64,000 nt of DNA from Trueperaceae bacterium (GCA_035703635.1 DASSXV010000069.1:1-64000), one strand, 5' to 3'; numbered from the stretch's first letter, positions 1-64,000 are shown. Numbers and translations are program-made. Notes: a model not told the origin generated them from the letters alone.

Positions 1-7
1 CGGGCGG

Positions 8-13
8 TACACT
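8..13 (+). promoter_or_regulatory. -10 box TACACT, probable leaderless promoter of ftsK
   Basis: TACACT 7 nt before the GTG at 21; no Shine-Dalgarno in between. Confidence 0.6.
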
Positions 14-20
14 AGGCACC

Positions 21-3000
21 GTGAAGAAGAAGGCCCGCCAGGACCGCAAGCGAAGTGAGAACCACCGCCTCGACATCGAGGCCGTCGGCCTCGTAGTCCT
101 GACAGCTGGAGCGTTCCTGGCAGGGGTGCTCGTGCCGCAACTTCCGTCGGGTGAGCTTGGCAAGACGGTGAGGGGCGCGCTAGTAGGGCGCCTCGGCATT
201 GGAGCCTACGCGCTGCCGTTGCCGCTCATCGTCATCGGCGCCTTGTTCCTCGTGCGCCGCAACCCGCGCTGGTGGCCGCGCGCGACCAGCGGGTACCTCC
301 TGACCGCGGCTGGTCTGTGGGGTGTGATCGTCGCGGTCGCGCCCGCCGCCGCCGGATCGTGGGGGGCTGGACTCCGTGCCTCGCTTGGCGGCGCCTGGGG
401 CGCGCTCGCAGCGGTGCCCGCCGTGGTTGTCGGCAGCGTCGGCATCGACCTGCTGGCTGGCTGGCCGCCGACCAGGCTCCTCAGGGTGGCGCTCGGTGCC
501 GCCGTCACCGGCATCAAACGCGCATGGCGTTGGCTAGTCACGACGCGCGAGACGGCGAAGCGCCGCGCGGCTTTCCAGGCCGACGTCGCGCAGGCGCGGC
601 GCGCGCTAGTCGAGCTAGGCCGCGACTTGGAGGCGCTCGCGGAGCTCTACCCAGGCAGTCGGGAGCTCGAGCATTGGCGCGACGACGTCAAGGCCTCGCG
701 CGCGCGCCTCGGCGACGCGACCTTGCCTGTGCTGCGCGAGGCGCGCGCCGACCTGGCTGCGTGGCAGGGCGCCGTTGCCGGGTTCGCCAAGGACCGCGCC
801 GCCGACCTGGCGGTGCAAGTCGACTCCGAAGTGAGCCGCGCCCCAGACGGCGGTGACCCCTTCGGCGCCCGCGCCGCCACCTTCGAGGTGTGGGGCGCGG
901 ACGTGAAGCGCTTGCTTGGCGACGCCGTCACCGAGCGCGGCCGCGCGGCCGACGCGCTCGACCGGCTGCGTAAGACGCTCCTGTTGGAAACCACCGCGCT
1001 GCTCGAGCGCAACAAGCGCTTGGCCCGCGAGCGCGACGTCGACAAGCGCGCCCTCAAGGGCATGTCACCACGCCAACTGGCTGGCGCCTCCCAAGCGCAC
1101 CACAAGCGCTTGGCGGAGCTGCGCGCACTCGAGGCCGAGGCTGAGGGCCTCGAGGCTGCCAGTGCGCGCTTCGATGGCTGGCGCCCACTCATGGCCGACT
1201 TGCAGGAGGCGTTGGTTAGCTACCCTGAGCACCCGCTGCTGCTCGACTTCCACGCCACGCTCGCCTCGGAGCTTGACACCAAAGGGCGCAGGCTCCTTGG
1301 CGAGGTAGCCCACGTGCGCGAGGCCCTCGAGGCGGTAGCGCGCCGCGCCGCCGCCGATGCGGAGGAAGCGGCGGTCAAGGAGGCGGCAGACCGGCAGGCG
1401 GCCGAACTGCTCGCTGCGGAACGCGCGGCAGCCGAACGCGCCGCGGCTGAGCGCGCCGAGGCCGTTGAGCTGGAGAGGCGCGAGGCGGCGCAGTACGGGG
1501 AAGAGGACGCCTACGCCGACGAGAACGCCCCACAGGCGTTCACGGCGACGCCGGACGAGCGCGCTCCCGGGCGCGCGGCTGGCGCAGCGCCGGTCGCAGC
1601 GACCGCGCAGTCCAGCTCCCACTCGGCCGTTCAAGTCAGGGACCCGCGCTTGGAACACGCGCTCATCGACGATTCCGAGTTGCCGGCGCAAGGGGCGGCG
1701 GCAGAGACCGCGCCGGAGGCCGGACTCCCAGAGGTCGGCGCCATCCCCATCCAGATCCCACCGCTCGAGCTCCTCGACGAGCCGGAAGCGCCGGCCCTCG
1801 ACCCGCGCGCCACAGCCAACGAGAATTTGGCGCGCGTGCGCCAGATCGACGACACCTTGGGCAGCTTCCGCCTTGGTGGCCGCGTGACTTCGTCCGTGCG
1901 CGGCCCGTCAGTCACGCGCTTCGAGGTCGAGCCGGCGCCCGGTGAGAAGATCAGCCGCTTCTCCAACCTGGCGGACGACCTCGCCCTCGCGATGGCCGTT
2001 GGTTCGGTGCGCATCGAGGCGCCCATCCCAGGGAAGAGCGTCATCGGCCTCGAGGTGCCCAACGCGCACCGCGAACTCGTGCGCTTCCGCGAGGCCGTCG
2101 CCAGCAGTAGTTACCGCCGCTCGAAGGCGCGCATGCCCATCGTGCTCGGCCGCTCCATCGACGGCGACATGATGATCGGCGACCTCACCCGCATGCCGCA
2201 CCTGCTCATCGCAGGATCGACGGGGTCCGGCAAGTCCGTTGCCGTCAACACCCTGATCGCTTCGCTGCTCTACCGCTTCTTGCCGACCGAGATGCGCCTG
2301 CTGATGATCGACCCTAAGATGGTGGAGCTCACGCCGTACGACGGCATCCCTCACTTGCTGCGGCCCGTCGTGACCAACCCGTCGGACGCGGCTGGCGTGC
2401 TCCTCGGCACGGTCGCGCACATGGAGCGGCGCTACAAGATGATGTCCAAGGTCGGGGCCAAGAACCTCGACCAGTACAACGAGAAGGCGCGCAGCCTCGA
2501 CTTGCCGCCACTGCCGTTCATCGCCGTCATCATCGACGAGTTGGCCGACCTGATGATCACGAGCCCCAAGGAGGTCGAGTCCGCCATCATGCGGCTCGCC
2601 CAGATGGCGCGCGCCACCGGCATGCACCTGATCTTGGCGACGCAGCGGCCGTCCGTCGACATCCTTACGAGCCTCATCAAGGTCAACGTCCCTGCGCGCA
2701 TGGCGTTCGCCGTGTCGAGCAGCCACGACTCGCGCACCATCCTCGACTCCATGGGCGCGGAGCGGCTGATCGGCATGGGCGACATGCTCTATTACCAACC
2801 CGGACTCGTGAAGGCCGTCAGGTTGCAGGGGCCGTTCGTCAGCGAGAACGAGATCGGGCGCCTGGCCGACTTCCTGCGCAGGCAGTACTTCGACGACGAC
2901 TTCGGCGAGGCGTACGGCGCGGACTTCGACCCGCCGCCAGCGGACGAGTCGACGGCCACCGGGCTCATCGACTGGAACGACGACAAGTTGAGGACCGCGG

Positions 3001-3191
3001 CAGAGTTGGTCATCAACGAGGGTCAGGCGAGCGTGTCGCGGCTGCAGCGCCGCCTGTCCGTTGGGCATGCGCGCGCAGGCAAGCTCATGGACTCGCTGGA
3101 GGCGCTCGGCGTGGTGGGGCCGCACCAGGGCAGCAAGCCGCGCGACGTACTCGTGCCGTTCGAGGAGCTGCCGAACATCTTCGGAAAATAG
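21..3191 (+). CDS. ftsK: DNA translocase FtsK
   Basis: N-terminal TM helices; Walker [36 protein letters not shown]-terminal gamma domain ([21 protein letters not shown]). Confidence 0.96.
1413..1457 (+). repeat. degenerate 15-bp tandem repeat x3 encoding (AAERA)3 in the FtsK linker
   Basis: gctgcggaacgcgcg / gcagccgaacgcgcc / gcggctgagcgcgcc. Confidence 0.7.
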
Positions 3192-3239
3192 GGGTGGCGA
3201 CTAACCGAGACCTCAGCCTTGGTTGGTTACACTTGGCCC

Positions 3240-3731
3240 GTGCGCCTCGTGCTGTTCTACCTCATTCTCATCGTGGCGCAGGGCTTTCTATCCTCGTTGC
3301 TAGCGCCCATTCCGGCGCCGGACTTGTTCCTCCTCGCCGTGCTCACGCTGCTGTGGCGCGTCCAGCCATGGCAGCTCGTGCTCGTGGCGTACGGCGCCGG
3401 CCTGCTACAGGACGTGATGGGCAACGGCGTGCTCGGCACGCACGCCTTCGCGCTCGCCGCCGCCGCCTTGGCCGGTTCGATGGTGCGCGCGCAACTATCC
3501 AACGCTGGCATGTTCGAGCGCATGCTCGTCGTGTTCGTCGCGAGCGTTGGCAAGTGGACCGTCATGCTCGGCGTCATCTGGTGGTTGTCAGGCAGCATGG
3601 GCGGGTTCGGCCGCGCCGGAGCCGTTGCGCTCGTTGAGAGCGCCCTCACCGTGGCAGCTGGGCTGCTGGTGTTGCCGTGGAGCGCTGCCCTCCTAGAGCG
3701 AAGTAGGGTACTGCAGAAAGAACTCCTCTGA
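3240..3731 (+). CDS. mreD: rod shape-determining protein MreD
   Basis: Hydrophobic ~163 aa; PDL motif and GLLQDV..G..G.HA; directly upstream of PBP2. Start moved to GTG 3240 because TACACT (3228-3233) lies 6 nt upstream. Confidence 0.8.
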   Translation: MRLVLFYLILIVAQGFLSSLLAPIPAPDLFLLAVLTLLWRVQPWQLVLVAYGAGLLQDVMGNGVLGTHAFALAAAALAGSMVRAQLSNAGMFERMLVVFVASVGKWTVMLGVIWWLSGSMGGFGRAGAVALVESALTVAAGLLVLPWSAALLERSRVLQKELL

Positions 3732-5524
3732 TGCAGGGGCGCATGAAGGTCCTCCTCGCCGCCGTGCTCACGGTGCTTGCGCTACTTGCCGCTCGCCTCA
3801 TGTACTTGCAACTCGTCATGGTCGATGAGTTCACGGCGCGCTCCATGCAGAACGCCACCCAACAACGCCACATCGTGCCGCTGCGCGGCCGCATCCTGGC
3901 GCGCGACGGCACCGTCCTCGCCGACGACCGCGTGGCATACGACCTCCTCTACCGTGGCGGCCCCATTCCAGACTGGGAGCACTTGGCCGCCCTCCTCGAC
4001 CTGGCGGGCGAACCGCGCCAACCCGACCGCAGCAAGGCGGAAGAGGCGCAGAACGGCACGGTGCTGGCGTGGAACATCCCAGATCAGCTCGTAAGCGCCG
4101 TCGAGGAGCGCGTGGCAGCCAGCCCTAACCTCTACCTCCGCGAGCGCCTCGAGCGCACCTACCCGACTAACCTCGCGGCGCAGACCATCGGCTACACCTC
4201 GCAAGCCGACCCCGCCCGCAACCCTGGCTACTCGAACAACGACCTGGTGGGGGTCATGGGCCTCGAGGCGGGGCTGGAGGACGTCCTATTCGGCGCTGCT
4301 GGCACGCGCCAGGTCGAGGTAGACAACCGCGGGGCGGAGCTTGCGTCGCAGGTCGTGCTGAGCGCCAACCCCGGGCTGGACGTGACCCTCACCCTCGACC
4401 CGCAAGTGCAGCGCCTCGCCGAGGACGTGCTCGCAGGTGCGCTGCAGTACGTGAACACGGACCGCGTGCGCGTGAAACTACCGACGGAGACGGTATTGCG
4501 TGGCGCCATCATCGCGCTCGACCCGCGAACGGGTGAGATCCTCGCGATGGCAAGCGCCCCCTCCTTCGATCAGAACGTCTTCACCCGCAGACCGTCAGAC
4601 CCGGACGCCGTGACCGCCATCCTCACCGACTCGCGGCACATGCCGCTCTCCAACCGCGCCGTCGAGGCGTACGCTCCGGCTTCGACGTTCAAGATCGTCA
4701 CCTCGTCCACCCTGCTCGAGAAGCATTACGTCGGACCCAACACGCAGTACCAATGCTCGGCGAGCTTCACGTTCGGCGGCACGACGTGGCGTAACTGGGA
4801 CACGTACGGCAAGGGCGGCTACACGGTCAAGCAGGCCATCGCAGACAGCTGCAACACCTACTATTGGCACGCCGCCGCCGTAACGCCCGACTTCGGCGTC
4901 GGCTGGGCGCCGCTCATCAGCGACGTCGTCGACCGCGCGCGCGAGTTCGGCTTCGGCGTGCGCCTCGACATCGGGCTGCCGGAGGAGAAGGCTGGCCGCA
5001 TCCCAGACCAAGCTTGGGTGCGGGCGCAACCGCAGTACAACCACGGGTGGCTGCCTGGCTTCACGCTCAACACCATCATCGGGCAGGGCGACGTGCTCAG
5101 CACGCCGCTGCAGATAGCGCAGCTCATCTCTACCGTGGCGATGAACGGTCACGAGGTCGAGCCTTACCTGGTCGCGAAGATCGGCGACGAAGTCCAGGTG
5201 CCCGAGACGCGCGAGGTGCCCGGCGACTACTACTCGACCCTCAAGGAGGGCATGCGCATGATGCTTACGGACTTCCCGTCCCGCAGCATCCTTGGCCCCA
5301 ACGCGTTCCCCGTCAGCGTGGCTGGCAAGACTGGCACGGCCCAAACGCCGCGCGGCGGCGACTACACGCACGCTTGGTTCATGGGGTTCTCACCTTATGA
5401 GGCCCCCGAGGTTGCCGTCGTGGTATTCATCGAGTACGGCGGCTCCAGTTCACGCGTTGCGATCCCCATCGCGCGGGACTTTCTAGCGGGTTACTGGAGA
5501 CTGCATGGCGTGGAGGTGCCGTAA
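3731..5524 (+). CDS. mrdA: class B penicillin-binding protein (PBP2/MrdA-like)
   Basis: N-terminal anchor, RGRILARDG dimerisation domain, SxxK (STFK), SCN, KTG; TGATG overlap with mreD. Confidence 0.88.
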   Translation: MQGRMKVLLAAVLTVLALLAARLMYLQLVMVDEFTARSMQNATQQRHIVPLRGRILARDGTVLADDRVAYDLLYRGGPIPDWEHLAALLDLAGEPRQPDRSKAEEAQNGTVLAWNIPDQLVSAVEERVAASPNLYLRERLERTYPTNLAAQTIGYTSQADPARNPGYSNNDLVGVMGLEAGLEDVLFGAAGTRQVEVDNRGAELASQVVLSANPGLDVTLTLDPQVQRLAEDVLAGALQYVNTDRVRVKLPTETVLRGAIIALDPRTGEILAMASAPSFDQNVFTRRPSDPDAVTAILTDSRHMPLSNRAVEAYAPASTFKIVTSSTLLEKHYVGPNTQYQCSASFTFGGTTWRNWDTYGKGGYTVKQAIADSCNTYYWHAAAVTPDFGVGWAPLISDVVDRAREFGFGVRLDIGLPEEKAGRIPDQAWVRAQPQYNHGWLPGFTLNTIIGQGDVLSTPLQIAQLISTVAMNGHEVEPYLVAKIGDEVQVPETREVPGDYYSTLKEGMRMMLTDFPSRSILGPNAFPVSVAGKTGTAQTPRGGDYTHAWFMGFSPYEAPEVAVVVFIEYGGSSSRVAIPIARDFLAGYWRLHGVEVP

Positions 5525-5529
5525 CAACC

Positions 5530-6096
5530 ATGAAAGCCAGAGGGACCCGTGGCGGAATCCTGCTCAGCCTGGAACCCGGTGACGATGTAGGCAGCGTGGC
5601 TGCCGTCCTCGACGCGCACTCGGAGCTGCTACAAGACAAGGTGTTCGTCGAGATCAGCGAACGCACTACTTACGCCCTCGTCACGGCCATCGCGGGGCGC
5701 GTGAGCGCAGCTGGTGGCGAACTGGTCGACGTGCGGCCCCCTATCTCGGTCATGCAGGCGCGCGGCGAAACGGTCATCGTCGCCCGCACCGTTAGGAGCG
5801 GCGGCAAGGTCGACTCGACCGGCTCCGTCGTCGTGCTCGGCGACGTGAACGCCGGCGCTGAGATATTGGCGAACGACGACATCATCGTCGTAGGCACGCT
5901 GCGCGGGCTGGCGCACGCGGGCGCGAGCGGCAACGAGAAGGCCGTGATCTGGGCCGAGCGCATCATGAGCCCGCAACTGCGCATCGGTAACGCACTCGCG
6001 CAGGCTGGCAGCAACAGCGGCGAGAGTGAAGATGGACCAGAAGTGGCGCACCTCAAGGATGGCGCCATCGTCATCCGGCCGTGGAACACGAACTAA
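5530..6096 (+). CDS. minC: septum site-determining protein MinC
   Basis: RTVRSGGKV, GDVNAGAEI, GTLRGLAHAGA, QLRIG motifs of the MinC C-terminal domain. Confidence 0.92.
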   Translation: MKARGTRGGILLSLEPGDDVGSVAAVLDAHSELLQDKVFVEISERTTYALVTAIAGRVSAAGGELVDVRPPISVMQARGETVIVARTVRSGGKVDSTGSVVVLGDVNAGAEILANDDIIVVGTLRGLAHAGASGNEKAVIWAERIMSPQLRIGNALAQAGSNSGESEDGPEVAHLKDGAIVIRPWNTN

Positions 6097-6115
6097 GCCG
6101 AGTAGGGGGAACAGC

Positions 6116-7288
6116 GTGCAAGACGTAGTCATCACTACCGCAATCCGCACTCCGGTAGGGCGCGCCCACAAGGGCATGCTCAAGGACACGCGCCCAGACG
6201 ACTTGGCCGCACTCGTCATCCGCGCCGCGCTCGAGCGCACTCCCGGGCTGGCTGATGGGCGCATCGATGACGTTCTCATCGGCAACGCTCACCCGGAAGG
6301 GGAGGCGGGCTACAACCTCGCGCGCATCGCCGTCCAGATCGCCGGGTTGCCTGACGCCGTGGCTGGCGTCACGGTCAACCGCTTCTGCGCCTCCGGCCTG
6401 CAGACGATCGTGCAGGGCGTGCACTCCGTTGCCTACGGCATGAACGAAGTCGTGCTCGCCGGCGGTAGCGACTGCACGAGCCGCGTGCCGATGGGCGGTC
6501 ACCACCTATCGCTCAACCGCGAACTCGTGAGGAAGAAGCCGGGCGCTTACCACACCATGGGCCAGACGGCGGAGGAGGTCGCGCGGCGCTACGGGATCAC
6601 CCGCGAGCAACAGGACCGGTTCGCGCTCGCGAGCCACGAGAAGGCCCTGGCGGCGCGGGCGGCTGGGCGCTTCGCGGAGCAGGTCGTGCCCGTCGCAACG
6701 CGCGTCGTTGACGAGGCAGGCGCCTGGCACGACGTCGTGCTCGAGGTCGACGAAGGCCCGCGCGCTGGCTCCAGCCTGGAGAAGCTCGCGACCTTACCGA
6801 CCGTCTTCGCTCAGGACGAAGCCGCGACCGTAACGGCAGGCAACTCAAGCCCTCTGAACGACGGCGCTGCCATGAGCGTCATCATGCGCGCAGAGGAAGC
6901 CAGCGCCCTTGGCCTGAAGCCACTCGCGAAGTTGGTGCAAGCCGCCGTAGTTGGGGTCGAGCCTGAAGTGATGGGCATCGGTCCGGTGCCCGCCATCCGC
7001 AAGCTCCTCGACAAGGTCGGCATGACGCTTGACGACATCGACCTCATCGAGATCAACGAGGCGTTCGCCAGCCAGGCGTACTTCTGCCAGCACGAGTTGG
7101 GCATTCCGGACGAGAAACTCAACGTCAACGGCGGGGCGATCGCCATCGGCCACCCGCTCGGGGCGACTGGGGCGCGCATAGCTGCTGACCTGTTCGCCGA
7201 GATGCACCGCCGCGGCGTCAAGCACGGCATCGTGTCGATGTGCGTTGGTGGCGGGCAGGGGATGGCGGCGCTCTTCAGCCTCGTGTGA
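6116..7288 (+). CDS. acetyl-CoA C-acyltransferase (thiolase)
   Basis: NRFCASG (catalytic Cys), NEAF, GHPLGATG, CVGGGQG; GTG start after AGGGGG. Confidence 0.93.
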   Translation: MQDVVITTAIRTPVGRAHKGMLKDTRPDDLAALVIRAALERTPGLADGRIDDVLIGNAHPEGEAGYNLARIAVQIAGLPDAVAGVTVNRFCASGLQTIVQGVHSVAYGMNEVVLAGGSDCTSRVPMGGHHLSLNRELVRKKPGAYHTMGQTAEEVARRYGITREQQDRFALASHEKALAARAAGRFAEQVVPVATRVVDEAGAWHDVVLEVDEGPRAGSSLEKLATLPTVFAQDEAATVTAGNSSPLNDGAAMSVIMRAEEASALGLKPLAKLVQAAVVGVEPEVMGIGPVPAIRKLLDKVGMTLDDIDLIEINEAFASQAYFCQHELGIPDEKLNVNGGAIAIGHPLGATGARIAADLFAEMHRRGVKHGIVSMCVGGGQGMAALFSLV

Positions 7289-7517
7289 GGGGGTCGTCGC
7301 TCCCGCTAGCGGCCGCGGCGGCTTCCAGCGCCCCGACGACCTGTTCGAGCGGTATGCGGTAAGCGAAGCGCGTGCGCAAGTACCAGAGTTCCAAGATGGC
7401 GGCCAGCTCCGGCGCTGGTGGCGGCGCCGCGCGCCACCCCGGCCTTAGCCGGTCGAGGTAGGTAGCCGCTCGCGTCACGGCCAAGTCGAAGAGTTCGGCC
7501 CGTTGCACCAGGGGCAC
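7275..7517 (-). CDS. small hypothetical protein (80 aa)
   Basis: Fills the gap 20 nt downstream of tyrA on the same strand; protein-like segment LELWYLRTRFAYRIPLEQV. Confidence 0.6.
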   Translation of the reverse strand: MPLVQRAELFDLAVTRAATYLDRLRPGWRAAPPPAPELAAILELWYLRTRFAYRIPLEQVVGALEAAAAASGSDDPLTRG

Positions 7518-7536
7518 GATAACCGGACTGCGGTGG

Positions 7537-8637
7537 CTAGCCGCCGTTGTTGCGGCTGCGCACCTCGTAGCCAGCCTCGCGCAGTGAGGCGGTGCCGCGC
7601 GCTAGCTCCTCGGAGGTCTCGAACGCCAAGCGGATCGCGCCGCCAGCCTCGCGGATGCTGAGGACTTCGATGTCCTTGACGTTGACGTTGGCGTCGCCCA
7701 GCGCGTTCGTTATGCGCGCCAGCTCACCGGGCCTGTCAGGCACGGCGAGCACGACCTCGTGCCGCGCAGGGAGGAGACTGCGCCGCACGATCGGGATGCT
7801 GTCACGCGTGCGCTTGGCCGCCTCGCCCGCGCTGATCAGGGCTTCCGGGTCCTCCAGCAGCCCCTCGAGGCGTTCTAGTTGCCGCCGGTAAGCGCTAAGC
7901 GCGCTGCGCACCGCCTCGCGGTTGCCCGCCAGCATGTCGCGGCTCATCAGCGGGTCGCCGCTGGCGACGCGGGTGAGGTCGCGGAAGCCGCCTGCCGCCA
8001 GCAGCATCATGAGCGAGCGCTCCTCCCCCTCGTCGACCAACGCGGTCAGCGCCACCGCTGCGAGGTACGGCAGGTGGCTGACGGTCGCAACGAGGCGGTC
8101 GTGCTGGGTGGGGCTGACCTCGATCGGCCGCGCCCCTAGCGCCTCGACGAAGGCGCGAACGTGGGCGAGGGCCGCCTTGTCCGTCACGCCCTCCTCGGGA
8201 GTGAGCACCCAGACGGCGTTCTCGAGCAGGGCGGGGTCCGCGTTCAGCACCCCGCCCTTCTCGCTGCCCGCCATGGGGTGGCCGCCAACGAAGCGCGCCC
8301 CCTGCATGCCAGCCACTACTCCACCCTTGGTGCTGCCGACGTCGGTGACGATGGCGTCGGGACGCAAGTGCGGCAGCAACGCCTGACCTAGTGGCACAAG
8401 CGCCCTAGCTGGCGTGGCCAGGATCACCAGGTCGGCTTCCTGCAGCCACGGTCCGGCCTCGAGCTGCGCCTCGTCGATGGCGCCGAGGCCCCGCGCCGCA
8501 TCGAGCACGGTAGCGTCGCGGTCGAGGCCGATGACCTTCTCAGCCAAGAAGCGTTGCCGCGCGCCGAGCGCCACGGAGCCGCCGATCAAACCGACGCCGG
8601 CGACTACGACGGTGCCGAACAGGGGGCTGAGGCGCAC
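7537..8637 (-). CDS. tyrA: prephenate dehydrogenase with C-terminal ACT domain
   Basis: GVGLIGGS, DVGSTK, GGHPMAGSE, HD..VA.VSHLP, GGFRDLTRVA; ACT domain VPDRPGELA. Confidence 0.95.
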   Translation of the reverse strand: MRLSPLFGTVVVAGVGLIGGSVALGARQRFLAEKVIGLDRDATVLDAARGLGAIDEAQLEAGPWLQEADLVILATPARALVPLGQALLPHLRPDAIVTDVGSTKGGVVAGMQGARFVGGHPMAGSEKGGVLNADPALLENAVWVLTPEEGVTDKAALAHVRAFVEALGARPIEVSPTQHDRLVATVSHLPYLAAVALTALVDEGEERSLMMLLAAGGFRDLTRVASGDPLMSRDMLAGNREAVRSALSAYRRQLERLEGLLEDPEALISAGEAAKRTRDSIPIVRRSLLPARHEVVLAVPDRPGELARITNALGDANVNVKDIEVLSIREAGGAIRLAFETSEELARGTASLREAGYEVRSRNNGG

Positions 8638-8640
8638 GGG

Positions 8641-9672
8641 CTAGAGGCTCTTGCCCAACGCAGCGACCACCCCGCGCAGGCGGCCCATGAGCACGCCGAA
8701 CTCGGCGTCGTTGAGCTGCTGCGCGGCGTCCGACTTCGCTTCCTCCGGCTTGGCGTGCACCTCGATGATGAGGCCGTCGGCGCCAGCTGCCGCGCTGGCC
8801 AGGGCGAGGGAAGGCACGAGCGCTCGGCGGCCGGCGGCGTGGCTCGGGTCGACCCATACGGGCAGGTGCGTGAGCTCCTTGAGGACGGGAACGGCGCTGA
8901 CGTCGAGCGTGAAGCGCGTGCTCGTCTCGAACGTCCTGATGCCGCGCTCGCAGAGGATGACGTTCGGGTTGCCTTGGCTGAGGACGTACTCCGCCGCCTG
9001 CAAGAACTCGGAGATCGACGTGCTCATGCCGCGCTTGAAGAGCACCGGCTTGCCCGACTTGCCGACCTCAGCCAGGAGCGCGAAGTTCTGGGTGTTGCGG
9101 GCGCCGATCTGCAGCATGTCTGCGGTAGCGGCGACGGTCTCGACGAGTTCAGGCGCGGTCACTTCGGTGACGATGGGAAGACCGGTCGCCTCACGCGCCT
9201 CCTCCAGGAGCCGCAGTCCCTGCTGGCCGAGGCCTTGGAAGGCGTACGGGCTCGTGCGCGGCTTGTACGCCCCACCGCGCAAGATGGCCGCACCGTGCTT
9301 CTTGACGATGGCAGCTGCGTCTAGGAGCTGCGCTTCGCTTTCTACACCGCAAGGACCTGCCGCGACGACGAACGTGCCGTTGCCCGTAACTACGGCCCCT
9401 GGCCCGGCCTTGCCGATGGTCACGGCGGAGTCGTCGTGGCGGAACTCGCGCGACGCCAGCTTGTACGGCTGCGTGATGCGCATGACGGTGTCGACACCAG
9501 GCAGGGCGCCAAGGTGCTCGCGCACCTCCTCCGTTGGGGCCGGCCCGATGGCGCCGATGAGCGTGCGGGACTCACCCTCGCTGATGTGCGGCGTGAACCC
9601 GAGCGACTTGATCTCGCTGAGGACGCGGTCTAGGTTCTCTTTAGGTGCGTTCTTGGTCATGACGATGACCAT
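8641..9672 (-). CDS. aroF: DAHP synthase type I-beta with N-terminal regulatory domain
   Basis: AGPC, RGGAYKPRTSPY, QIGARN, KRG, CERGIRTFE, DPSHA; ATG 9672 preceded by AGGAG. Confidence 0.95.
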   Translation of the reverse strand: MVIVMTKNAPKENLDRVLSEIKSLGFTPHISEGESRTLIGAIGPAPTEEVREHLGALPGVDTVMRITQPYKLASREFRHDDSAVTIGKAGPGAVVTGNGTFVVAAGPCGVESEAQLLDAAAIVKKHGAAILRGGAYKPRTSPYAFQGLGQQGLRLLEEAREATGLPIVTEVTAPELVETVAATADMLQIGARNTQNFALLAEVGKSGKPVLFKRGMSTSISEFLQAAEYVLSQGNPNVILCERGIRTFETSTRFTLDVSAVPVLKELTHLPVWVDPSHAAGRRALVPSLALASAAAGADGLIIEVHAKPEEAKSDAAQQLNDAEFGVLMGRLRGVVAALGKSL

Positions 9673-9832
9673 GTGGTTACTCCTGGCTGCGCTGCCGTGG
9701 CGCTTGACGCGGTGTTGTTCAGGTGTGGCCAGCTGCCGCACCTCTGCCGCGGGGCGGCACGGGTGACGGCAGGGGGCTGCCGATACTAACGCTCGTTTTG
9801 GATAGGGACCGCCTGCGGGGCCTGACTCGTGG

Positions 9833-9934
9833 TCAGGCGCAGGCTGTTGCTACGGGGGTGAGGTAGAGCGGATACGCGTAGCCATAGTCATAGCCATCGT
9901 CCACGGCACCACCTCCCGGTAGCAAGTTAGTCAT
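9833..9934 (-). CDS. putative Tyr-rich leader peptide of the aroF-tyrA operon (33 aa from ATG 9934, or 23 aa from GTG 9904)
   Basis: MTNLLPGGGAVDDGYDYGYAYPLYLTPVATACA; 5 Tyr in 10 codons; GGAGGT precedes the GTG; lies between the promoter and aroF. Confidence 0.75.
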   Translation of the reverse strand: MTNLLPGGGAVDDGYDYGYAYPLYLTPVATACA

Positions 9935-9941
9935 GGCGGAG

Positions 9942-9969
9942 AGTGTAACAGGTGCGCGGCGCTTGTCAA
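9942..9969 (-). promoter_or_regulatory. sigma70-type promoter of the leader-aroF-tyrA transcript
   Basis: TTGACA (9969-9964), 16 nt ending in TGT, TACACT (9947-9942); 7 nt before ATG 9934. Confidence 0.8.
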
Positions 9970-10031
9970 CGCGGTTGGGCCGCGACCTCCGGAAGTATCC
10001 GCGAGCGGGTGAAGGGAGTAACCTCTTACCC

Positions 10032-10568
10032 ATGACGCAGCACACCGAACCGCGTGAAGTCGACTACGTCGCTCCCCTTGGGGCGGGAGCTGACAAGACT
10101 GAGCGTTATCTCGAGCTGCGCCGCTACGTCCTCGCGTTGACGGACGGTGAACCGGACTGGCTAGCCAACCTGGCGAACGTAGCGAGCGCCGTGTACGACC
10201 ACGTGCCTGGCCTCAACTGGGCGGGTTTCTACCTCATGAAGGGCGGCGAGCTCGTGCTTGGGCCGTTCCAGGGGCGCCCGGCGTGCGTGCGCATCGCCAG
10301 TGGCCGCGGGGTATGCGGCGCGGCGGTCGCCGAGCGCAGAACGCAGGTTGTGCCTGACGTGCAGGCGTTCCCTGGGCACATCGCGTGCGACGCGCGCTCG
10401 CGCTCCGAGATCGTCGTTCCAGTGATGGTCGCTGGTGAGGTCGTAGCGGTGCTCGACCTCGACAGCGCTCAACTCGCGAACTTCGACATCGAGGACCGCC
10501 GCGCCCTCGAGACCATCGTCAACGACATCGTTGGGCGTGTCGACTGGGTGGCCGCGACGCGCAACTGA
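10032..10568 (+). CDS. msrC: GAF-domain free methionine-(R)-sulfoxide reductase
   Basis: NWAGFY, LGPFQGRPAC, GRGVCG, HIACD, SEIVVP; TAACCT 7 nt before ATG 10032. Confidence 0.88.
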   Translation: MTQHTEPREVDYVAPLGAGADKTERYLELRRYVLALTDGEPDWLANLANVASAVYDHVPGLNWAGFYLMKGGELVLGPFQGRPACVRIASGRGVCGAAVAERRTQVVPDVQAFPGHIACDARSRSEIVVPVMVAGEVVAVLDLDSAQLANFDIEDRRALETIVNDIVGRVDWVAATRN

Positions 10569-10575
10569 ACGCCGG

Positions 10576-11331
10576 CTAGGCCAGCTCTGACTCCGCCCTC
10601 GCATCGACGGCGGCGACGGCGTCAAGCAGGAGCCTGAAAGGTGCCGCATGCTCAGGGTGGTCGCGGTACGCCATCTCCGGGTGCCACTGCACGCCAAGCA
10701 CCCAAGAACCGCTGCGCTCCTCGACCGCCTCGACGAGCCCGTCACCAGCGTGCGCCACGGCGATCAGCCCGGCGCCGACGACGTCGATGGCCTGGTGGTG
10801 GTAGCTGTTCGCCCGCACCTTGGTGGCCCCGAACGCGCTGGCTAGGCGACTGCCTGGCGCCAACGAGATGGCGTGGAGCGGCGTGCCGCGCAGGTCGTGC
10901 TGGTCGTGCTGCCACGCCTCCGGCAGGGCGGGGATGTGCTGGTGCAGGGTGCCGCCCTCGGCCACGTTGATGACTTGGTGGCCGCGGCAGATGCCAAGGA
11001 CTGGCTTACCGCGCGCGCGGAAGGCGCGGTAGAGCGCGATCTCGAAGGCGTCCCTGCGCTCGTCGACGCTGCCCAGGTCGGGGTGGGGAGCGGCGCCGAA
11101 GAGCTCCGGGTCAACGTCGGCTCCGCCCGTGAGGAGGAGCGCGTCGCTGCTCGCCGCGTACGCCTCCGCCAGCTGCGGGTCGAGGACGGCCACCATGGTC
11201 GGTAGGCCACCCGCGGCGGCGAGCGCCTGCGAGTAGTTGCGGCCCGTCAGCGCGTCCTCGCGCATGAGGCCGGTGGTGCGGTTGCTGATGCCGGTACTTA
11301 CGAGCACGCGTGGCCGAGTCGTGGTGTTCAC
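10576..11331 (-). CDS. peptidase C26 / gamma-glutamyl-GABA hydrolase family glutamine amidotransferase
   Basis: LLLTGGADVDP, LGICRGHQ, NSYHHQA, GVQWHPE; TACCCT 6 nt before GTG 11331. Confidence 0.9.
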   Translation of the reverse strand: MNTTTRPRVLVSTGISNRTTGLMREDALTGRNYSQALAAAGGLPTMVAVLDPQLAEAYAASSDALLLTGGADVDPELFGAAPHPDLGSVDERRDAFEIALYRAFRARGKPVLGICRGHQVINVAEGGTLHQHIPALPEAWQHDQHDLRGTPLHAISLAPGSRLASAFGATKVRANSYHHQAIDVVGAGLIAVAHAGDGLVEAVEERSGSWVLGVQWHPEMAYRDHPEHAAPFRLLLDAVAAVDARAESELA

Positions 11332-11475
11332 GCCACTAGGGTACCCCCAGCCGCTAACGGGCGCTAGCGCTCGTGCGGCGCCCTTGGGGTGAGGCCCGCT
11401 GCGTGCGCCTCTGGTACGCTTCCGGCGGTGTGGACGACGCAAGCGGTTGCCTCGCGCCACTGCCTGGGAGGGTGA

Positions 11476-12687
11476 ATGCCTGGAATCGCGATGATCGGCG
11501 CCCAGTGGGGCGACGAGGGTAAGGGTAAGGTCGTCGACGCGCTCGCCGCCGAGGCTGACTTGGTGGTGCGCTACTCGGGTGGCGCCAACGCCGGCCACAC
11601 GGTCGTCGTTGGTGGCGACGTCTTCAAGCTCCACCACCTGCCTTGTGGGACGCTGCACGAGCGGCCTACCTCCGTGTTGGGCGGCGGCATGGTCATCGAC
11701 CCGTGGACGTTCCTAGAGGAACTCGACGGTTTGAGCGCTCGCCGCGACCCTGGCCGCGTGCTCGTGTCGACGGAAGCGCACCTCGTGCTGCCGCACCACA
11801 TGAAGAACGACGAGGGCGGTGGCTTCGTCGGCACGACGGGCCGCGGCATCGGCCCGGCTTACTCCGACAAGGCTCGACGCATCGGCGTGCGCGCAGGCGA
11901 CCTGCTCGACGACGACGTGCTGCGCGAGCGCCTCGCGCGCCTCATCGAAGCGAAGCCGAACTCGACGGCGCGGGTCGGCTGGACGAGCGTGAACGTCGCC
12001 ATGGCCGAGTTGGCTGGCGTGCGCGAGCGCCTCGCGCCGCTGGTGGCCGATACGGGCGCCATGGTGCGCGAGGGGTTGGCGCGCGGCGAACGCGTGCTCT
12101 TCGAGGGTGGGCAGGGCACCATGCTCGACCTGTCCTACGGTACCTACCCATACGTCACCTCCAGCCACCCCACCGTCGGCGGCATCTTGATCGGCGCTGG
12201 GGTCAGCCACAAGGCGTTGGACGGTGTGTACGGGGTCGTCAAGGCGTTCACGAGCCGCGTCGGTCACGGACCGTTCCCGACCGAGATCACGGATGAGCCG
12301 ATGGGCACGCGCCTGCGGGGCACCGGCTCTAACCAGTGGGACGAGTACGGCACCACCACCGGTAGGCCGCGCCGCGTTGGTTGGCTCGACTTGCCGCAGC
12401 TTAAGTACGCCTGCGACATCAACGGCTTTGACGCCCTCGTGGTCACGAAGCTAGACGTCCTCTCCGGCCTTGAGCGGGTGCGCGTGGCTGTGGACCACGG
12501 CGACGACGGTGCGGTGTACGAGGAGCTTCCCGGTTGGGGTGAACTGCGCGGGTTGGGCAGCCGCGAGGCGTTACCACGCGAGGTGCACGACTACTTGGGC
12601 CTCATAGAGGAGCATACCGGCGTGCCCGTCGCCATCTTCTCGACGAGCCCAGATCGAGAAGACACCTACGGCTCGGTCACTTGGTGA
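11476..12687 (+). CDS. purA: adenylosuccinate synthetase
   Basis: GAQWGDEGKGK, GGANAGHT, GTTGRGIGPAY, GTYPYVTSS, GTTTGRPRR, TKLDVL. Confidence 0.97.
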   Translation: MPGIAMIGAQWGDEGKGKVVDALAAEADLVVRYSGGANAGHTVVVGGDVFKLHHLPCGTLHERPTSVLGGGMVIDPWTFLEELDGLSARRDPGRVLVSTEAHLVLPHHMKNDEGGGFVGTTGRGIGPAYSDKARRIGVRAGDLLDDDVLRERLARLIEAKPNSTARVGWTSVNVAMAELAGVRERLAPLVADTGAMVREGLARGERVLFEGGQGTMLDLSYGTYPYVTSSHPTVGGILIGAGVSHKALDGVYGVVKAFTSRVGHGPFPTEITDEPMGTRLRGTGSNQWDEYGTTTGRPRRVGWLDLPQLKYACDINGFDALVVTKLDVLSGLERVRVAVDHGDDGAVYEELPGWGELRGLGSREALPREVHDYLGLIEEHTGVPVAIFSTSPDREDTYGSVTW

Positions 12688-13859
12688 CGGGCAGGGTGAT
12701 CGCCTGGACCCTCGTCATCCTGGTAGTCGTCGCTGCCGTCGTCGTCTTCGCCCTTGGTTGGGTGTTGTCGAGCAGGGTCATCGTGCCCGCCCCGTACTCT
12801 TTGGCGCCCGAGTTCGAGTTGGCTGACGTCGCGGACCTAGGGGGAGGGCGCTACGCGGTCGGCATGCCGGCCCCGGCAGGCACGCCTTTGCAGCACGCTA
12901 ACGCGCGGGTAGTCGGCACTTACGGGCTGTTGTGGGAGGGCGGCAACGGCGCCTTGGGTGAGATCATCGCCGACGCCGGCGGGGTCGTAACGCGGGCGGT
13001 CGACCTGCTGGCGGGCTCGCCGCCAACGGCGGGGGCGCCTGCGCGGCTCGACAACTTCTACTACCGCAACGACCCGAAGGCGGACCTCGGCTTGGAGTTC
13101 GAGGAACTCGAGCTGAGCGGCCCTGCTGGCACGCTGCGCGCCTGGTACGTGCCTGGCGCGCAGCGCACCGCGGTGCTCATGCTGCACGGCAGGCGCCGCG
13201 GGGAGCTCATCGAGACCCTGCGTTTCACCGAGGCACTTCACGAGCTCGGGCTGCCGGTGCTCGCGCTCTCTTACCGCAACCACGACGCCAGCGACGCCAG
13301 CCCAGACGGTCACTACCACTACGGCGCAAGCGAGTGGCAGGACGCCCTCGTCGGCGCGCTCGAACTCGCGAAGCGCGGGCACGAGCGCGTGATCCTCTAC
13401 GGCCTCTCCATGGGCGGCGCCGTCGCGCTCGAGGCCCTTGAGCGCTGGCCAGCTGCTGCCCCTGAGGTCGTCGGGCTGGTCCTGGACTCCCCGCTGGTTA
13501 GCCCGCGCGCGGTCGTCGAGTTGGGGGCGGTCAAGGCTGGTCTGCCCATGCCGGCGCAAGCCACGCGCGTTGCGCTGTTCGTCGCACGCCTGAGGACGGG
13601 CGTCGACTTCGCTAGCCTCGAGCAGGCGTCAAGCGCGGCCGGCATCGGCGTGCCGCTGTTGTTGATCGCGGGGGAGGACGACTCGACCGTGCCGATCGGC
13701 GCGATCGACGAGTTCGCCGCCGCAGTCGGCCCCCTCGCGACCTACGTGCGCTTACCTGGCGTCGAGCACGTCGAGGCGTGGAACCACGACCCTGAACGCT
13801 ACGCTGGTTGGCTGCGGGAGTTCTTGAGCTCGCTTGCCGTGAGGGCCAGCGCCAGCTAG
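12684..13859 (+). CDS. membrane-anchored alpha/beta hydrolase
   Basis: N-terminal TM, HG oxyanion motif, GLSMGG nucleophile elbow, GEDDSTVP, H in VEHVEAWN; GTGA overlap with purA. Confidence 0.85.
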   Translation: MTGRVIAWTLVILVVVAAVVVFALGWVLSSRVIVPAPYSLAPEFELADVADLGGGRYAVGMPAPAGTPLQHANARVVGTYGLLWEGGNGALGEIIADAGGVVTRAVDLLAGSPPTAGAPARLDNFYYRNDPKADLGLEFEELELSGPAGTLRAWYVPGAQRTAVLMLHGRRRGELIETLRFTEALHELGLPVLALSYRNHDASDASPDGHYHYGASEWQDALVGALELAKRGHERVILYGLSMGGAVALEALERWPAAAPEVVGLVLDSPLVSPRAVVELGAVKAGLPMPAQATRVALFVARLRTGVDFASLEQASSAAGIGVPLLLIAGEDDSTVPIGAIDEFAAAVGPLATYVRLPGVEHVEAWNHDPERYAGWLREFLSSLAVRASAS

Positions 13860-13888
13860 CCGGCCGCCACCAAGCCTGCCTGATGGCG

Positions 13889-13922
13889 AACGTCCCGGAG
13901 CCAGCGAAGGTTCCGGGACGTT
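13889..13922. terminator. hairpin between convergent genes, probable bidirectional terminator
   Basis: AACGTCCCGGAGCC-AGCGAA-GGTTCCGGGACGTT; 14-bp stem with only short U tails. Confidence 0.6.
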
Positions 13923-13947
13923 GCGGTGCTTGGGTCGGCAGTCTTGG

Positions 13948-15090
13948 TCAGCGCTCTGCGATCGGCTTGAACTTGAGTCCCATGCCGCCCGAGTACGCGA
14001 GCCGCGGACGCATGATGCGGTTGTCCGCGTACTGCTCGTACAGGTGCGCCATCCAGCCGGAGATGCGCGCCACGGCGAAGATCGGGGTGTACATGTCGCC
14101 TGGGAAGCCGAGCATGCGGTAGACGGACGCGGAGAAGAAGTCGACGTTCGGCTTGACCTCTTTGCCCTTCTTGACCATCTCGCGGTCCATGACGCGCTCC
14201 ATCTCGAGGCTCATGTCGAACCACTTCGAGTCGCCTGACTCCTGAGCGAGTTGGCGGCTCACTTCCTTGAGGACCTGCGCGCGCGGGTCCAGGACCTTGT
14301 AAACGCGGTGCCCGAAGCCCATGACGCGGCCGCCTGGCTTGGCGAGGACGCTCAAGACGTACGGCTCGACGCCCTCGATGGAGCCGATGCCCTCCAACGC
14401 GGCCATCACTGCCGTGTTAGCGCCGCCATGCAGTGGACCCTTGAGCGCGCCGACGGCTGCGGTGATCGCGCTGTAGACGTCCGTGAGGGTCGAGGCGGTG
14501 GCGCGAGCAACGAAGGTGCTGGCGTTGGAGCCGTGCTCGGCGTGCAGCACGAGGGCGACGTCCATGACGCGCGTCGCTGCCTCAGACGGCACCTCGCCGG
14601 TAAGGGTGTAAAGGAAGTTGCCTGCCAGGCTGAGGTCCGTGCGCGGGGGGACCGGCTCAAGGCCGCGCCGCACGCGCTCGTACGCCGCCGTCAGTGTCGG
14701 GAACTGCGCCAGGAGTTGCGTGCCGATACGGCGCACGTTCGCGTCATCGACCCCGTCTGGGTTCTCGTCGTACGACCCGAGCATCGAGGCGGCCGTGCGC
14801 ACGGCGTGCATGGGCGAGTGGCCCTGCGGCAGCGTGCGGTAGAGGTCGTAGACGGCCTCAGGCACGTGATAATTCGGCGCGATTTCGGACTTGAACGCCG
14901 CCAGTTGCTCGCTGTTCGGCAAGGCGCCGTACCACAGGAGGTAGACGACCTCCTCGTAGCTCGCCTTGTCGGCCAGCTCGTTGATGTCGTAACCGCGGTA
15001 GACGAGTTGCCCTTTGCCACCGTCTATGAAGCAGACGCCCGTCGTGTCGATGTAGACCCCGTCGAGGCCCCTGTTGATGGTTTGCTCCAT
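13948..15090 (-). CDS. gltA: citrate synthase (short type; methylcitrate synthase not excluded)
   Basis: LHAEHGSNAST, GPLHGGAN, GFGHRVYK, PNVDF; GGAGG before ATG 15090. Confidence 0.92.
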   Translation of the reverse strand: MEQTINRGLDGVYIDTTGVCFIDGGKGQLVYRGYDINELADKASYEEVVYLLWYGALPNSEQLAAFKSEIAPNYHVPEAVYDLYRTLPQGHSPMHAVRTAASMLGSYDENPDGVDDANVRRIGTQLLAQFPTLTAAYERVRRGLEPVPPRTDLSLAGNFLYTLTGEVPSEAATRVMDVALVLHAEHGSNASTFVARATASTLTDVYSAITAAVGALKGPLHGGANTAVMAALEGIGSIEGVEPYVLSVLAKPGGRVMGFGHRVYKVLDPRAQVLKEVSRQLAQESGDSKWFDMSLEMERVMDREMVKKGKEVKPNVDFFSASVYRMLGFPGDMYTPIFAVARISGWMAHLYEQYADNRIMRPRLAYSGGMGLKFKPIAER

Positions 15091-15370
15091 GTTTCCTCCG
15101 CCGTCTCTCCCGAAGGCGCCCGCTCGACTGAGATCATGGGCGACGCCTTCGCTTAATCGTTGGGTGACACGGTGGCGGTGCGGTCGAAGCGGCGGCGGTT
15201 TACGCCGTTGCCTTTCTTCCGGTTGGGTGTCCGGCACCGTGATCGCGTGGTGAGGTGGCTTCGCCAGCCGAGATGGTCACGCGCGCGACCGACCGCTTCC
15301 GCGGTCTACTGTCGAGGGTAAGTCTACCCGGTAGTCGCGGGCGACAAGGGGGCCGAGGACGGCTAGTTGG

Positions 15371-15802
15371 CTAACGGCGCCAGCGCAGCGTCAGCGCCAC
15401 CGTCGCGGCGGCGGCGACGAGGCTGGCGGCCAAGTAGCCGCGCGGACCGGCGGCGGCCAACGTGACGACCGCGCCGATGCCAACGAAAGCGGCTCCGACT
15501 ATGAAGGCCCAGTGGCTTGGCCGCTCCTCGGTCGCCTCGATCATGAGCGCGGCCGCGCCGATGCTGACGAGGAACGCACCCTCCCAGCGCAGCGCCACTT
15601 CGAGCAGGATGCCGACTGCCGCGCCGACGAGTGGCGCCCCGACGACGAGGGCCGCGTAGGTGCCGTTGCGGGCGTAGAAGTACAGGAAGATGACGCCTGC
15701 TAGCAGCAGCCATAGCCAAGCGCTGCTCGACACTAGCGCTGCCAGGACCACGAGCCCGGCCAGCGTGGCTAGGGCTAGGAGCGCAGTGGCTAGGGGAGGC
15801 AT
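15371..15802 (-). CDS. hypothetical membrane protein
   Basis: Several hydrophobic helices; GAGG before ATG 15802 (start uncertain). Confidence 0.7.
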   Translation of the reverse strand: MPPLATALLALATLAGLVVLAALVSSSAWLWLLLAGVIFLYFYARNGTYAALVVGAPLVGAAVGILLEVALRWEGAFLVSIGAAALMIEATEERPSHWAFIVGAAFVGIGAVVTLAAAGPRGYLAASLVAAAATVALTLRWRR

Positions 15803-16190
15803 CTGGGCGCCTCTGAAAGATGACTGGCTGAGAGTGGCGCCTGAAGCGCGCGCAGCATGCACCTCTCATACCACTCTAATGAGCTACTGGGAGTGTTCCG
15901 CGCGGTGCCAGCATGGTTCGCGCGGTGGGAAGTCTGCTACGGCGAGGGCGTGCACCGGGTGGTATGGTGCCGTCAACGCTCGAAGGAACGACCGGAGCGC
16001 GACCGCCGGTCAGCCGGGCCGGGCGGCCAAGGCAACGGTCGCCGTACGGAAGCCGCAAACGGGAACCGGACATGGCCAAGTACCAAGCCACCAGCCACCA
16101 CGCACAAGCCAGGAACGCTGGCGCCACTAGCGTCCTACTAGGTATCGTCATGCCGCACCGCGCCAAGCGCGCGTTCGCCCCGGCTGCTAG

Positions 16191-17366
<1,176 letters not shown>

Positions 17367-17387
17367 GGCCGGAAGGATGATTCTCGC

Positions 17388-18365
17388 GTGAGCAAGATGA
17401 CCATGGTCCAAGCCATCGCGCGGACCCTTGACGAGGAGATGGCGCGAGACGACCGCGTCGTAGTCGTTGGCGAGGACGTCGGCAAGCGCGGCGGCGTCTT
17501 CCTCGCCACGGAGAAGCTCTACGCCAAGTACGGCCCCGACCGCGTAATAGACTCGCCGCTCTCGGAGGCCGCCGTGATCGGCGCCGCTCTCGGCATGGCG
17601 GTGCACGGACTGCGGCCGGTGGCCGAGATCCAGTTCGCGGACTACGTCTACCCGGGCTTCGACCAGCTCGTCTCCCAGGCCGCCAAGCTCAGGTACCGCT
17701 CCGGTGGGCAGTTCACGGCCCCGATGGTCGTGCGCATGCCGGCTGGTGGCGGGGTCAAGGGCGGCCATCACCACTCGCAGAGCCCAGAGGCCCACTTCGT
17801 GCATACGGCTGGCCTCAAAGTCGTGTTCCCATCTACCCCATCTGACACGCGCGGCCTCCTCAAGAGCGCCATCCGCGACGAGGACCCTGTCGTGTTCCTC
17901 GAGCCGAAGCGCCTCTACCGCGCCGTCAAGGAGGAGCTCTCAGACGACCCTGACGACCTCATCCCGATCGGCAAGGCGGTCGTTAGGCGCCAAGGCGACG
18001 ACGTCGTGCTCATCAGCTACGGCGGCTCGATGGCCGAAACGAACCGCGCAGCTGACGCTCTCGTCGAGCAGGGCTTCTCGCCGCACGTCATGGACCTGCG
18101 CTCGTTGGCGCCGTGGGACGAGACGGCGGTGCTCGAGGCCGTTGCGCGCGTAGGGCGCGTCGTGCTCGTGAGCGAGGCGCCGCGCAGCGCGAGCTTCATC
18201 AGCGAGGTGGCCGCCACCATCGCGGAGGAACTCCTCGATCAACTCCTCGCGCCGCCCCTGCGGGTAGCTGGCTTCGATACCCCATACCCATACGCCCAAG
18301 ACCGCGAGTACCTGCCTGGCCCGGCGCGCATCATGAAGGCCGTCCAGCGCGCGCTCGACTACTGA
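17388..18365 (+). CDS. 2-oxoacid dehydrogenase E1 beta
   Basis: [37 protein letters not shown]. Confidence 0.94.
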
Positions 18366-18407
18366 CCATTACTGGCGCGCCAGTGCGCGGCCGACAAGGA
18401 GTGACGC

Positions 18408-19766
18408 ATGGCGAGAGAGTTACGGCTGCCCGAACTGGCCGAGTCGGTCGTTGAGGGTGAGATCATCCGCTGGTTGGTGGCAGAGGGCGAGAACGTCGTC
18501 CTCGACCAACCGGTCGCCGAGGTCCTCACGGACAAGGCCACCGTCGAACTGCCGAGCCCGTACGCCGGCGTACTGCTCAAGCACCTAGCTGCCGAGGGTG
18601 ACGTGGTTGCCGTCAACAGCGCCATCGCGCTCTTCTCCGACGGCTCAGAGGCCGCCCCCGCCGCCGCCAGCCAGCCACCTAGCCTGCAGGCGGCCGAGGA
18701 ACGCTCGATCGTCGAGCCGGGACACCAAACGCCTGCGGATGACGGTGAGAGCCTCAGCCTCTTCAAGCCGTCAGCCGATGAAGGCGGCCAGGCTCTGCCG
18801 CAGGTCACGCGAGCAGCGAGCGCCACGGCCGTGCAGGCGCCGCCGGCCGCACGCGGTGCGTTCGGCCGCGTTCTCGCCGTGCCAGCCGCGCGCCGCCTAG
18901 CTCGCGAGTTGGGCGTCGACGTCGAACAGGTCATAGGGAGCGGCCCGCACGGGCGCGTGCGCGTCGACGACGTGCGCAGTCACACTGCTGCGCCCGCCAA
19001 CGCCGCTGGGCGCGCCGGTTTTCCGCCAGCCCCCGCGTACCACACCCCCGCTGGCTACGAAGCGCTCGAAGAGCGCGTTCCCGTCAGGGGCCTGCGGCGT
19101 GTGATCGCCAATCAGATGGTCGCCTCCCACCTCCATACGGTGCGCACCCTGCACGTGGACGAGGCGGACGTAACGGCGCTCGTCGCGCTCCGCGAGAAAC
19201 TCAGGCCGCGCGCGGCCGCTCGCGGCGTGAAACTGTCCTACCTCCCGTTCATCATGAAGGCCGTCGCCACGGCGCTCGTGGAGTTCCCGGCGCTGAACAC
19301 CAGCCTCGACGAGGCCAAGAACGAGATCGTGCGCAAGAAGTACTACAACCTGGGGATGGCCGTGGCCACAGATGCTGGCCTCATCGTGCCCGTCGTAAGG
19401 GACGTCGACAAACGCACCATCTTGGAGCTCGCCAGCGACATCAACCGCCTCGCAGAGGCCGCCAAGGCGGGCAAGGTCACCCCGGACGAGCTCAAGGGCG
19501 GTACGTTCTCCATCACCAACATCGGCAGCCTCGGCGGGCTGTTCTCGTTCCCCATCATCAACGCGCCGGAAGCCGCCATCTTGGGCGTCCACTCGATCAA
19601 GAAGCGGCCGGTAGTGCTCGCCGACGACAGCATCGTGGCGCGGCAGATGCTCTACCTGAGCCTGTCGTTCGACCACCGCCTGGTCGACGGAGCGGAGGGC
19701 GCCAACTTCACGGGGCGGGTGATCGACCTGCTCGAGAACCCAGAGGCGCTGATGCTCGACCTCTAG
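18408..19766 (+). CDS. dihydrolipoamide acyltransferase E2
   Basis: Lipoyl domain TDKATVELPSP, E3-binding PAARRLARE..GSGPHGRV, catalytic FDHRLVDG. Confidence 0.94.
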   Translation: MARELRLPELAESVVEGEIIRWLVAEGENVVLDQPVAEVLTDKATVELPSPYAGVLLKHLAAEGDVVAVNSAIALFSDGSEAAPAAASQPPSLQAAEERSIVEPGHQTPADDGESLSLFKPSADEGGQALPQVTRAASATAVQAPPAARGAFGRVLAVPAARRLARELGVDVEQVIGSGPHGRVRVDDVRSHTAAPANAAGRAGFPPAPAYHTPAGYEALEERVPVRGLRRVIANQMVASHLHTVRTLHVDEADVTALVALREKLRPRAAARGVKLSYLPFIMKAVATALVEFPALNTSLDEAKNEIVRKKYYNLGMAVATDAGLIVPVVRDVDKRTILELASDINRLAEAAKAGKVTPDELKGGTFSITNIGSLGGLFSFPIINAPEAAILGVHSIKKRPVVLADDSIVARQMLYLSLSFDHRLVDGAEGANFTGRVIDLLENPEALMLDL

Positions 19767-19820
19767 CGCGCCCAAGGTCGCGCGACCGGGCCGCGCGCCG
19801 CAGCGCCGTAGAATCGGGCA

Positions 19821-21614
19821 GTGAAGCGCGGCGACCTGCCCGTACTCCCCACCTCAAGTGGCTGTTATCTCTTCCACGGCGAAGACGGGGCCGTCTTGTA
19901 CGTCGGCAAGGCCGTGAACTTGCGCAGCCGCGTCGGCAGTTACTTCGGGCGCCAGGCTGGGCAGAAGGCGCGCCTGCTAACGCACACGGCGCGGAGCCTC
20001 GAGTTCATCGTCACGACCGACGAGGTCGAGGCGCTCATCCTCGAATCGAACCTCATCAAGCGTCACCAGCCGCACTTCAACGTGCTGCTCAAGGACGACA
20101 AGAGCTACCCGTTCCTGAAGTTGACGAACGAGGAGTACCCAACCCTCATCTTCACGCGACGGGTGGTCAAGGACGGCGGGACTTACTACGGGCCGTACCC
20201 CAGCGCGAGTTCCGTCCGCCAGGTCCTCGACCTCGTTTACAGCGTGTTCAAACTCCGCAAGAACAGCGGCGTGCCGATGGAGACGCGCAAGAAGCCGTGC
20301 CTGCGCTACCACATGGGCCGCTGCTTCGCGCCGTGCGTTGGGTGGGCCGACCCCGTGGGGTACGCGGAGGTGGTAGCAGACGTCAAGGCGTTCCTCGAGG
20401 GACGCATCTCCGAGATCGTGGAGCGCCTCGAGGAGCAGATGAGGGGCGCGGCAGAGCGCCGTGACTTCGAGCTCGCCGCCACCTACCGCGACCGCCTAGA
20501 CGCGCTCAAGCGCCTCACCGGCTACGACAGTAGCGTCGTCATGACGGGCACGGACGACCTCGACTTCCTCGGCGTTGCGAAGGCGGGGAACACCGCCATG
20601 GTGCAGCTCTTCCAGATGCGCAACGGGCGGGTGATCGGGCGCGACAAGCGCGTCATGAAGAACGCGGAGAGCGCGACCGACGGCGAGATCTTGGAGCGGT
20701 TCATGGGCGACTACTACGGCCTTGCAACCCAACTCCCTCCGCGCGTGCTGCTGCCAGCGAGCGACCTCGACATCGAAGTGTGGCAGCGCTTCCTAAGCGC
20801 CCGCGCCAAGCGCAAGGTCGAGGTGCGGGTGCCGCAGCGCGGTGACAAGGTCGAGCTCATCGAGTTGGCGCAACGCAACGCCGTCACCGGGGTCGAGGCC
20901 GAGATCGCCCTCCTCGAGCGCCGCGGCGAGGCGCCGGGCGTCGGCGAGTTGCAGCGCCTCCTCGAGCTAGAGAACCCGCCGTGGCGCATCGAGGGCTACG
21001 ACATCTCCAACCTCATGGGCACCCACACGGTGGCGAGCATCGTGGCGTTCGAGGGCGGGCGCTCGAAGAAGAGCGATTACCGCCGCGTGCGCATCAGGGA
21101 CCTCGAGAAGGCGGACGACTTCTTCAGCATGCACCAGGTCGTCTACCGCCGCTTCACTGGCGCCCTCGCCGACAAGCTCCCGCCGCCCGACCTCCTGCTC
21201 ATCGACGGGGGCAAGGGGCAGATCAGCGCAGCCAAGCGGGCGCTGGAGGAGGCAGGCGTGAAGGTGCCGCTAGTTGGCCTCGCGAAGAAGCAGGAGACGC
21301 TCATCACCGAGAACGGCGAGGAAGTACTGGTGCCCATCAGCCACCCCGCCCTCAGGTTGCTCATGCACGTGAGGGACGAAGCGCACCGCACAGCCGTCGG
21401 TTACAACAGGCAGCGGCGCGGCAAGTCAGCCACGCGGTCGCTGCTTGACGACGTGCCTGGCATAGGGCCGAAGCGCCGCGATGCGTTGCTGGCGCATTTC
21501 TCGAGCTTGGAGGAGTTGCGCGGCGCCGACCTCGCTACCTTGGCGGCCGTGCCAGGCGTTGGTCAGGCGGCGGCGCAGGCGGTCAAGAACTACTTCGAGG
21601 GAAGCAGCGAGTGA
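19821..21614 (+). CDS. uvrC: excinuclease ABC subunit C
   Basis: GIY-YIG YVGKAVNLRSRV, UVR domain, IEGYDIS, IDGGKGQ, RDEAHR, C-terminal HhH. Confidence 0.97.
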   Translation: MKRGDLPVLPTSSGCYLFHGEDGAVLYVGKAVNLRSRVGSYFGRQAGQKARLLTHTARSLEFIVTTDEVEALILESNLIKRHQPHFNVLLKDDKSYPFLKLTNEEYPTLIFTRRVVKDGGTYYGPYPSASSVRQVLDLVYSVFKLRKNSGVPMETRKKPCLRYHMGRCFAPCVGWADPVGYAEVVADVKAFLEGRISEIVERLEEQMRGAAERRDFELAATYRDRLDALKRLTGYDSSVVMTGTDDLDFLGVAKAGNTAMVQLFQMRNGRVIGRDKRVMKNAESATDGEILERFMGDYYGLATQLPPRVLLPASDLDIEVWQRFLSARAKRKVEVRVPQRGDKVELIELAQRNAVTGVEAEIALLERRGEAPGVGELQRLLELENPPWRIEGYDISNLMGTHTVASIVAFEGGRSKKSDYRRVRIRDLEKADDFFSMHQVVYRRFTGALADKLPPPDLLLIDGGKGQISAAKRALEEAGVKVPLVGLAKKQETLITENGEEVLVPISHPALRLLMHVRDEAHRTAVGYNRQRRGKSATRSLLDDVPGIGPKRRDALLAHFSSLEELRGADLATLAAVPGVGQAAAQAVKNYFEGSSE

Positions 21615-21617
21615 GCT

Positions 21618-22175
21618 TCAGCTCGGCGTCGACTTGGAGCCGCCGACCACGCGCGGCCCATCGGGGAGCCATTCCGCGAGCGGGAGTTCCATGCGGATGT
21701 CAACGCGCCCGGTGGCGTCTACGCGGCGGTCGACCTCGTGGAAGCCGACTTTCTTGAAGGCGCGCTGCGCCCGCACGTTGTCGCCGAAGGTGTTCAGGCG
21801 CATGAGGCGCAAACCCAGCACCTGAAAAGCGTAACCAAGGAGGGCGTGCATGGCCTCCGGACCGTAGCCGCCAGCCCAATGCGTGCGCTCGCCGATGATG
21901 ATGCCGAGCGTCCCCTGATCGCCACTGATGTCGTACAACTCCGTGGTGCCGATGTAGTCGTCGCGTTCGTCGTAGATGCCGAACGTTGCGCGGTCGTGAC
22001 GCTTAGAGTCGGTCTTGAGCAGGCGCTTGAGCAGCCATAGGGGCATGCGGTTCGGCGGGGTGCCGTTGAGGTACGCAATTTCAGGGTCGCGGAAGTGGCT
22101 CTGCAGCCGGCGCCAGTCGGCGTCCGAGAACTCCTCCAGCGGCCTTAGGGTCACACGCCCATAAGCCGGTCTCAT
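21618..22175 (-). CDS. GNAT (RimJ/RimL-like) N-acetyltransferase
   Basis: LRPL N-terminus, HWAGGYGPEA, N.RA..AFKKVGF. Confidence 0.85.
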   Translation of the reverse strand: MRPAYGRVTLRPLEEFSDADWRRLQSHFRDPEIAYLNGTPPNRMPLWLLKRLLKTDSKRHDRATFGIYDERDDYIGTTELYDISGDQGTLGIIIGERTHWAGGYGPEAMHALLGYAFQVLGLRLMRLNTFGDNVRAQRAFKKVGFHEVDRRVDATGRVDIRMELPLAEWLPDGPRVVGGSKSTPS

Positions 22176-22319
22176 ACGCGCAACAGTGTACCTATTAGCC
22201 TAGGCTGTGACGGCAATCGCCTAGTCACGGGGCGGTCTGGTGAACGGCGCGGCTATACTCCGGTCACTCAAGCACAGCCGGGGCGGCGCGCGGCGGCGCC
22301 CGGCACCACCGAGGTAGGC

Positions 22320-23288
22320 ATGTCAGATCACCCGACCACCAACAGACTTACGGGCGAGGATTTCGCCACAGACTTCCGCAACCTGGTCACGGCCATCTCC
22401 TCGGTCATCGTCGGGCAGGAACGCGTGGTCGAGGACTTGCTCGTCGCTGCCTTCGCCCGCGGCCACGTGCTCCTCGAGGGTGTCCCGGGCCTCGGCAAGA
22501 CCAAGCTAGTGCACACTTTCGCCGACGCCTGCGCCCTAGCCTTCTCGCGCATCCAGTTCACGCCTGACCTCATGCCTGCGGACGTCACGGGCACCAACGT
22601 GTTCATCGAGGCGCAGCAGAGCCGCTTCGAGTTCCAGCCGGGCCCTGTCTTCACGAACGTCCTGCTAGCAGACGAGATCAACCGCGCCACCCCCAAAACG
22701 CAATCCGCGCTCCTCGAGGCCATGCAGGAGCGTGCCGTCACCGTCGCTGGCAAGCGTTACGCGCTCGAGGAGCCGTTCATAGTCCTCGCCACCCAGAACC
22801 CGCTCGAGATGGAGGGCACGTACCCACTCCCTGAAGCGCAACTGGACCGCTTCCTCTTCAAGGTCGTCACTGAGAGGCCAGACGCCGCCACCCTCCAGCG
22901 CATCCTGCTGATAACGACCGGCAGTTCTGAGCAGGTGGTCAAGCCGGTGATCACGCGCGAGAGGCTCCTCGCACTGCAGGCCATGCTGCGCGCCGTGCCC
23001 ATCGCGGAGCCTGGGCTCGACTACGTCGTGCGCCTCGTAGAGGCAACGCACGCCAACCCGCTAGTGCGTTTGGGTGCAAGCCCGCGCGGGGCTCAAGCCA
23101 TCACCTTGGCCGCCAAGGGCTACGCCCTCGCCGCGGGCCGCCCTAACGTGGAGTTCGCCGACCTGCGCCGCGCCGTGCTGCCTGCGCTGCGCCACCGGCT
23201 GCTCCTCAGCTTCGAGGCCGAGGTCGAGGGAGTCGCGGCCGACGCCGTTCTGCACGACATCATCGCGCAGGTCGACAAGGGGGGCTGA
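22320..23288 (+). CDS. moxR: MoxR-family AAA+ ATPase
   Basis: LEGVPGLGKT, RIQFTPDLMPAD, DEINRA, ATQNP, EGTYPLPEAQLDRF. Confidence 0.95.
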   Translation: MSDHPTTNRLTGEDFATDFRNLVTAISSVIVGQERVVEDLLVAAFARGHVLLEGVPGLGKTKLVHTFADACALAFSRIQFTPDLMPADVTGTNVFIEAQQSRFEFQPGPVFTNVLLADEINRATPKTQSALLEAMQERAVTVAGKRYALEEPFIVLATQNPLEMEGTYPLPEAQLDRFLFKVVTERPDAATLQRILLITTGSSEQVVKPVITRERLLALQAMLRAVPIAEPGLDYVVRLVEATHANPLVRLGASPRGAQAITLAAKGYALAAGRPNVEFADLRRAVLPALRHRLLLSFEAEVEGVAADAVLHDIIAQVDKGG

Positions 23289-23291
23289 CCC

Positions 23292-24158
23292 GTGCTGGCG
23301 GGCCGCACAAGGGCGCTCCTCGAGCGCTACACGTTGGCCTCGCGCGCCCTCTCCCGCGTTGGGGGTGAGCGCAGCGCCGTAGAGCCGGGTCAAAGCGTCG
23401 AGTTCCACGACTTCCGGCCGTACCAACCAGGTGACGAGCTCCGCTACGTCGACTGGCGCGTCTACGCTCGCACCGGGCGCCTCTACACGCGGCTCTATCA
23501 AGCCGAACGAGCGGTGCAACTGCACCTCGTGCTTGACACCTCCGGCAGCATGGGCCAGGGCGGCAAACTCCCTTACGCACGCACCCTCGTCCGCCTCCTC
23601 TCGTACGTCGCTCAGCGCGACGCGCCAACGCAACTTCACCTACTCGACGGCAGCGCCACCCCGCGCGCCCGCGGGCGCGCGGGCATGCTCGATACGTGGC
23701 GCTTCATAGACTCCGCCCCGCTCATAGCGGGCAGCGAACCTGGGCCGCTAACGGGCCTCATGCGTTTCGCCACTGGCCTGCCGACGGTGAGCGGCCGCGC
23801 GCTCGTACTCGTGGTATCCGACCTGTTGGAAGACACGCCGATCGAACCGAGCCTCGTGGCCCTGCGGGCGCGCGGGCTGGACGTCGGGTTCCTGCAGCTC
23901 GTTTCCAACGCCGAGCTAGACCCGCCAAGCGGCCGCCACGAACTGCACGACGTCGAGACAGGCGAGCGCCTACCGGTCGGCCCCGAACAAGTGCGCGCTT
24001 ACCGCGAGGAAGTGCGCCTACACCTCAAGCGCACGCGCGCGGCCATCTTGCGGGCCGGCTTCCGGCACCAACTACTAGTAGTGCCTGGGGCAGGTGAAGA
24101 AGACGAAAGGCAAGCGTTCGCCGCGCTGGTGCGGCTAGGACTGCTCGTCAAACGTTGA
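23292..24158 (+). CDS. DUF58 domain protein (vWA-like)
   Basis: EFHDFRPYQPGDELRYVDW..YAR, DTSGSM, VSDL; follows MoxR. Confidence 0.9.
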   Translation: MLAGRTRALLERYTLASRALSRVGGERSAVEPGQSVEFHDFRPYQPGDELRYVDWRVYARTGRLYTRLYQAERAVQLHLVLDTSGSMGQGGKLPYARTLVRLLSYVAQRDAPTQLHLLDGSATPRARGRAGMLDTWRFIDSAPLIAGSEPGPLTGLMRFATGLPTVSGRALVLVVSDLLEDTPIEPSLVALRARGLDVGFLQLVSNAELDPPSGRHELHDVETGERLPVGPEQVRAYREEVRLHLKRTRAAILRAGFRHQLLVVPGAGEEDERQAFAALVRLGLLVKR

Positions 24159-24219
24159 CGGCTCCAACTGCCAGCCTAGAGGCCACTCGCCCGCGCGCTC
24201 TGGACCGTATGATGCCCCC

Positions 24220-26406
24220 GTGACTGATCGCTTGGCACTTGTCGTGCTGGTAGCGCTTACTGCGCTGGCAGTGTTCTTCGCGCCATGGGCAGCTGTTAAC
24301 CGCGAGACCGGCGCCCGCAGCGCCGTCGTCCTGCTGCAGGGCACAACCATCGACTTCACTGGCCGCACCCAACCCGTCGAACTGCCACAGCAGAAGACCG
24401 TTTTCGTGCTGACCCTCGCCTTACTGGCTGGCCTCGCTGCAGGCAGCGCCCTGCCGGTCAAGGCACGGCGCGTGACCTGGCTCGTGGCCGGCGTGGGCCT
24501 GATCCTCGTGACGAGTTGGGGGCTAGGGCGCTTCACCACCGCCGTGGACGGCACACGTTTCCAGGCGTTCGTCACGGAGCTACAGGGCGCCATAGCCAAA
24601 CCGCGCCCCGCTTACGACGTCGAGAAGCTGGAGGCCGCGCTTGCCACCGTCGACGAGCGCGACCTCGCCGCCAACGTCGCGCTAGTCGACGACGCAGGGC
24701 TAGTGATAAGACGCCTGCCATACACGAACGCAGGCTTCGGGCCGAGCGCGTTCCTCGCGATCGTCACTGGTGTCTTCGCCTTGATCTTCGGCCTGCGCGC
24801 AGTGCGCGGGGCGCCGCGAGTCATCGACAGGCTGCTGCACGCTGCCGCGGTGCCCGCCACGGCTATCTTGCTTGCCCTATTGACCGCCGCCATCGTCATA
24901 CTCGTGTTGCAGCCAACGCCGATGGGGGCGACCGCGCAAGTCAGCGGGCTGTTCGACGCCTTTGTTGGGCGCATAGACACCCTCTGGTACGCGTACTACT
25001 CCATGTTCCACGACTCGCTCGGGACCGTGAACGGCTTCGCAGAGTCACTCAAGTTCGCTACGCCGCTCATCTTCACGGGGTTGGCGGTAGCGTTCGGCTT
25101 CCAGTCAGGGCTCTTCAACATCGGCGCGCCAGGCCAGATGGTCATGGGTGCCATCTTCTCCATGTTCGCGGGGCTGTACATCCCTGGCCCGAAGGTCGTC
25201 GTTCTGCCGCTGGCGATCCTCGCGGCGGCGTTAGGCGGCGGCCTGTGGGGTGCGCTGCCTGGCTGGCTGAAGGCACGCTTCGGCGCCAACGAGGTCATCA
25301 ACACCATCCTCCTCAACTTCGTGGCAGCCTCTGCGCTGCTGTTCATCTTGTCTGCAGGCAACGTCTTCGCCGCCGCGGCGCTGCGGATCACGGCCGTCGT
25401 CGGCGTCTTCGTGGTCGTCGTCATCGTGGCGCTGCTCATCCCGCCGATCCGTGCTGTTGCCGGGAAGGGACCGCGGGTGGCCTTCGCCATCGCGGCCGTC
25501 GTGCTCCTCGCCGGCTCCGTCGTGGCTGGCCTACCCCGGCCAGGCGACCGCCCCATCACCGTCCAGATGCCGTTCAAGGTCAGCGGCAACGAGCCAAAGT
25601 CCAAACCGCTCAATGCGAGCGCCACCATCCCGCAACTGCCGGCCGTGCTCGGCATCAAGAAAGGTGGCGTGAACGTCGTCGCCATCAATTACGCCGCCGT
25701 GCTCGCCGTCGTGGCCGCGCTCGTCGCCCTCTTCCTACTGCCGCGCTTCAGGCGCTTCAGGGCGTGGCCGCTGCGCATAGGTGGGACGCTCGTCGTCGGC
25801 GGCGCGGTCTACGGCGTAGGTGCGCTCCTCGGCTGGTCAGGCCTCGCGACGGCCATCCCGCCAACGAAACTCAACCTCTCGTTCGTGCTCGCCATCGTCA
25901 TGGCCGTGTTCGTGCATGTCTTCCTCTTCAAGACGCGCTGGGGTTACGAGCTCCGCGCCGTTGGCTTCGCGCCGCGCGCGGCCGAGTACGGCGGCGCGCG
26001 CATAGCGCGCAACACGATCCTCGCCATGACCATCAGCGGCGCCCTCGCCGGCCTGACCGCCACCCACTACGTGCTTGGCGGGGCGCTCGAGGACTACGCC
26101 CTGCGGCAGTCCATCCCCACCAGTGACGGCTTCGACGGCATTGCCGTAGCGCTCCTCGGCGCCAACCAGCCCGCCTTCATCGTGGCTGCGGCCTTCCTCT
26201 TCGGGGTGCTCAAGTACGGCGGCTCGGTTCTCAACATCACGTTCCCGAACCTCACGCGCGACGTCGTCAGCATGATCCTGGCGCTGGTCGTGCTCTTCAT
26301 CGCCGCCAAGGGCTTCCTGCCTGCGCGTCTCATCAATCCAACGAGCTGGCGTGAGCGCCACGACGGCCCGGTGGCCGGTCCCGCCCCGGCGCCAGAGGAG
26401 GGCTGA
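24220..26406 (+). CDS. nucleoside/sugar ABC transporter permease, unusually long
   Basis: PLIFTGLAVAFGFQSGLFNIGAPGQ, NEVINTILLN, GYELRAVG, GFDGIAVALLG; TATGAT 6 nt before GTG. Confidence 0.88.
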   Translation: MTDRLALVVLVALTALAVFFAPWAAVNRETGARSAVVLLQGTTIDFTGRTQPVELPQQKTVFVLTLALLAGLAAGSALPVKARRVTWLVAGVGLILVTSWGLGRFTTAVDGTRFQAFVTELQGAIAKPRPAYDVEKLEAALATVDERDLAANVALVDDAGLVIRRLPYTNAGFGPSAFLAIVTGVFALIFGLRAVRGAPRVIDRLLHAAAVPATAILLALLTAAIVILVLQPTPMGATAQVSGLFDAFVGRIDTLWYAYYSMFHDSLGTVNGFAESLKFATPLIFTGLAVAFGFQSGLFNIGAPGQMVMGAIFSMFAGLYIPGPKVVVLPLAILAAALGGGLWGALPGWLKARFGANEVINTILLNFVAASALLFILSAGNVFAAAALRITAVVGVFVVVVIVALLIPPIRAVAGKGPRVAFAIAAVVLLAGSVVAGLPRPGDRPITVQMPFKVSGNEPKSKPLNASATIPQLPAVLGIKKGGVNVVAINYAAVLAVVAALVALFLLPRFRRFRAWPLRIGGTLVVGGAVYGVGALLGWSGLATAIPPTKLNLSFVLAIVMAVFVHVFLFKTRWGYELRAVGFAPRAAEYGGARIARNTILAMTISGALAGLTATHYVLGGALEDYALRQSIPTSDGFDGIAVALLGANQPAFIVAAAFLFGVLKYGGSVLNITFPNLTRDVVSMILALVVLFIAAKGFLPARLINPTSWRERHDGPVAGPAPAPEEG

Positions 26407-26407
26407 C

Positions 26408-27346
26408 GTGGACACCGTACTGCTCCTCGCGCTCGCGTCTTCGATGATCCGCGCCACCACGCCGCTCCTACTAGCCGCCCTCGGCGGCCTCATGAGCGAG
26501 CGTTCCGGCATCGTGAACATCGCGCTCGAGGGCATCATTCTCTTCGGCGCCCTCGCAGCCGCCGTCGTGGCTCAACTGATCGAGGCGCCGTACTTGCGAG
26601 CGGACCCGAACGCCCGTGTGTGGTTCGCACCGTGGCTCGGCCTGCTGGCCGCCATGGTGTTGGGCGCACTCGTGGCCGGCGTGCACGCGCTAGTCTCGAT
26701 CAGGTACAAGGCCGACCAGATCATCTCCGGAACCGCCATCAACCTCATGGGCATCGGCATCCCCGCGGTCGTCCTCGCCGGCCTCTACCAGAACACCGCC
26801 ACTTCCGAGCCGATCAAGACGCGCTTGCCAGAGATCTCCTTCTTCGGCGTTCCGGGCATGAGCTTCAGCGTCCTCGTCTACATCGCGTTCCTCCTCGTGC
26901 CCGTCGTGTGGTTCGTGGTCTTCCGCACGCCCTTCGGTCTGCGCCTGCGCGCCGTCGGCGAGCACCCGGAGGCCGCGGACTCGCTCGGCATCAGCGTGAC
27001 CCGCATGCGCTACGTCGGCGTCATGCTGTCTGGCGTACTAGCTGGCCTTGGTGGTGCTTACCTCTCGATCGGCAACCTCAACCAGTTCATCAGCGAGATG
27101 TCGGGCGGGCGCGGCTTCATCGCGCTGGCCGCCCTCATCTTCGGGAAGTGGCACCCGCTTGGCGTGCTCGGGGCTACGCTGCTCTTCGGCGCCTTCCAAG
27201 CGACAGAAGTCCTCCTGGGTGGCGGCAAGCTCCTCCCGCCGACGCTCGTGCAGAGCCTGCCTTACATCCTCACGATGCTGGTGCTGGCAGGCTTCGTCGG
27301 CCGCTCCGTTGCACCGAAAGGCCTGGGTAAGGCGTGGAACGAGTGA
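26408..27346 (+). CDS. nucleoside/sugar ABC transporter permease 2
   Basis: SERSGIVNIALEG, GLRLRAVGEHP.AA, GRGFIALAALIFGKW; GAGGAG before GTG 26408. Confidence 0.9.
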   Translation: MDTVLLLALASSMIRATTPLLLAALGGLMSERSGIVNIALEGIILFGALAAAVVAQLIEAPYLRADPNARVWFAPWLGLLAAMVLGALVAGVHALVSIRYKADQIISGTAINLMGIGIPAVVLAGLYQNTATSEPIKTRLPEISFFGVPGMSFSVLVYIAFLLVPVVWFVVFRTPFGLRLRAVGEHPEAADSLGISVTRMRYVGVMLSGVLAGLGGAYLSIGNLNQFISEMSGGRGFIALAALIFGKWHPLGVLGATLLFGAFQATEVLLGGGKLLPPTLVQSLPYILTMLVLAGFVGRSVAPKGLGKAWNE

Positions 27347-28884
27347 ACCAGGCCGAGCGCCGGGCCGGCCTGCTGCTGCATCCGACCTCGCTGCCGGGGC
27401 CGCACGGCATGGGCGACCTTGGGCGCGAGGCGTATGCCTGGGTCGACTTCCTCGAGGCCGCAGGCCAACGCGTCTGGCAGGTCATGCCACTCGGCCCAAC
27501 GGGTTACGGCGACAGCCCGTACCAGTGCTTCAGCGCCTTCGCAGGCAACCACTTCCTCATCGACTTGCTCGCGTTGAGCACCGCCGACCTGTTGACCGCA
27601 GAGGAACTAGCGCCCCTGCGCGCCCTGCCGCGTGACCGGGTGGATTTCGGTGCCTTCATCCCGGTGAAGCTGGAGCTCCTTGGCGCGGCGGCGCGGCGCT
27701 TCGACGCCACAGCCACCGCGCCACAGCGCGCCGCAGTAGCCGAGTTCGAGGCCAAGCACGCGGCGTGGCTACCAGACCACGCGCTCTTCATGGCCCTCAA
27801 AGAAGAGAACGGCGGGGCAGCCTGGACGGAGTGGGCGCCGGAGCTCCGCGACCGCGACGCCAGCGCCCTGGCGCGCGCACGCGAGCGCCTCGCGCCCGCG
27901 GTGGCGAAGCACGTCCTGTGGCAGTACTGGTTCTATACCCAATGGGGCGAGCTGCGCACATACGCCAACAGCCGCGACATCGTCATCCTTGGTGACGTGC
28001 CGATCTTCGTCGCGCTCGACTCGACAGACGCATGGTCGCACCCTGAGCAGTACTTCCTCGGGCCGGACGGTAATCCGATCGTCGTGGCTGGCGTGCCGCC
28101 AGACTACTTCTCCGCCACCGGCCAGCGCTGGGGTAACCCCCTCTACCGCTGGGACGTCATGGCGCAAGACGGGTACGCCTGGTGGGTGGCGCGCGTGCGT
28201 GCGGCGCTCGAGCTCGTCGACCGCGTGCGCGTCGATCACTTCAGGGCGTTCGCCGGCTACTGGGAGATCCCGGCAGCAGAGGTGACCGCCGTCAACGGCC
28301 GCTGGGCGCCAGGCCCTGGTCAAGCGCTGTTCGACGCGCTCAAGGCCGGACTGGGCGACTTGCCGTTGGTGGCGGAGGATCTAGGCGTCATCACCCCGGA
28401 CGTCGACGCGCTGCGGCTCGCCAACGGCCTGCCTGGCATGAAGGTCCTGCAGTTCGCCTTCGCTGGCGACGCCGACGACCCCTACTTGCCGCACAACTAC
28501 GAAGCTAACTGCGTTGTCTACACGGGCACGCACGACAACGACACGAGCGCAGGTTGGTACGAGGCCGCCAGCGAAGCCGAGCGGGACCTGGTGCGGCGCT
28601 ACTTGGCGAAAGGCGACGAGAACATCGCCTGGGAGCTCGTGCGCTTAGCGCTGGCGTCCGTCGCCGCGACCGCCATCGCGCCCATGCAGGATGCGTTGGG
28701 GTTGAGTAGCGCAGCGCGCATGAACACCCCAGGCACGGCGGCCGGCAACTGGAGTTGGCGTTTCGAGTGGACCGACGTGCCCTACTGGCTGGCGCCGCAA
28801 CTCCGGGAGCTGGCCGAGCTTTATGGCCGAGTGCCAGGCGGTGGCGGCGCCGATACCCCTTACCGTCAATCCGTTACCGACTAG
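27343..28884 (+). CDS. malQ: 4-alpha-glucanotransferase (amylomaltase, GH77)
   Basis: LLHPTSLPG, GVPPDYFS, GQRWGNP, RVDHFR, AEDLG, YTGTHDNDT; GTGA overlap with permease 2. Confidence 0.96.
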   Translation: MNQAERRAGLLLHPTSLPGPHGMGDLGREAYAWVDFLEAAGQRVWQVMPLGPTGYGDSPYQCFSAFAGNHFLIDLLALSTADLLTAEELAPLRALPRDRVDFGAFIPVKLELLGAAARRFDATATAPQRAAVAEFEAKHAAWLPDHALFMALKEENGGAAWTEWAPELRDRDASALARARERLAPAVAKHVLWQYWFYTQWGELRTYANSRDIVILGDVPIFVALDSTDAWSHPEQYFLGPDGNPIVVAGVPPDYFSATGQRWGNPLYRWDVMAQDGYAWWVARVRAALELVDRVRVDHFRAFAGYWEIPAAEVTAVNGRWAPGPGQALFDALKAGLGDLPLVAEDLGVITPDVDALRLANGLPGMKVLQFAFAGDADDPYLPHNYEANCVVYTGTHDNDTSAGWYEAASEAERDLVRRYLAKGDENIAWELVRLALASVAATAIAPMQDALGLSSAARMNTPGTAAGNWSWRFEWTDVPYWLAPQLRELAELYGRVPGGGGADTPYRQSVTD

Positions 28885-28893
28885 CCAACGACC

Positions 28894-30120
28894 TCAATTG
28901 CGGAAGATGACCGACTCGCGTTTGAAATTCGCAAGCGCGAAGCGCAGCAGCAGCAGGCAAGCTACCGCCATGACCGCCCACGTGATCAAGACCTCGTCGC
29001 CGGTGAACGTGCCCCTCACGACGTTGTCCATGAGAACTAGGACGTTGAAGACGGGCACGTAGTAGACGGCGTCAGAGAGGCCGATGAGGTCCTTGAACTG
29101 CAGCGCCACCGCGGGGAGCACGAACACGAACGATAGCGGCGCGATGTAACTCTGCGCTTCCTTGAACGAGCGCGCGAACATCCCGACCCCAAGGAGCAAG
29201 GCGGAGACGAACCCGGCGAGCAGGAGGGCGCTGACGAGCAGCAGCAAGATGGCGACGAAGCTCACGGAGAGGCCGCCACCCATGACGCCGACGATGGCCT
29301 CCGCCTGCTCGCCGAGCCGCGGAACGAAGACGTTCTGCATGACTAGACTGCCGACGAGGAAGCCGATGATGGCCATGCTGGCGGCGCTTAGTCCGAAGAG
29401 CATGGTGGCGATGAACTTGCCCGCCACCACCTCGGCGCGGCGCACGGGGGCCACGAGCAGGACCTCGAGCGTGCCGCGCTCCTTCTCGCCCGCCGTGGCG
29501 TCGACGGCGGTCATCTGACCGCCGGTCAGGGTCCAGATGGCGATGAAGAACGGGATCAGCCACGAGAGCTGGCCGCTGGTGCGCTCGGCTTGGCTGCTGG
29601 CGTCCACGGTCGTGATGGTCACGGGGGTGAGCACAGCTGCGTTCAACCCGGCGGCCTCGAGGCGCTGGCCGACGACCCCGCGCTGATAACTGGAGACTGC
29701 TTGCTGCACCTTCGAAGCGCTTAGCTCGCTCTTCATGTTGCCGACCTTGGTGACGAGCTCGATGGCGGCGTTGCTGCCGGCCGCGATGGCGGACCCGAAG
29801 CCATCAGGCACTACGATCGCCACCTCGACCGTACCGTCCTGCACGGCCTTGGTGGCGTCCGTCACGCTTCGCAGGTCGAGGTTGGCCGCGGTGAACGCGG
29901 CCTGCAGGTCCGCTGGCATGTTGGTGAGGCCGACTGCGCCGACGGCCGTTGTCGTCACCTGCTCGCGCTCGAGCAGCCCGCCGAGGAGCAGCGGGAGGCC
30001 AAGCATCATCACCGGCACCAAGAGGAGCGGGATGAGCAGGTTCGAGATGATGGCGCGCGTGTCACGCAACGTCGAGACGATCTCTTTGCGCGCGAGGCGC
30101 GCGACTATGCCTGGCCTCAC
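28894..30120 (-). CDS. ABC-2 exporter permease, NatB-like
   Basis: [30 protein letters not shown]. Confidence 0.88.
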
Positions 30121-30869
30121 GCCGCCGCTCCGTTCGCGAGGTCGTAGCGGCTGACGAGGCGGAAGAACGCCTCCTCGAGGCCCTTGCCTTCACCCTGAGC
30201 GGAGAGCTCCGCGATGGTGCCATCGGCGATCTTGCGGCCACGGTAGATGATGCACGCCCGGCCGCATAGCTCCTCCACCTCGCTCATGACGTGAGTCGAG
30301 TAGATGACGGCCCGGCCGGCGCTGGGGTACGCCTTGACGAAGTCGATGACGGCGCGGCGCGCAACCACGTCGAGGCCGCTCGTCGCCTCGTCGAAATAGA
30401 TGACGGGCGGGTCGTGCAGCACCGCTCGCGCGATGACGATCTTCTGCTTCATCCCGGTCGAGAAGCCGCCTGCGCGACGTGACAGGGTGTCGCCGAGCTG
30501 CAGGAGGTCGTCAAGCGCCTCGATGCGCTTCTCGACGGCAGCGGGCCTCATTCCGTAAAGGCCGCCGAAGTAGTGCAGGATCTCGCGGCCAGTCAGGCGG
30601 TCGTAGAGGCCCATGCCGCCGTTGACGACGCCGATGGCCGCTCTCAGGCCCTCGCTGTCTTTCACGAGGTTGTGACCAGCAACCGTCGCGGCGCCGGAGT
30701 CTGGCGCTAACAGCGTGGCTAGCACCCGCAGCGTCGTCGTCTTGCCTGCGCCGTTCGGTCCGAGCAGGCCGTAAACCTCGCCAGACCCGACAGAGAAGCT
30801 CAAGTCGACCACGGCTTTCACTGCACCGAAACTCTTGGAGATACCGCGTACTGAAATAAGCTCGTCCAC
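30117..30869 (-). CDS. ABC exporter ATP-binding protein, NatA-like
   Basis: GPNGAGKTT, FSTGMKQK, FDEATSGLD. Confidence 0.9.
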   Translation of the reverse strand: MDELISVRGISKSFGAVKAVVDLSFSVGSGEVYGLLGPNGAGKTTTLRVLATLLAPDSGAATVAGHNLVKDSEGLRAAIGVVNGGMGLYDRLTGREILHYFGGLYGMRPAAVEKRIEALDDLLQLGDTLSRRAGGFSTGMKQKIVIARAVLHDPPVIYFDEATSGLDVVARRAVIDFVKAYPSAGRAVIYSTHVMSEVEELCGRACIIYRGRKIADGTIAELSAQGEGKGLEEAFFRLVSRYDLANGAAA

Positions 30870-30944
30870 GAGGGGAACTTTACCAGACAGGCTTCTGCGG
30901 CCCTCCGGCCGTCAGCGCAGCTGGGGGCTTGCTATCATCGCGGG

Positions 30945-31724
30945 GTGAATCAGCGCGACATCGCCGCGTTGGACGGCTACCAGTTCCTCCCGCGAGGCCT
31001 GCACGACGTGACGACCGTCGACCTGACGACGAGCGTGCTAGGAGTCGACTTGGAGGCGCCCATCGTGCTGCGCCGCCGTAGGGGAGACCGCGTTACCGCC
31101 GGTCAGCTCGCGGTCCTCCCGGCCGCCGTAGCGCTTTCAGGCACAGACAAACACGCCAGCTCGCTGACGATCGCCGTGCTACCGCCGCTTGGCATGGCTG
31201 ACCTCGTGGCGCAGGTCAGGGAGCTGGCGACGCGCGGCGTGGCCGCCGTCGGGCTTGACCTTGCCCCCCTCGCCGAGAGCGCCCCTTACGGGGCAGGCGG
31301 CTGGTACCCCCGCACGCGCGAGGACGTCGCCGAGCTGCGGGCGGCCGCCGGCTGTCCGTTGTGGCTCTTCGGGGTGGCTAGCGCCGCGGACGCCGAGGTT
31401 GCGGCGGAGGCTGGCGCAGACTGCGTCGTCGTCAGTGGCGACCTCGGCAGCCGTGTTGCCGCCCCGGCGGCTATCGACCTCCTGCCTGAGATCGTCGACG
31501 CCGTCGGCGGCATGCTCAGCGTGGCGGCTGGCGGTCCGCTACGCGATGGGGTCGACGTTCTGCGCTATCTGGCGGTCGGCGCGGAACTCGTGGTCGTAGA
31601 CGGCGACCGCGACCCGACTGACCTGCTAGCGGAACTCAGCTACGCCATGCGCCTAACCGGCTGCGCCAACCTAGGTGACGTCGGCTACGACCTCCTCTTC
31701 GCCCCGCTGTTCGACGAAACGTGA
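30945..31724 (+). CDS. degenerate FMN-dependent alpha-hydroxy acid dehydrogenase-like protein
   Basis: PR.L.DV..VDLTT.VLG..L..PI, LLPEIVDAVG, G.DVL..LA.GA, EL..AM.LTGC match the family, but catalytic motifs are altered. Confidence 0.7.
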   Translation: MNQRDIAALDGYQFLPRGLHDVTTVDLTTSVLGVDLEAPIVLRRRRGDRVTAGQLAVLPAAVALSGTDKHASSLTIAVLPPLGMADLVAQVRELATRGVAAVGLDLAPLAESAPYGAGGWYPRTREDVAELRAAAGCPLWLFGVASAADAEVAAEAGADCVVVSGDLGSRVAAPAAIDLLPEIVDAVGGMLSVAAGGPLRDGVDVLRYLAVGAELVVVDGDRDPTDLLAELSYAMRLTGCANLGDVGYDLLFAPLFDET

Positions 31725-32311
31725 TCGCGTTCGTCGACGGCGTCGTTGCCGAGGTCGGAGAGGCAAGCGTCGTGGTGGCTGTCGGTGGCTTCGGGCTGGA
31801 GGTGCTGGCGCCGAGTTCCACGCTCGCCCGCTGCACAGTCGGTCAACAGATCAAACTGCGCACGCTGCTCGTGTTTCGCGATGAGCAGCCGAGCCTTTTC
31901 GGTTTTCACCAGTCCGAGCAGGCCGTGCTCTTCCGGCGCCTGCTTGATGTCGGCGGCATCGGCCCTAAGCTGGCGCTGGCGATTCTCTCGAGCATCCCAC
32001 CTGCCCTCGTCGTGACCGCCGTCGTCAACGCCGACCCTGCGCTTCTGACGAGCGCCCCAGGGGTGGGGAAGCGCACGGCGGAGCGCATCGTGCTCGAGCT
32101 GAAGGGGCGCTTGCCAGAGGAGCTTCTCGCCCTCGACTCCGGGGCCACGAGTGCTGGCATCGGGAGTGCAGGCGAGGACGCCGTTGCCGCCCTGTTGGCG
32201 CTTGGTTACCGCGAAGGTCAGGTGCGCAACCTGATCGTCGAGTTGGCAGCCCAGAACCGCGAAGACGGCGCCGAAGCGCTCATCCGCAAGGCGCTAGCCC
32301 GGTTGCGTTGA
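31721..32311 (+). CDS. ruvA: Holliday junction branch migration protein RuvA
   Basis: MIAFVDG, LFGF, GIGPKLALAIL, PGVGKRTAERIVLELK, AL.ALGY. Confidence 0.96.
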   Translation: MIAFVDGVVAEVGEASVVVAVGGFGLEVLAPSSTLARCTVGQQIKLRTLLVFRDEQPSLFGFHQSEQAVLFRRLLDVGGIGPKLALAILSSIPPALVVTAVVNADPALLTSAPGVGKRTAERIVLELKGRLPEELLALDSGATSAGIGSAGEDAVAALLALGYREGQVRNLIVELAAQNREDGAEALIRKALARLR

Positions 32312-32317
32312 GACCAG

Positions 32318-33442
32318 CTAAGCAGTGACGGGCTGGGAGCGCAGCGCCGCGGCAGGGTCGTGCGTCGTCAGGCCGAAGGTCTGTGCGACGGCCGCGTGGG
32401 TGACGACGCCTGCGTGCGTGTTGAGCCCCCTCAGGAAGGCTGGGTCGTCCAACAAGGCTTGCGTGCCCTTGGCGGCGAGCTTGAGCGCGTACGGCAGCGT
32501 CTGGTTGGAGAGCGCACGGGTGCTGGTGTTCGGCACCGCCCCCGGCATGTTGGCGACGCCGTAGTGCACCACGCCGTCCACCACGTAAGTCGGGTGCTCG
32601 TGAGTGGTGGCGTGGATGGTCTCGATGCAGCCTCCCTGGTCGACGGCGACGTCGACGATGACGCTGCCTGGCTTCATGTAGGCGAGCATGTCGCGCGTCA
32701 CTAGCTGCGGCGCCCTCGCGCCAGGTATGAGCACGGCGCCGATCAGCAAGTCGGTGGAGGGAAGCAAGTCGCGGAGGTTGCCAGCGTTGCTAGCGAGGGT
32801 CTGCACGTGGCCGCTGAAGACGTCGTCGAGGTACTGCAGGCGCGCATGGTTGACGTCGAGGAGGTTGACGCGCGCCCCGAGCCCGAGCGCTAGCTTGGCC
32901 GCGTTCGTGCCGACTACGCCAGCGCCGAGCACGGTAACGACGCCAGCCTGCACGCCAGGCACGCCTGCGAGGAGCACGCCGTTACCTCCGTGCGCCCGCT
33001 CGAGGAAGTGCGATCCGACTTGCGGCGCCATGCGGCCCGCTACCTCGCTCATGGGGGTGAGGAGCGGCAGCGCGCCCGTCGCCAACTGCACCGTCTCGTA
33101 GGCAACAGCCGTTGCGCCTGTGCGCATAAGCGTGTCCGTTAGGGCGCGATCGGCGGCCAAGTGCAAGTAGGTGAAGAGGAGCAGGTCAGCGCGCAAGTAG
33201 TGGTACTCGCTCGCGATCGGCTCCTTGACCTTCATGACCAAGCGTTGCGCCCAGGCGTCGTCTGCCGTGCCTAGCTCGGCGCCTGCGTTGCGGTACTCGT
33301 CGTCGGTGAAGCTCGAGCCGGAGCCTGCGCCCGCCTCGACGACGACGCGGTTCCCGGCCCTCACGAGGTCGTGAACGGCGCCGGGGGTGCATGACACCCG
33401 GAACTCTTGCGGCTTGATCTCTTTGGGGATCCCGATGTTCAT
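32318..33442 (-). CDS. ald: alanine dehydrogenase
   Basis: IGIPKEIK..EFRV, KVKEP, FTYLHLA, PMSEVAG, DVAVDQGG, VANMPGAVP. Confidence 0.96.
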   Translation of the reverse strand: MNIGIPKEIKPQEFRVSCTPGAVHDLVRAGNRVVVEAGAGSGSSFTDDEYRNAGAELGTADDAWAQRLVMKVKEPIASEYHYLRADLLLFTYLHLAADRALTDTLMRTGATAVAYETVQLATGALPLLTPMSEVAGRMAPQVGSHFLERAHGGNGVLLAGVPGVQAGVVTVLGAGVVGTNAAKLALGLGARVNLLDVNHARLQYLDDVFSGHVQTLASNAGNLRDLLPSTDLLIGAVLIPGARAPQLVTRDMLAYMKPGSVIVDVAVDQGGCIETIHATTHEHPTYVVDGVVHYGVANMPGAVPNTSTRALSNQTLPYALKLAAKGTQALLDDPAFLRGLNTHAGVVTHAAVAQTFGLTTHDPAAALRSQPVTA

Positions 33443-33567
33443 CTCAGCTCCCTATGGGCCAGGTGCGCTAACGGTTTGGCGGTGCGCTGCGGGGCAACCC
33501 CATGAGTGTACCGAGCGCGCACCTTGGGGTAGTGGCGGTGTGGGCGCTGAAGGCCAACGAGGCTACC

Positions 33568-34536
33568 TCAGGGCGTCAGGCCGCGCTGCCATACGCGTAA
33601 GTAGCGCATGCGCTCGCCAGCAGGTTCGACGACCGCCGCTACCTTGCCGTCCTCGTCGAGCAGTAGCGTCGTGCCCGAAATGGCGAGGCCGACTTGCTTG
33701 CCTTGGCGCACGGCCACGGCGACCTTGGAGTCTAGCTCTACTTTGGGTAGGTCGATGGCGGTAACTGGGTCAAGGCGCGGCGCCGTGGCGATCTCCTCCA
33801 GCGGCGAGCAGCGCGTTAGGTCGATCGCTCCCGCCGCGACCCGGACGAGCCCAGCGAGGTGAGCGGGCGTTGCAAGCAGCGCGCCGAGGTCGCGGGCGAA
33901 CGAGCGGACGTAAGTTCCTGCCGCCACTTCCAGGCGGAAGAGCGCGCACGGCAGTTGAGTCAACTCGGGAGGCAGCTCGAAGGTGTGGCCGCTCACGTCC
34001 GGTGCGGCGGCCCAACCGCTGGCGCTCGGCGCGAACGTCGTTGGCAGGTCCGCACGGCGCGGGGCGAACCCCAACAGGTCGACCTTGAAGTAGGCCACGG
34101 CGCGGGCGGGTGGCTCGAGCGCTTCACCGCGGCGTGCGGCGGCGTAACTCCGCTGCCCCGCCTGCTTGATCGCCGAGTACGCTGGCGGCCGCTGCTCCCT
34201 CACCTCGAGGAAAGCGCTGGCTGCCTCGACGACGCGCTCGCGCGTGAGGCCCGCGGCGTCTCCCCAAGTCAGGTCCCCGTCATCGGCTGGCGCTTCCGCG
34301 TCGAGGGTCGGGGTGCCAAGGCCGAAAGCTACCCAAGCGAGGTACGACTTGCGGCTGGCGCTCATGAAGGGCGACAGCTTCGTCGCTTCTTCCGACAAGA
34401 GGACGAGCACGCCGGTGGCGAGCGGGTCGAGGGTGCCCGCGTGCCCGACACGCCTAGTGCCGAGCAGGCGGCGCGCCCGCGCCACGGCGTCATGCGAGGT
34501 GATGCCTAGCGGCTTGTAGACGAGGTGGATGGGCAC
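33568..34536 (-). CDS. truB: tRNA pseudouridine(55) synthase
   Basis: KPLGITSHD, GHAGTLDPLATGVL, PPAYSAIK, GTYVRS. Confidence 0.95.
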   Translation of the reverse strand: MPIHLVYKPLGITSHDAVARARRLLGTRRVGHAGTLDPLATGVLVLLSEEATKLSPFMSASRKSYLAWVAFGLGTPTLDAEAPADDGDLTWGDAAGLTRERVVEAASAFLEVREQRPPAYSAIKQAGQRSYAAARRGEALEPPARAVAYFKVDLLGFAPRRADLPTTFAPSASGWAAAPDVSGHTFELPPELTQLPCALFRLEVAAGTYVRSFARDLGALLATPAHLAGLVRVAAGAIDLTRCSPLEEIATAPRLDPVTAIDLPKVELDSKVAVAVRQGKQVGLAISGTTLLLDEDGKVAAVVEPAGERMRYLRVWQRGLTP

Positions 34537-34594
34537 TGAGCCATCATGCCACCCGCATGCCGCTTGTTGGTCGCCCGCGGACCTCGTCGGCGAG

Positions 34595-36253
34595 TTACAG
34601 GAACAGCGCCCGCACCCACGGGCTGACGAGCGCGGCGACTATCAACCCGACGTGGAGGGTGAGCTGCGCGACCACGACTTCCCAGCCGCTGCGGCGCCTG
34701 CGGTAAGCGTCCGCCAGGATGAGGCCGAAAGGTACGAGGAGGACGAGCGGCGCGCCGAACGCCAGGGCGTAAAGGGCAGCCGAGGCGATGGTCGCGATCG
34801 TCTTGTCGTAGCGCCGCATGAGGGGCGGGATGGCGAACGACCGGAAGTAGATCTCGGACAGCGGCACGAGGATCGAGGCTGCGACCACGAGGGGCGTGGT
34901 GCGCATGTAATCGAGGTAGAAGCGCCCGAGTGGTCCGTCGCCGCCGCTGTAATGCAGGTAGGCGAGTGTGGCTGCGAGGAACAAGACGCCCCAACCGACG
35001 CCGTACGAGGCGTGATGGCCGTTGCCGAGCAGCGTCTCCATGGCGTCGAAACCGTTGGTCTGCACGCGCCGCCAAGAGAGCAGAGCGAGCGCCACGGCGA
35101 GGGTGAGGAGGAAGAGCGCCCTGCATTCGTCGGCGAGCGCGGGAGTGAACAGCGCGAGGAAGTTGTCGTAGCGCACTAGTCCGTAGATGACGGTGACGAA
35201 CAGGGCGACGAGCAGCGAAGCGATGAACGTGCCGTACACCTGACCGACGCTCCAGTTGCGGGGCCCTTCCACGACCTCGAGGGTGGACGAGGAGGCAATG
35301 CGGCTCTCGCCGATGAGGTGCGCGCCGACGAGGAACAGGAGCAGCAGGAGCCAGATGAGCGTGTTGCCCGTGAGGAACGACGATAGGTTCTCGCGCTTGA
35401 GCGACTCGCGCAGGGCAAGCCCGCCAGCCCCGACGTCGCCGCCCGCGTACGCGATGAGCGCCAGGGCGCGCAAGTCTTGCGCTTGAGCGTCGATGTTGCG
35501 AGCGCCGCGCAGCTGGTGGGCGGTGGCGATGTTGCCGTTTGCCGCCTCCAACTCACCTTGGGCCCACTGGGCGCGCCCGAGGAGTGAGCGCACGTCGGCG
35601 TTGCGGTCGTCCCCCGTGAGGGTGAGGTAGCTCTGTAGTTGCTGCCCAGCCGAGGCGGCTTCGCCGAGCCGCAGCCTCAGGCCCGCGTCGGCTAGTCGGT
35701 AGTTGACGTCAAGCGGGTTGCCGAGGATGGCGGCGTCGTAAGCGCCGAGGGCCTCCCGGAAGCGGCCTTGCGACTGCATGATGCGGCCGCGGAGGAACGA
35801 CACGCGCCCCTCCAACTCGAGGTTGCCCTGCGTGGCGAGACGCGCCTCGGCCGCTTGGAGCTGGGCCTCAGCGTCGCCTGGGCGCTGGCTTGCCAGTGCG
35901 GCTTCCGCCAACAGCACGAGCGGTTCGGCGGTGTTCACGCGGTTGAGTACGCGCCGCAGCCGGTTCTCTGCGCTGGAGACGTCGCCAAGGTCGAGCTCAA
36001 TGCGGGCGAGAGCTAGTTCTGCGTCCGCGAAGTCCGGTTTGACTTGCAGGGCGTTGAGGCACGCTTGCCGCGCGGTCTCGAGGTCGCCGCCCGCCTCGAA
36101 GCGCAGGCACTGTTGGTAGTAGCGGTTCTCGTCGAAGCTTTGCGCATGCGCTATGCCCGCCCCCAGGATGATGAAGGCGGTCGCCGCAGCAAACGCGCGC
36201 GCCATGCTAGTCACACGCCTCCCTAGTTGAACCACTCCCGGGTTGCTTCGCAT
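34595..36253 (-). CDS. exported TPR domain fused to a C-terminal CPBP/Abi-like membrane domain (start uncertain: 36253, 36214 or 36205)
   Basis: Signal-like AFIILGAGIAHA, multiple TPR-like helical repeats, then multiple TM helices with PLSEIYFRS. Confidence 0.8.
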   Translation of the reverse strand: MRSNPGVVQLGRRVTSMARAFAAATAFIILGAGIAHAQSFDENRYYQQCLRFEAGGDLETARQACLNALQVKPDFADAELALARIELDLGDVSSAENRLRRVLNRVNTAEPLVLLAEAALASQRPGDAEAQLQAAEARLATQGNLELEGRVSFLRGRIMQSQGRFREALGAYDAAILGNPLDVNYRLADAGLRLRLGEAASAGQQLQSYLTLTGDDRNADVRSLLGRAQWAQGELEAANGNIATAHQLRGARNIDAQAQDLRALALIAYAGGDVGAGGLALRESLKRENLSSFLTGNTLIWLLLLLFLVGAHLIGESRIASSSTLEVVEGPRNWSVGQVYGTFIASLLVALFVTVIYGLVRYDNFLALFTPALADECRALFLLTLAVALALLSWRRVQTNGFDAMETLLGNGHHASYGVGWGVLFLAATLAYLHYSGGDGPLGRFYLDYMRTTPLVVAASILVPLSEIYFRSFAIPPLMRRYDKTIATIASAALYALAFGAPLVLLVPFGLILADAYRRRRSGWEVVVAQLTLHVGLIVAALVSPWVRALFL

Positions 36254-36390
36254 GCTTTCCCTTCTGACTTGCACAGCTGACGTACAGCCACATGATGCCG
36301 TAAGGCGGTCGGCAGGTGCGGTTAGTTCGTTCACTAACTGCCTGGCCCCGAGGCCGTGGCGCGCGAGTGAGACACGCGGTTAAGGTTCCC

Positions 36391-36416
36391 TGAAGCCGAG
36401 ACGTCTCGGGGTTTCA
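36391..36416. promoter_or_regulatory. inverted repeat / candidate operator in a divergent promoter region
   Basis: Perfect 14-bp palindrome CCGAGACGTCTCGG (36396-36409) flanked by TGAA...TTCA; TAGCAT -10-like box at 36428-36433. Confidence 0.5.
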
Positions 36417-36504
36417 TGGGCCGTTGGTAGCATCATCGCATGACACGCAGTCTGCCAGCGCACCAAGCATCTGCGGGCGCTCCCACGGTTATCGGGGGCG
36501 TTAG

Positions 36505-36885
36505 GTGAGCTTGGCCTTCCTCTTCATGCTTGGGCAGGCCGTGCTGCAACTGCCGGCCATGGTGGAGGGCACCGAGGTAAGGCTCGTGTCGCTCGACCTG
36601 CTTACGGTGTACGTGTCCGCGCGCGTCGTCGATGGGCGCCTAGTGTTCCGCGAGTTTCCGCCGCCCGGCACGGAAGTGCGGGTGCTTATCTTCCCGCCGG
36701 GCGAGGACCCGGCCGCCAAGGCGGCCGCTTTGACCGGCGCGTCGGCCTACACGGGGCGCATTACCGACGGGGGCGCCGACGTGTTATTGACCGTCTATGG
36801 CAGAACTAACCCGGTCTCGCTGCGCGAGGTCCTCCTCGAGGAGCGCGAGGTGTGGCTAGACTTACCCATGGGAAGGAGCCGCTGA
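36505..36885 (+). CDS. hypothetical protein, first gene of the two-component operon
   Basis: 126 aa, hydrophobic N-terminus, stop directly abuts the response regulator ATG. Confidence 0.75.
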   Translation: MSLAFLFMLGQAVLQLPAMVEGTEVRLVSLDLLTVYVSARVVDGRLVFREFPPPGTEVRVLIFPPGEDPAAKAAALTGASAYTGRITDGGADVLLTVYGRTNPVSLREVLLEEREVWLDLPMGRSR

Positions 36886-37554
36886 ATGGCTACCAATCGG
36901 ATCCTGATAGTCGAAGACGACGTCGACATCCTGCGGCTCCTCTCGCGCGAGCTCGAAGACGCCGGTTTCGAAGTCGCCGCGTACGACAGCGGCATGCGTG
37001 GCCTTTCGGCTGTGCGCGAGTCCAGCCCGGACCTGGTCATCCTCGACCTCGGCTTGCCAGACCTGAGCGGCCAAGAGATCGCGCGCAGGCTGCGCCACAC
37101 GGGCAACATCCCCATCATCATCCTGACGGCGGCCGACGAGGTCGGCACGAAAGTCGAGATGCTCAACGCCGGCGCCGACGACTATCTGGCCAAGCCGTTC
37201 CACGTGGAGGAGCTGTTGGCCCGCATCAACGTGCAGCTGCGCAAGCGCACGTTAGGCGTGGCGCAGAAGATCGGCGACCTGACCATCGACCCTGCCCGCA
37301 GGCAAGTGTTCTGGGAGGCAGAGGAAGTGCGCTTCAGCCCCCGCGAGTACGAGCTGCTGCACTACCTGGCCGGCCAACCCGGCAGGGTATACAGCCGCAA
37401 AGAGATCGAACATAACGTGTGGGGCGAGGAACTGCCGCCCTCCTCCAACGTAGTCGACGTGCACATCGCTAACATCAGGAGCAAGCTACGCGATGCGGGA
37501 GGCTTCGGTGTGATCAGGACCGTCCGCGGTGTGGGTTACGCCCTCAAGTCGTGA
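36886..37554 (+). CDS. OmpR/PhoB-family response regulator
   Basis: ILIVEDD, ILDLGLPD, GADDYLAKPF, winged helix SNVVDVHIANIRSKL, RTVRGVGY. Confidence 0.96.
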   Translation: MATNRILIVEDDVDILRLLSRELEDAGFEVAAYDSGMRGLSAVRESSPDLVILDLGLPDLSGQEIARRLRHTGNIPIIILTAADEVGTKVEMLNAGADDYLAKPFHVEELLARINVQLRKRTLGVAQKIGDLTIDPARRQVFWEAEEVRFSPREYELLHYLAGQPGRVYSRKEIEHNVWGEELPPSSNVVDVHIANIRSKLRDAGGFGVIRTVRGVGYALKS

Positions 37555-37561
37555 GGCGCGA

Positions 37562-38917
37562 GTGGGCCGCGCGGGCCTCGTGCCTCTGCTGAAGACCCCG
37601 AGACTGGCGCTTAAGTGGCGCGTAGCCCTGCTCGCTGCCGCGGCCATCGCCCTGCTAGCTGGCTTGACCATGGTCGTGGCTTACCAGGTCGTGCGCAACG
37701 GCCTCTTCGACGAGCTGAGACGGGCGCTGCAGTCCGACGCCGCCGTGGTCGCCTCGCTCTACAGTTCGGGAGAGGGAAGCGCTTCGACTAGCCTCACCGG
37801 CCCGACCGGCGGGGTGGTTCTGCAGGTCTACGACCCGAGCGGGCACTTGCTCGTCGCCAGCCGGCCCGAGTTCGAAGCCAGCGACAAGGCCTTGCCGGCC
37901 GCCGACGTCATCGGCGGCCTCGGCGTGCCGACCACGTGGAGCGGGCTCGTTGGCGGTGTCCGCATGGAGGCCGCGCTCGCACCGTTCGAGCTCGGCGTGG
38001 TGGTCGTCATGACCGACCCGGCTTACATCGGGTTCGTGCTCGCCGACCTCTCGCGCAACCTGCTCGTGGCCGCCATCTTGCTCGTCGTGGCTAGCTTGGT
38101 AGTCGGTTATCTCGTGGCGGCCGCCTCCTTGTGGCCACTGACACGCCTCGCCCGCCTGGCTTCCACCCTTGGGCCTGACCGGCTCGAGGCTATCGAGTAC
38201 GAAGGTCCGAGCGACGAAGTCGGCCGCCTGACGAGCGCCCTGAACGGCCTCGTCGGGAGGTTGAGCGTTGCGCTAGACGCGCAACGCGTGTTCCTGGCAG
38301 AGACGAGTCACGAGCTGCGTACGCCGCTCACGAGCTTGCGGGGTTTCCTCGACCGTGCCGTCAGGCGCGCCAAGCCGGAGGTGCGCGACGACCTGATGGA
38401 CGCGCAGCGCATAGCTGGCAGCATGACGAGGTTGGTGGAGGACTTGTTGCAGCTATCGCGCGGGCAGCTCGTGGTGGACCCCAACCCGCACTTGGTCGAA
38501 CTACGCAGCGACGTGCTTGCGCCCGTCGCTGGCGAGTTCCCTGGGGTGGTCGTGACCCCCGGGCTGCCAGCGCTCGTGCTCGGCGACCCGCAGCGCCTGA
38601 TGCAGCTGGTGCGCAACTTGACGGCGAACGCCGTGCGCGTCGCTAGCCACCCGGAGGCCGTCACCTTGGGCCTCGAGATAGGCGACCTCGAGGTCACCGT
38701 GTTGGTTGGGGATGACGGTCCTGGCATACCGTCCGCCACGCTGGAGCGCATCTTCGAGAAGTTCTACAAGGGCGCCGGCGGCGGCGCCGGCCTTGGCCTA
38801 GCGATCGCCCGTCAGGTGGCCGAACATCACCAGGGGTCGATAACGGTCGAGAGCGGCCCGGGCGCGACGGTGTTCAAGGTGCGCCTGCCGCTCATCGACG
38901 CGGATGAAGACGACTGA
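37562..38917 (+). CDS. HAMP-domain sensor histidine kinase (start approximate)
   Basis: Two TM helices, HAMP (DEVGRL), SHELRTPL, NLTANA, DDGPGI, GAGLGL. Confidence 0.94.
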   Translation: MGRAGLVPLLKTPRLALKWRVALLAAAAIALLAGLTMVVAYQVVRNGLFDELRRALQSDAAVVASLYSSGEGSASTSLTGPTGGVVLQVYDPSGHLLVASRPEFEASDKALPAADVIGGLGVPTTWSGLVGGVRMEAALAPFELGVVVVMTDPAYIGFVLADLSRNLLVAAILLVVASLVVGYLVAAASLWPLTRLARLASTLGPDRLEAIEYEGPSDEVGRLTSALNGLVGRLSVALDAQRVFLAETSHELRTPLTSLRGFLDRAVRRAKPEVRDDLMDAQRIAGSMTRLVEDLLQLSRGQLVVDPNPHLVELRSDVLAPVAGEFPGVVVTPGLPALVLGDPQRLMQLVRNLTANAVRVASHPEAVTLGLEIGDLEVTVLVGDDGPGIPSATLERIFEKFYKGAGGGAGLGLAIARQVAEHHQGSITVESGPGATVFKVRLPLIDADEDD

Positions 38918-38933
38918 GAGTGCGGTTGGCGGT

Positions 38934-39482
38934 CTAGAGCCGCGGTAGCGTCACTCCGGTTTGGCCCTGGTACTTGCCGTCGCGGTCGGCATAGGTAGTG
39001 TCCGGCCGCTCGCCCTGGAAGAAGAGCAGCTGCACTATGCCCTCGTTGGCGTACACCTTGGCGGGCAACGGGGTGGTGTTGGAGAGTTCGAGGGTGACGT
39101 GGCCCTCCCACCCCGGCTCGAGTGGGGTGACGTTGGCGACGATGCCGCACCGCGCGTAAGACGACTTGCCTAGGGCGATGACCATGGTGTCGTCTGGGAT
39201 CTTCAGGTACTCGACAGAGCGCGTGAGCACGAACGAGTTCGGCGGGATGATGCAGGTCTCGCCGTCCCACTCGACGAGGCTGCGGGTGTCGAAGTTCTTG
39301 GGGTCCACTACGGTGTTGAAGGCGTTCACGAAGATGCGCCATTCAGGTGCGGCGCGCAGGTCGTAACCGAAGCTCGAGAGCCCGTAACTGATGACGCCTT
39401 GGCGCACGAGGCGCTCCTCGAAGGGCGTGATCATGCCCTCCTTGGCGCGGGCGCGGATCCAACTGTCAGGCCTGATGCTCAT
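38934..39482 (-). CDS. dcd: dCTP deaminase
   Basis: [37 protein letters not shown]. Confidence 0.96.
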
Positions 39483-39551
39483 CGGGGCACTTTACCAGCG
39501 TGGCGGAGTCGGTCGCGGCTGCGGCGCGGGCGCCCACGGACCACTGCGCGA

Positions 39552-39583
39552 GTGATAGCGAAGTGATATCATCGTGCTAGCAC
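39552..39583. promoter_or_regulatory. three helically phased boxes, candidate RHH repressor operator
   Basis: GTGATAGC (39552), GTGATATC (39563), GTGCTAGC (39574) at exactly 11-bp spacing; includes palindromes TGATATCA and GTGCTAGCAC. Confidence 0.65.
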
Positions 39584-39595
39584 ATTGGAGGTGCC

Positions 39596-40486
39596 GTGAA
39601 CGAAGTCGTTGAGCGAGTAGTGGAGAAGCAAGCCCGCGCGGGGAACGGGTTTCTAGGGCTGGGCATCATCTTGCTGCTGTTCGCAGTGGGCGCCGTGCTA
39701 GTCATCTACGCGGGCGTCAACGAGTTGGTTATCCCGCTGATCATTGGCGTGCTCTCCATGCTGATCGGCGGCCTGCTCATCGGCGGGCTAGTGGCGGTGC
39801 AACCGAACCAGGCGCGCGTCCTCACCCTGTTCGGCACTTACGTCGGCTCGTTGCGGTCTGCCGGGTTCTGGTGGGTCAACCCCTTCACCACCAAGAAGGC
39901 CGTCAGCTTGCGCGTCCGCAACTTCACTAGCGAACGCGTGAAGGTCAACGACGCGGACGGCAACCCCGTCGAGATCGCGGCGGTGGTCGTCTGGCGCGTC
40001 GCCGAGTCGGCCAAGGCGGTCTTCGACGTCGACGACTACGAGCAGTTCGTCGGCATCCAGTCAGAGACGGCCCTGCGCGGCCTGGCCACGCGCTACCCGT
40101 ACGACGCCAGCGGAGCCGACCGCCCGTCGCTACGCGAGAACCCGGACGAGCTCGCCACCGCACTCCGCGGCGAGCTCGAGCAGCGCCTCGAAGTAGCCGG
40201 CGTAGACGTGATAGAGGCGCGCCTAACGCACTTGGCCTACGCTCCGGAGATAGCGCAAGCCATGCTGCGCAGGCAGCAGGCGCAGGCCGTCGTCTCCGCC
40301 CGCCGCCTCATCGTGGAGGCCGCGGTCGGCATGGTGGAGGACGCGCTCAATGGGCTCTCGCAGCGCGGCGTCGTCGAACTGGACGACGACAAGCGCGCTG
40401 CCATGGCCAACAACCTCATGGTCGCCCTCACGAGTGAGCAAGGGGTCACGCCGATCGTCAACGCAGGCACGCTGTACGGGGGCTGA
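39596..40486 (+). CDS. SPFH / band 7 domain membrane protein
   Basis: Two [50 protein letters not shown]. Confidence 0.93.
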
Positions 40487-40497
40487 AAGGAACGCAC

Positions 40498-42234
40498 ATG
40501 ACCAAGCACTTTAGAACCGCCGCCGGCGTGACCCTGGCACTGCTACTCGGCGCCGGCACTGGCCTAGCCCAGGGGGCCGCGCAAGGAGACGTGCAAGGAG
40601 GCGCGCTCACCTTCGACATGATCATCGGCGGCGCCACCATCGGCCAGGCCGGCATGACTCTCACCCGCACCCCGGAGGGAACGACTTCGAACGGCTTCGC
40701 GAACGTGACGGGCACGCTGGACCTCCATGACGTCCTCGAGACGGGGCCGAACGGCGCCGCGACGAGCTATCACCTGACGGGCGCCGTGCAGGGCACGAAC
40801 GTGACGATCGACGTGAAGTTCGGGGCGAGCAGCGCGGAGATGACGATAGAACAGGGCGGTAAGAGCCAATCGGTAACGTTGCCGCTGCCGGGCTCCGTCT
40901 ACGTGCTCGACAACAACTTCATCGATGGCTTCCAGATTCTCGCAGACGAAGTGCTCAAGAGCGGTGCGGCTGGAACCTTCGACATCATCGTCCCGCAAGT
41001 GGCTATGTTCGGCAGCGCCGCGCTTGGCGCGCCCGCGGCGGCGAGCGTCACGGTCGGCGGGCAGGAGACGCCAGCGCAACGCCTCGACGGGGTGCTCAAG
41101 GCCGGCCCGCAGTCGATCGACTTCAGCCTCTACCTCGACGCCAACGGCAACATCTTGGTGCTGACCACCAGCCAGAACGTGCGCATGGAGCGCACTAGCG
41201 CTGCTCAGGCGCCGGCGCCCGCCACTACGGCCGTACCGGAAGCCTTGGCCACGGCGGCCGCGTGCCTCGTCGAGCGCGACGTGAGCATCACGAGCACCGG
41301 CGCCACCTTGGTCGGCAAGCTCACCCTCCCGAAGGCGGCGGCAGACGGCAGTGAAGGTCCCGCCCCGACCCTTGTGCTGATCGCAGGCTCAGGCGCCGTC
41401 GACCTTGACGGCAACGCTCCGCCCCTGCTCACCAACAGCGGTTACAAGCAGCTCGCGTACGCCCTAGCCTGCCACGGTTACGGGGTGCTTCGGGCCTCGA
41501 AGCTGGGCATCAGCCCATCTACCGGCGACGGCAACGCCGTTACCCTCGACACCTACGCCCAGAACACCGCGGACTGGCTTGGCTTCCTCGCTACCCAGCC
41601 AGGGGTTGACGCTGCGCGCCTCGGCATCATCGGTCACTCCGAGGGCGGGTTGGTGGCGTTGTACGCCACCGCTCACGGCAAGGTCGCGCCACAGGCGCTG
41701 GTGCTCTTGGCCTCCCCAGGTAGGCCGCTCGACGTCCTGCTCCGCGAGCAGCTGCTAGCGCGCGCGCAAGAGGGCGGGGCGACGACGGAGGCGCTCGCCA
41801 CGCTCGGGCAGCAGATAGACGAGCTCATCGCCGCCGTGAACGCCTCTACCGGCGTCGCGCTGACCCCAACCCCTGAGCTCGAGAAGTTCCCACTCACTGG
41901 CATGTTCGCCCCCGCCGCGGGGCTACTGCGGAGCGAGTTCGGGGTGGAGCCCTCTGACCTAGCGCGCGCCGTTGCCGTACCCGTAGCCGTCCTCCAGGGC
42001 GAGAAGGACATCCAGGTGACCACCGTCGACGCCGAACTCATCGCCGCCGCCGCGCCTCACGCTGACCTGTTCCTGTTCGCGGACCTTACGCACAACCTCG
42101 TCGACACGGCCGGCCCGGCGCTCGGCATGCCGCTCCCAGGCGCGGACGCGGTCATCTCACCCACGGTCGTGCAAGTGATCGCCACCTACCTCGCTGGCAA
42201 CCTGCGAGCACGCGGTGCGAACTCGCCAAGGTGA
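40498..42234 (+). CDS. secreted alpha/beta hydrolase with N-terminal beta-rich domain
   Basis: Signal peptide, GSGAVDLDGN, GHSEGG, QGEKDIQV, LTH. Confidence 0.85.
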   Translation: MTKHFRTAAGVTLALLLGAGTGLAQGAAQGDVQGGALTFDMIIGGATIGQAGMTLTRTPEGTTSNGFANVTGTLDLHDVLETGPNGAATSYHLTGAVQGTNVTIDVKFGASSAEMTIEQGGKSQSVTLPLPGSVYVLDNNFIDGFQILADEVLKSGAAGTFDIIVPQVAMFGSAALGAPAAASVTVGGQETPAQRLDGVLKAGPQSIDFSLYLDANGNILVLTTSQNVRMERTSAAQAPAPATTAVPEALATAAACLVERDVSITSTGATLVGKLTLPKAAADGSEGPAPTLVLIAGSGAVDLDGNAPPLLTNSGYKQLAYALACHGYGVLRASKLGISPSTGDGNAVTLDTYAQNTADWLGFLATQPGVDAARLGIIGHSEGGLVALYATAHGKVAPQALVLLASPGRPLDVLLREQLLARAQEGGATTEALATLGQQIDELIAAVNASTGVALTPTPELEKFPLTGMFAPAAGLLRSEFGVEPSDLARAVAVPVAVLQGEKDIQVTTVDAELIAAAAPHADLFLFADLTHNLVDTAGPALGMPLPGADAVISPTVVQVIATYLAGNLRARGANSPR

Positions 42235-42254
42235 AGCAGTAGGCGGCGGTCACA

Positions 42255-42464
42255 GTGGCTGAGAAGAGGCGCTACCTCCTCAGGCTCGACGCCGAGATCC
42301 ACGGCGCCATAGAGAAGTGGGCGGCCGACGACCTGCGCAGCGTCAACGCCCAGATCGAGTACCTGTTGACGGAGGCGCTGCGCAAGGCGAGCCGCCTGCC
42401 AGCCAAGCGCTCACCTGCCGCGCAGGCCGCCGACGCCGCGGACGGCGACGATAGCGCCGGCTAG
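42255..42464 (+). CDS. Arc/ribbon-helix-helix DNA-binding protein
   Basis: KRRYLLRLD...IEKWAADDLRSVNAQIEYLL.EAL. Confidence 0.88.
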   Translation: MAEKRRYLLRLDAEIHGAIEKWAADDLRSVNAQIEYLLTEALRKASRLPAKRSPAAQAADAADGDDSAG

Positions 42465-43549
42465 CCGCCGCCCCGCAGGAAGCGCTGCACGTCGCGGTTA
42501 TGCGCTGGCAGGTTCGTGTTCGGTCGGAACACGGGCACCCCACCTTCGCTGCCGTGAAGGAAGTAGAGGTAGGGAACGCCGGCGTCCGTCAAGCGCTGCG
42601 GCGACAGGACGGCAAGTAGGGCCTCCTGGCCAGGGTTACCGATGGGGCCCGCCGGGAGGCCAGGTCGCGTGTAGGTGTTCCACGGCGTGTCCTTCCGCAA
42701 GTCGCCAGCAACGGCACTCAAGTCGGGTAGTGCCTTGCCAAGGCCGTAAGCGACGGTCGGATCTGACTGCAGCAGCATGCCGTCGTCAAGGCGGTTGAGG
42801 AACACCCCAGCGATGATGGGCATCTCCTCGACCGAGGCGGCCTCCGCCTGCACCATGCTCGCCAAAGTCACCCAATCGTGAACGCTTAGGCCGGACTGGG
42901 CGAGGGCGTCGACCACTGGACCCGTCACCTCGGCCTCGAAACGCGCAACCATGGCGCCGAGCGCCTCGGAGGCCGTCGAATGCACCGGCAGGTCGTAACT
43001 AGCGGGGAAGAGGTAGCCCTCCAACGTGTCGTCCTTGGCCAGTCCGGGCGGCGCCAGCTCGCCAGGCGAGCGGACAAGGGCCGCGAGTTCCGGCTCCTCA
43101 CCCAAGCCGTTGGCAGCTAGGCGCGCTACTACCGCGGTCGCGCGCCAACCTTCCGGCACGACGATGCGCACAGTGCGCGGCCGCCCGCCAGCCGCCAAGG
43201 CGTCAGCCAGCTCGCGACTGCTCATGCTTGGCGAGAGGTCGTAAAGCCCCTCGCCGACGCGCCTGTCGAGGTCGGTGAACCGCAGTAGCAGCTCGAAGGC
43301 GAACCCCGAACGCACGAGGCCGGCGTCATGCAGCGCTCCCGCCACACGCGCGCCACCCCAACCGGGGAGCACCTCGAACTCGACTTGCCTAGGGGTAGCG
43401 CTAACAGGTGACAGTGCGAAGCGCACGACCACCCACCCGGTGACCACGAGCACGAGGACTAGCAGCAGCGCCAACGCCAGCGCGCGACCGCGGCGCTTCG
43501 GGCGCGTGATGGCAGCTCCGTTCGGCTTGCTCGACTCGTCGCTCACCAC
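42461..43549 (-). CDS. mltG: endolytic transglycosylase MltG
   Basis: VPEG, LEGYLFPASY, LASMVQAE, LQSDPTV.Y, NTY..PGLP.GPI.NPG. Confidence 0.94.
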   Translation of the reverse strand: MVSDESSKPNGAAITRPKRRGRALALALLLVLVLVVTGWVVVRFALSPVSATPRQVEFEVLPGWGGARVAGALHDAGLVRSGFAFELLLRFTDLDRRVGEGLYDLSPSMSSRELADALAAGGRPRTVRIVVPEGWRATAVVARLAANGLGEEPELAALVRSPGELAPPGLAKDDTLEGYLFPASYDLPVHSTASEALGAMVARFEAEVTGPVVDALAQSGLSVHDWVTLASMVQAEAASVEEMPIIAGVFLNRLDDGMLLQSDPTVAYGLGKALPDLSAVAGDLRKDTPWNTYTRPGLPAGPIGNPGQEALLAVLSPQRLTDAGVPYLYFLHGSEGGVPVFRPNTNLPAHNRDVQRFLRGGG

Positions 43550-44040
43550 TGCTCCTGCACGCGCCGAAGGTACGACTCCAAGATGAGTACTGCCGCCGCT
43601 TCGTCGAGGCGTCCCCTCTCCTGACGCCGGCCACGGGGCAAGTCGGAGGCCCCAACCTGGCGCTGAGCGATGCGCGTCGTAAGACGCTCGTCCTCGAACT
43701 CGACAACGGCGCCCGCCGCCGCGAGGGCGGCCGCGAAGCGTCTCACGCGTTCCGTCTGCAGCGACTCTGCGCCGTCGAGGCGCAGCGGCAGACCGACGAT
43801 CGCCGCGGCGGCGCCATCAGCTGCCATGAGCTGCAAGATGGCTGGCACGTCCTTCTTGGTCCCTTGCCGTTCAAGCGCTCCGCGCCCGAACGCGAGGAGC
43901 GAACCGACCGCGCCCGACGCCAGGCCGATGCGGGCGTCGCCGACGTCGAGGCCGAGCAGGCGGGCGCCAGCGGCCAACGGCGTTGTGGCGCTCGGGTCGG
44001 TGGCGCTCAGACGGCCGCCTCTGCTGACGCGCGCACCCAA
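43543..44040 (-). CDS. ruvX: YqgF/RuvX family nuclease (start uncertain)
   Basis: LGLDVGDARIGLA, VGLPL, DERLTT, DEAAAVLILESYL. Confidence 0.92.
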   Translation of the reverse strand: MGARVSRGGRLSATDPSATTPLAAGARLLGLDVGDARIGLASGAVGSLLAFGRGALERQGTKKDVPAILQLMAADGAAAAIVGLPLRLDGAESLQTERVRRFAAALAAAGAVVEFEDERLTTRIAQRQVGASDLPRGRRQERGRLDEAAAVLILESYLRRVQEQW

Positions 44041-44912
44041 CTCTCCAACACCAGCGCCACGCCATCCTCTACGTTGCTCGCCGTCACCAGATCGGCCGCA
44101 GCCAGGGCCTCCGGTTCGGAGTTGCCCATCGCCACGCCAAGCCCGGCCCAGGCGAGCATGGCGCTGTCGTTATGTTGGTCACCGAACGCCGCCACCTCAG
44201 ACGGTTCAACCTGCCACTCCTCGCACAGGTGCGCCAGCGCGGCGCCCTTGTTGACGAGCGGATGGTGCACCTCGAGCAGGAAAGGCAGGCTCCAGGTCGT
44301 GTAGAGCTCCAGGTCGTTCAGGGATTCCGCCAAGGCAGAGGGGTGAGCGTCGTCGTAGACGGCCAGTAGCTTGATGGGGCCGCCATCCATGAACCCCTCC
44401 AGCGGCCCGATCGCCACGGGTGGGCCGCCGCGGAAGAGGTGAGCGGCGTTGCCTGGATCCCCGGCCGGTAACTCCGCGTCTAGGTACCAACCGCGTGAGG
44501 TCTCGAGTGCGAGGGTAGCGCCCGGCGCCGCCGCTCGCAGGCGCTCGACGGCGGCCTGCGCCACCCCAAGGTCGAGCGCCCGCAGGAGCTGGAAGCGCTG
44601 CGCGTGCCAGATGGCGGCGCCGTTGTAGGCCACGATCGTGCCGGTGGCCGCTATCTGCTCGGCCACCGGCAGCGCCGTGCGCAGCGGCCTGCCTGTCGCG
44701 ACGACGACGTGCGCGCCGAGTGAGCGGACGGCGTCGATGGCCGCGCGCGTGCGAGCCGTCACGACTTTGTCAGGGCCCAGGAGGGTGCCGTCGATGTCTA
44801 CCGCGATCACGCGCGGCAGCGTTGCGCCAGACGGCAGTATCGGCGGCTGACCGGTGAACGGTTCGGGCCGCGACGCTGCCGAGGCGTCTGGTGTGACCAC
44901 CGGTCGGCTCAA
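44007..44912 (-). CDS. Cof-type HAD IIB hydrolase
   Basis: DIDGTL, ATGR, NKG.AL, FGDQHND..ML..AG.GVAMGN. Confidence 0.92.
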   Translation of the reverse strand: MSRPVVTPDASAASRPEPFTGQPPILPSGATLPRVIAVDIDGTLLGPDKVVTARTRAAIDAVRSLGAHVVVATGRPLRTALPVAEQIAATGTIVAYNGAAIWHAQRFQLLRALDLGVAQAAVERLRAAAPGATLALETSRGWYLDAELPAGDPGNAAHLFRGGPPVAIGPLEGFMDGGPIKLLAVYDDAHPSALAESLNDLELYTTWSLPFLLEVHHPLVNKGAALAHLCEEWQVEPSEVAAFGDQHNDSAMLAWAGLGVAMGNSEPEALAAADLVTASNVEDGVALVLESWVRASAEAAV

Positions 44913-47572
44913 CCTGCCGTCAGCGCGCCGCCGACCGCGGCAAGCGCCTGGCTAAGCAGCGCGGGGTCCTTGACTCCGGCTTGGGCCATGTCTGGCCGCC
45001 CGCCGCCACTGCCGCCGACGCTGGCCGCCGCCGCCCTGACTACTTTGCCAGCGTTCGCGCCGCGCGCCTGCGCCGCGGGCGAGACCTTGGCCACGAGCGC
45101 GCCGCCAGAACCGACGACGACCAGGTCGGCGCCGCTCTTGGAGAGCAGGGTGTCTGCGGCGTTGCGGAGCGCGTTGACGTCGAGACCGTCGAGCAAGGCG
45201 GTCAAGTACTTGAAGCCGCCGGCCTCGAGCACCTCGTTGCCCCCGCCCGCACTCGTCTGGGCGGCCGCCAAGCGGTCGCGCAAGCGCGAGGCCTCCTTCA
45301 GCGCCTCCTTGTGATCGGCTTGCAGCTTGGTGAGCCTCTCCTCCAACTGTTCCGGCCTGCCGCCAAGGTGAGCGGCGAGCCGCAACTGCGTCTGGCGCAG
45401 GTCCGCTACGTAGCGCATGGCGGAGCCCCCGACGCGCGCCTCGATGCGGCGCACGCCAGCCGAGACGGCCTCCTCGCTGATGATGACGAAGGCGCCAATC
45501 TGACCGGTGCGGTCGACGTGCGTGCCGCCGCACAACTCCGTCGAGACGCCGCCCATGCTGACCATGCGCACGTTCTCGCCGTACTTCTCGCCGAACAGCA
45601 TCATGGCGCCTGCACCGCGTGCCTCCGCGATCGGCACGACCCGCCAATCGACGGGTAGGTCAGATTGCACCCAGCGGTTGACCAGCGTCTCGATCTCGAG
45701 CTGCTGTTCCGCTGTCACGGCGTGCGGGTGCGAGAAGTCGAAGCGCAAGCGATCGGGCGCCACCAGCGAGCCCGCCTGGGCGACGTGCGTGCCTAGCACC
45801 GCGCGCAAGGCGGCGTGCAGTAGGTGCGTGGCAGAGTGATGCTTCTCCGTCTCGCGCCGCGCGGGATCGACCGTGGCGGTGACGGCCTGGTTGGCGTTCA
45901 GCGTGCCTCGCGCTACTCGCACGCGCTGCAGCGTCAGGCCCTGCCGCGACTTGCTCGTGGCGGACACGATGGCCTTACCGCCGGGCCAGACGAGCACGCC
46001 CGTGTCGCCCACTTGGCCACCGCCCTCAGGATAGAAGGGGGTGCGGTCGAGTACGACGGTGCCGACCTCGCCCTCAGTGAAGGACTCGAGCTCGCGCGCG
46101 TCATCGCCTTGCGTAACGAGCGCAACAACCCGCGCTTCCGCCTGCTCGGCGGTGTAACCAAGGAAGACCGTCTCGCCAGCGCGCTCCGCGACCTTACCGA
46201 GCGCGTCGCTCGTGGCCGTGAACAGTGCCTTGCCGCCTGCCGTGCCGCGCGAGAGGTCGCGCGCGTGCTCGCGGGCGGCTTCGTAGCCTTCGGCGTCGAC
46301 CGCCACGCCGCGCTCGGCGGCCATCTCGCTCGTGAGGTCGAGTGGGAAGCCGTACGTTTGCCATAGGTCGAAGGCGACTGCGCCGGGAAGCAGCGGCCCG
46401 GCCAGTTCGTCTAGGAGGGCGCCAACGCGCTGGATGCCAGCCTCGAGCGTGCGAAGGAACTGCTCCTCCTCTGCGTGAATGATGCCCTTCACGCGCTCCG
46501 CTCCGTCCTTGACCTCCGGGTAGGCGGCGCCCATCGACTCGACGACCTGATCGACGAGCGTGTACAGGACGGGCTCGCGGAGACCTAGGAGCCACGCGTG
46601 GCGCGAGGCGCGGCGCGTGAGCATCTTCACGACGTAGCCGGCGCCGTCGTTGGCCGGCATGACGCCGTCCGTGATGGCGAAGGTCACGGCGCGCACGTGA
46701 TCCGCGATGACCCTATGCGACACGGAGTTCGGGCCGGCGTAAGGCGAGCCGGAGAGCGCAGCTACGCGCCTGATGGTCGGCTGGAAGAGCTCGGTCGCGT
46801 AAGCGTCCTCCTTGCCCGTTAGCACGGCCACGAGACGCTCGAAGCCAAGGCCCGTGTCGATGTTCTGCTGCGGCAGCGGCTCCAGGTGGCCGCCGTCTTG
46901 GCGGTCGAACTGCGTGAACACGAGGTTCCAGAACTCGATGTAGCGGTCGCCCGAACCCGTGTTCGGTCCCACTTCCGTGTCCGTGCCGAAGCTCGGCCCG
47001 CGGTCGTAGAAGATCTCGGAGCACGGCCCGCAAGGCCCGTTCGGGCCTTTGCTGACGGCGTTCGCCGGCCAGAAGTTCTCGTCCTCACCCCAGCGGCTGA
47101 TGCGCGCCTCAGGCACACCGACCTGGTCGCGCCAGATGGCGTAGGCGTCGTCGTCATCGTCGTAAACGGTGACGTACAAGCGCTCCTTGTCGAGCCCCAT
47201 GTACTCCTGCGAGGTGGCGAACTCCCACGCCCACGCCGCCGCCTCAGGCTTGAAGTAGTCGCCAAAGGAGAAGTTGCCGAGCATCTCGAAGAACGAGTGG
47301 TGCCGCAACGTGCGCCCGACGTTCTCGATGTCGTTGATCCGCAGGCACTTCTGGGCCGTGGTGACGCGGTGCCAAGTGCCATCGTGACCAGCGAACTTGG
47401 GAGTAGCGCCGAGGAAGTACGGCTTGAACTGCACCATGCCAGCGCTGTTGAACATCAGCGTCGGGTCGTCGCTCTTGAGCGGCGCCGAGCCGAGTATCAG
47501 GTGTCCGCGAGACTGGAAGAAGCGCAAGTACCTCTCGCGCAAGTCGTTGATCTGTTCGATGCCGTCTACCAC
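44909..47572 (-). CDS. alaS: alanine--tRNA ligase
   Basis: NSAGMVQFK, FFEMLGNFSFGDYFK, GPCGPCSEI, HSATHLLH, ELCGGTH, GGGRPDMAQAG. Confidence 0.98.
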   Translation of the reverse strand: MVDGIEQINDLRERYLRFFQSRGHLILGSAPLKSDDPTLMFNSAGMVQFKPYFLGATPKFAGHDGTWHRVTTAQKCLRINDIENVGRTLRHHSFFEMLGNFSFGDYFKPEAAAWAWEFATSQEYMGLDKERLYVTVYDDDDDAYAIWRDQVGVPEARISRWGEDENFWPANAVSKGPNGPCGPCSEIFYDRGPSFGTDTEVGPNTGSGDRYIEFWNLVFTQFDRQDGGHLEPLPQQNIDTGLGFERLVAVLTGKEDAYATELFQPTIRRVAALSGSPYAGPNSVSHRVIADHVRAVTFAITDGVMPANDGAGYVVKMLTRRASRHAWLLGLREPVLYTLVDQVVESMGAAYPEVKDGAERVKGIIHAEEEQFLRTLEAGIQRVGALLDELAGPLLPGAVAFDLWQTYGFPLDLTSEMAAERGVAVDAEGYEAAREHARDLSRGTAGGKALFTATSDALGKVAERAGETVFLGYTAEQAEARVVALVTQGDDARELESFTEGEVGTVVLDRTPFYPEGGGQVGDTGVLVWPGGKAIVSATSKSRQGLTLQRVRVARGTLNANQAVTATVDPARRETEKHHSATHLLHAALRAVLGTHVAQAGSLVAPDRLRFDFSHPHAVTAEQQLEIETLVNRWVQSDLPVDWRVVPIAEARGAGAMMLFGEKYGENVRMVSMGGVSTELCGGTHVDRTGQIGAFVIISEEAVSAGVRRIEARVGGSAMRYVADLRQTQLRLAAHLGGRPEQLEERLTKLQADHKEALKEASRLRDRLAAAQTSAGGGNEVLEAGGFKYLTALLDGLDVNALRNAADTLLSKSGADLVVVGSGGALVAKVSPAAQARGANAGKVVRAAAASVGGSGGGRPDMAQAGVKDPALLSQALAAVGGALTAG

Positions 47573-47690
47573 GTGGTGCCTCCGAGCGTACCGGAGGGTA
47601 AGTATACCGACTGCTCACGAGCGCGGCCTTGGTGCCGAGACGCCTGGTGGCTGAGCGGCGCCCTGAACGGCGCGGTACTCTGCGCGCTAC

Positions 47691-48824
47691 ATGCGCACCC
47701 CGAGACTAGCTCCCCGCTACGCCGTGCTCTGGTTCAGCTTCGCGAGCTTCGCACTGATCGGCGCCCTGCAGGCGCTCTACGGCCCGTCGTTCCCCATGCT
47801 GAGGGAGCGTTTCTCCATCGGGGTCGAGCAGGTGAGCATCGTCGTAAGCGCGCAGTTCATCGGGTCGTTCCTCGGCATCATCGCCTCTGGGCTCCTCCTG
47901 CGCGCACTGGGCTACAGGCGCGCCCTTGTCATCGCCGCCGCCAGCTTCGTGGCAGGCGTGGCTGCGATCGGTCTCGCTCCGACTTGGGGCATGGTGCTTG
48001 CTGGCGCCGTGCTCGCCGGGGCCGGCGCTGGGCTGCTGAACGTGTCCTGTAACCTCATGGTGGCCGTCAGCTTCCGCCCGAAGGCAGCCCCCGCCCTCAA
48101 CCTCATCAACGCCGTGTTCGGCGTCGGCGCCGTGATCGGCCCACTCCTCGTGACGGCGTTGGAGCCGCGCTTCGCGCTGCCGTTCCTCATCCTCGGCGCA
48201 GGGGGGCTCATCCTCCTGCCCTGGACCCTACGCTTGCCGGTGCCTGAGGTGGCGCTCCGTGACCGCGGCGCCGCGCCCCTCGCGCTCGTCAACCTGGGCG
48301 CTTTCGTGCTCCTCTACATCTTCTACGTCTCCGTCGAAGTGGGGGTAACGTCGTGGGAGACGGAGTACCTCAACCCGTACTTCGGCGCCAGCGCCGCTGC
48401 TTACACGTCGCTCTACTGGCTGGCCATCACGGTGGGGCGGGTCCTGGCAGCGCCGCTCTCGGCACGGCTCCGGTCTCACCAGTTCGTCCTCTACGCCAGC
48501 GCCGCCACGCTCCTCTTCATGGTGGCTGCGCACCGCGTCGAGTCTGCGCCGGTGGCGTTCCTCCTCGTCGGGCTTAGCCTCTCACCCATCTTCCCGACAG
48601 CCCTCGCTTGGCTAACCGAGGTCTTCCCGGAGCGCTCGGAGCAGGTGACACCCATCGTGGTGGCTGGCGCCAACCTCGGCCCAGCGCTGACCGCGCCGCT
48701 CATCGGCCGCATAGTTCAGGTAGAGGGGGCGGCCGTCATCCCTACCGCGCTGTCTGGTTTGGCTCTGGCGTTACTCGTGGTAGTGGCCTTGCTGTGGTCG
48801 CGGACCCGAAGTCGAGCCGTATGA
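47691..48824 (+). CDS. MFS transporter (fucose/glucose permease-like)
   Basis: About 12 TM, LNLINAVFGVGA..GP, YVSVEVG...W, GL..PIFPT. Confidence 0.88.
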   Translation: MRTPRLAPRYAVLWFSFASFALIGALQALYGPSFPMLRERFSIGVEQVSIVVSAQFIGSFLGIIASGLLLRALGYRRALVIAAASFVAGVAAIGLAPTWGMVLAGAVLAGAGAGLLNVSCNLMVAVSFRPKAAPALNLINAVFGVGAVIGPLLVTALEPRFALPFLILGAGGLILLPWTLRLPVPEVALRDRGAAPLALVNLGAFVLLYIFYVSVEVGVTSWETEYLNPYFGASAAAYTSLYWLAITVGRVLAAPLSARLRSHQFVLYASAATLLFMVAAHRVESAPVAFLLVGLSLSPIFPTALAWLTEVFPERSEQVTPIVVAGANLGPALTAPLIGRIVQVEGAAVIPTALSGLALALLVVVALLWSRTRSRAV

Positions 48825-50013
48825 GCGAGAACGCGACGACCAGTACGGGGCCGATGCTCGTGATGGCTGTCGCGTAAAGCACCCACGGTCCGGCCAACGC
48901 GCTGGGCCACACGGGCGTGAGGGTTACGAGGGCGCCGAGCATCATGGCTACGGCAGCCACGAACGCCCAAGCACCTCGGAACGTGCCGGCGCCCAGGGTC
49001 ACGCGCATGGCGTAGATGAGCCCAAGGCTGACGGCGCCGAGCAGGAAGGCGTGGAGGAAGAACACGTGCAGCGGCACGGCGAACAGCCACTCCCGCGCGG
49101 CTGGCACCGCGCCGGAGAACTCGACGACGCCCTTGATGGCGATGAGCGCCAGTGCCAGCTGCCGCAGCCACAGGGTCGCGCCGCTTAGCTGAGCTGGCCG
49201 CGGCTCAGCCGGCGGCCACACGGCGTGCACGAGCACGAGCCAGACGAGGGCTGCCACCGTGCTGGCGCTGGCGTCCGCGCCACCCGCCCAGGCCCAGCCG
49301 AGCCCGGCCACTGCGAAACGCGCCGCGCTGCGCACTGCGATCGCTGCAACCAACGCCCACACGAGCAACCCGATGGGGCGGCGCGCAAGGCGCCTTTGCG
49401 CTCCATGCCAGGCGGCGAGCCCTACTATGGCGAGTCCGAACCAGCCGTCAGCGAAGGCGGTAAGGAACCAGTCAACGAGCGCGAGCATCAGCGGGCGCTG
49501 CACTTGCCCCGTGGCGCCTAGCATCGCCAGCCCGCCGATGGCGACGGTAGCCACGACGAGCAGGGCGACGGCACCGTCGAACAGCCGCAGGACGGGCCAG
49601 CGCTTCACGCGCCAAGTCGCCGCGACGTACAAGGCGACGAACAAGTACCAAGCGATGCCGTTGGCCCCAGACGCGAACATCGAGATGGGCAGCGGCTTGC
49701 CGCCACCCAAGCTCAACATGTGGTAGCCGGTCTTGAGGAACGGTAGATAGGTTAGGAGCCCACCGAAGACGGCCAGGGCAGCGGCGAGTCCGAACCCCTT
49801 CGTCCGCAGCCCGCGGCCACTCAGATGCGCCCCAACCAGCAGCATCAGCGGCGGCGTGATCCACGAGAAGAACATCAGGTGCGAGTGCGCGTGTCTGATG
49901 TATTCCAGCACGCCCGGTAGGCGGTAGATCAGGGAGAAGCGGTAGTACGTGCCGGTGCTGGCGGCTAGTACGAAACTAGCCATGCTCACGCCCCACACCC
50001 AACGGGCCCGCAC
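48742..50013 (-). CDS. multi-TM membrane protein with HAHSH motif
   Basis: Hydrophobic 423 aa; IRHAHSHLMFFSW and FFLHAFLLG motifs. Confidence 0.75.
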   Translation of the reverse strand: MRARWVWGVSMASFVLAASTGTYYRFSLIYRLPGVLEYIRHAHSHLMFFSWITPPLMLLVGAHLSGRGLRTKGFGLAAALAVFGGLLTYLPFLKTGYHMLSLGGGKPLPISMFASGANGIAWYLFVALYVAATWRVKRWPVLRLFDGAVALLVVATVAIGGLAMLGATGQVQRPLMLALVDWFLTAFADGWFGLAIVGLAAWHGAQRRLARRPIGLLVWALVAAIAVRSAARFAVAGLGWAWAGGADASASTVAALVWLVLVHAVWPPAEPRPAQLSGATLWLRQLALALIAIKGVVEFSGAVPAAREWLFAVPLHVFFLHAFLLGAVSLGLIYAMRVTLGAGTFRGAWAFVAAVAMMLGALVTLTPVWPSALAGPWVLYATAITSIGPVLVVAFSLIRLDFGSATTARPLPRVTPEPNQTAR

Positions 50014-50015
50014 GA

Positions 50016-50453
50016 TTACTGCTCTGGCATCTTGAGGAGGCGCCTTAGCTCGGCGAGGAACTCCGCCTCTCCGGCGCTAACACGCGGGCGGAACAGGCCG
50101 CCAGATGCGTGAGACACGTGCCGCGCCAAGTCGTAGAGGAAGACCTTGAACTCGTCGCCCTCGGCGTCGTCCTTGACGAGTTCGCCGACCTCGGCAAGGC
50201 GCTTGAGGAGGCGTTCACGTGTAAGTGGCTCCTCGCTAGCGGTGTAGTCAGGCGCTTCCGTGCGTTGGAACACGGCGCTCACGAGGCCGTTGTGCGCGTA
50301 CTTGCGCTGCGCGTCGTAGAGGTAGCGGCCAGCGGCGAGGATCTCGCGGTAGTAGGCCACGACGCCAGTCCTGTCCGACGCGACGGTGGCTAACAGGACC
50401 TCGGCGGCTGCGTCGAGGAGGCTGTCCCGGGTGGCTTCGGGGTAATCGCTCAT
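50016..50453 (-). CDS. hypothetical helical protein (possibly TerB-like)
   Basis: EFKVFLYDLA..V..ASGG...RVSAGEAEFL.EL..LL; CATGAT 7 nt before ATG 50453. Confidence 0.7.
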   Translation of the reverse strand: MSDYPEATRDSLLDAAAEVLLATVASDRTGVVAYYREILAAGRYLYDAQRKYAHNGLVSAVFQRTEAPDYTASEEPLTRERLLKRLAEVGELVKDDAEGDEFKVFLYDLARHVSHASGGLFRPRVSAGEAEFLAELRRLLKMPEQ

Positions 50454-50519
50454 CACGCCGATCATGCCACGCGCTGGGGCCCCCGATCGTCCCAGCGCGA
50501 GCATGGCGGGAGTCGGCGC

Positions 50520-51341
50520 TCAGACCAGGCGGCGCCTGATGTTCGAACTGATGGCGTCGACGACGATGATGAACACCACGATGACGATGATGAACATCGA
50601 GACTTCAGCCCAGCGCCTGAACTGCAGTCGCTGAATGAGGGGCAGACCGATGCCGCCCGCGCCGACCATGCCGAGCACCGCGGCGGACCGCAAGTTGATC
50701 TCGAAGCGGTAAAGCACGTTGGACGCGAACTCTGGGAGCACCTGGGGCACGACCGCGAAGAGGAACGTGTGGAGCTGGTTCCCGCCTGCGGCCCTGATGG
50801 CCTCCATCGGGCCTTGATCGATGCCCTCGATGACGTCGGAGAACACCTTGCCGAGGTAACCGATCGAGTGGATGCCCATCGCCATGATGCCCGCCGTTGG
50901 CCCTGGGCCCGCCGCGGCAACGAAGATCACGGCCAGCACGATCTCAGGGAACGTGCGCACGGCCACCAGCACGGCCTTGCCAGGCAGCGCCCAGCGCGTG
51001 CCGCCCAAGAGGTTGCCGGCTGCAAGGAACGACATGGGGAACGCGAGAACGGCGCCGAGGATGGTGCCGAGGATGGCCATGAAGAACGTGGTGACCATCG
51101 AGTTCCACGCGAGTTCGAAGACGCTCGTCTCCGGCCGCACCAGGCCGCGAAGCAGCGGCATGGCGTTGCGCTGCAGGCCGCTAAGGACTCGCGACCAGGT
51201 CGGCAAGTTCATCGTCACCAACGCGAGGACGAAGAGTGCGACGAGGAGGGCAGCGCCGATGATCAAGAGGCTGCGGTTGCGGCGCACGCTCGCGGGCGCG
51301 CGCGGGATGTCTGTCGGGGGAGTCTGTAAGGTCTTGACCAT
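50520..51341 (-). CDS. phnE: phosphonate-type ABC transporter permease
   Basis: RTFPEIV, EGIDQGPMEA, YRFEINLRSAAVLGMVGAGGIG. Confidence 0.92.
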   Translation of the reverse strand: MVKTLQTPPTDIPRAPASVRRNRSLLIIGAALLVALFVLALVTMNLPTWSRVLSGLQRNAMPLLRGLVRPETSVFELAWNSMVTTFFMAILGTILGAVLAFPMSFLAAGNLLGGTRWALPGKAVLVAVRTFPEIVLAVIFVAAAGPGPTAGIMAMGIHSIGYLGKVFSDVIEGIDQGPMEAIRAAGGNQLHTFLFAVVPQVLPEFASNVLYRFEINLRSAAVLGMVGAGGIGLPLIQRLQFRRWAEVSMFIIVIVVFIIVVDAISSNIRRRLV

Positions 51342-51345
51342 GTTG

Positions 51346-52131
51346 CTAGATGAGCCGCGAGCGGGCCCAGACGCTGAACCCGTCGATGAGGAGGACGACA
51401 AGGAAGATCACGACGATGAGGGCGCCTAGGCCGGTGTAGTCGAAGAAGTTCAGGTAACGCTGCAGCAGTACGCCGATGCCTCCGGCGCCGACGAAGCCGA
51501 TGACCACGCTGGCGCGCACGTTGATCTCGAAAACGTAGAGGATGAAGGAGACCATGGTGGCAGCTACCTGCGGGACGACGGCGAAGACGATGGTGCGGTT
51601 ACGTCCCGCCCCGACCGCCCGCAACGCCTCGAGCGGGCCGGGATCGATCGACTCGACCGTCTCCGACCCGAGCTTGGCGAGCACGCCGATGGAGAAGAGC
51701 GTAAGGGCCACCACGCCTGGCAGCGCCCCGAGTCCGAGTACGGCCACGAACAGCGCCGCCCACAACAGGTCCGGAATGCTGCGCAGGACGGTCAACAGGG
51801 TGCGCGCCACCCACATGCTGATGGGGTCGATCGCCGTGTTGGCTGAAGCGAGGAAGATGAGCGGGATGGCGATGAGGCTGCCAACGACGGTGGCTACGTA
51901 AGCGATCTGGATGGTCTGCAGTAGCGGCGACCAGATCTGAGGCAGCGCGGTGAAGTCTGGCGCCATGCGCCCGAAGAAGCGGAAGAAGTCGGCCGCCCCC
52001 GTGAAGAGCGCGGGCAAGTTGAACTTCGTCGCCCTGAAGGCGAACAAGACGAGCACGGCAAAGACCGCCAGCGTGCCCCAGCTCTTGAGGCGCCTGGCAG
52101 CCTGCGGGCGCACGCTGTCTTGGCTAGACAC
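51346..52131 (-). CDS. phnE: phosphonate-type ABC transporter permease
   Basis: RSIPDL, ESIDPGPLEA, FEINVRASVVIGFVGAGGIG. Confidence 0.92.
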   Translation of the reverse strand: MSSQDSVRPQAARRLKSWGTLAVFAVLVLFAFRATKFNLPALFTGAADFFRFFGRMAPDFTALPQIWSPLLQTIQIAYVATVVGSLIAIPLIFLASANTAIDPISMWVARTLLTVLRSIPDLLWAALFVAVLGLGALPGVVALTLFSIGVLAKLGSETVESIDPGPLEALRAVGAGRNRTIVFAVVPQVAATMVSFILYVFEINVRASVVIGFVGAGGIGVLLQRYLNFFDYTGLGALIVVIFLVVLLIDGFSVWARSRLI

Positions 52132-52894
52132 CCCGGAGGTCCTTGTCGTCGATGGGGCGACCGTAGATGTCCTCGAAGGCGGCGTCCGTCGCCTCGTCAG
52201 GCGTGCCGTCGAACACGACGAGGCCGTCGCGCATGCCGATGATGCGGTCTGCGTAGTCGCGGGCCATGTCGATGAAGTGCAGGTTCACCAGTGTCGTTAT
52301 GCCGTCCTCCCTAGCGATGCGCTTGAGGTCAGACATGACGGCGTGCGAGGTGGGCGGGTCGAGGCTGGCGACGGGCTCGTCGGCGAGCATGACGGTCGGT
52401 CGTTGCGCCAGGGCGCGGGCGATGCCAACACGCTGCTGCTGGCCGCCAGAGAGCGCGTCTGCCCTCACGTAGGCCTTCTCCGGGATCCCAACGCGCCGCA
52501 GGCAGTCGTGCGCGTAGGCGAGGTCCTCGCGTGGAAACGCGCCCAGCACGCCACGCCACGCTGGTAGGTCGCCGAGGCGACCAGCTAGCACGTTGCGGAT
52601 GACGCTAGAGCGCTTCACCAGGTTGAAGGTCTGGAAGATCATGCCGATGTCTGAGCGCGCACGCCTAAGCGCCTGGCCGCGCGCGGCCGTGACGTTGGTG
52701 CCAGCCACGGTCACGTGGCCGGTCGACGGCGCGACCAGGTTGTTGACGGTGCGGATGAGGGTAGATTTACCCGCGCCCGACAAGCCGACGACAACGACGA
52801 ACTGACCCTGAGGGACTTGCAGACTCACGCCCTTGAGGGCCTTGAGTCCAGTCTTGTAGATGACTTCGACGTTTTCGAACTCGATATGTGCCAC
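52124..52894 (-). CDS. phnC: phosphonate-type ABC transporter ATP-binding protein
   Basis: GLSGAGKST, LSGGQQQRVGIARAL, LADEPVASLDP, VNLH. Confidence 0.93.
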   Translation of the reverse strand: MAHIEFENVEVIYKTGLKALKGVSLQVPQGQFVVVVGLSGAGKSTLIRTVNNLVAPSTGHVTVAGTNVTAARGQALRRARSDIGMIFQTFNLVKRSSVIRNVLAGRLGDLPAWRGVLGAFPREDLAYAHDCLRRVGIPEKAYVRADALSGGQQQRVGIARALAQRPTVMLADEPVASLDPPTSHAVMSDLKRIAREDGITTLVNLHFIDMARDYADRIIGMRDGLVVFDGTPDEATDAAFEDIYGRPIDDKDLRGV

Positions 52895-52917
52895 GACGGG
52901 ACAACGCTACACGGAAA

Positions 52918-52947
52918 CGGGCGACCAGGGATAGACCCGGCCGCCCG
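52918..52947 (-). terminator. hairpin after phnD (partial terminator or mRNA-stabilising stem)
   Basis: CGGGCGGCCGGG-TCTATC-CCTGGTCGCCCG followed by TTT on the minus strand. Confidence 0.55.
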
Positions 52948-52981
52948 CAATCTGTGAACTAGGCGCCAGAGCGCCCGAGAA

Positions 52982-53863
52982 CTACCGCTGGAAGGTCTTG
53001 GAGACCTCGCGAACGATGTCGTACGCGGACGCGTCAACGCGAGCGAAGTCGGTCACGTTGAAGAGCGTCTTGGTGAGTTCCTTGCCTTCCGGCGTGCTGG
53101 CGATGTCGATGAGCGCGTCTGCGATCTGGTCGACGAGTTGCGGGTCGAGACCCTTGCGCACGACGGCGCCGTCGTTCGGGATGTAATCGGAGTAACCGAG
53201 GATGCACACGACGTCCTTGACGTCTGGGTACTCGGCCTCGATGGTCTCGCGGCCGTCAGAGCCTGGGCTGCCACCGAAGGTGACGGAAACGTCGACGTCA
53301 CCGTTGTAGACGGCGAGGGCGGACGCGTCGTGCGAGCCGGCGAAGATGGAGGTCATCTCCGTGTCAGGGTCGATGCCGTACGTGTTCTTGAGGGTGACGT
53401 ACGGGAACTGGTAACCGGAAGCGGAGCCCGGATCGACGAAGGCGATGGTCTTGCCGCGGAGCTGCTCGAAGGTCGTGATGCCGCTGTCGCAACGCACGTT
53501 GAACTGCGCGCGGTACGCGGTGGCGCCTTGACGCACGGAGGCCAGGATGACCTGGGCGCCGTAGTTGTCGACGGCCTGAACGAGTGCGGCTGGCCCGAAG
53601 AGCCCGATGTCGACGCGACCGGTGCCGACGGCTTCTACGAGGCCGACGAAGTTGGTCGAAACGAAGGTCTCGACGGGGATGAGGAGGCGCTCGGAGAGCA
53701 TGGCGGCGATCGGGTCAAGGCTATCGACGATGGTGTCGGCCTCGCGGCTAGGCACCATGCCCAAGATGAGCTTGGCAGGTACGTCGCCTTGTGCGCTGGC
53801 GGTGCCCATGAAGAGCGTGGCGCCTAGCACGACGGCAATAAGGGTTGAGAACAGTCGCTTCAA
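52982..53863 (-). CDS. phnD: phosphate/phosphite/phosphonate ABC substrate-binding protein
   Basis: Signal peptide, DPGSASGYQFP, GSHDAS.LAV..G.VD, IPND; GGAGG before TTG. Confidence 0.9.
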   Translation of the reverse strand: MKRLFSTLIAVVLGATLFMGTASAQGDVPAKLILGMVPSREADTIVDSLDPIAAMLSERLLIPVETFVSTNFVGLVEAVGTGRVDIGLFGPAALVQAVDNYGAQVILASVRQGATAYRAQFNVRCDSGITTFEQLRGKTIAFVDPGSASGYQFPYVTLKNTYGIDPDTEMTSIFAGSHDASALAVYNGDVDVSVTFGGSPGSDGRETIEAEYPDVKDVVCILGYSDYIPNDGAVVRKGLDPQLVDQIADALIDIASTPEGKELTKTLFNVTDFARVDASAYDIVREVSKTFQR

Positions 53864-54048
53864 GTGGTTTCCTCCGACGTTCGTAATCGAGGCGTAACGC
53901 GGTGAGCGGACCGCCCGCTTCGCCGTGTTCGTGCCTGCGCGGGAGCAAGAGTAGCACGGGCGCGCGCGCCGTTACATCACTCTTTGTTAAGAGTCTCACA
54001 CAGCCTGATGGTTGCGGCCAGCACGCCGTTAAGTGAGCCTGATGCTGG

Positions 54049-54792
54049 TCAACGCCGCCCTGGTGGCAGCGGCCGCGCACCCGTTCCAACGGCCACGGCT
54101 GCGGCTACCAGCGCATCGGTCGACGAGATGAGTGGAACGCCAACTCCGGCGGCTGCTAGGTCGCTCGAGCGCAACACGAGGGGGACTTCTGTGCAGCCAG
54201 CGACGATGGCCGCCGCGCCGTCCGCCACCAGCTCTGTGGCCAACGCCAGCATCGCCGCGCGCACGTCCTCACCCACCTCGCCCCCCTTTACGCGGTAGAG
54301 GAGGTCCATGAAACGGGCCCGGCTCTCCCCGCTCGGCTCGCTTACGCTCACGCCGCGCCCTAGGAACGCCGTGGCGTAGAGGCGGGCGTCTTGCGCCCCT
54401 GCGGCCGCGAGGACGCCCACCCGCGTCGCGCCGGGCGCCGCGGCCAGGGTGGCAGCGACCGTCTCGTCGATGATGCTGACCAGCGGTGCCCGCACCGCCT
54501 CCACGATGTCGTCGGCGTAGGCGTGGGCCGTGTTGCACACCATGAACAGGACTTCGGCCCCGGCGGCCTCCAGGCGTCTCGCCATGTCGGCGAGCCGCGG
54601 CCCTGGGCTGGGGCCGACTCCCGCCACCGCCTCGTTGCGGTTGGGTACGCGCGGGTCGGAGAGCAGCACGAGGTGGAGGTGGTCGCTGTCGCCGCGGGCC
54701 GGCGTTGCCGCCACGACCTTGGCGTAGAAATCGACGCTGGCAGCCGGCCCGAGTCCGCCGATGATGCCGAGCACTGGCCGGCGCCCCTGCAT
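54049..54792 (-). CDS. Asp/Glu-family (two-cysteine) amino acid racemase
   Basis: GIIGGLGPAAS, CNTAH, GCTE; TGATG overlap with the upstream lyase. Confidence 0.9.
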   Translation of the reverse strand: MQGRRPVLGIIGGLGPAASVDFYAKVVAATPARGDSDHLHLVLLSDPRVPNRNEAVAGVGPSPGPRLADMARRLEAAGAEVLFMVCNTAHAYADDIVEAVRAPLVSIIDETVAATLAAAPGATRVGVLAAAGAQDARLYATAFLGRGVSVSEPSGESRARFMDLLYRVKGGEVGEDVRAAMLALATELVADGAAAIVAGCTEVPLVLRSSDLAAAGVGVPLISSTDALVAAAVAVGTGARPLPPGRR

Positions 54793-55790
54793 CAACCGAC
54801 CAGCACGTCCTGGTAGGCGTACAGCGCCGGGCTGCCGCCCGTATGGAGGAAGACGACGTTGTCGTGCCGCTCGAACGCACCGCTGCGCACGAGGTCGATG
54901 AGCCCAGCCGCCGCCTTGCCTGAGTAGACGGGGTCGAGGAGCACACCCTCGAAGCGCGCGAACAGCTTCACGGCCTCGACCATGCCCGGAGTAGGGATGG
55001 AGTAGCCGCCGCCGACGTAACCGTCCAGCACCTCGATGTCGGCCGCCGTCGGGAGCCGCTCGGAGCCAGCCAGTTCCGCCGTGGCGCGGGCCAGGCCGAG
55101 GATCTTCTCTTCCTGCGGCGCCTTCGGCGCACGCACGCTGATGCCAGTGACGGGTACGCCAGCGCTCGTGCCAGTCAGGCCAGCCACCACGCCGGAGTGC
55201 GTGCCGCCGCTGCCGCTGGCCGTCACGAGGCGCGTGACGTTCAAGCCGAGGTCGAACGCCTGCTGCATCAGCTCCTGGGCGCACGCTACGTAGCCGAGCG
55301 CGCCTAGCGGGTTGGAACCGCCGCCCGGGATGACGTACGCCTTGCGCCCGAGAGCTGCCACCTCGCCCGCCACCACCTGCATGGCCGCGTTCAGGTCGGT
55401 GCCTGCCGGCACGACCGTCACGGCCTCTACCCCCAGTAGGTTGAAGAGGAAGTTGTTGCCGCTCGCCTGCACGTCGTAGCTGTTCGGCACGCGCTCCTCG
55501 AGCACGAGGCGGCACGAGAGCCCCTCGTGGACGGCGGCGGCGAGCGTCAAGCGGCAGTGATTCGACTGCACGGCGCCGGTCGTCACCAACGTGTCAGCGC
55601 CCTGTTCCAAGGCGTCAGCTACCAGGAACTCGAGCTTGCGGGTCTTGTTCCCGCCAGCTGCCAGTCCAAGGAGGTCGTCGCGCTTGAGCCATAAGTTCGG
55701 GCCGCCAAGGTGCGCGCTAAGGCGCGGGAGAGGCTCGAGAGGCGTTGGGCCTTGGGTGTAGTGGCGACGGGGGAAACGAGAGAGTTGCAT
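54792..55790 (-). CDS. dcyD: PLP-dependent D-cysteine desulfhydrase / D-cysteate sulfo-lyase family
   Basis: KRDD, GGNKTRKLEFL, QSNHCR, SGSGGT, DPVYSGKA, HTGG. Confidence 0.88.
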   Translation of the reverse strand: MQLSRFPRRHYTQGPTPLEPLPRLSAHLGGPNLWLKRDDLLGLAAGGNKTRKLEFLVADALEQGADTLVTTGAVQSNHCRLTLAAAVHEGLSCRLVLEERVPNSYDVQASGNNFLFNLLGVEAVTVVPAGTDLNAAMQVVAGEVAALGRKAYVIPGGGSNPLGALGYVACAQELMQQAFDLGLNVTRLVTASGSGGTHSGVVAGLTGTSAGVPVTGISVRAPKAPQEEKILGLARATAELAGSERLPTAADIEVLDGYVGGGYSIPTPGMVEAVKLFARFEGVLLDPVYSGKAAAGLIDLVRSGAFERHDNVVFLHTGGSPALYAYQDVLVG

Positions 55791-55922
55791 GCTGCATCAT
55801 AAGTGCCGAACGCGGCGCCACAGCACCCGCCAGGGTTGGAAAAACACCGCGGACTTAGGGGGTATGCTCACGCATCGCGCTTGGCACGTGCTCCCGCGTC
55901 ACGCGTCTCGAGGAGAGTAGGC

Positions 55923-56936
55923 ATGACCATCTCACTGCATGAAGCCACGCTAGCAGCGGCTCAGCCAGGGGCCGGTGCCTTCGCGCCGCTGGCGCGCAAC
56001 GAAGGCATGGCGCTTGAACTCGATTGGGTCGAGGGCGTGCGCGTCAACCGCAGCGCCGTCGAACGCCGCGCGGCCACGCTCACCACGCGGCGCAGCGTCA
56101 AGAAGGAGTGGCAGGCAGCTTGGCTGCTCAAGGCCATCACCCTCATCGACCTGACGACCCTGGCTGGCGACGACACCGTCGGCCGCGTTAGGCGCCTGTG
56201 CGCCAAGGCCGTCCAGCCCGTCCGCCACGACCTGCTCGAAGACCTCGGCATGAGCGCCGTGCGCATCACCACCGGCGCAGTGTGCGTTTACCACGACATG
56301 GTTCCCGCCGCGGTCGCGGCCCTGCGCGGCAGCGGCGTGCCCGTTGCCGCCGTCTCGACGGGCTTCCCCGCTGGCCTGTCGCCGCTGGACACCCGCGTCG
56401 AAGAGATCCGCCGCTCGGTAGCTGAAGGGGCGGACGAGATCGACATCGTCATCTCCCGCCGCCTCGCGCTCGCGCACGACTGGGAGGCGCTTTACGACGA
56501 GTTGCTCCTCTTCCGCGAGGCTTGCGGGCCAGCGCACATGAAGGCCATCCTCGCGACCGGCGAGTTGGGCACGCTCCGCAACGTCTACAGCGCAAGCCTG
56601 GTTGCCATGATGGCCGGCGCTGACTTCATCAAGACCTCGACGGGCAAGGAGACCGAGAACGCGACCCTGCCAGTCAGCCTCGTGATGACCCGCGCCATCC
56701 GTGAGTATCACGAGCGCAGCGGCTACGCCGTCGGCTTCAAGCCGGCCGGTGGGCTGCGCACCGCCAAGGACGCCCTCAACTGGCTCGTGCTCATGAGAGA
56801 GGAGCTCGGCCGGCGCTGGCTCGAGCCTGACCTCTTTCGCATGGGCGCCAGTTCGCTCCTCGCGGACATCGAACGTCAACTCGAGCACCACGTAACGGGC
56901 CGTTACTCCGCCACCTACCGCCACCCCCTCGGCTGA
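55923..56936 (+). CDS. deoC: deoxyribose-phosphate aldolase (long type)
   Basis: IDLTTL.GDDT, VSTGFP.G, EIDIVI, FIKTSTGK, GFKPAGG, R.GASSLL; AGGAG before ATG 55923. Confidence 0.95.
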   Translation: MTISLHEATLAAAQPGAGAFAPLARNEGMALELDWVEGVRVNRSAVERRAATLTTRRSVKKEWQAAWLLKAITLIDLTTLAGDDTVGRVRRLCAKAVQPVRHDLLEDLGMSAVRITTGAVCVYHDMVPAAVAALRGSGVPVAAVSTGFPAGLSPLDTRVEEIRRSVAEGADEIDIVISRRLALAHDWEALYDELLLFREACGPAHMKAILATGELGTLRNVYSASLVAMMAGADFIKTSTGKETENATLPVSLVMTRAIREYHERSGYAVGFKPAGGLRTAKDALNWLVLMREELGRRWLEPDLFRMGASSLLADIERQLEHHVTGRYSATYRHPLG

Positions 56937-56967
56937 TGGGGTTCGCGAGCACAAGGAGCCTCCGAGC

Positions 56968-59373
56968 ATGAGCATCAAGGAGATCTTCGAGACCCTGGAT
57001 TACGGTCCAGCACCTGAGGCCACCGACGTCGCGAGCGACTGGCTGGAACGCCACGGTAGACGCTTCGGGCACTTCATCGGCGGGCGCTTCGTCAAGCCTG
57101 CTGGGGGAGAGACGTTCGCCACCTACCACCCTGGCGACGCGCGCGAACTAGCACAAGTCGCGCAGGGCGACGAGCGCGACGTAGCCAAGGCAGTCAAGGC
57201 CGCCCGCGCTGCGCAGGGCGCCTGGCAGGAGCTGGGCGGCCATGAACGCGCCCGTTACCTCTACGCACTCGCGCGGCACGTGCAGAAGCACGCGCGGCTA
57301 CTGGCGGTCCTCGAGGCGCTCGACAACGGCAAGCCCATTCGCGAGACGCGCGACCTGGACGTGCCGCTCGTTGCGCGCCACTTCTACCACCACGCTGGTT
57401 GGGCGCAACTCCTGGAGAGCGAGTTCCCCGCCTACACCGCCGTTGGCGTGTGCGCGCAGATCATCCCGTGGAACTTCCCGCTACTCATGCTCGCCTGGAA
57501 GGTAGCTCCGGCGCTTGCCGCAGGCAACACCGTGGTCCTCAAGCCGGCCGAGTTCACGCCGCTAACAGCGCTGCTCTTCGCCGAACTGGCCGCCGAGGTC
57601 GGGCTGCCAGCAGGGGTCTTCAACGTCGTGACCGGCGATGGTCGCACTGGTGCCGCCCTCGTTGACGCGGAGGGTATCGACAAGGTCGCGTTCACCGGCT
57701 CGACCGAGGTCGGGCGCAGCATCCGCAAGGCAACCGCTGGCCGCGGCTTGAAGCTCTCGCTCGAGCTGGGCGGCAAGTCGCCGTTCATCGTGTTCGACGA
57801 TGCCGACATAGACAGCGCGGTCGAGGGCGTCGTCGACGCCATCTGGTTCAACCAGGGGCAAGTCTGCTGCGCAGGCAGCAGGCTGCTCGTGCAGGAGAGC
57901 GTGGCCGCGCGGCTCGAGGCCAAGCTCATCGCGCGCATGGAGTCGCTGCGCGAGGGTCCGCCCCTCGACAAGGGCATCGACATCGGCGCCATCATCGCGC
58001 CGGTGCAGCTCTCTAAGATCGAACGCCTCGTGGCCCAGGGCCGTGAGGAGGGCGCGCGCTGCTACCAACCCAGTTGGAGCGCCCCGAAGGACGGTTGGTA
58101 CTACCCCCCGACGCTCTTCACCGACGTCTCCCCAGCCGCCACCATCGCCCAGGAGGAGATCTTCGGGCCCGTGATCGTCAGCATGACGTTCCGCACGCCG
58201 GCAGAGGCCGTCGAACTGGCCAACGACACGCGCTACGGCCTTGCCGCCAGCGTGTGGACCGAGAACGTCAACCTCGCCCTCGACATCGCGCCCCGCCTGA
58301 AGGCGGGCGTGGTGTGGGTCAACTGCACGAACCAGTTCGACGCTGCCGCTGGCTTCGGTGGCTACCGCGAGAGCGGCTTCGGGCGCGAGGGCGGCCGCGA
58401 AGGCATGTTCGAGTACCTCAAGCCGCGGTACGAAGGTGGTTTGACGCGCTACGCCGCCACCGACCTGGCGGACCCCGCCGCCGCGGCGGACATCACCGCC
58501 GGCCTGGATGAGGCGACCGCGCCGCTAGGCATCGACCGCACCCCGAAGCTCTACATCGGAGGTAAGCAGAAGCGCCCAGACGGCAATTACGCCTATCCAG
58601 TGGTCAGCGCCACGGGCGTCCGCGTCGGCGACGCGCCGCTCGGCAACCGCAAGGACGTGCGTGACGCCGTCGAGGCGGCCGTCAAGGGCACTGCCTGGAC
58701 CAAGGCCACGGCCCACGGCCGCGCGCAAGTCCTCTACTACGTGGCTGAGAACCTCAGCGCGCGCGCGCCCGAGTTCGAGGCGCGCGTCCGCAGCCTGACC
58801 GGCGTCACGCGCCGCGCGGCCGCGCGCGAGGTAAGCAAGAGCGTCGAGCGCCTCTTCTCGGCCGCGGCGTACGCTGACAAGTACGACGGCAGCGTGCACC
58901 CCACGTCCATGCGCAACGTCACGCTGGCCATGAACGAGCCTTTCGACGTCCTCGCCATCGTCTGCCCTGACGAAGCGCCGCTGCTGGCTTTCGTTTCCCT
59001 GGTAGCGCCCGCGCTGGCCATGGGCAACCGCGTGGTGGCCGTGCCTAGCGCGCGCTGGCCGCTCCTCGCCACCGACCTCTACCAAGTGTTCGACACCTCA
59101 GACGTGCCTGGCGGCGCGATCAACATCGTCACCGGCGTGCGCGACGAGCTCGCGCAGGTCCTGGCGAGGCACGACGCGGTGGAGGCCATGTGGTACCTGG
59201 GCTCCGCCGCCGGCAGCGCCATGGTCGAACGCGAGAGCGCAGGCAACCTCAAGGCCACCTGGGTGAACAGCGGCAAGCAGCGCGATTGGTACGACGACGC
59301 GCAGGCGGCGGGCCCCGAGCTCCTGCGCCGCGCGACGCGCGTGAAGAACGTCTGGGTCCCGTATGGCGAGTGA
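56968..59373 (+). CDS. ALDH16-type two-domain aldehyde dehydrogenase
   Basis: [32 protein letters not shown], followed by a second ALDH-like domain lacking these catalytic motifs. Confidence 0.92.
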
Positions 59374-60574
59374 TCGCGCTGCCTTCCTCGGCGGGCTTAG
59401 CGATCAACTAGCCGAGCTGCGCGCGGAAGGCCTCTACAAGGGCGAGCGCATCATCGCCTCGCAGCAGCAGGCGCTCATCGAGGTGGCGGAGGGCGGCGCC
59501 AGGCGCGAGGTTCTCAACCTGTGCGCGAACAACTACCTCGGGCTGGCGAACCACCCGGACGTCATCCGCGCCGCGCAACGCGGCCTCGATGAACGCGGTT
59601 TCGGGGTGGCGTCCGTGCGCTTCATCTGCGGCACGCAAGACATCCACAAGGAACTCGAGGCCCGCCTCAGCGCATTCCTCGGCACGGACGACACCATCCT
59701 CTACTCCTCGTGCTTCGACGCCAATGGCGGCCTCTTCGAGACCCTCCTCGGTGAGGGGGACGCCATCATCTCCGACTCCCTCAACCACGCGAGCATCATC
59801 GACGGCGTGCGCCTGTCGAAGGCCGTCCGCTACCGTTACGCCAACAACGACATGGCCGACCTCGAGCGTCAACTGCAGGCCGCCGTCGCTGCGGGCGCAC
59901 GCTACAAACTCATCGCCACGGACGGTGTGTTCTCGATGGACGGCATCATCGCCGACCTAGAGGCCATCTGCGACTTGGCCGATGAGTACGACGCTCTCGT
60001 CATGGTCGACGACAGCCACGCCACCGGATTCACGGGCGAGGCGGGTCGCGGGTCTCACGAGGAGCGCGGGGTCATGGGGCGCGTCGACATCCTGACCGGC
60101 ACCCTCGGCAAGGCCCTCGGCGGCGCTTCTGGTGGTTACACGAGCGGTCGTAAGGAGATCGTGGCGTGGCTGCGGCAGCGCAGCAGGCCTTACCTGTTCT
60201 CCAACTCGTTGGCGCCGAGCGTGGTTGCCGCTTCGTTGCAGGTCCTCAACATGCTCGAGGACGGCGCAGAGTTGCGCGAGCGGCTACGCGCCAACGCTAG
60301 CTACTTCCGTGGCGCCATGACCGCCGCTGGTTTCACGCTGGTTGGGGAGGGCCACCCGATCATACCGGTCATGCTCGGCGACGCCGCGCTGGCTGGCCGC
60401 ATGGCTGAGCGCTTGCTTGACCTCGGCATCTACGTCGTGGCCTTCTCGTTCCCCGTGGTTCCGCGCGGCGCGGCGCGCATTCGTACCCAGATGTCTGCCG
60501 CCCACACGCGGGACCAACTCGAGCACGCCGTCGCTGCGTTCACGCAGGTGGGTAGGGAACTCGGCGCCATCTGA
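59363..60574 (+). CDS. kbl: 2-amino-3-ketobutyrate CoA ligase
   Basis: [46 protein letters not shown]. Confidence 0.96.
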
Positions 60575-60605
60575 GCGCGCACATGCCGGGAGGAAACCGA
60601 AAGTC

Positions 60606-61637
60606 ATGAGAGCCTTGTCAAAGCTCGAGGCGCGCGAGGGTATCTGGCGCGTGGACGCCCCTGAACCAACGCCGGGCCCCAACGACCTGCTGATCCGCAT
60701 CTCAAAGACCAGCCTCTGCGGCACCGACGTGCACATCTACAACTGGGACGCCTGGTCGCAGCGCACCGTTCCGGTGCCGATGATCACCGGCCACGAGTGG
60801 GTGGGAGTGGTCGCTGGCGTTGGCTCGGAGGTGCGCGGTTTCGCCCCTGGCGACCGTGTTAGCGGTGAAGGCCACATCACTTGCGGTTACTGCCGCAACT
60901 GCCGCGCTGGGCGCAGGCACCTGTGCCGCAACACCATCGGGCTCGGCGTGCAGCGCCAAGGCGCTTTCGCCGACTACCTAGTCCTCCCCGCGTTCAACGC
61001 CTTCAAGCTTCCGGACGCCATCGATGACGAGGTCGGCGCCATCCTCGATCCGCTCGGTAACGCCGTCCACACCGCCCTGACATACGACCTGGTCGGCGAG
61101 GACGTGCTGATAACTGGCGCCGGGCCGATCGGCCTCATGGCCTCGGCGGTGGCGCGCTTCGTCGGGGCGCGAAACATCGTCATCACCGACGTGAACCCCG
61201 CGCGGCTCGCCATGGCGCAGCGCATGGGCGCCACTGTCGGGGTCAACGTCGCCGACCCCGCCAGCGACCTGCATGACGTGATGGCGTCGCTAGGCATGCG
61301 CGAGGGGTTCGACGTAGCGCTCGAGATGTCGGGCGCTGCCGCGGCTTACTCGCAGATCCTCGACACCATCATCCACGGCGGCAAGGTCGCGCTGCTTGGC
61401 ATTCCGTCCGTCGATATCGCCATCGATTGGAACCAAGTGATCTTCAAGGGCCTGAACCTCCACGGCATCTACGGCCGCCAGATGTTCGAGACCTGGTACA
61501 AGATGAGCAACTTGCTGCAGGCCGGACTAGACGTAACGCCCGTCATCACGCACCACTTCGCGGCCGAGGAGTTCCAGCAGGCCTTCGACGTCATGCGCGC
61601 CGGCGCGTCTGGCAAGGTCTTGCTCGACTGGGCATGA
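60606..61637 (+). CDS. tdh: L-threonine 3-dehydrogenase
   Basis: [14 protein letters not shown], four-Cys Zn site, [18 protein letters not shown]. Confidence 0.96.
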
Positions 61638-61671
61638 AGCTGGCAGCTGGCCTCCGCTTCACTACTGGGGC

Positions 61672-62649
61672 GTGAGCGTGAACCCAGAAGCCGCCGCGGT
61701 GAAGGCCCTCGTTTACCTCGGCCTCATGCTGCTGGTAGGCGGCGCAGTCACCACGACGTGGCTAGCGCGGGGCAGCGTACGCGGTGGCAACAGGCGCCTC
61801 GTGACGTGGCTCGTCATCGTCGGTGCCCTCGCACTGGTCGCGGCGTCACTGTTAGAGGTAGTTGCGGTGCTGCATGACGTGCTTGGGCGTGTAGACGGGG
61901 CGCTAGTCGGAAGGTACCTCTGGTCGACGCAGCACGGGCAGGTCGTAAGGCAGCGAGCCGTGCTTGCGCCCATCGTCGCCATGGTCACCGCCGCGTTAGC
62001 GTGGTGGCCGGCTGGCGCCTCCTCGGCCTCCTGGCTGCGCGGTCGACCAGCTGGCGTTGCCCGTCGAGTGCTTCGTCTCGTCGCCTTCGCCGCCTCGGCC
62101 TGGCTCCTCTTCGGCTTCAGCCGCGTCAGTCACGCCGCAGCCATGGGGGGCGGCCTGCCGTTAGCCGCGGACTTCTTTCACCTCCTAGCGGCCGCTCTGT
62201 GGGCGGGTCCGCTTGGCTACCTCGCGCTGCTGCGGCACGGTGAGGCTGGCCGCGGCGCCATGCTCATCGCGTTCAAGCGCCTGTCGCTCGTCGGCCTGAT
62301 CGCCGTCATCGTGCTTACGGTCTCTGGCATTTACACCGCTCTGACACACTTGTCAGCGCCGGCTGCTTTCGCTCGTTCTGGTTACGGGATCGCCCTGTGG
62401 GTGAAGCTCGGGCTCTTCGCGCTGGTGGTAGGGGCGGCGGCCGCGAACCGCTTCGCGTTCATGCCGCGCATGTTACGAGACGGCGCGGCCACGGCCCTCA
62501 TGCGGTCCGTGCGCGTCGAGGCCATGCTCGTAGTGCTGATCATCCTTGCGACGGGGGCGCTCACGACGTCAGCGCTACCGCACGGCGAGGCCGCCATGCC
62601 TGGGGCGTGGGGCAACCTTTTGAACCTCATCGAGCTGCTGCGGCGCTGA
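61672..62649 (+). CDS. CopD-family copper resistance membrane protein
   Basis: SHAAA, DFFHLLAAALW.G, SGYG..L.VK, N.F...P, VEA. Confidence 0.82.
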   Translation: MSVNPEAAAVKALVYLGLMLLVGGAVTTTWLARGSVRGGNRRLVTWLVIVGALALVAASLLEVVAVLHDVLGRVDGALVGRYLWSTQHGQVVRQRAVLAPIVAMVTAALAWWPAGASSASWLRGRPAGVARRVLRLVAFAASAWLLFGFSRVSHAAAMGGGLPLAADFFHLLAAALWAGPLGYLALLRHGEAGRGAMLIAFKRLSLVGLIAVIVLTVSGIYTALTHLSAPAAFARSGYGIALWVKLGLFALVVGAAAANRFAFMPRMLRDGAATALMRSVRVEAMLVVLIILATGALTTSALPHGEAAMPGAWGNLLNLIELLRR

Positions 62650-62822
62650 GCGCCCTGCCGCTATCTGGGAGCGCGGTGCGCACTGACCACGGCGCGAGCG
62701 GGTTCCCAGACTACACTCCGCCTAGCGCGGCTAGCTCACTGCCACCTTCTTGACCTGGGCCCGCAAGCCGCGCTTGCCCGCCCCATGTTAGGGGCGAGCC
62801 ATCGCCCCAGGGGAGGGGTCAC

Positions 62823-63878
62823 ATGTTCCGCCACCTCCTACTGCCTCTGACGGGGGGCCGATCAGACGCGATCGCCATTGGCCACGCCCGCGCCATCGCC
62901 CTGAAGTCCGAGGCCGACATCCGCATCATCCAGGTGCTAGAACTCCCTGAGCAGGGTGCCGCCGCCTACCCGGTCGACCCCGTCGAGTGGCACGCCTTGC
63001 GCCTGGAGGCAGAAGCGTACTTGGAGCGCGTCTCCCGCGAACTGAAGGACGCGGGGTTGCAAGTCGACTGCTCCGTCTTGGAGGGCCAGTCCTCGGAGCA
63101 CATCATCCACCACGCCCACCAGGGCGCCGACCTCATGGTGTTGCCAGCTAGCGTCTTCGGCCGCTCGCAAATCGGCGCCCTCGGCGGCCAGGCCTTGTGG
63201 CGCTCGTACATCTCGACGCTGCTCGTCAGGGGCGAGGCTGCGCCTAAGGAGACGGAGCTTGGGGCAGCCAACCCGTCGACGAGGCCAGCTGATCGCGTGG
63301 TGCCAGAAGCGGACGCGTGGGATGCGGATGACGCGGAGGAGCCGGCGGCAGCGCTACCCGCCGTCCTCGACCCCAATGGGCTATATGCCATGGTGCTCGT
63401 GCCGCTCGACGGCTCGAAGCGCGCCGAGTGCGTGCTGCCTGCCGTGCGCTTTCTAACCGAGAAGTTCGGCTCGCGCATAGTCCTCGCCCATGTCGTCGAG
63501 GAGCCGGCCCTACCGCGCTCCCTGCCGCCGACCGCGGAGGAGCTCGAGCTGGTGCAGCGCTTGGTGGCCGTCAACCTGGCCGCCGCGACGACGTACCTAG
63601 ACGACGTCAAGAGCAGGGTGGGGGAGGCGGCCGAGGTGAGGCTAGTCACTGGCCGCGGCACGGCGTCCGCCCTGCACGCCCTCGTCGAGGAGTACGCCCC
63701 GGACCTCTTGATCATGAGCGCCCACGGCTACGGTGGCGACCAGACGTGGCCGTTCGGGGAGGTGACGACCAACCTCATCGGGTACAGCCGCACCCCACTG
63801 CTCTTGATCCACGACCGCCCGTGGAACGAACGCACCGCGGCCCCCAGTGACGTAACTGACGAGGCGTGGGGCAGGTGA
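62823..63878 (+). CDS. tandem universal stress protein
   Basis: Two USP domains (MFRHLLLPL; LVPLDGSKRAE...DLLIMSAHG...G.VT) joined by an acidic linker. Confidence 0.88.
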   Translation: MFRHLLLPLTGGRSDAIAIGHARAIALKSEADIRIIQVLELPEQGAAAYPVDPVEWHALRLEAEAYLERVSRELKDAGLQVDCSVLEGQSSEHIIHHAHQGADLMVLPASVFGRSQIGALGGQALWRSYISTLLVRGEAAPKETELGAANPSTRPADRVVPEADAWDADDAEEPAAALPAVLDPNGLYAMVLVPLDGSKRAECVLPAVRFLTEKFGSRIVLAHVVEEPALPRSLPPTAEELELVQRLVAVNLAAATTYLDDVKSRVGEAAEVRLVTGRGTASALHALVEEYAPDLLIMSAHGYGGDQTWPFGEVTTNLIGYSRTPLLLIHDRPWNERTAAPSDVTDEAWGR

Positions 63879-64000
63879 CCGACGTAGTTGCCGGGAGTGT
63901 GCCCGCCGCCGAGCCCGACGAAGCCCAGCAGTTCGAGCGCCTAGCTAGCGCCTGGGCGGCCGAGCAACCCGTTGCAAGGAAGGCCTCGAGCGGAGCACAG
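63875..64000 (+). CDS. 5' end of a further gene, truncated by the window edge
   Basis: GTG overlapping the USP stop (GTGA); frame open to the window end (MTDVVAGSVPAAEPDEAQQFERLASAWAAEQ...). Confidence 0.55.
   Translation, partial: MTDVVAGSVPAAEPDEAQQFERLASAWAAEQPVARKASSGAQ

Follow-up and report, generated by a model that had tools for sequence, protein, structure and literature searches.

A putative tyrosine-sensing leader peptide upstream of aroF-tyrA in a Trueperaceae bacterium and its relatives

Introduction

The sensing of a scarce amino acid through translation of a leader peptide is a textbook principle. To our knowledge, textbooks place tyrosine under repressors (TyrR) and T-boxes and list no leader peptide for it. 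An attenuator of the aroR-aroF type in Corynebacterium glutamicum was reportedly described by Neshat et al. in 2014.

Several described or proposed systems involve DAHP synthase genes. In Deinococcus deserti, 14 leaderless leader peptides were recognised by means of mapped transcription starts, the start coinciding with the first nucleotide of the ATG (de Groot et al. 2014, PMC4007540), and this set includes one leader before the TyrRS gene as well as Deide_18471 (MKLRSAFFYWFGVPRA), a DAHP synthase leader containing Phe, Tyr and Trp (Tables S9/S10 of the same article); in its accessible sections that article gives the terminator mechanism in general terms and shows no terminator for Deide_18471. 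According to the relevant passages of PMC11802643, stalling on the C. glutamicum aroR peptide (Phe-Tyr-Phe), encoded before aroF, raises transcription, and the system responds to limitation of Phe and not of Tyr. In Acholeplasma an upstream ORF, uORFC-13-1, is predicted before aroF, where the speed of aromatic amino acid incorporation is thought to control the downstream structure (PMC8632094). For aroF-tyrA of Escherichia coli, an attenuator sensing Tyr-tRNA has been hypothesised (Camakaris et al. 1980, as cited in PMC8632094 and PMC2659441).

The stretch of DNA analysed here, referred to as the window, comprises 64,000 nt from a Trueperaceae bacterium (GCA_035703635.1, DASSXV010000069.1:1-64000) and contains a short Tyr-rich ORF ahead of aroF-tyrA. 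It resembles Deide_18471 in the phylum of its host, in being a short, aromatic-rich ORF that opens the mRNA just after a -10 box (a position that is predicted here), in lying upstream of a DAHP synthase gene and in the stalling proposed for it, whereas the two share no sequence similarity and the D. deserti peptide is a Phe/Tyr/Trp mix of 16 aa set against a Tyr-only peptide of 33 aa; the window additionally has a second in-frame start, led by a Shine-Dalgarno sequence and predicted to lie within a hairpin, and the target is the aroF-tyrA pair. The aroR peptide of C. glutamicum is likewise a leader with aromatic codons upstream of aroF, but it belongs to the Actinobacteria and carries Phe-Tyr-Phe, whereas the window has a Tyr-only leader for which the scan gave no canonical terminator. 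The Acholeplasma uORFC-13-1 is also an upstream ORF with aromatic codons ahead of aroF, and differs in its use of Phe (a U-run), in the intrinsic terminator stem that follows it, in its origin from Mollicutes and in its unrelated sequence.

With the enterobacterial trpL, pheL and pheST leaders, the window leader shares a cognate-codon-rich ORF whose stop is placed within or beside a hairpin. Its relatives also have the 1:2, 2:3 and 3:4 pairings and the U-tract terminator of such attenuators, whereas the window is without an identifiable 3:4 terminator or 2:3 antiterminator, has a leaderless-type start together with an internal one, and uses Tyr. Both the operon and the proposed signal agree with the hypothesis put forward for E. 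coli aroF-tyrA, for which the pertinent passages of the citing papers mention no leader peptide. In the open-licence literature we found neither a Tyr-only leader peptide nor one from Trueperaceae or Thermus. The first-pass annotation of this DNA had stated that no characterised Tyr leader was known in the lineage; this has to be corrected, since an aromatic DAHP synthase leader has been predicted in D. deserti, a member of the same phylum (PMC4007540); a Tyr-only leader was not found in print.

Results

The whole feature lies on the minus (-) strand, which the first-pass annotation had not specified. Its elements, from the promoter to the end of the downstream genes, are as follows.

9942..9969, minus strand: predicted promoter, with the -35 element TTGACA at 9969-9964, a 16-nt spacer, the -10 element TACACT at 9947-9942 and a TG at 9950-9949 (extended -10, TGtTACACT)
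9833..9934, minus strand: leader ORF of 33 codons and a stop, from ATG at 9934-9932 to TGA at 9835-9833, predicted peptide MTNLLPGGGAVDDGYDYGYAYPLYLTPVATACA
9909..9917, minus strand: internal Shine-Dalgarno sequence GGGAGGTGG, 4 nt 5' of the GTG, invariant in the eight closest species (group A) and also present in other families of the order
9902..9904, minus strand: internal start GTG, in frame and ten codons into the ORF, giving a 23-aa form, VDDGYDYGYAYPLYLTPVATACA
9863..9892, minus strand: five Tyr codons, the proposed stalling sites (TAT 9892, TAT 9886, TAC 9880, TAT 9874, TAC 9865)
9680..9684, minus strand: aroF Shine-Dalgarno sequence AGGAG, with a small hairpin just before it
8641..9672, minus strand: aroF, DAHP synthase (DAHP_synth_1, PF00793) with an N-terminal ferredoxin-like regulatory domain (PF18152); match to NF006421 at 462.8 bits, cut-off 335
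7537..8637, minus strand: tyrA, prephenate dehydrogenase with PDH_N, PDH_C and a C-terminal ACT domain, its start overlapping the aroF stop by 4 nt

The predicted promoter agrees with the hexamers at 10 of 12 positions and has the TG in addition; the promoter scan returned it as the sole promoter-like site of 9400-10300 (one site against 0.1 in shuffles) and also as the sole one in positions 1-40000 of the window, and alignments and sequences of orthologs have both its -35 and its -10 element. The 7 nt between the end of the -10 element and the leader ATG make this a predicted leaderless-type start, an arrangement that is kept in orthologs as well, and transcription would begin at or beside the 5' ATG. 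The leader stop is separated from the aroF ATG (9672) by 160 nt. Among named proteins, AroF is best matched by one from an uncultured Trueperaceae genome (80% identity), and upstream of the second DAHP synthase paralog (C36) no leader was found. The first-pass annotation had claimed a TTGACA-16-TACACT promoter with an extended -10 and an ORF 7 nt later, an in-frame GTG behind a Shine-Dalgarno sequence giving a 23-aa form, five Tyr in ten codons (TAT TAT TAC TAT TAC), and a leader ending 160 nt before genes for DAHP synthase and prephenate dehydrogenase; the promoter scan, the sequence, the coordinates and the profile matches agree with it at every checkable point, all five Tyr codons were located, and the GTG moreover proved to be the conserved start across the family.

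It is indeed a Shine-Dalgarno-led G/ATG that all family members have in common as a start. The closest relative, L002 (AroF 90% identical), has lost 2 nt, so that its 5' ATG is no longer in frame and the internal start alone yields the Tyr peptide. A search for a 5' ATG following a TAnnnT box by 5-9 nt (the window has 7 nt) found it in 43 of the 48 unique members, exactly 30 nt upstream of the internal start; in two others the distance is 28 nt and the ATG is out of frame. The spacings that occur are 28, 30, 33, 45 and 51 nt, four of the five being in frame (p ~0.045, hand calculation). The in-frame position was rejected as proof that the 5' ATG is translated, because the fixed 30 nt could equally be a structural constraint.

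Four RNA-library runs contain this stretch as contigs. Those of two studies extend from aroF through the spacer and reach 9892 and 9894, some 40 nt into the leader ORF, although contigs as such cannot show starts, ends or strand; this hints weakly at a transcript of leader plus aroF whose start would lie somewhere from the promoter to 9892. One run (X8) has no cover at 9893-10055 and another (X1) has equal depth over the leader and the aroF body, depths of contigs that cannot show level.

The leader has a Tyr density of five in ten codons, and the first two of these codons form the GYGY core that is found family-wide. At least five Tyr in 11 residues are present in four stop-to-stop frames of the whole 2.9-Mb genome, according to a six-frame scan; the other three frames are 376-706 aa long, which leaves the leader as the only short one. 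Long ORFs of the genome contain 2.4% Tyr and 3.4% Phe, and the 48 unique family members contain 10.5% Tyr (128 of 1,215 residues), 1.8% Phe and 0.25% Trp. Five Tyr were counted in the window alone and two in 27 of the 48 members, so that the signal rests on few codons per sequence. TAT is uncommon in this genome: among 1,843 long ORFs it accounts for 5.6% of the Tyr codons, a figure biased downward by the filter used (GC3 >= 0.75). In the family, TAT outnumbers TAC by 77 to 51, and the first core Tyr is TAT in 43 of the 48 members under a search pattern that admitted both Tyr codons. The only tRNA-Tyr gene of the genome has the anticodon GTA. Judged by its composition, the putative leader of this family is enriched in Tyr, not in Phe or Trp, and strongly prefers the rare TAT.

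The related genomes are designated here by genus (g1) and families (f1-f5), group A being the window's own clade of eight species. AroF orthologs were found in all 41 related genomes, and 30 loci were fetched, in 29 of which tyrA adjoins aroF, the 30th being another paralog. An aromatic-rich short ORF occupies the same place in the same orientation in 27 of the 28 loci with upstream DNA, across the order, the exception (L016) being a locus without any intergenic space. Alignment of group A gave a nearly invariant block from the Shine-Dalgarno sequence to the Tyr codons next to an unalignable spacer. The core shared by g1, other f1 genera and family f3 consists of a Shine-Dalgarno sequence, 5 nt, G/ATG and (D/E)-D-G-Y-G-Y, and a degenerate scan of metagenome contigs for it returned 47 stretches, of which 41 are short frames before an aroF-like start and six belong to unrelated long ORFs. 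Outside this motif the peptide is hypervariable both in sequence and in length (19-46 aa from the internal start). A check set beforehand, namely that Tyr codons upstream of aroF-tyrA should be conserved in relatives despite divergent flanks, was passed, with an aromatic-rich ORF in 27 of the 28 related loci and the shared core in another 41 from metagenomes.

The acidic D/E-D-G ahead of the Tyr codons is conserved too, a feature for which simple codon sensing does not account.

Further away the sequences change. The frame of family f4 is leaderless, rich in Phe and Tyr and unrelated in sequence, and the aromatic residues of sister lineages switch to Phe/Tyr/Trp, again in unrelated sequences. 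In family f2 genomes the best aroF match spans residues 71-335 only, and these genomes therefore seem to carry another DAHP synthase type. In other phyla, a sense frame with at least five aromatic residues in eight was found upstream of this DAHP synthase type in 26 of 73 loci, compared with 4 of 73 on the antisense strand and 3% of shuffles.

Three hairpins are predicted in the leader RNA and the spacer.

9847..9925, minus strand: hairpin 0, predicted at -34.6 kcal/mol, with the Tyr codons at and around its tip
9812..9844, minus strand: hairpin H1, predicted at -18.7 kcal/mol; its 5' arm contains TGA, the stop codon of the leader
9733..9772, minus strand: hairpin Hb, -30.2 kcal/mol, GC-rich and without a U-tract, the only terminator-like candidate in the spacer, unalignable in congeners

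In hairpin 0, TTGCTAC of the 5' extension would pair with GTAGCAA (9853-9847), and the internal Shine-Dalgarno sequence with the C-rich CCTCACCCCC (9863-9854). In an alignment of eight species, 90.7% of cells are paired, compared with 86.3% in shuffles (0 of 500 reach 90.7%), a favourably biased comparison since the structure came from the same alignment on which it was scored; with the 3' partner slid, 33-48% of cells are paired, and seven pairs have changes on both sides. Among 42 members, cognate 5' and 3' arms pair at -13.45 kcal/mol and non-cognate ones at -10.76 kcal/mol, the cognate mean being reached in 0 of 10,000 permutations. The 5' extension of congeners is variable as peptide, and other complementary words there pair with the 3' part of the ORF. 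Taken together, the leader RNA is predicted to fold into a covarying hairpin that buries its own Shine-Dalgarno sequence and presents the Tyr codons at the tip. Congeners whose sequences differ also have a hairpin that contains the stop codon. Clades B and C retain alternative pairings (1:2 / 2:3), in which the ORF's 3' portion joins either the 5' extension or a downstream near-copy of it and the stop codon is enclosed; alternative pairings of the 1:2 / 2:3 type occur in family f4 too.

Between leader and aroF of the window, no terminator-like site (hairpin with U-tract) was found. An E-value search of 7000-12000 against Rfam gave no relevant leader family, T-box or leader match, its three matches (two miRNA models and ROSE_3) being unrelated and all far under their gathering scores. 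Constrained folds of the window, in which a ribosome was placed on one after another of the Tyr codons, on the stop codon or in a queue covering the 5' end, contained no terminator/antiterminator switch and no competing partner for the freed 3' arm; as H1 and Hb form in every modelled ribosome state, no switch is predicted. The proposal of a leader-peptide attenuator made in the first-pass annotation therefore divides into two parts: the Tyr sensor is strongly supported by conservation and Tyr enrichment, and the attenuator stays a proposal for the window, where the scans and folds gave no terminator-like site, Rfam match or switch.

Relatives differ in this respect. The four loci of family f4 have a strong hairpin and a U-run after the ORF, whose 3' arm repeats the 3' arm of the terminator, as in the classical design, and a stricter scan of 56 loci left four with a canonical terminator, namely three of those from f4 and that of the congener L009, as against 0.4% of shuffles. 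In 40 kb of the window, U-tract terminators are not in excess (10 against 8.2 and 4 against 9.7), and 54 convergent gene ends have five of them compared with three in shuffles, long GC hairpins being common at these ends. Given a genome with no excess of U-tract terminators, the missing terminator of the window is weak evidence against attenuation. Rho is encoded in the genome, and throughout group A (eight loci) the spacer is C-rich, with C at 0.41-0.53 and G at 0.25-0.33; for the spacer in the window the C>G skew is 0.17, a value matched by 5-7% of random or upstream windows, and a Rho site called by composition was accordingly set aside as suggestive at most, a skew in the top 5-7% being ordinary.

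Other candidate read-outs were rejected. H1 as a terminator fails on logic, since efficient translation would prevent H1 from forming, which is the wrong sign for a biosynthetic operon, and so does the freed C-rich 3' arm as a Rho site, as it would invite Rho during starvation. Hb was dismissed as a regulated terminator because all modelled states contain it and no leader sequence is recruited when one or the other arm is blocked. The idea that the invariant stretch with the Shine-Dalgarno sequence and the Tyr codons has a pairing partner downstream was likewise abandoned, duplex z-scores being about 0 (some 30 of the 48 sequences).

Discussion

With a probability that we put at about 80%, the minus-strand ORF at 9934-9833 is a cis-acting, Tyr-sensing leader peptide of aroF-tyrA, an assignment made from sequence comparison and prediction. 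Under the mechanism that we propose, a ribosome would load at the 5' ATG, or at the internal GTG once the hairpin has been opened, and would read the Tyr codons; with charged tRNA-Tyr scarce it would stall at the hairpin tip. The stalled ribosome and one queued behind it would then keep the 5' arm occupied and leave the 3' arm free, and in this state expression of aroF-tyrA would go up. Our first choice of read-out would be premature transcription termination in the 160-nt spacer, in a non-canonical form that may rely on a GC hairpin without a U-tract (Hb would be an example), on action of Rho at the C-rich spacer, or on both. Non-canonical or Rho-assisted termination is put first because relatives within the leader family have classical terminators and the organism's own genes end without U-tracts. 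Both the direction and the level of control are what we infer.

The same sensor may act on translation instead. In erm-type attenuation, control is translational, and by analogy the 5' arm would pair with the aroF ribosome-binding region until stalled and queued ribosomes free it, a real if unlikely possibility. The full-length minimum-energy fold of the window does pair leader positions 9-35 with the aroF Shine-Dalgarno sequence and ATG, and with the 5' end masked as far as the first Tyr codon +14, the aroF initiation region opens, its unpaired fraction going from 0.35 to 0.58, compared with 0.32 for a ribosome at the stop and 0.32 for a control mask of equal length; a rise of at least 0.08 follows 5' masking in five of the eight group A loci. 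Furthermore, the spacers of family f3 measure 23-33 nt, and in one locus (L025) the leader ORF overlaps the aroF start and the initiation region is 84% paired with the 5' part of the leader, arrangements that leave no room for a terminator there. Over 56 loci, however, the mean moves only from 0.436 to 0.461, which is not different from the control mask (p = 0.22), and a single stalled ribosome brings no consistent change in 27 loci, for which reason relief of aroF Shine-Dalgarno sequestration by a single stalled ribosome was rejected as a general model. Covariation is not visible either, as the pairing segments (ATGAC.. / ..TGGTCAT) are fixed by coding; long-range pairs in an RNA of 66% G+C are easily spurious, and family f4 relatives clearly use terminators. 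On the strength of the modelled 5'-masking effect, a translational read-out is kept as a rival for the window's own clade only.

The remaining explanations are weaker. In Gram-positives, stalled ribosomes act as 5' stabilisers of mRNA, and here a ribosome arrested some 40 nt into the transcript, together with the strong Shine-Dalgarno sequence near its 5' end, might shield it from 5'-end-dependent decay under Tyr starvation; the Tyr core at a fixed 42-48 nt from the putative 5' end, the perfect Shine-Dalgarno sequence 17 nt from that end and the window folds, in which no structural switch was found, would all suit such a sensor, but the alternative pairings of clades B and C and the f4 terminators are left without an account, and we think this read-out improbable. 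That the small product of the ORF acts in its own right, for example as a Tyr-containing precursor of a modified peptide or as a small regulator, and that the ORF is no cis sensor, might be suspected from (D/E)DGYGY, which is kept at the amino-acid level across families beyond what codon counting needs. It is nonetheless very improbable in view of the hypervariable remainder of the peptide, the invariable position of the ORF directly upstream of aroF-tyrA on the same strand, the shift of the aromatic residues to Phe/Tyr/Trp in the unrelated sequences of sister lineages, and a search in which neither an NCBIfam family match nor, among the adjoining ORFs, a modifying-enzyme gene was seen. High-GC DNA has many open frames, and a functionless chance ORF in a GC-rich intergenic region would be one more of these; the uniqueness of this ORF in the genome, its retention in the related and metagenome loci, the preference for a rare codon and the covarying hairpin make chance practically negligible.

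Returning to the Tyr-sensing leader preferred here, a more specific version of it would be a dual-start sensor that is not a classical attenuator. A leaderless ribosome, loading independently of structure, would open the hairpin hiding the second start, stalling would occur on rare TAT 5-7 codons after that start, possibly helped by the acidic (D/E)-D-G, and the queue on the 5' arm would control aroF-tyrA with no intrinsic terminator, through long-range pairing of the aroF ribosome-binding site, through Rho or through protection of the 5' end. As a whole, this version is rather doubtful.

Conclusions

In conclusion, three predicted properties set this locus apart: a Tyr-only leader with a bias towards rare codons, a leaderless-type start combined with a buried internal one, and a spacer with no canonical terminator. 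Its Tyr specificity, the pairing of a leaderless with a buried start and a genome that does not use U-tract terminators would make it a small and convenient system in which to study the read-out of stalling. For annotation purposes, a Shine-Dalgarno sequence, a start and (D/E)DGYGY ahead of aroF-tyrA may serve as a marker. Viewed together with the cases from D. deserti, C. glutamicum and Acholeplasma and with the survey of other phyla (26 of 73 loci), the leader described here points to a wide occurrence of ribosome-sensed control of aroF(-tyrA), beyond what has so far been described.

Leader variants in related genomes

In the closest relatives (loci L002, L121 and L153), a 2-nt deletion places the leader's 5' ATG out of frame, and the resulting separate frame, MNLAIRRWCRGRWL, stops at a TGA inside the stretch where the main frame has its first Tyr/Asp codons. 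This deletion is a natural separation of the leader's two starts. In a congener (L016, genome G002) the leader has been lost, the aroF ATG coming straight after the stop codon of an upstream amidotransferase-like gene. The leader's divergent neighbour in the window is as follows:

10032–10565, + strand: GAF-domain protein gene, transcribed divergently from the leader (domain match); its ATG lies 63 nt past the leader's -35 box

At L025, from a second family of the same order (f3), the leader frame crosses the aroF Shine-Dalgarno sequence and stops 16 nt within aroF, and in the predicted fold 84% of the aroF initiation region is paired with the 5' part of the leader. The read-out in this lineage, meaning how stalling on the leader would alter aroF-tyrA expression, looks translational.

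Related loci and gene ends in the window's genome

Two further loci of the window's genome (G000) are of relevance here:

Contig C65, locus L159:121–201, + strand: second candidate leaderless-type leader, MRPRSRVRTPRAFKHRHQRWWRQLAD
Contig C36, about 39000–41200, - strand: second DAHP synthase paralog of this genome

The C65 candidate, preceded by the boxes TTGTCA...TACACT, carries two Trp codons side by side and lies 106 nt upstream of a gene identified by Pfam family match as PALP-family, the N-terminus of which appears to resemble that of tryptophan synthase beta. A small hairpin adjoins the Shine-Dalgarno sequence of that gene, and a U-tract terminator is absent at this locus, as it is at the aroF-tyrA leader. 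At the C36 paralog, where a leader frame was looked for, none was found; a -10-like TAGGAT lies 5 nt upstream of its ATG, and its N-terminal extension looks, by eye, like chorismate mutase.

Across the whole genome, 54 convergent gene gaps were used as a sample of gene ends. GC hairpins, long and often perfect, occur there, and no excess of U-tracts was found at these ends (5 of 54 vs 3 in shuffles); their mean fold energy per nt is -0.391 vs -0.325. This organism probably ends transcription without classical U-tract terminators.

Candidate aromatic leader frames in other phyla

The 300 nt 5' of aroF-type genes were surveyed in other phyla (loci L032–L110, n = 73). Frames with at least five Phe, Tyr or Trp in eight residues, found for example in records labelled Smithella, Bryobacterales and Chloroflexota, were present on the sense strand of 26/73 loci vs 4/73 on the antisense strand and 3% in shuffles, and because of this difference aromatic leader frames before aroF-type DAHP synthase genes seem to be widespread.
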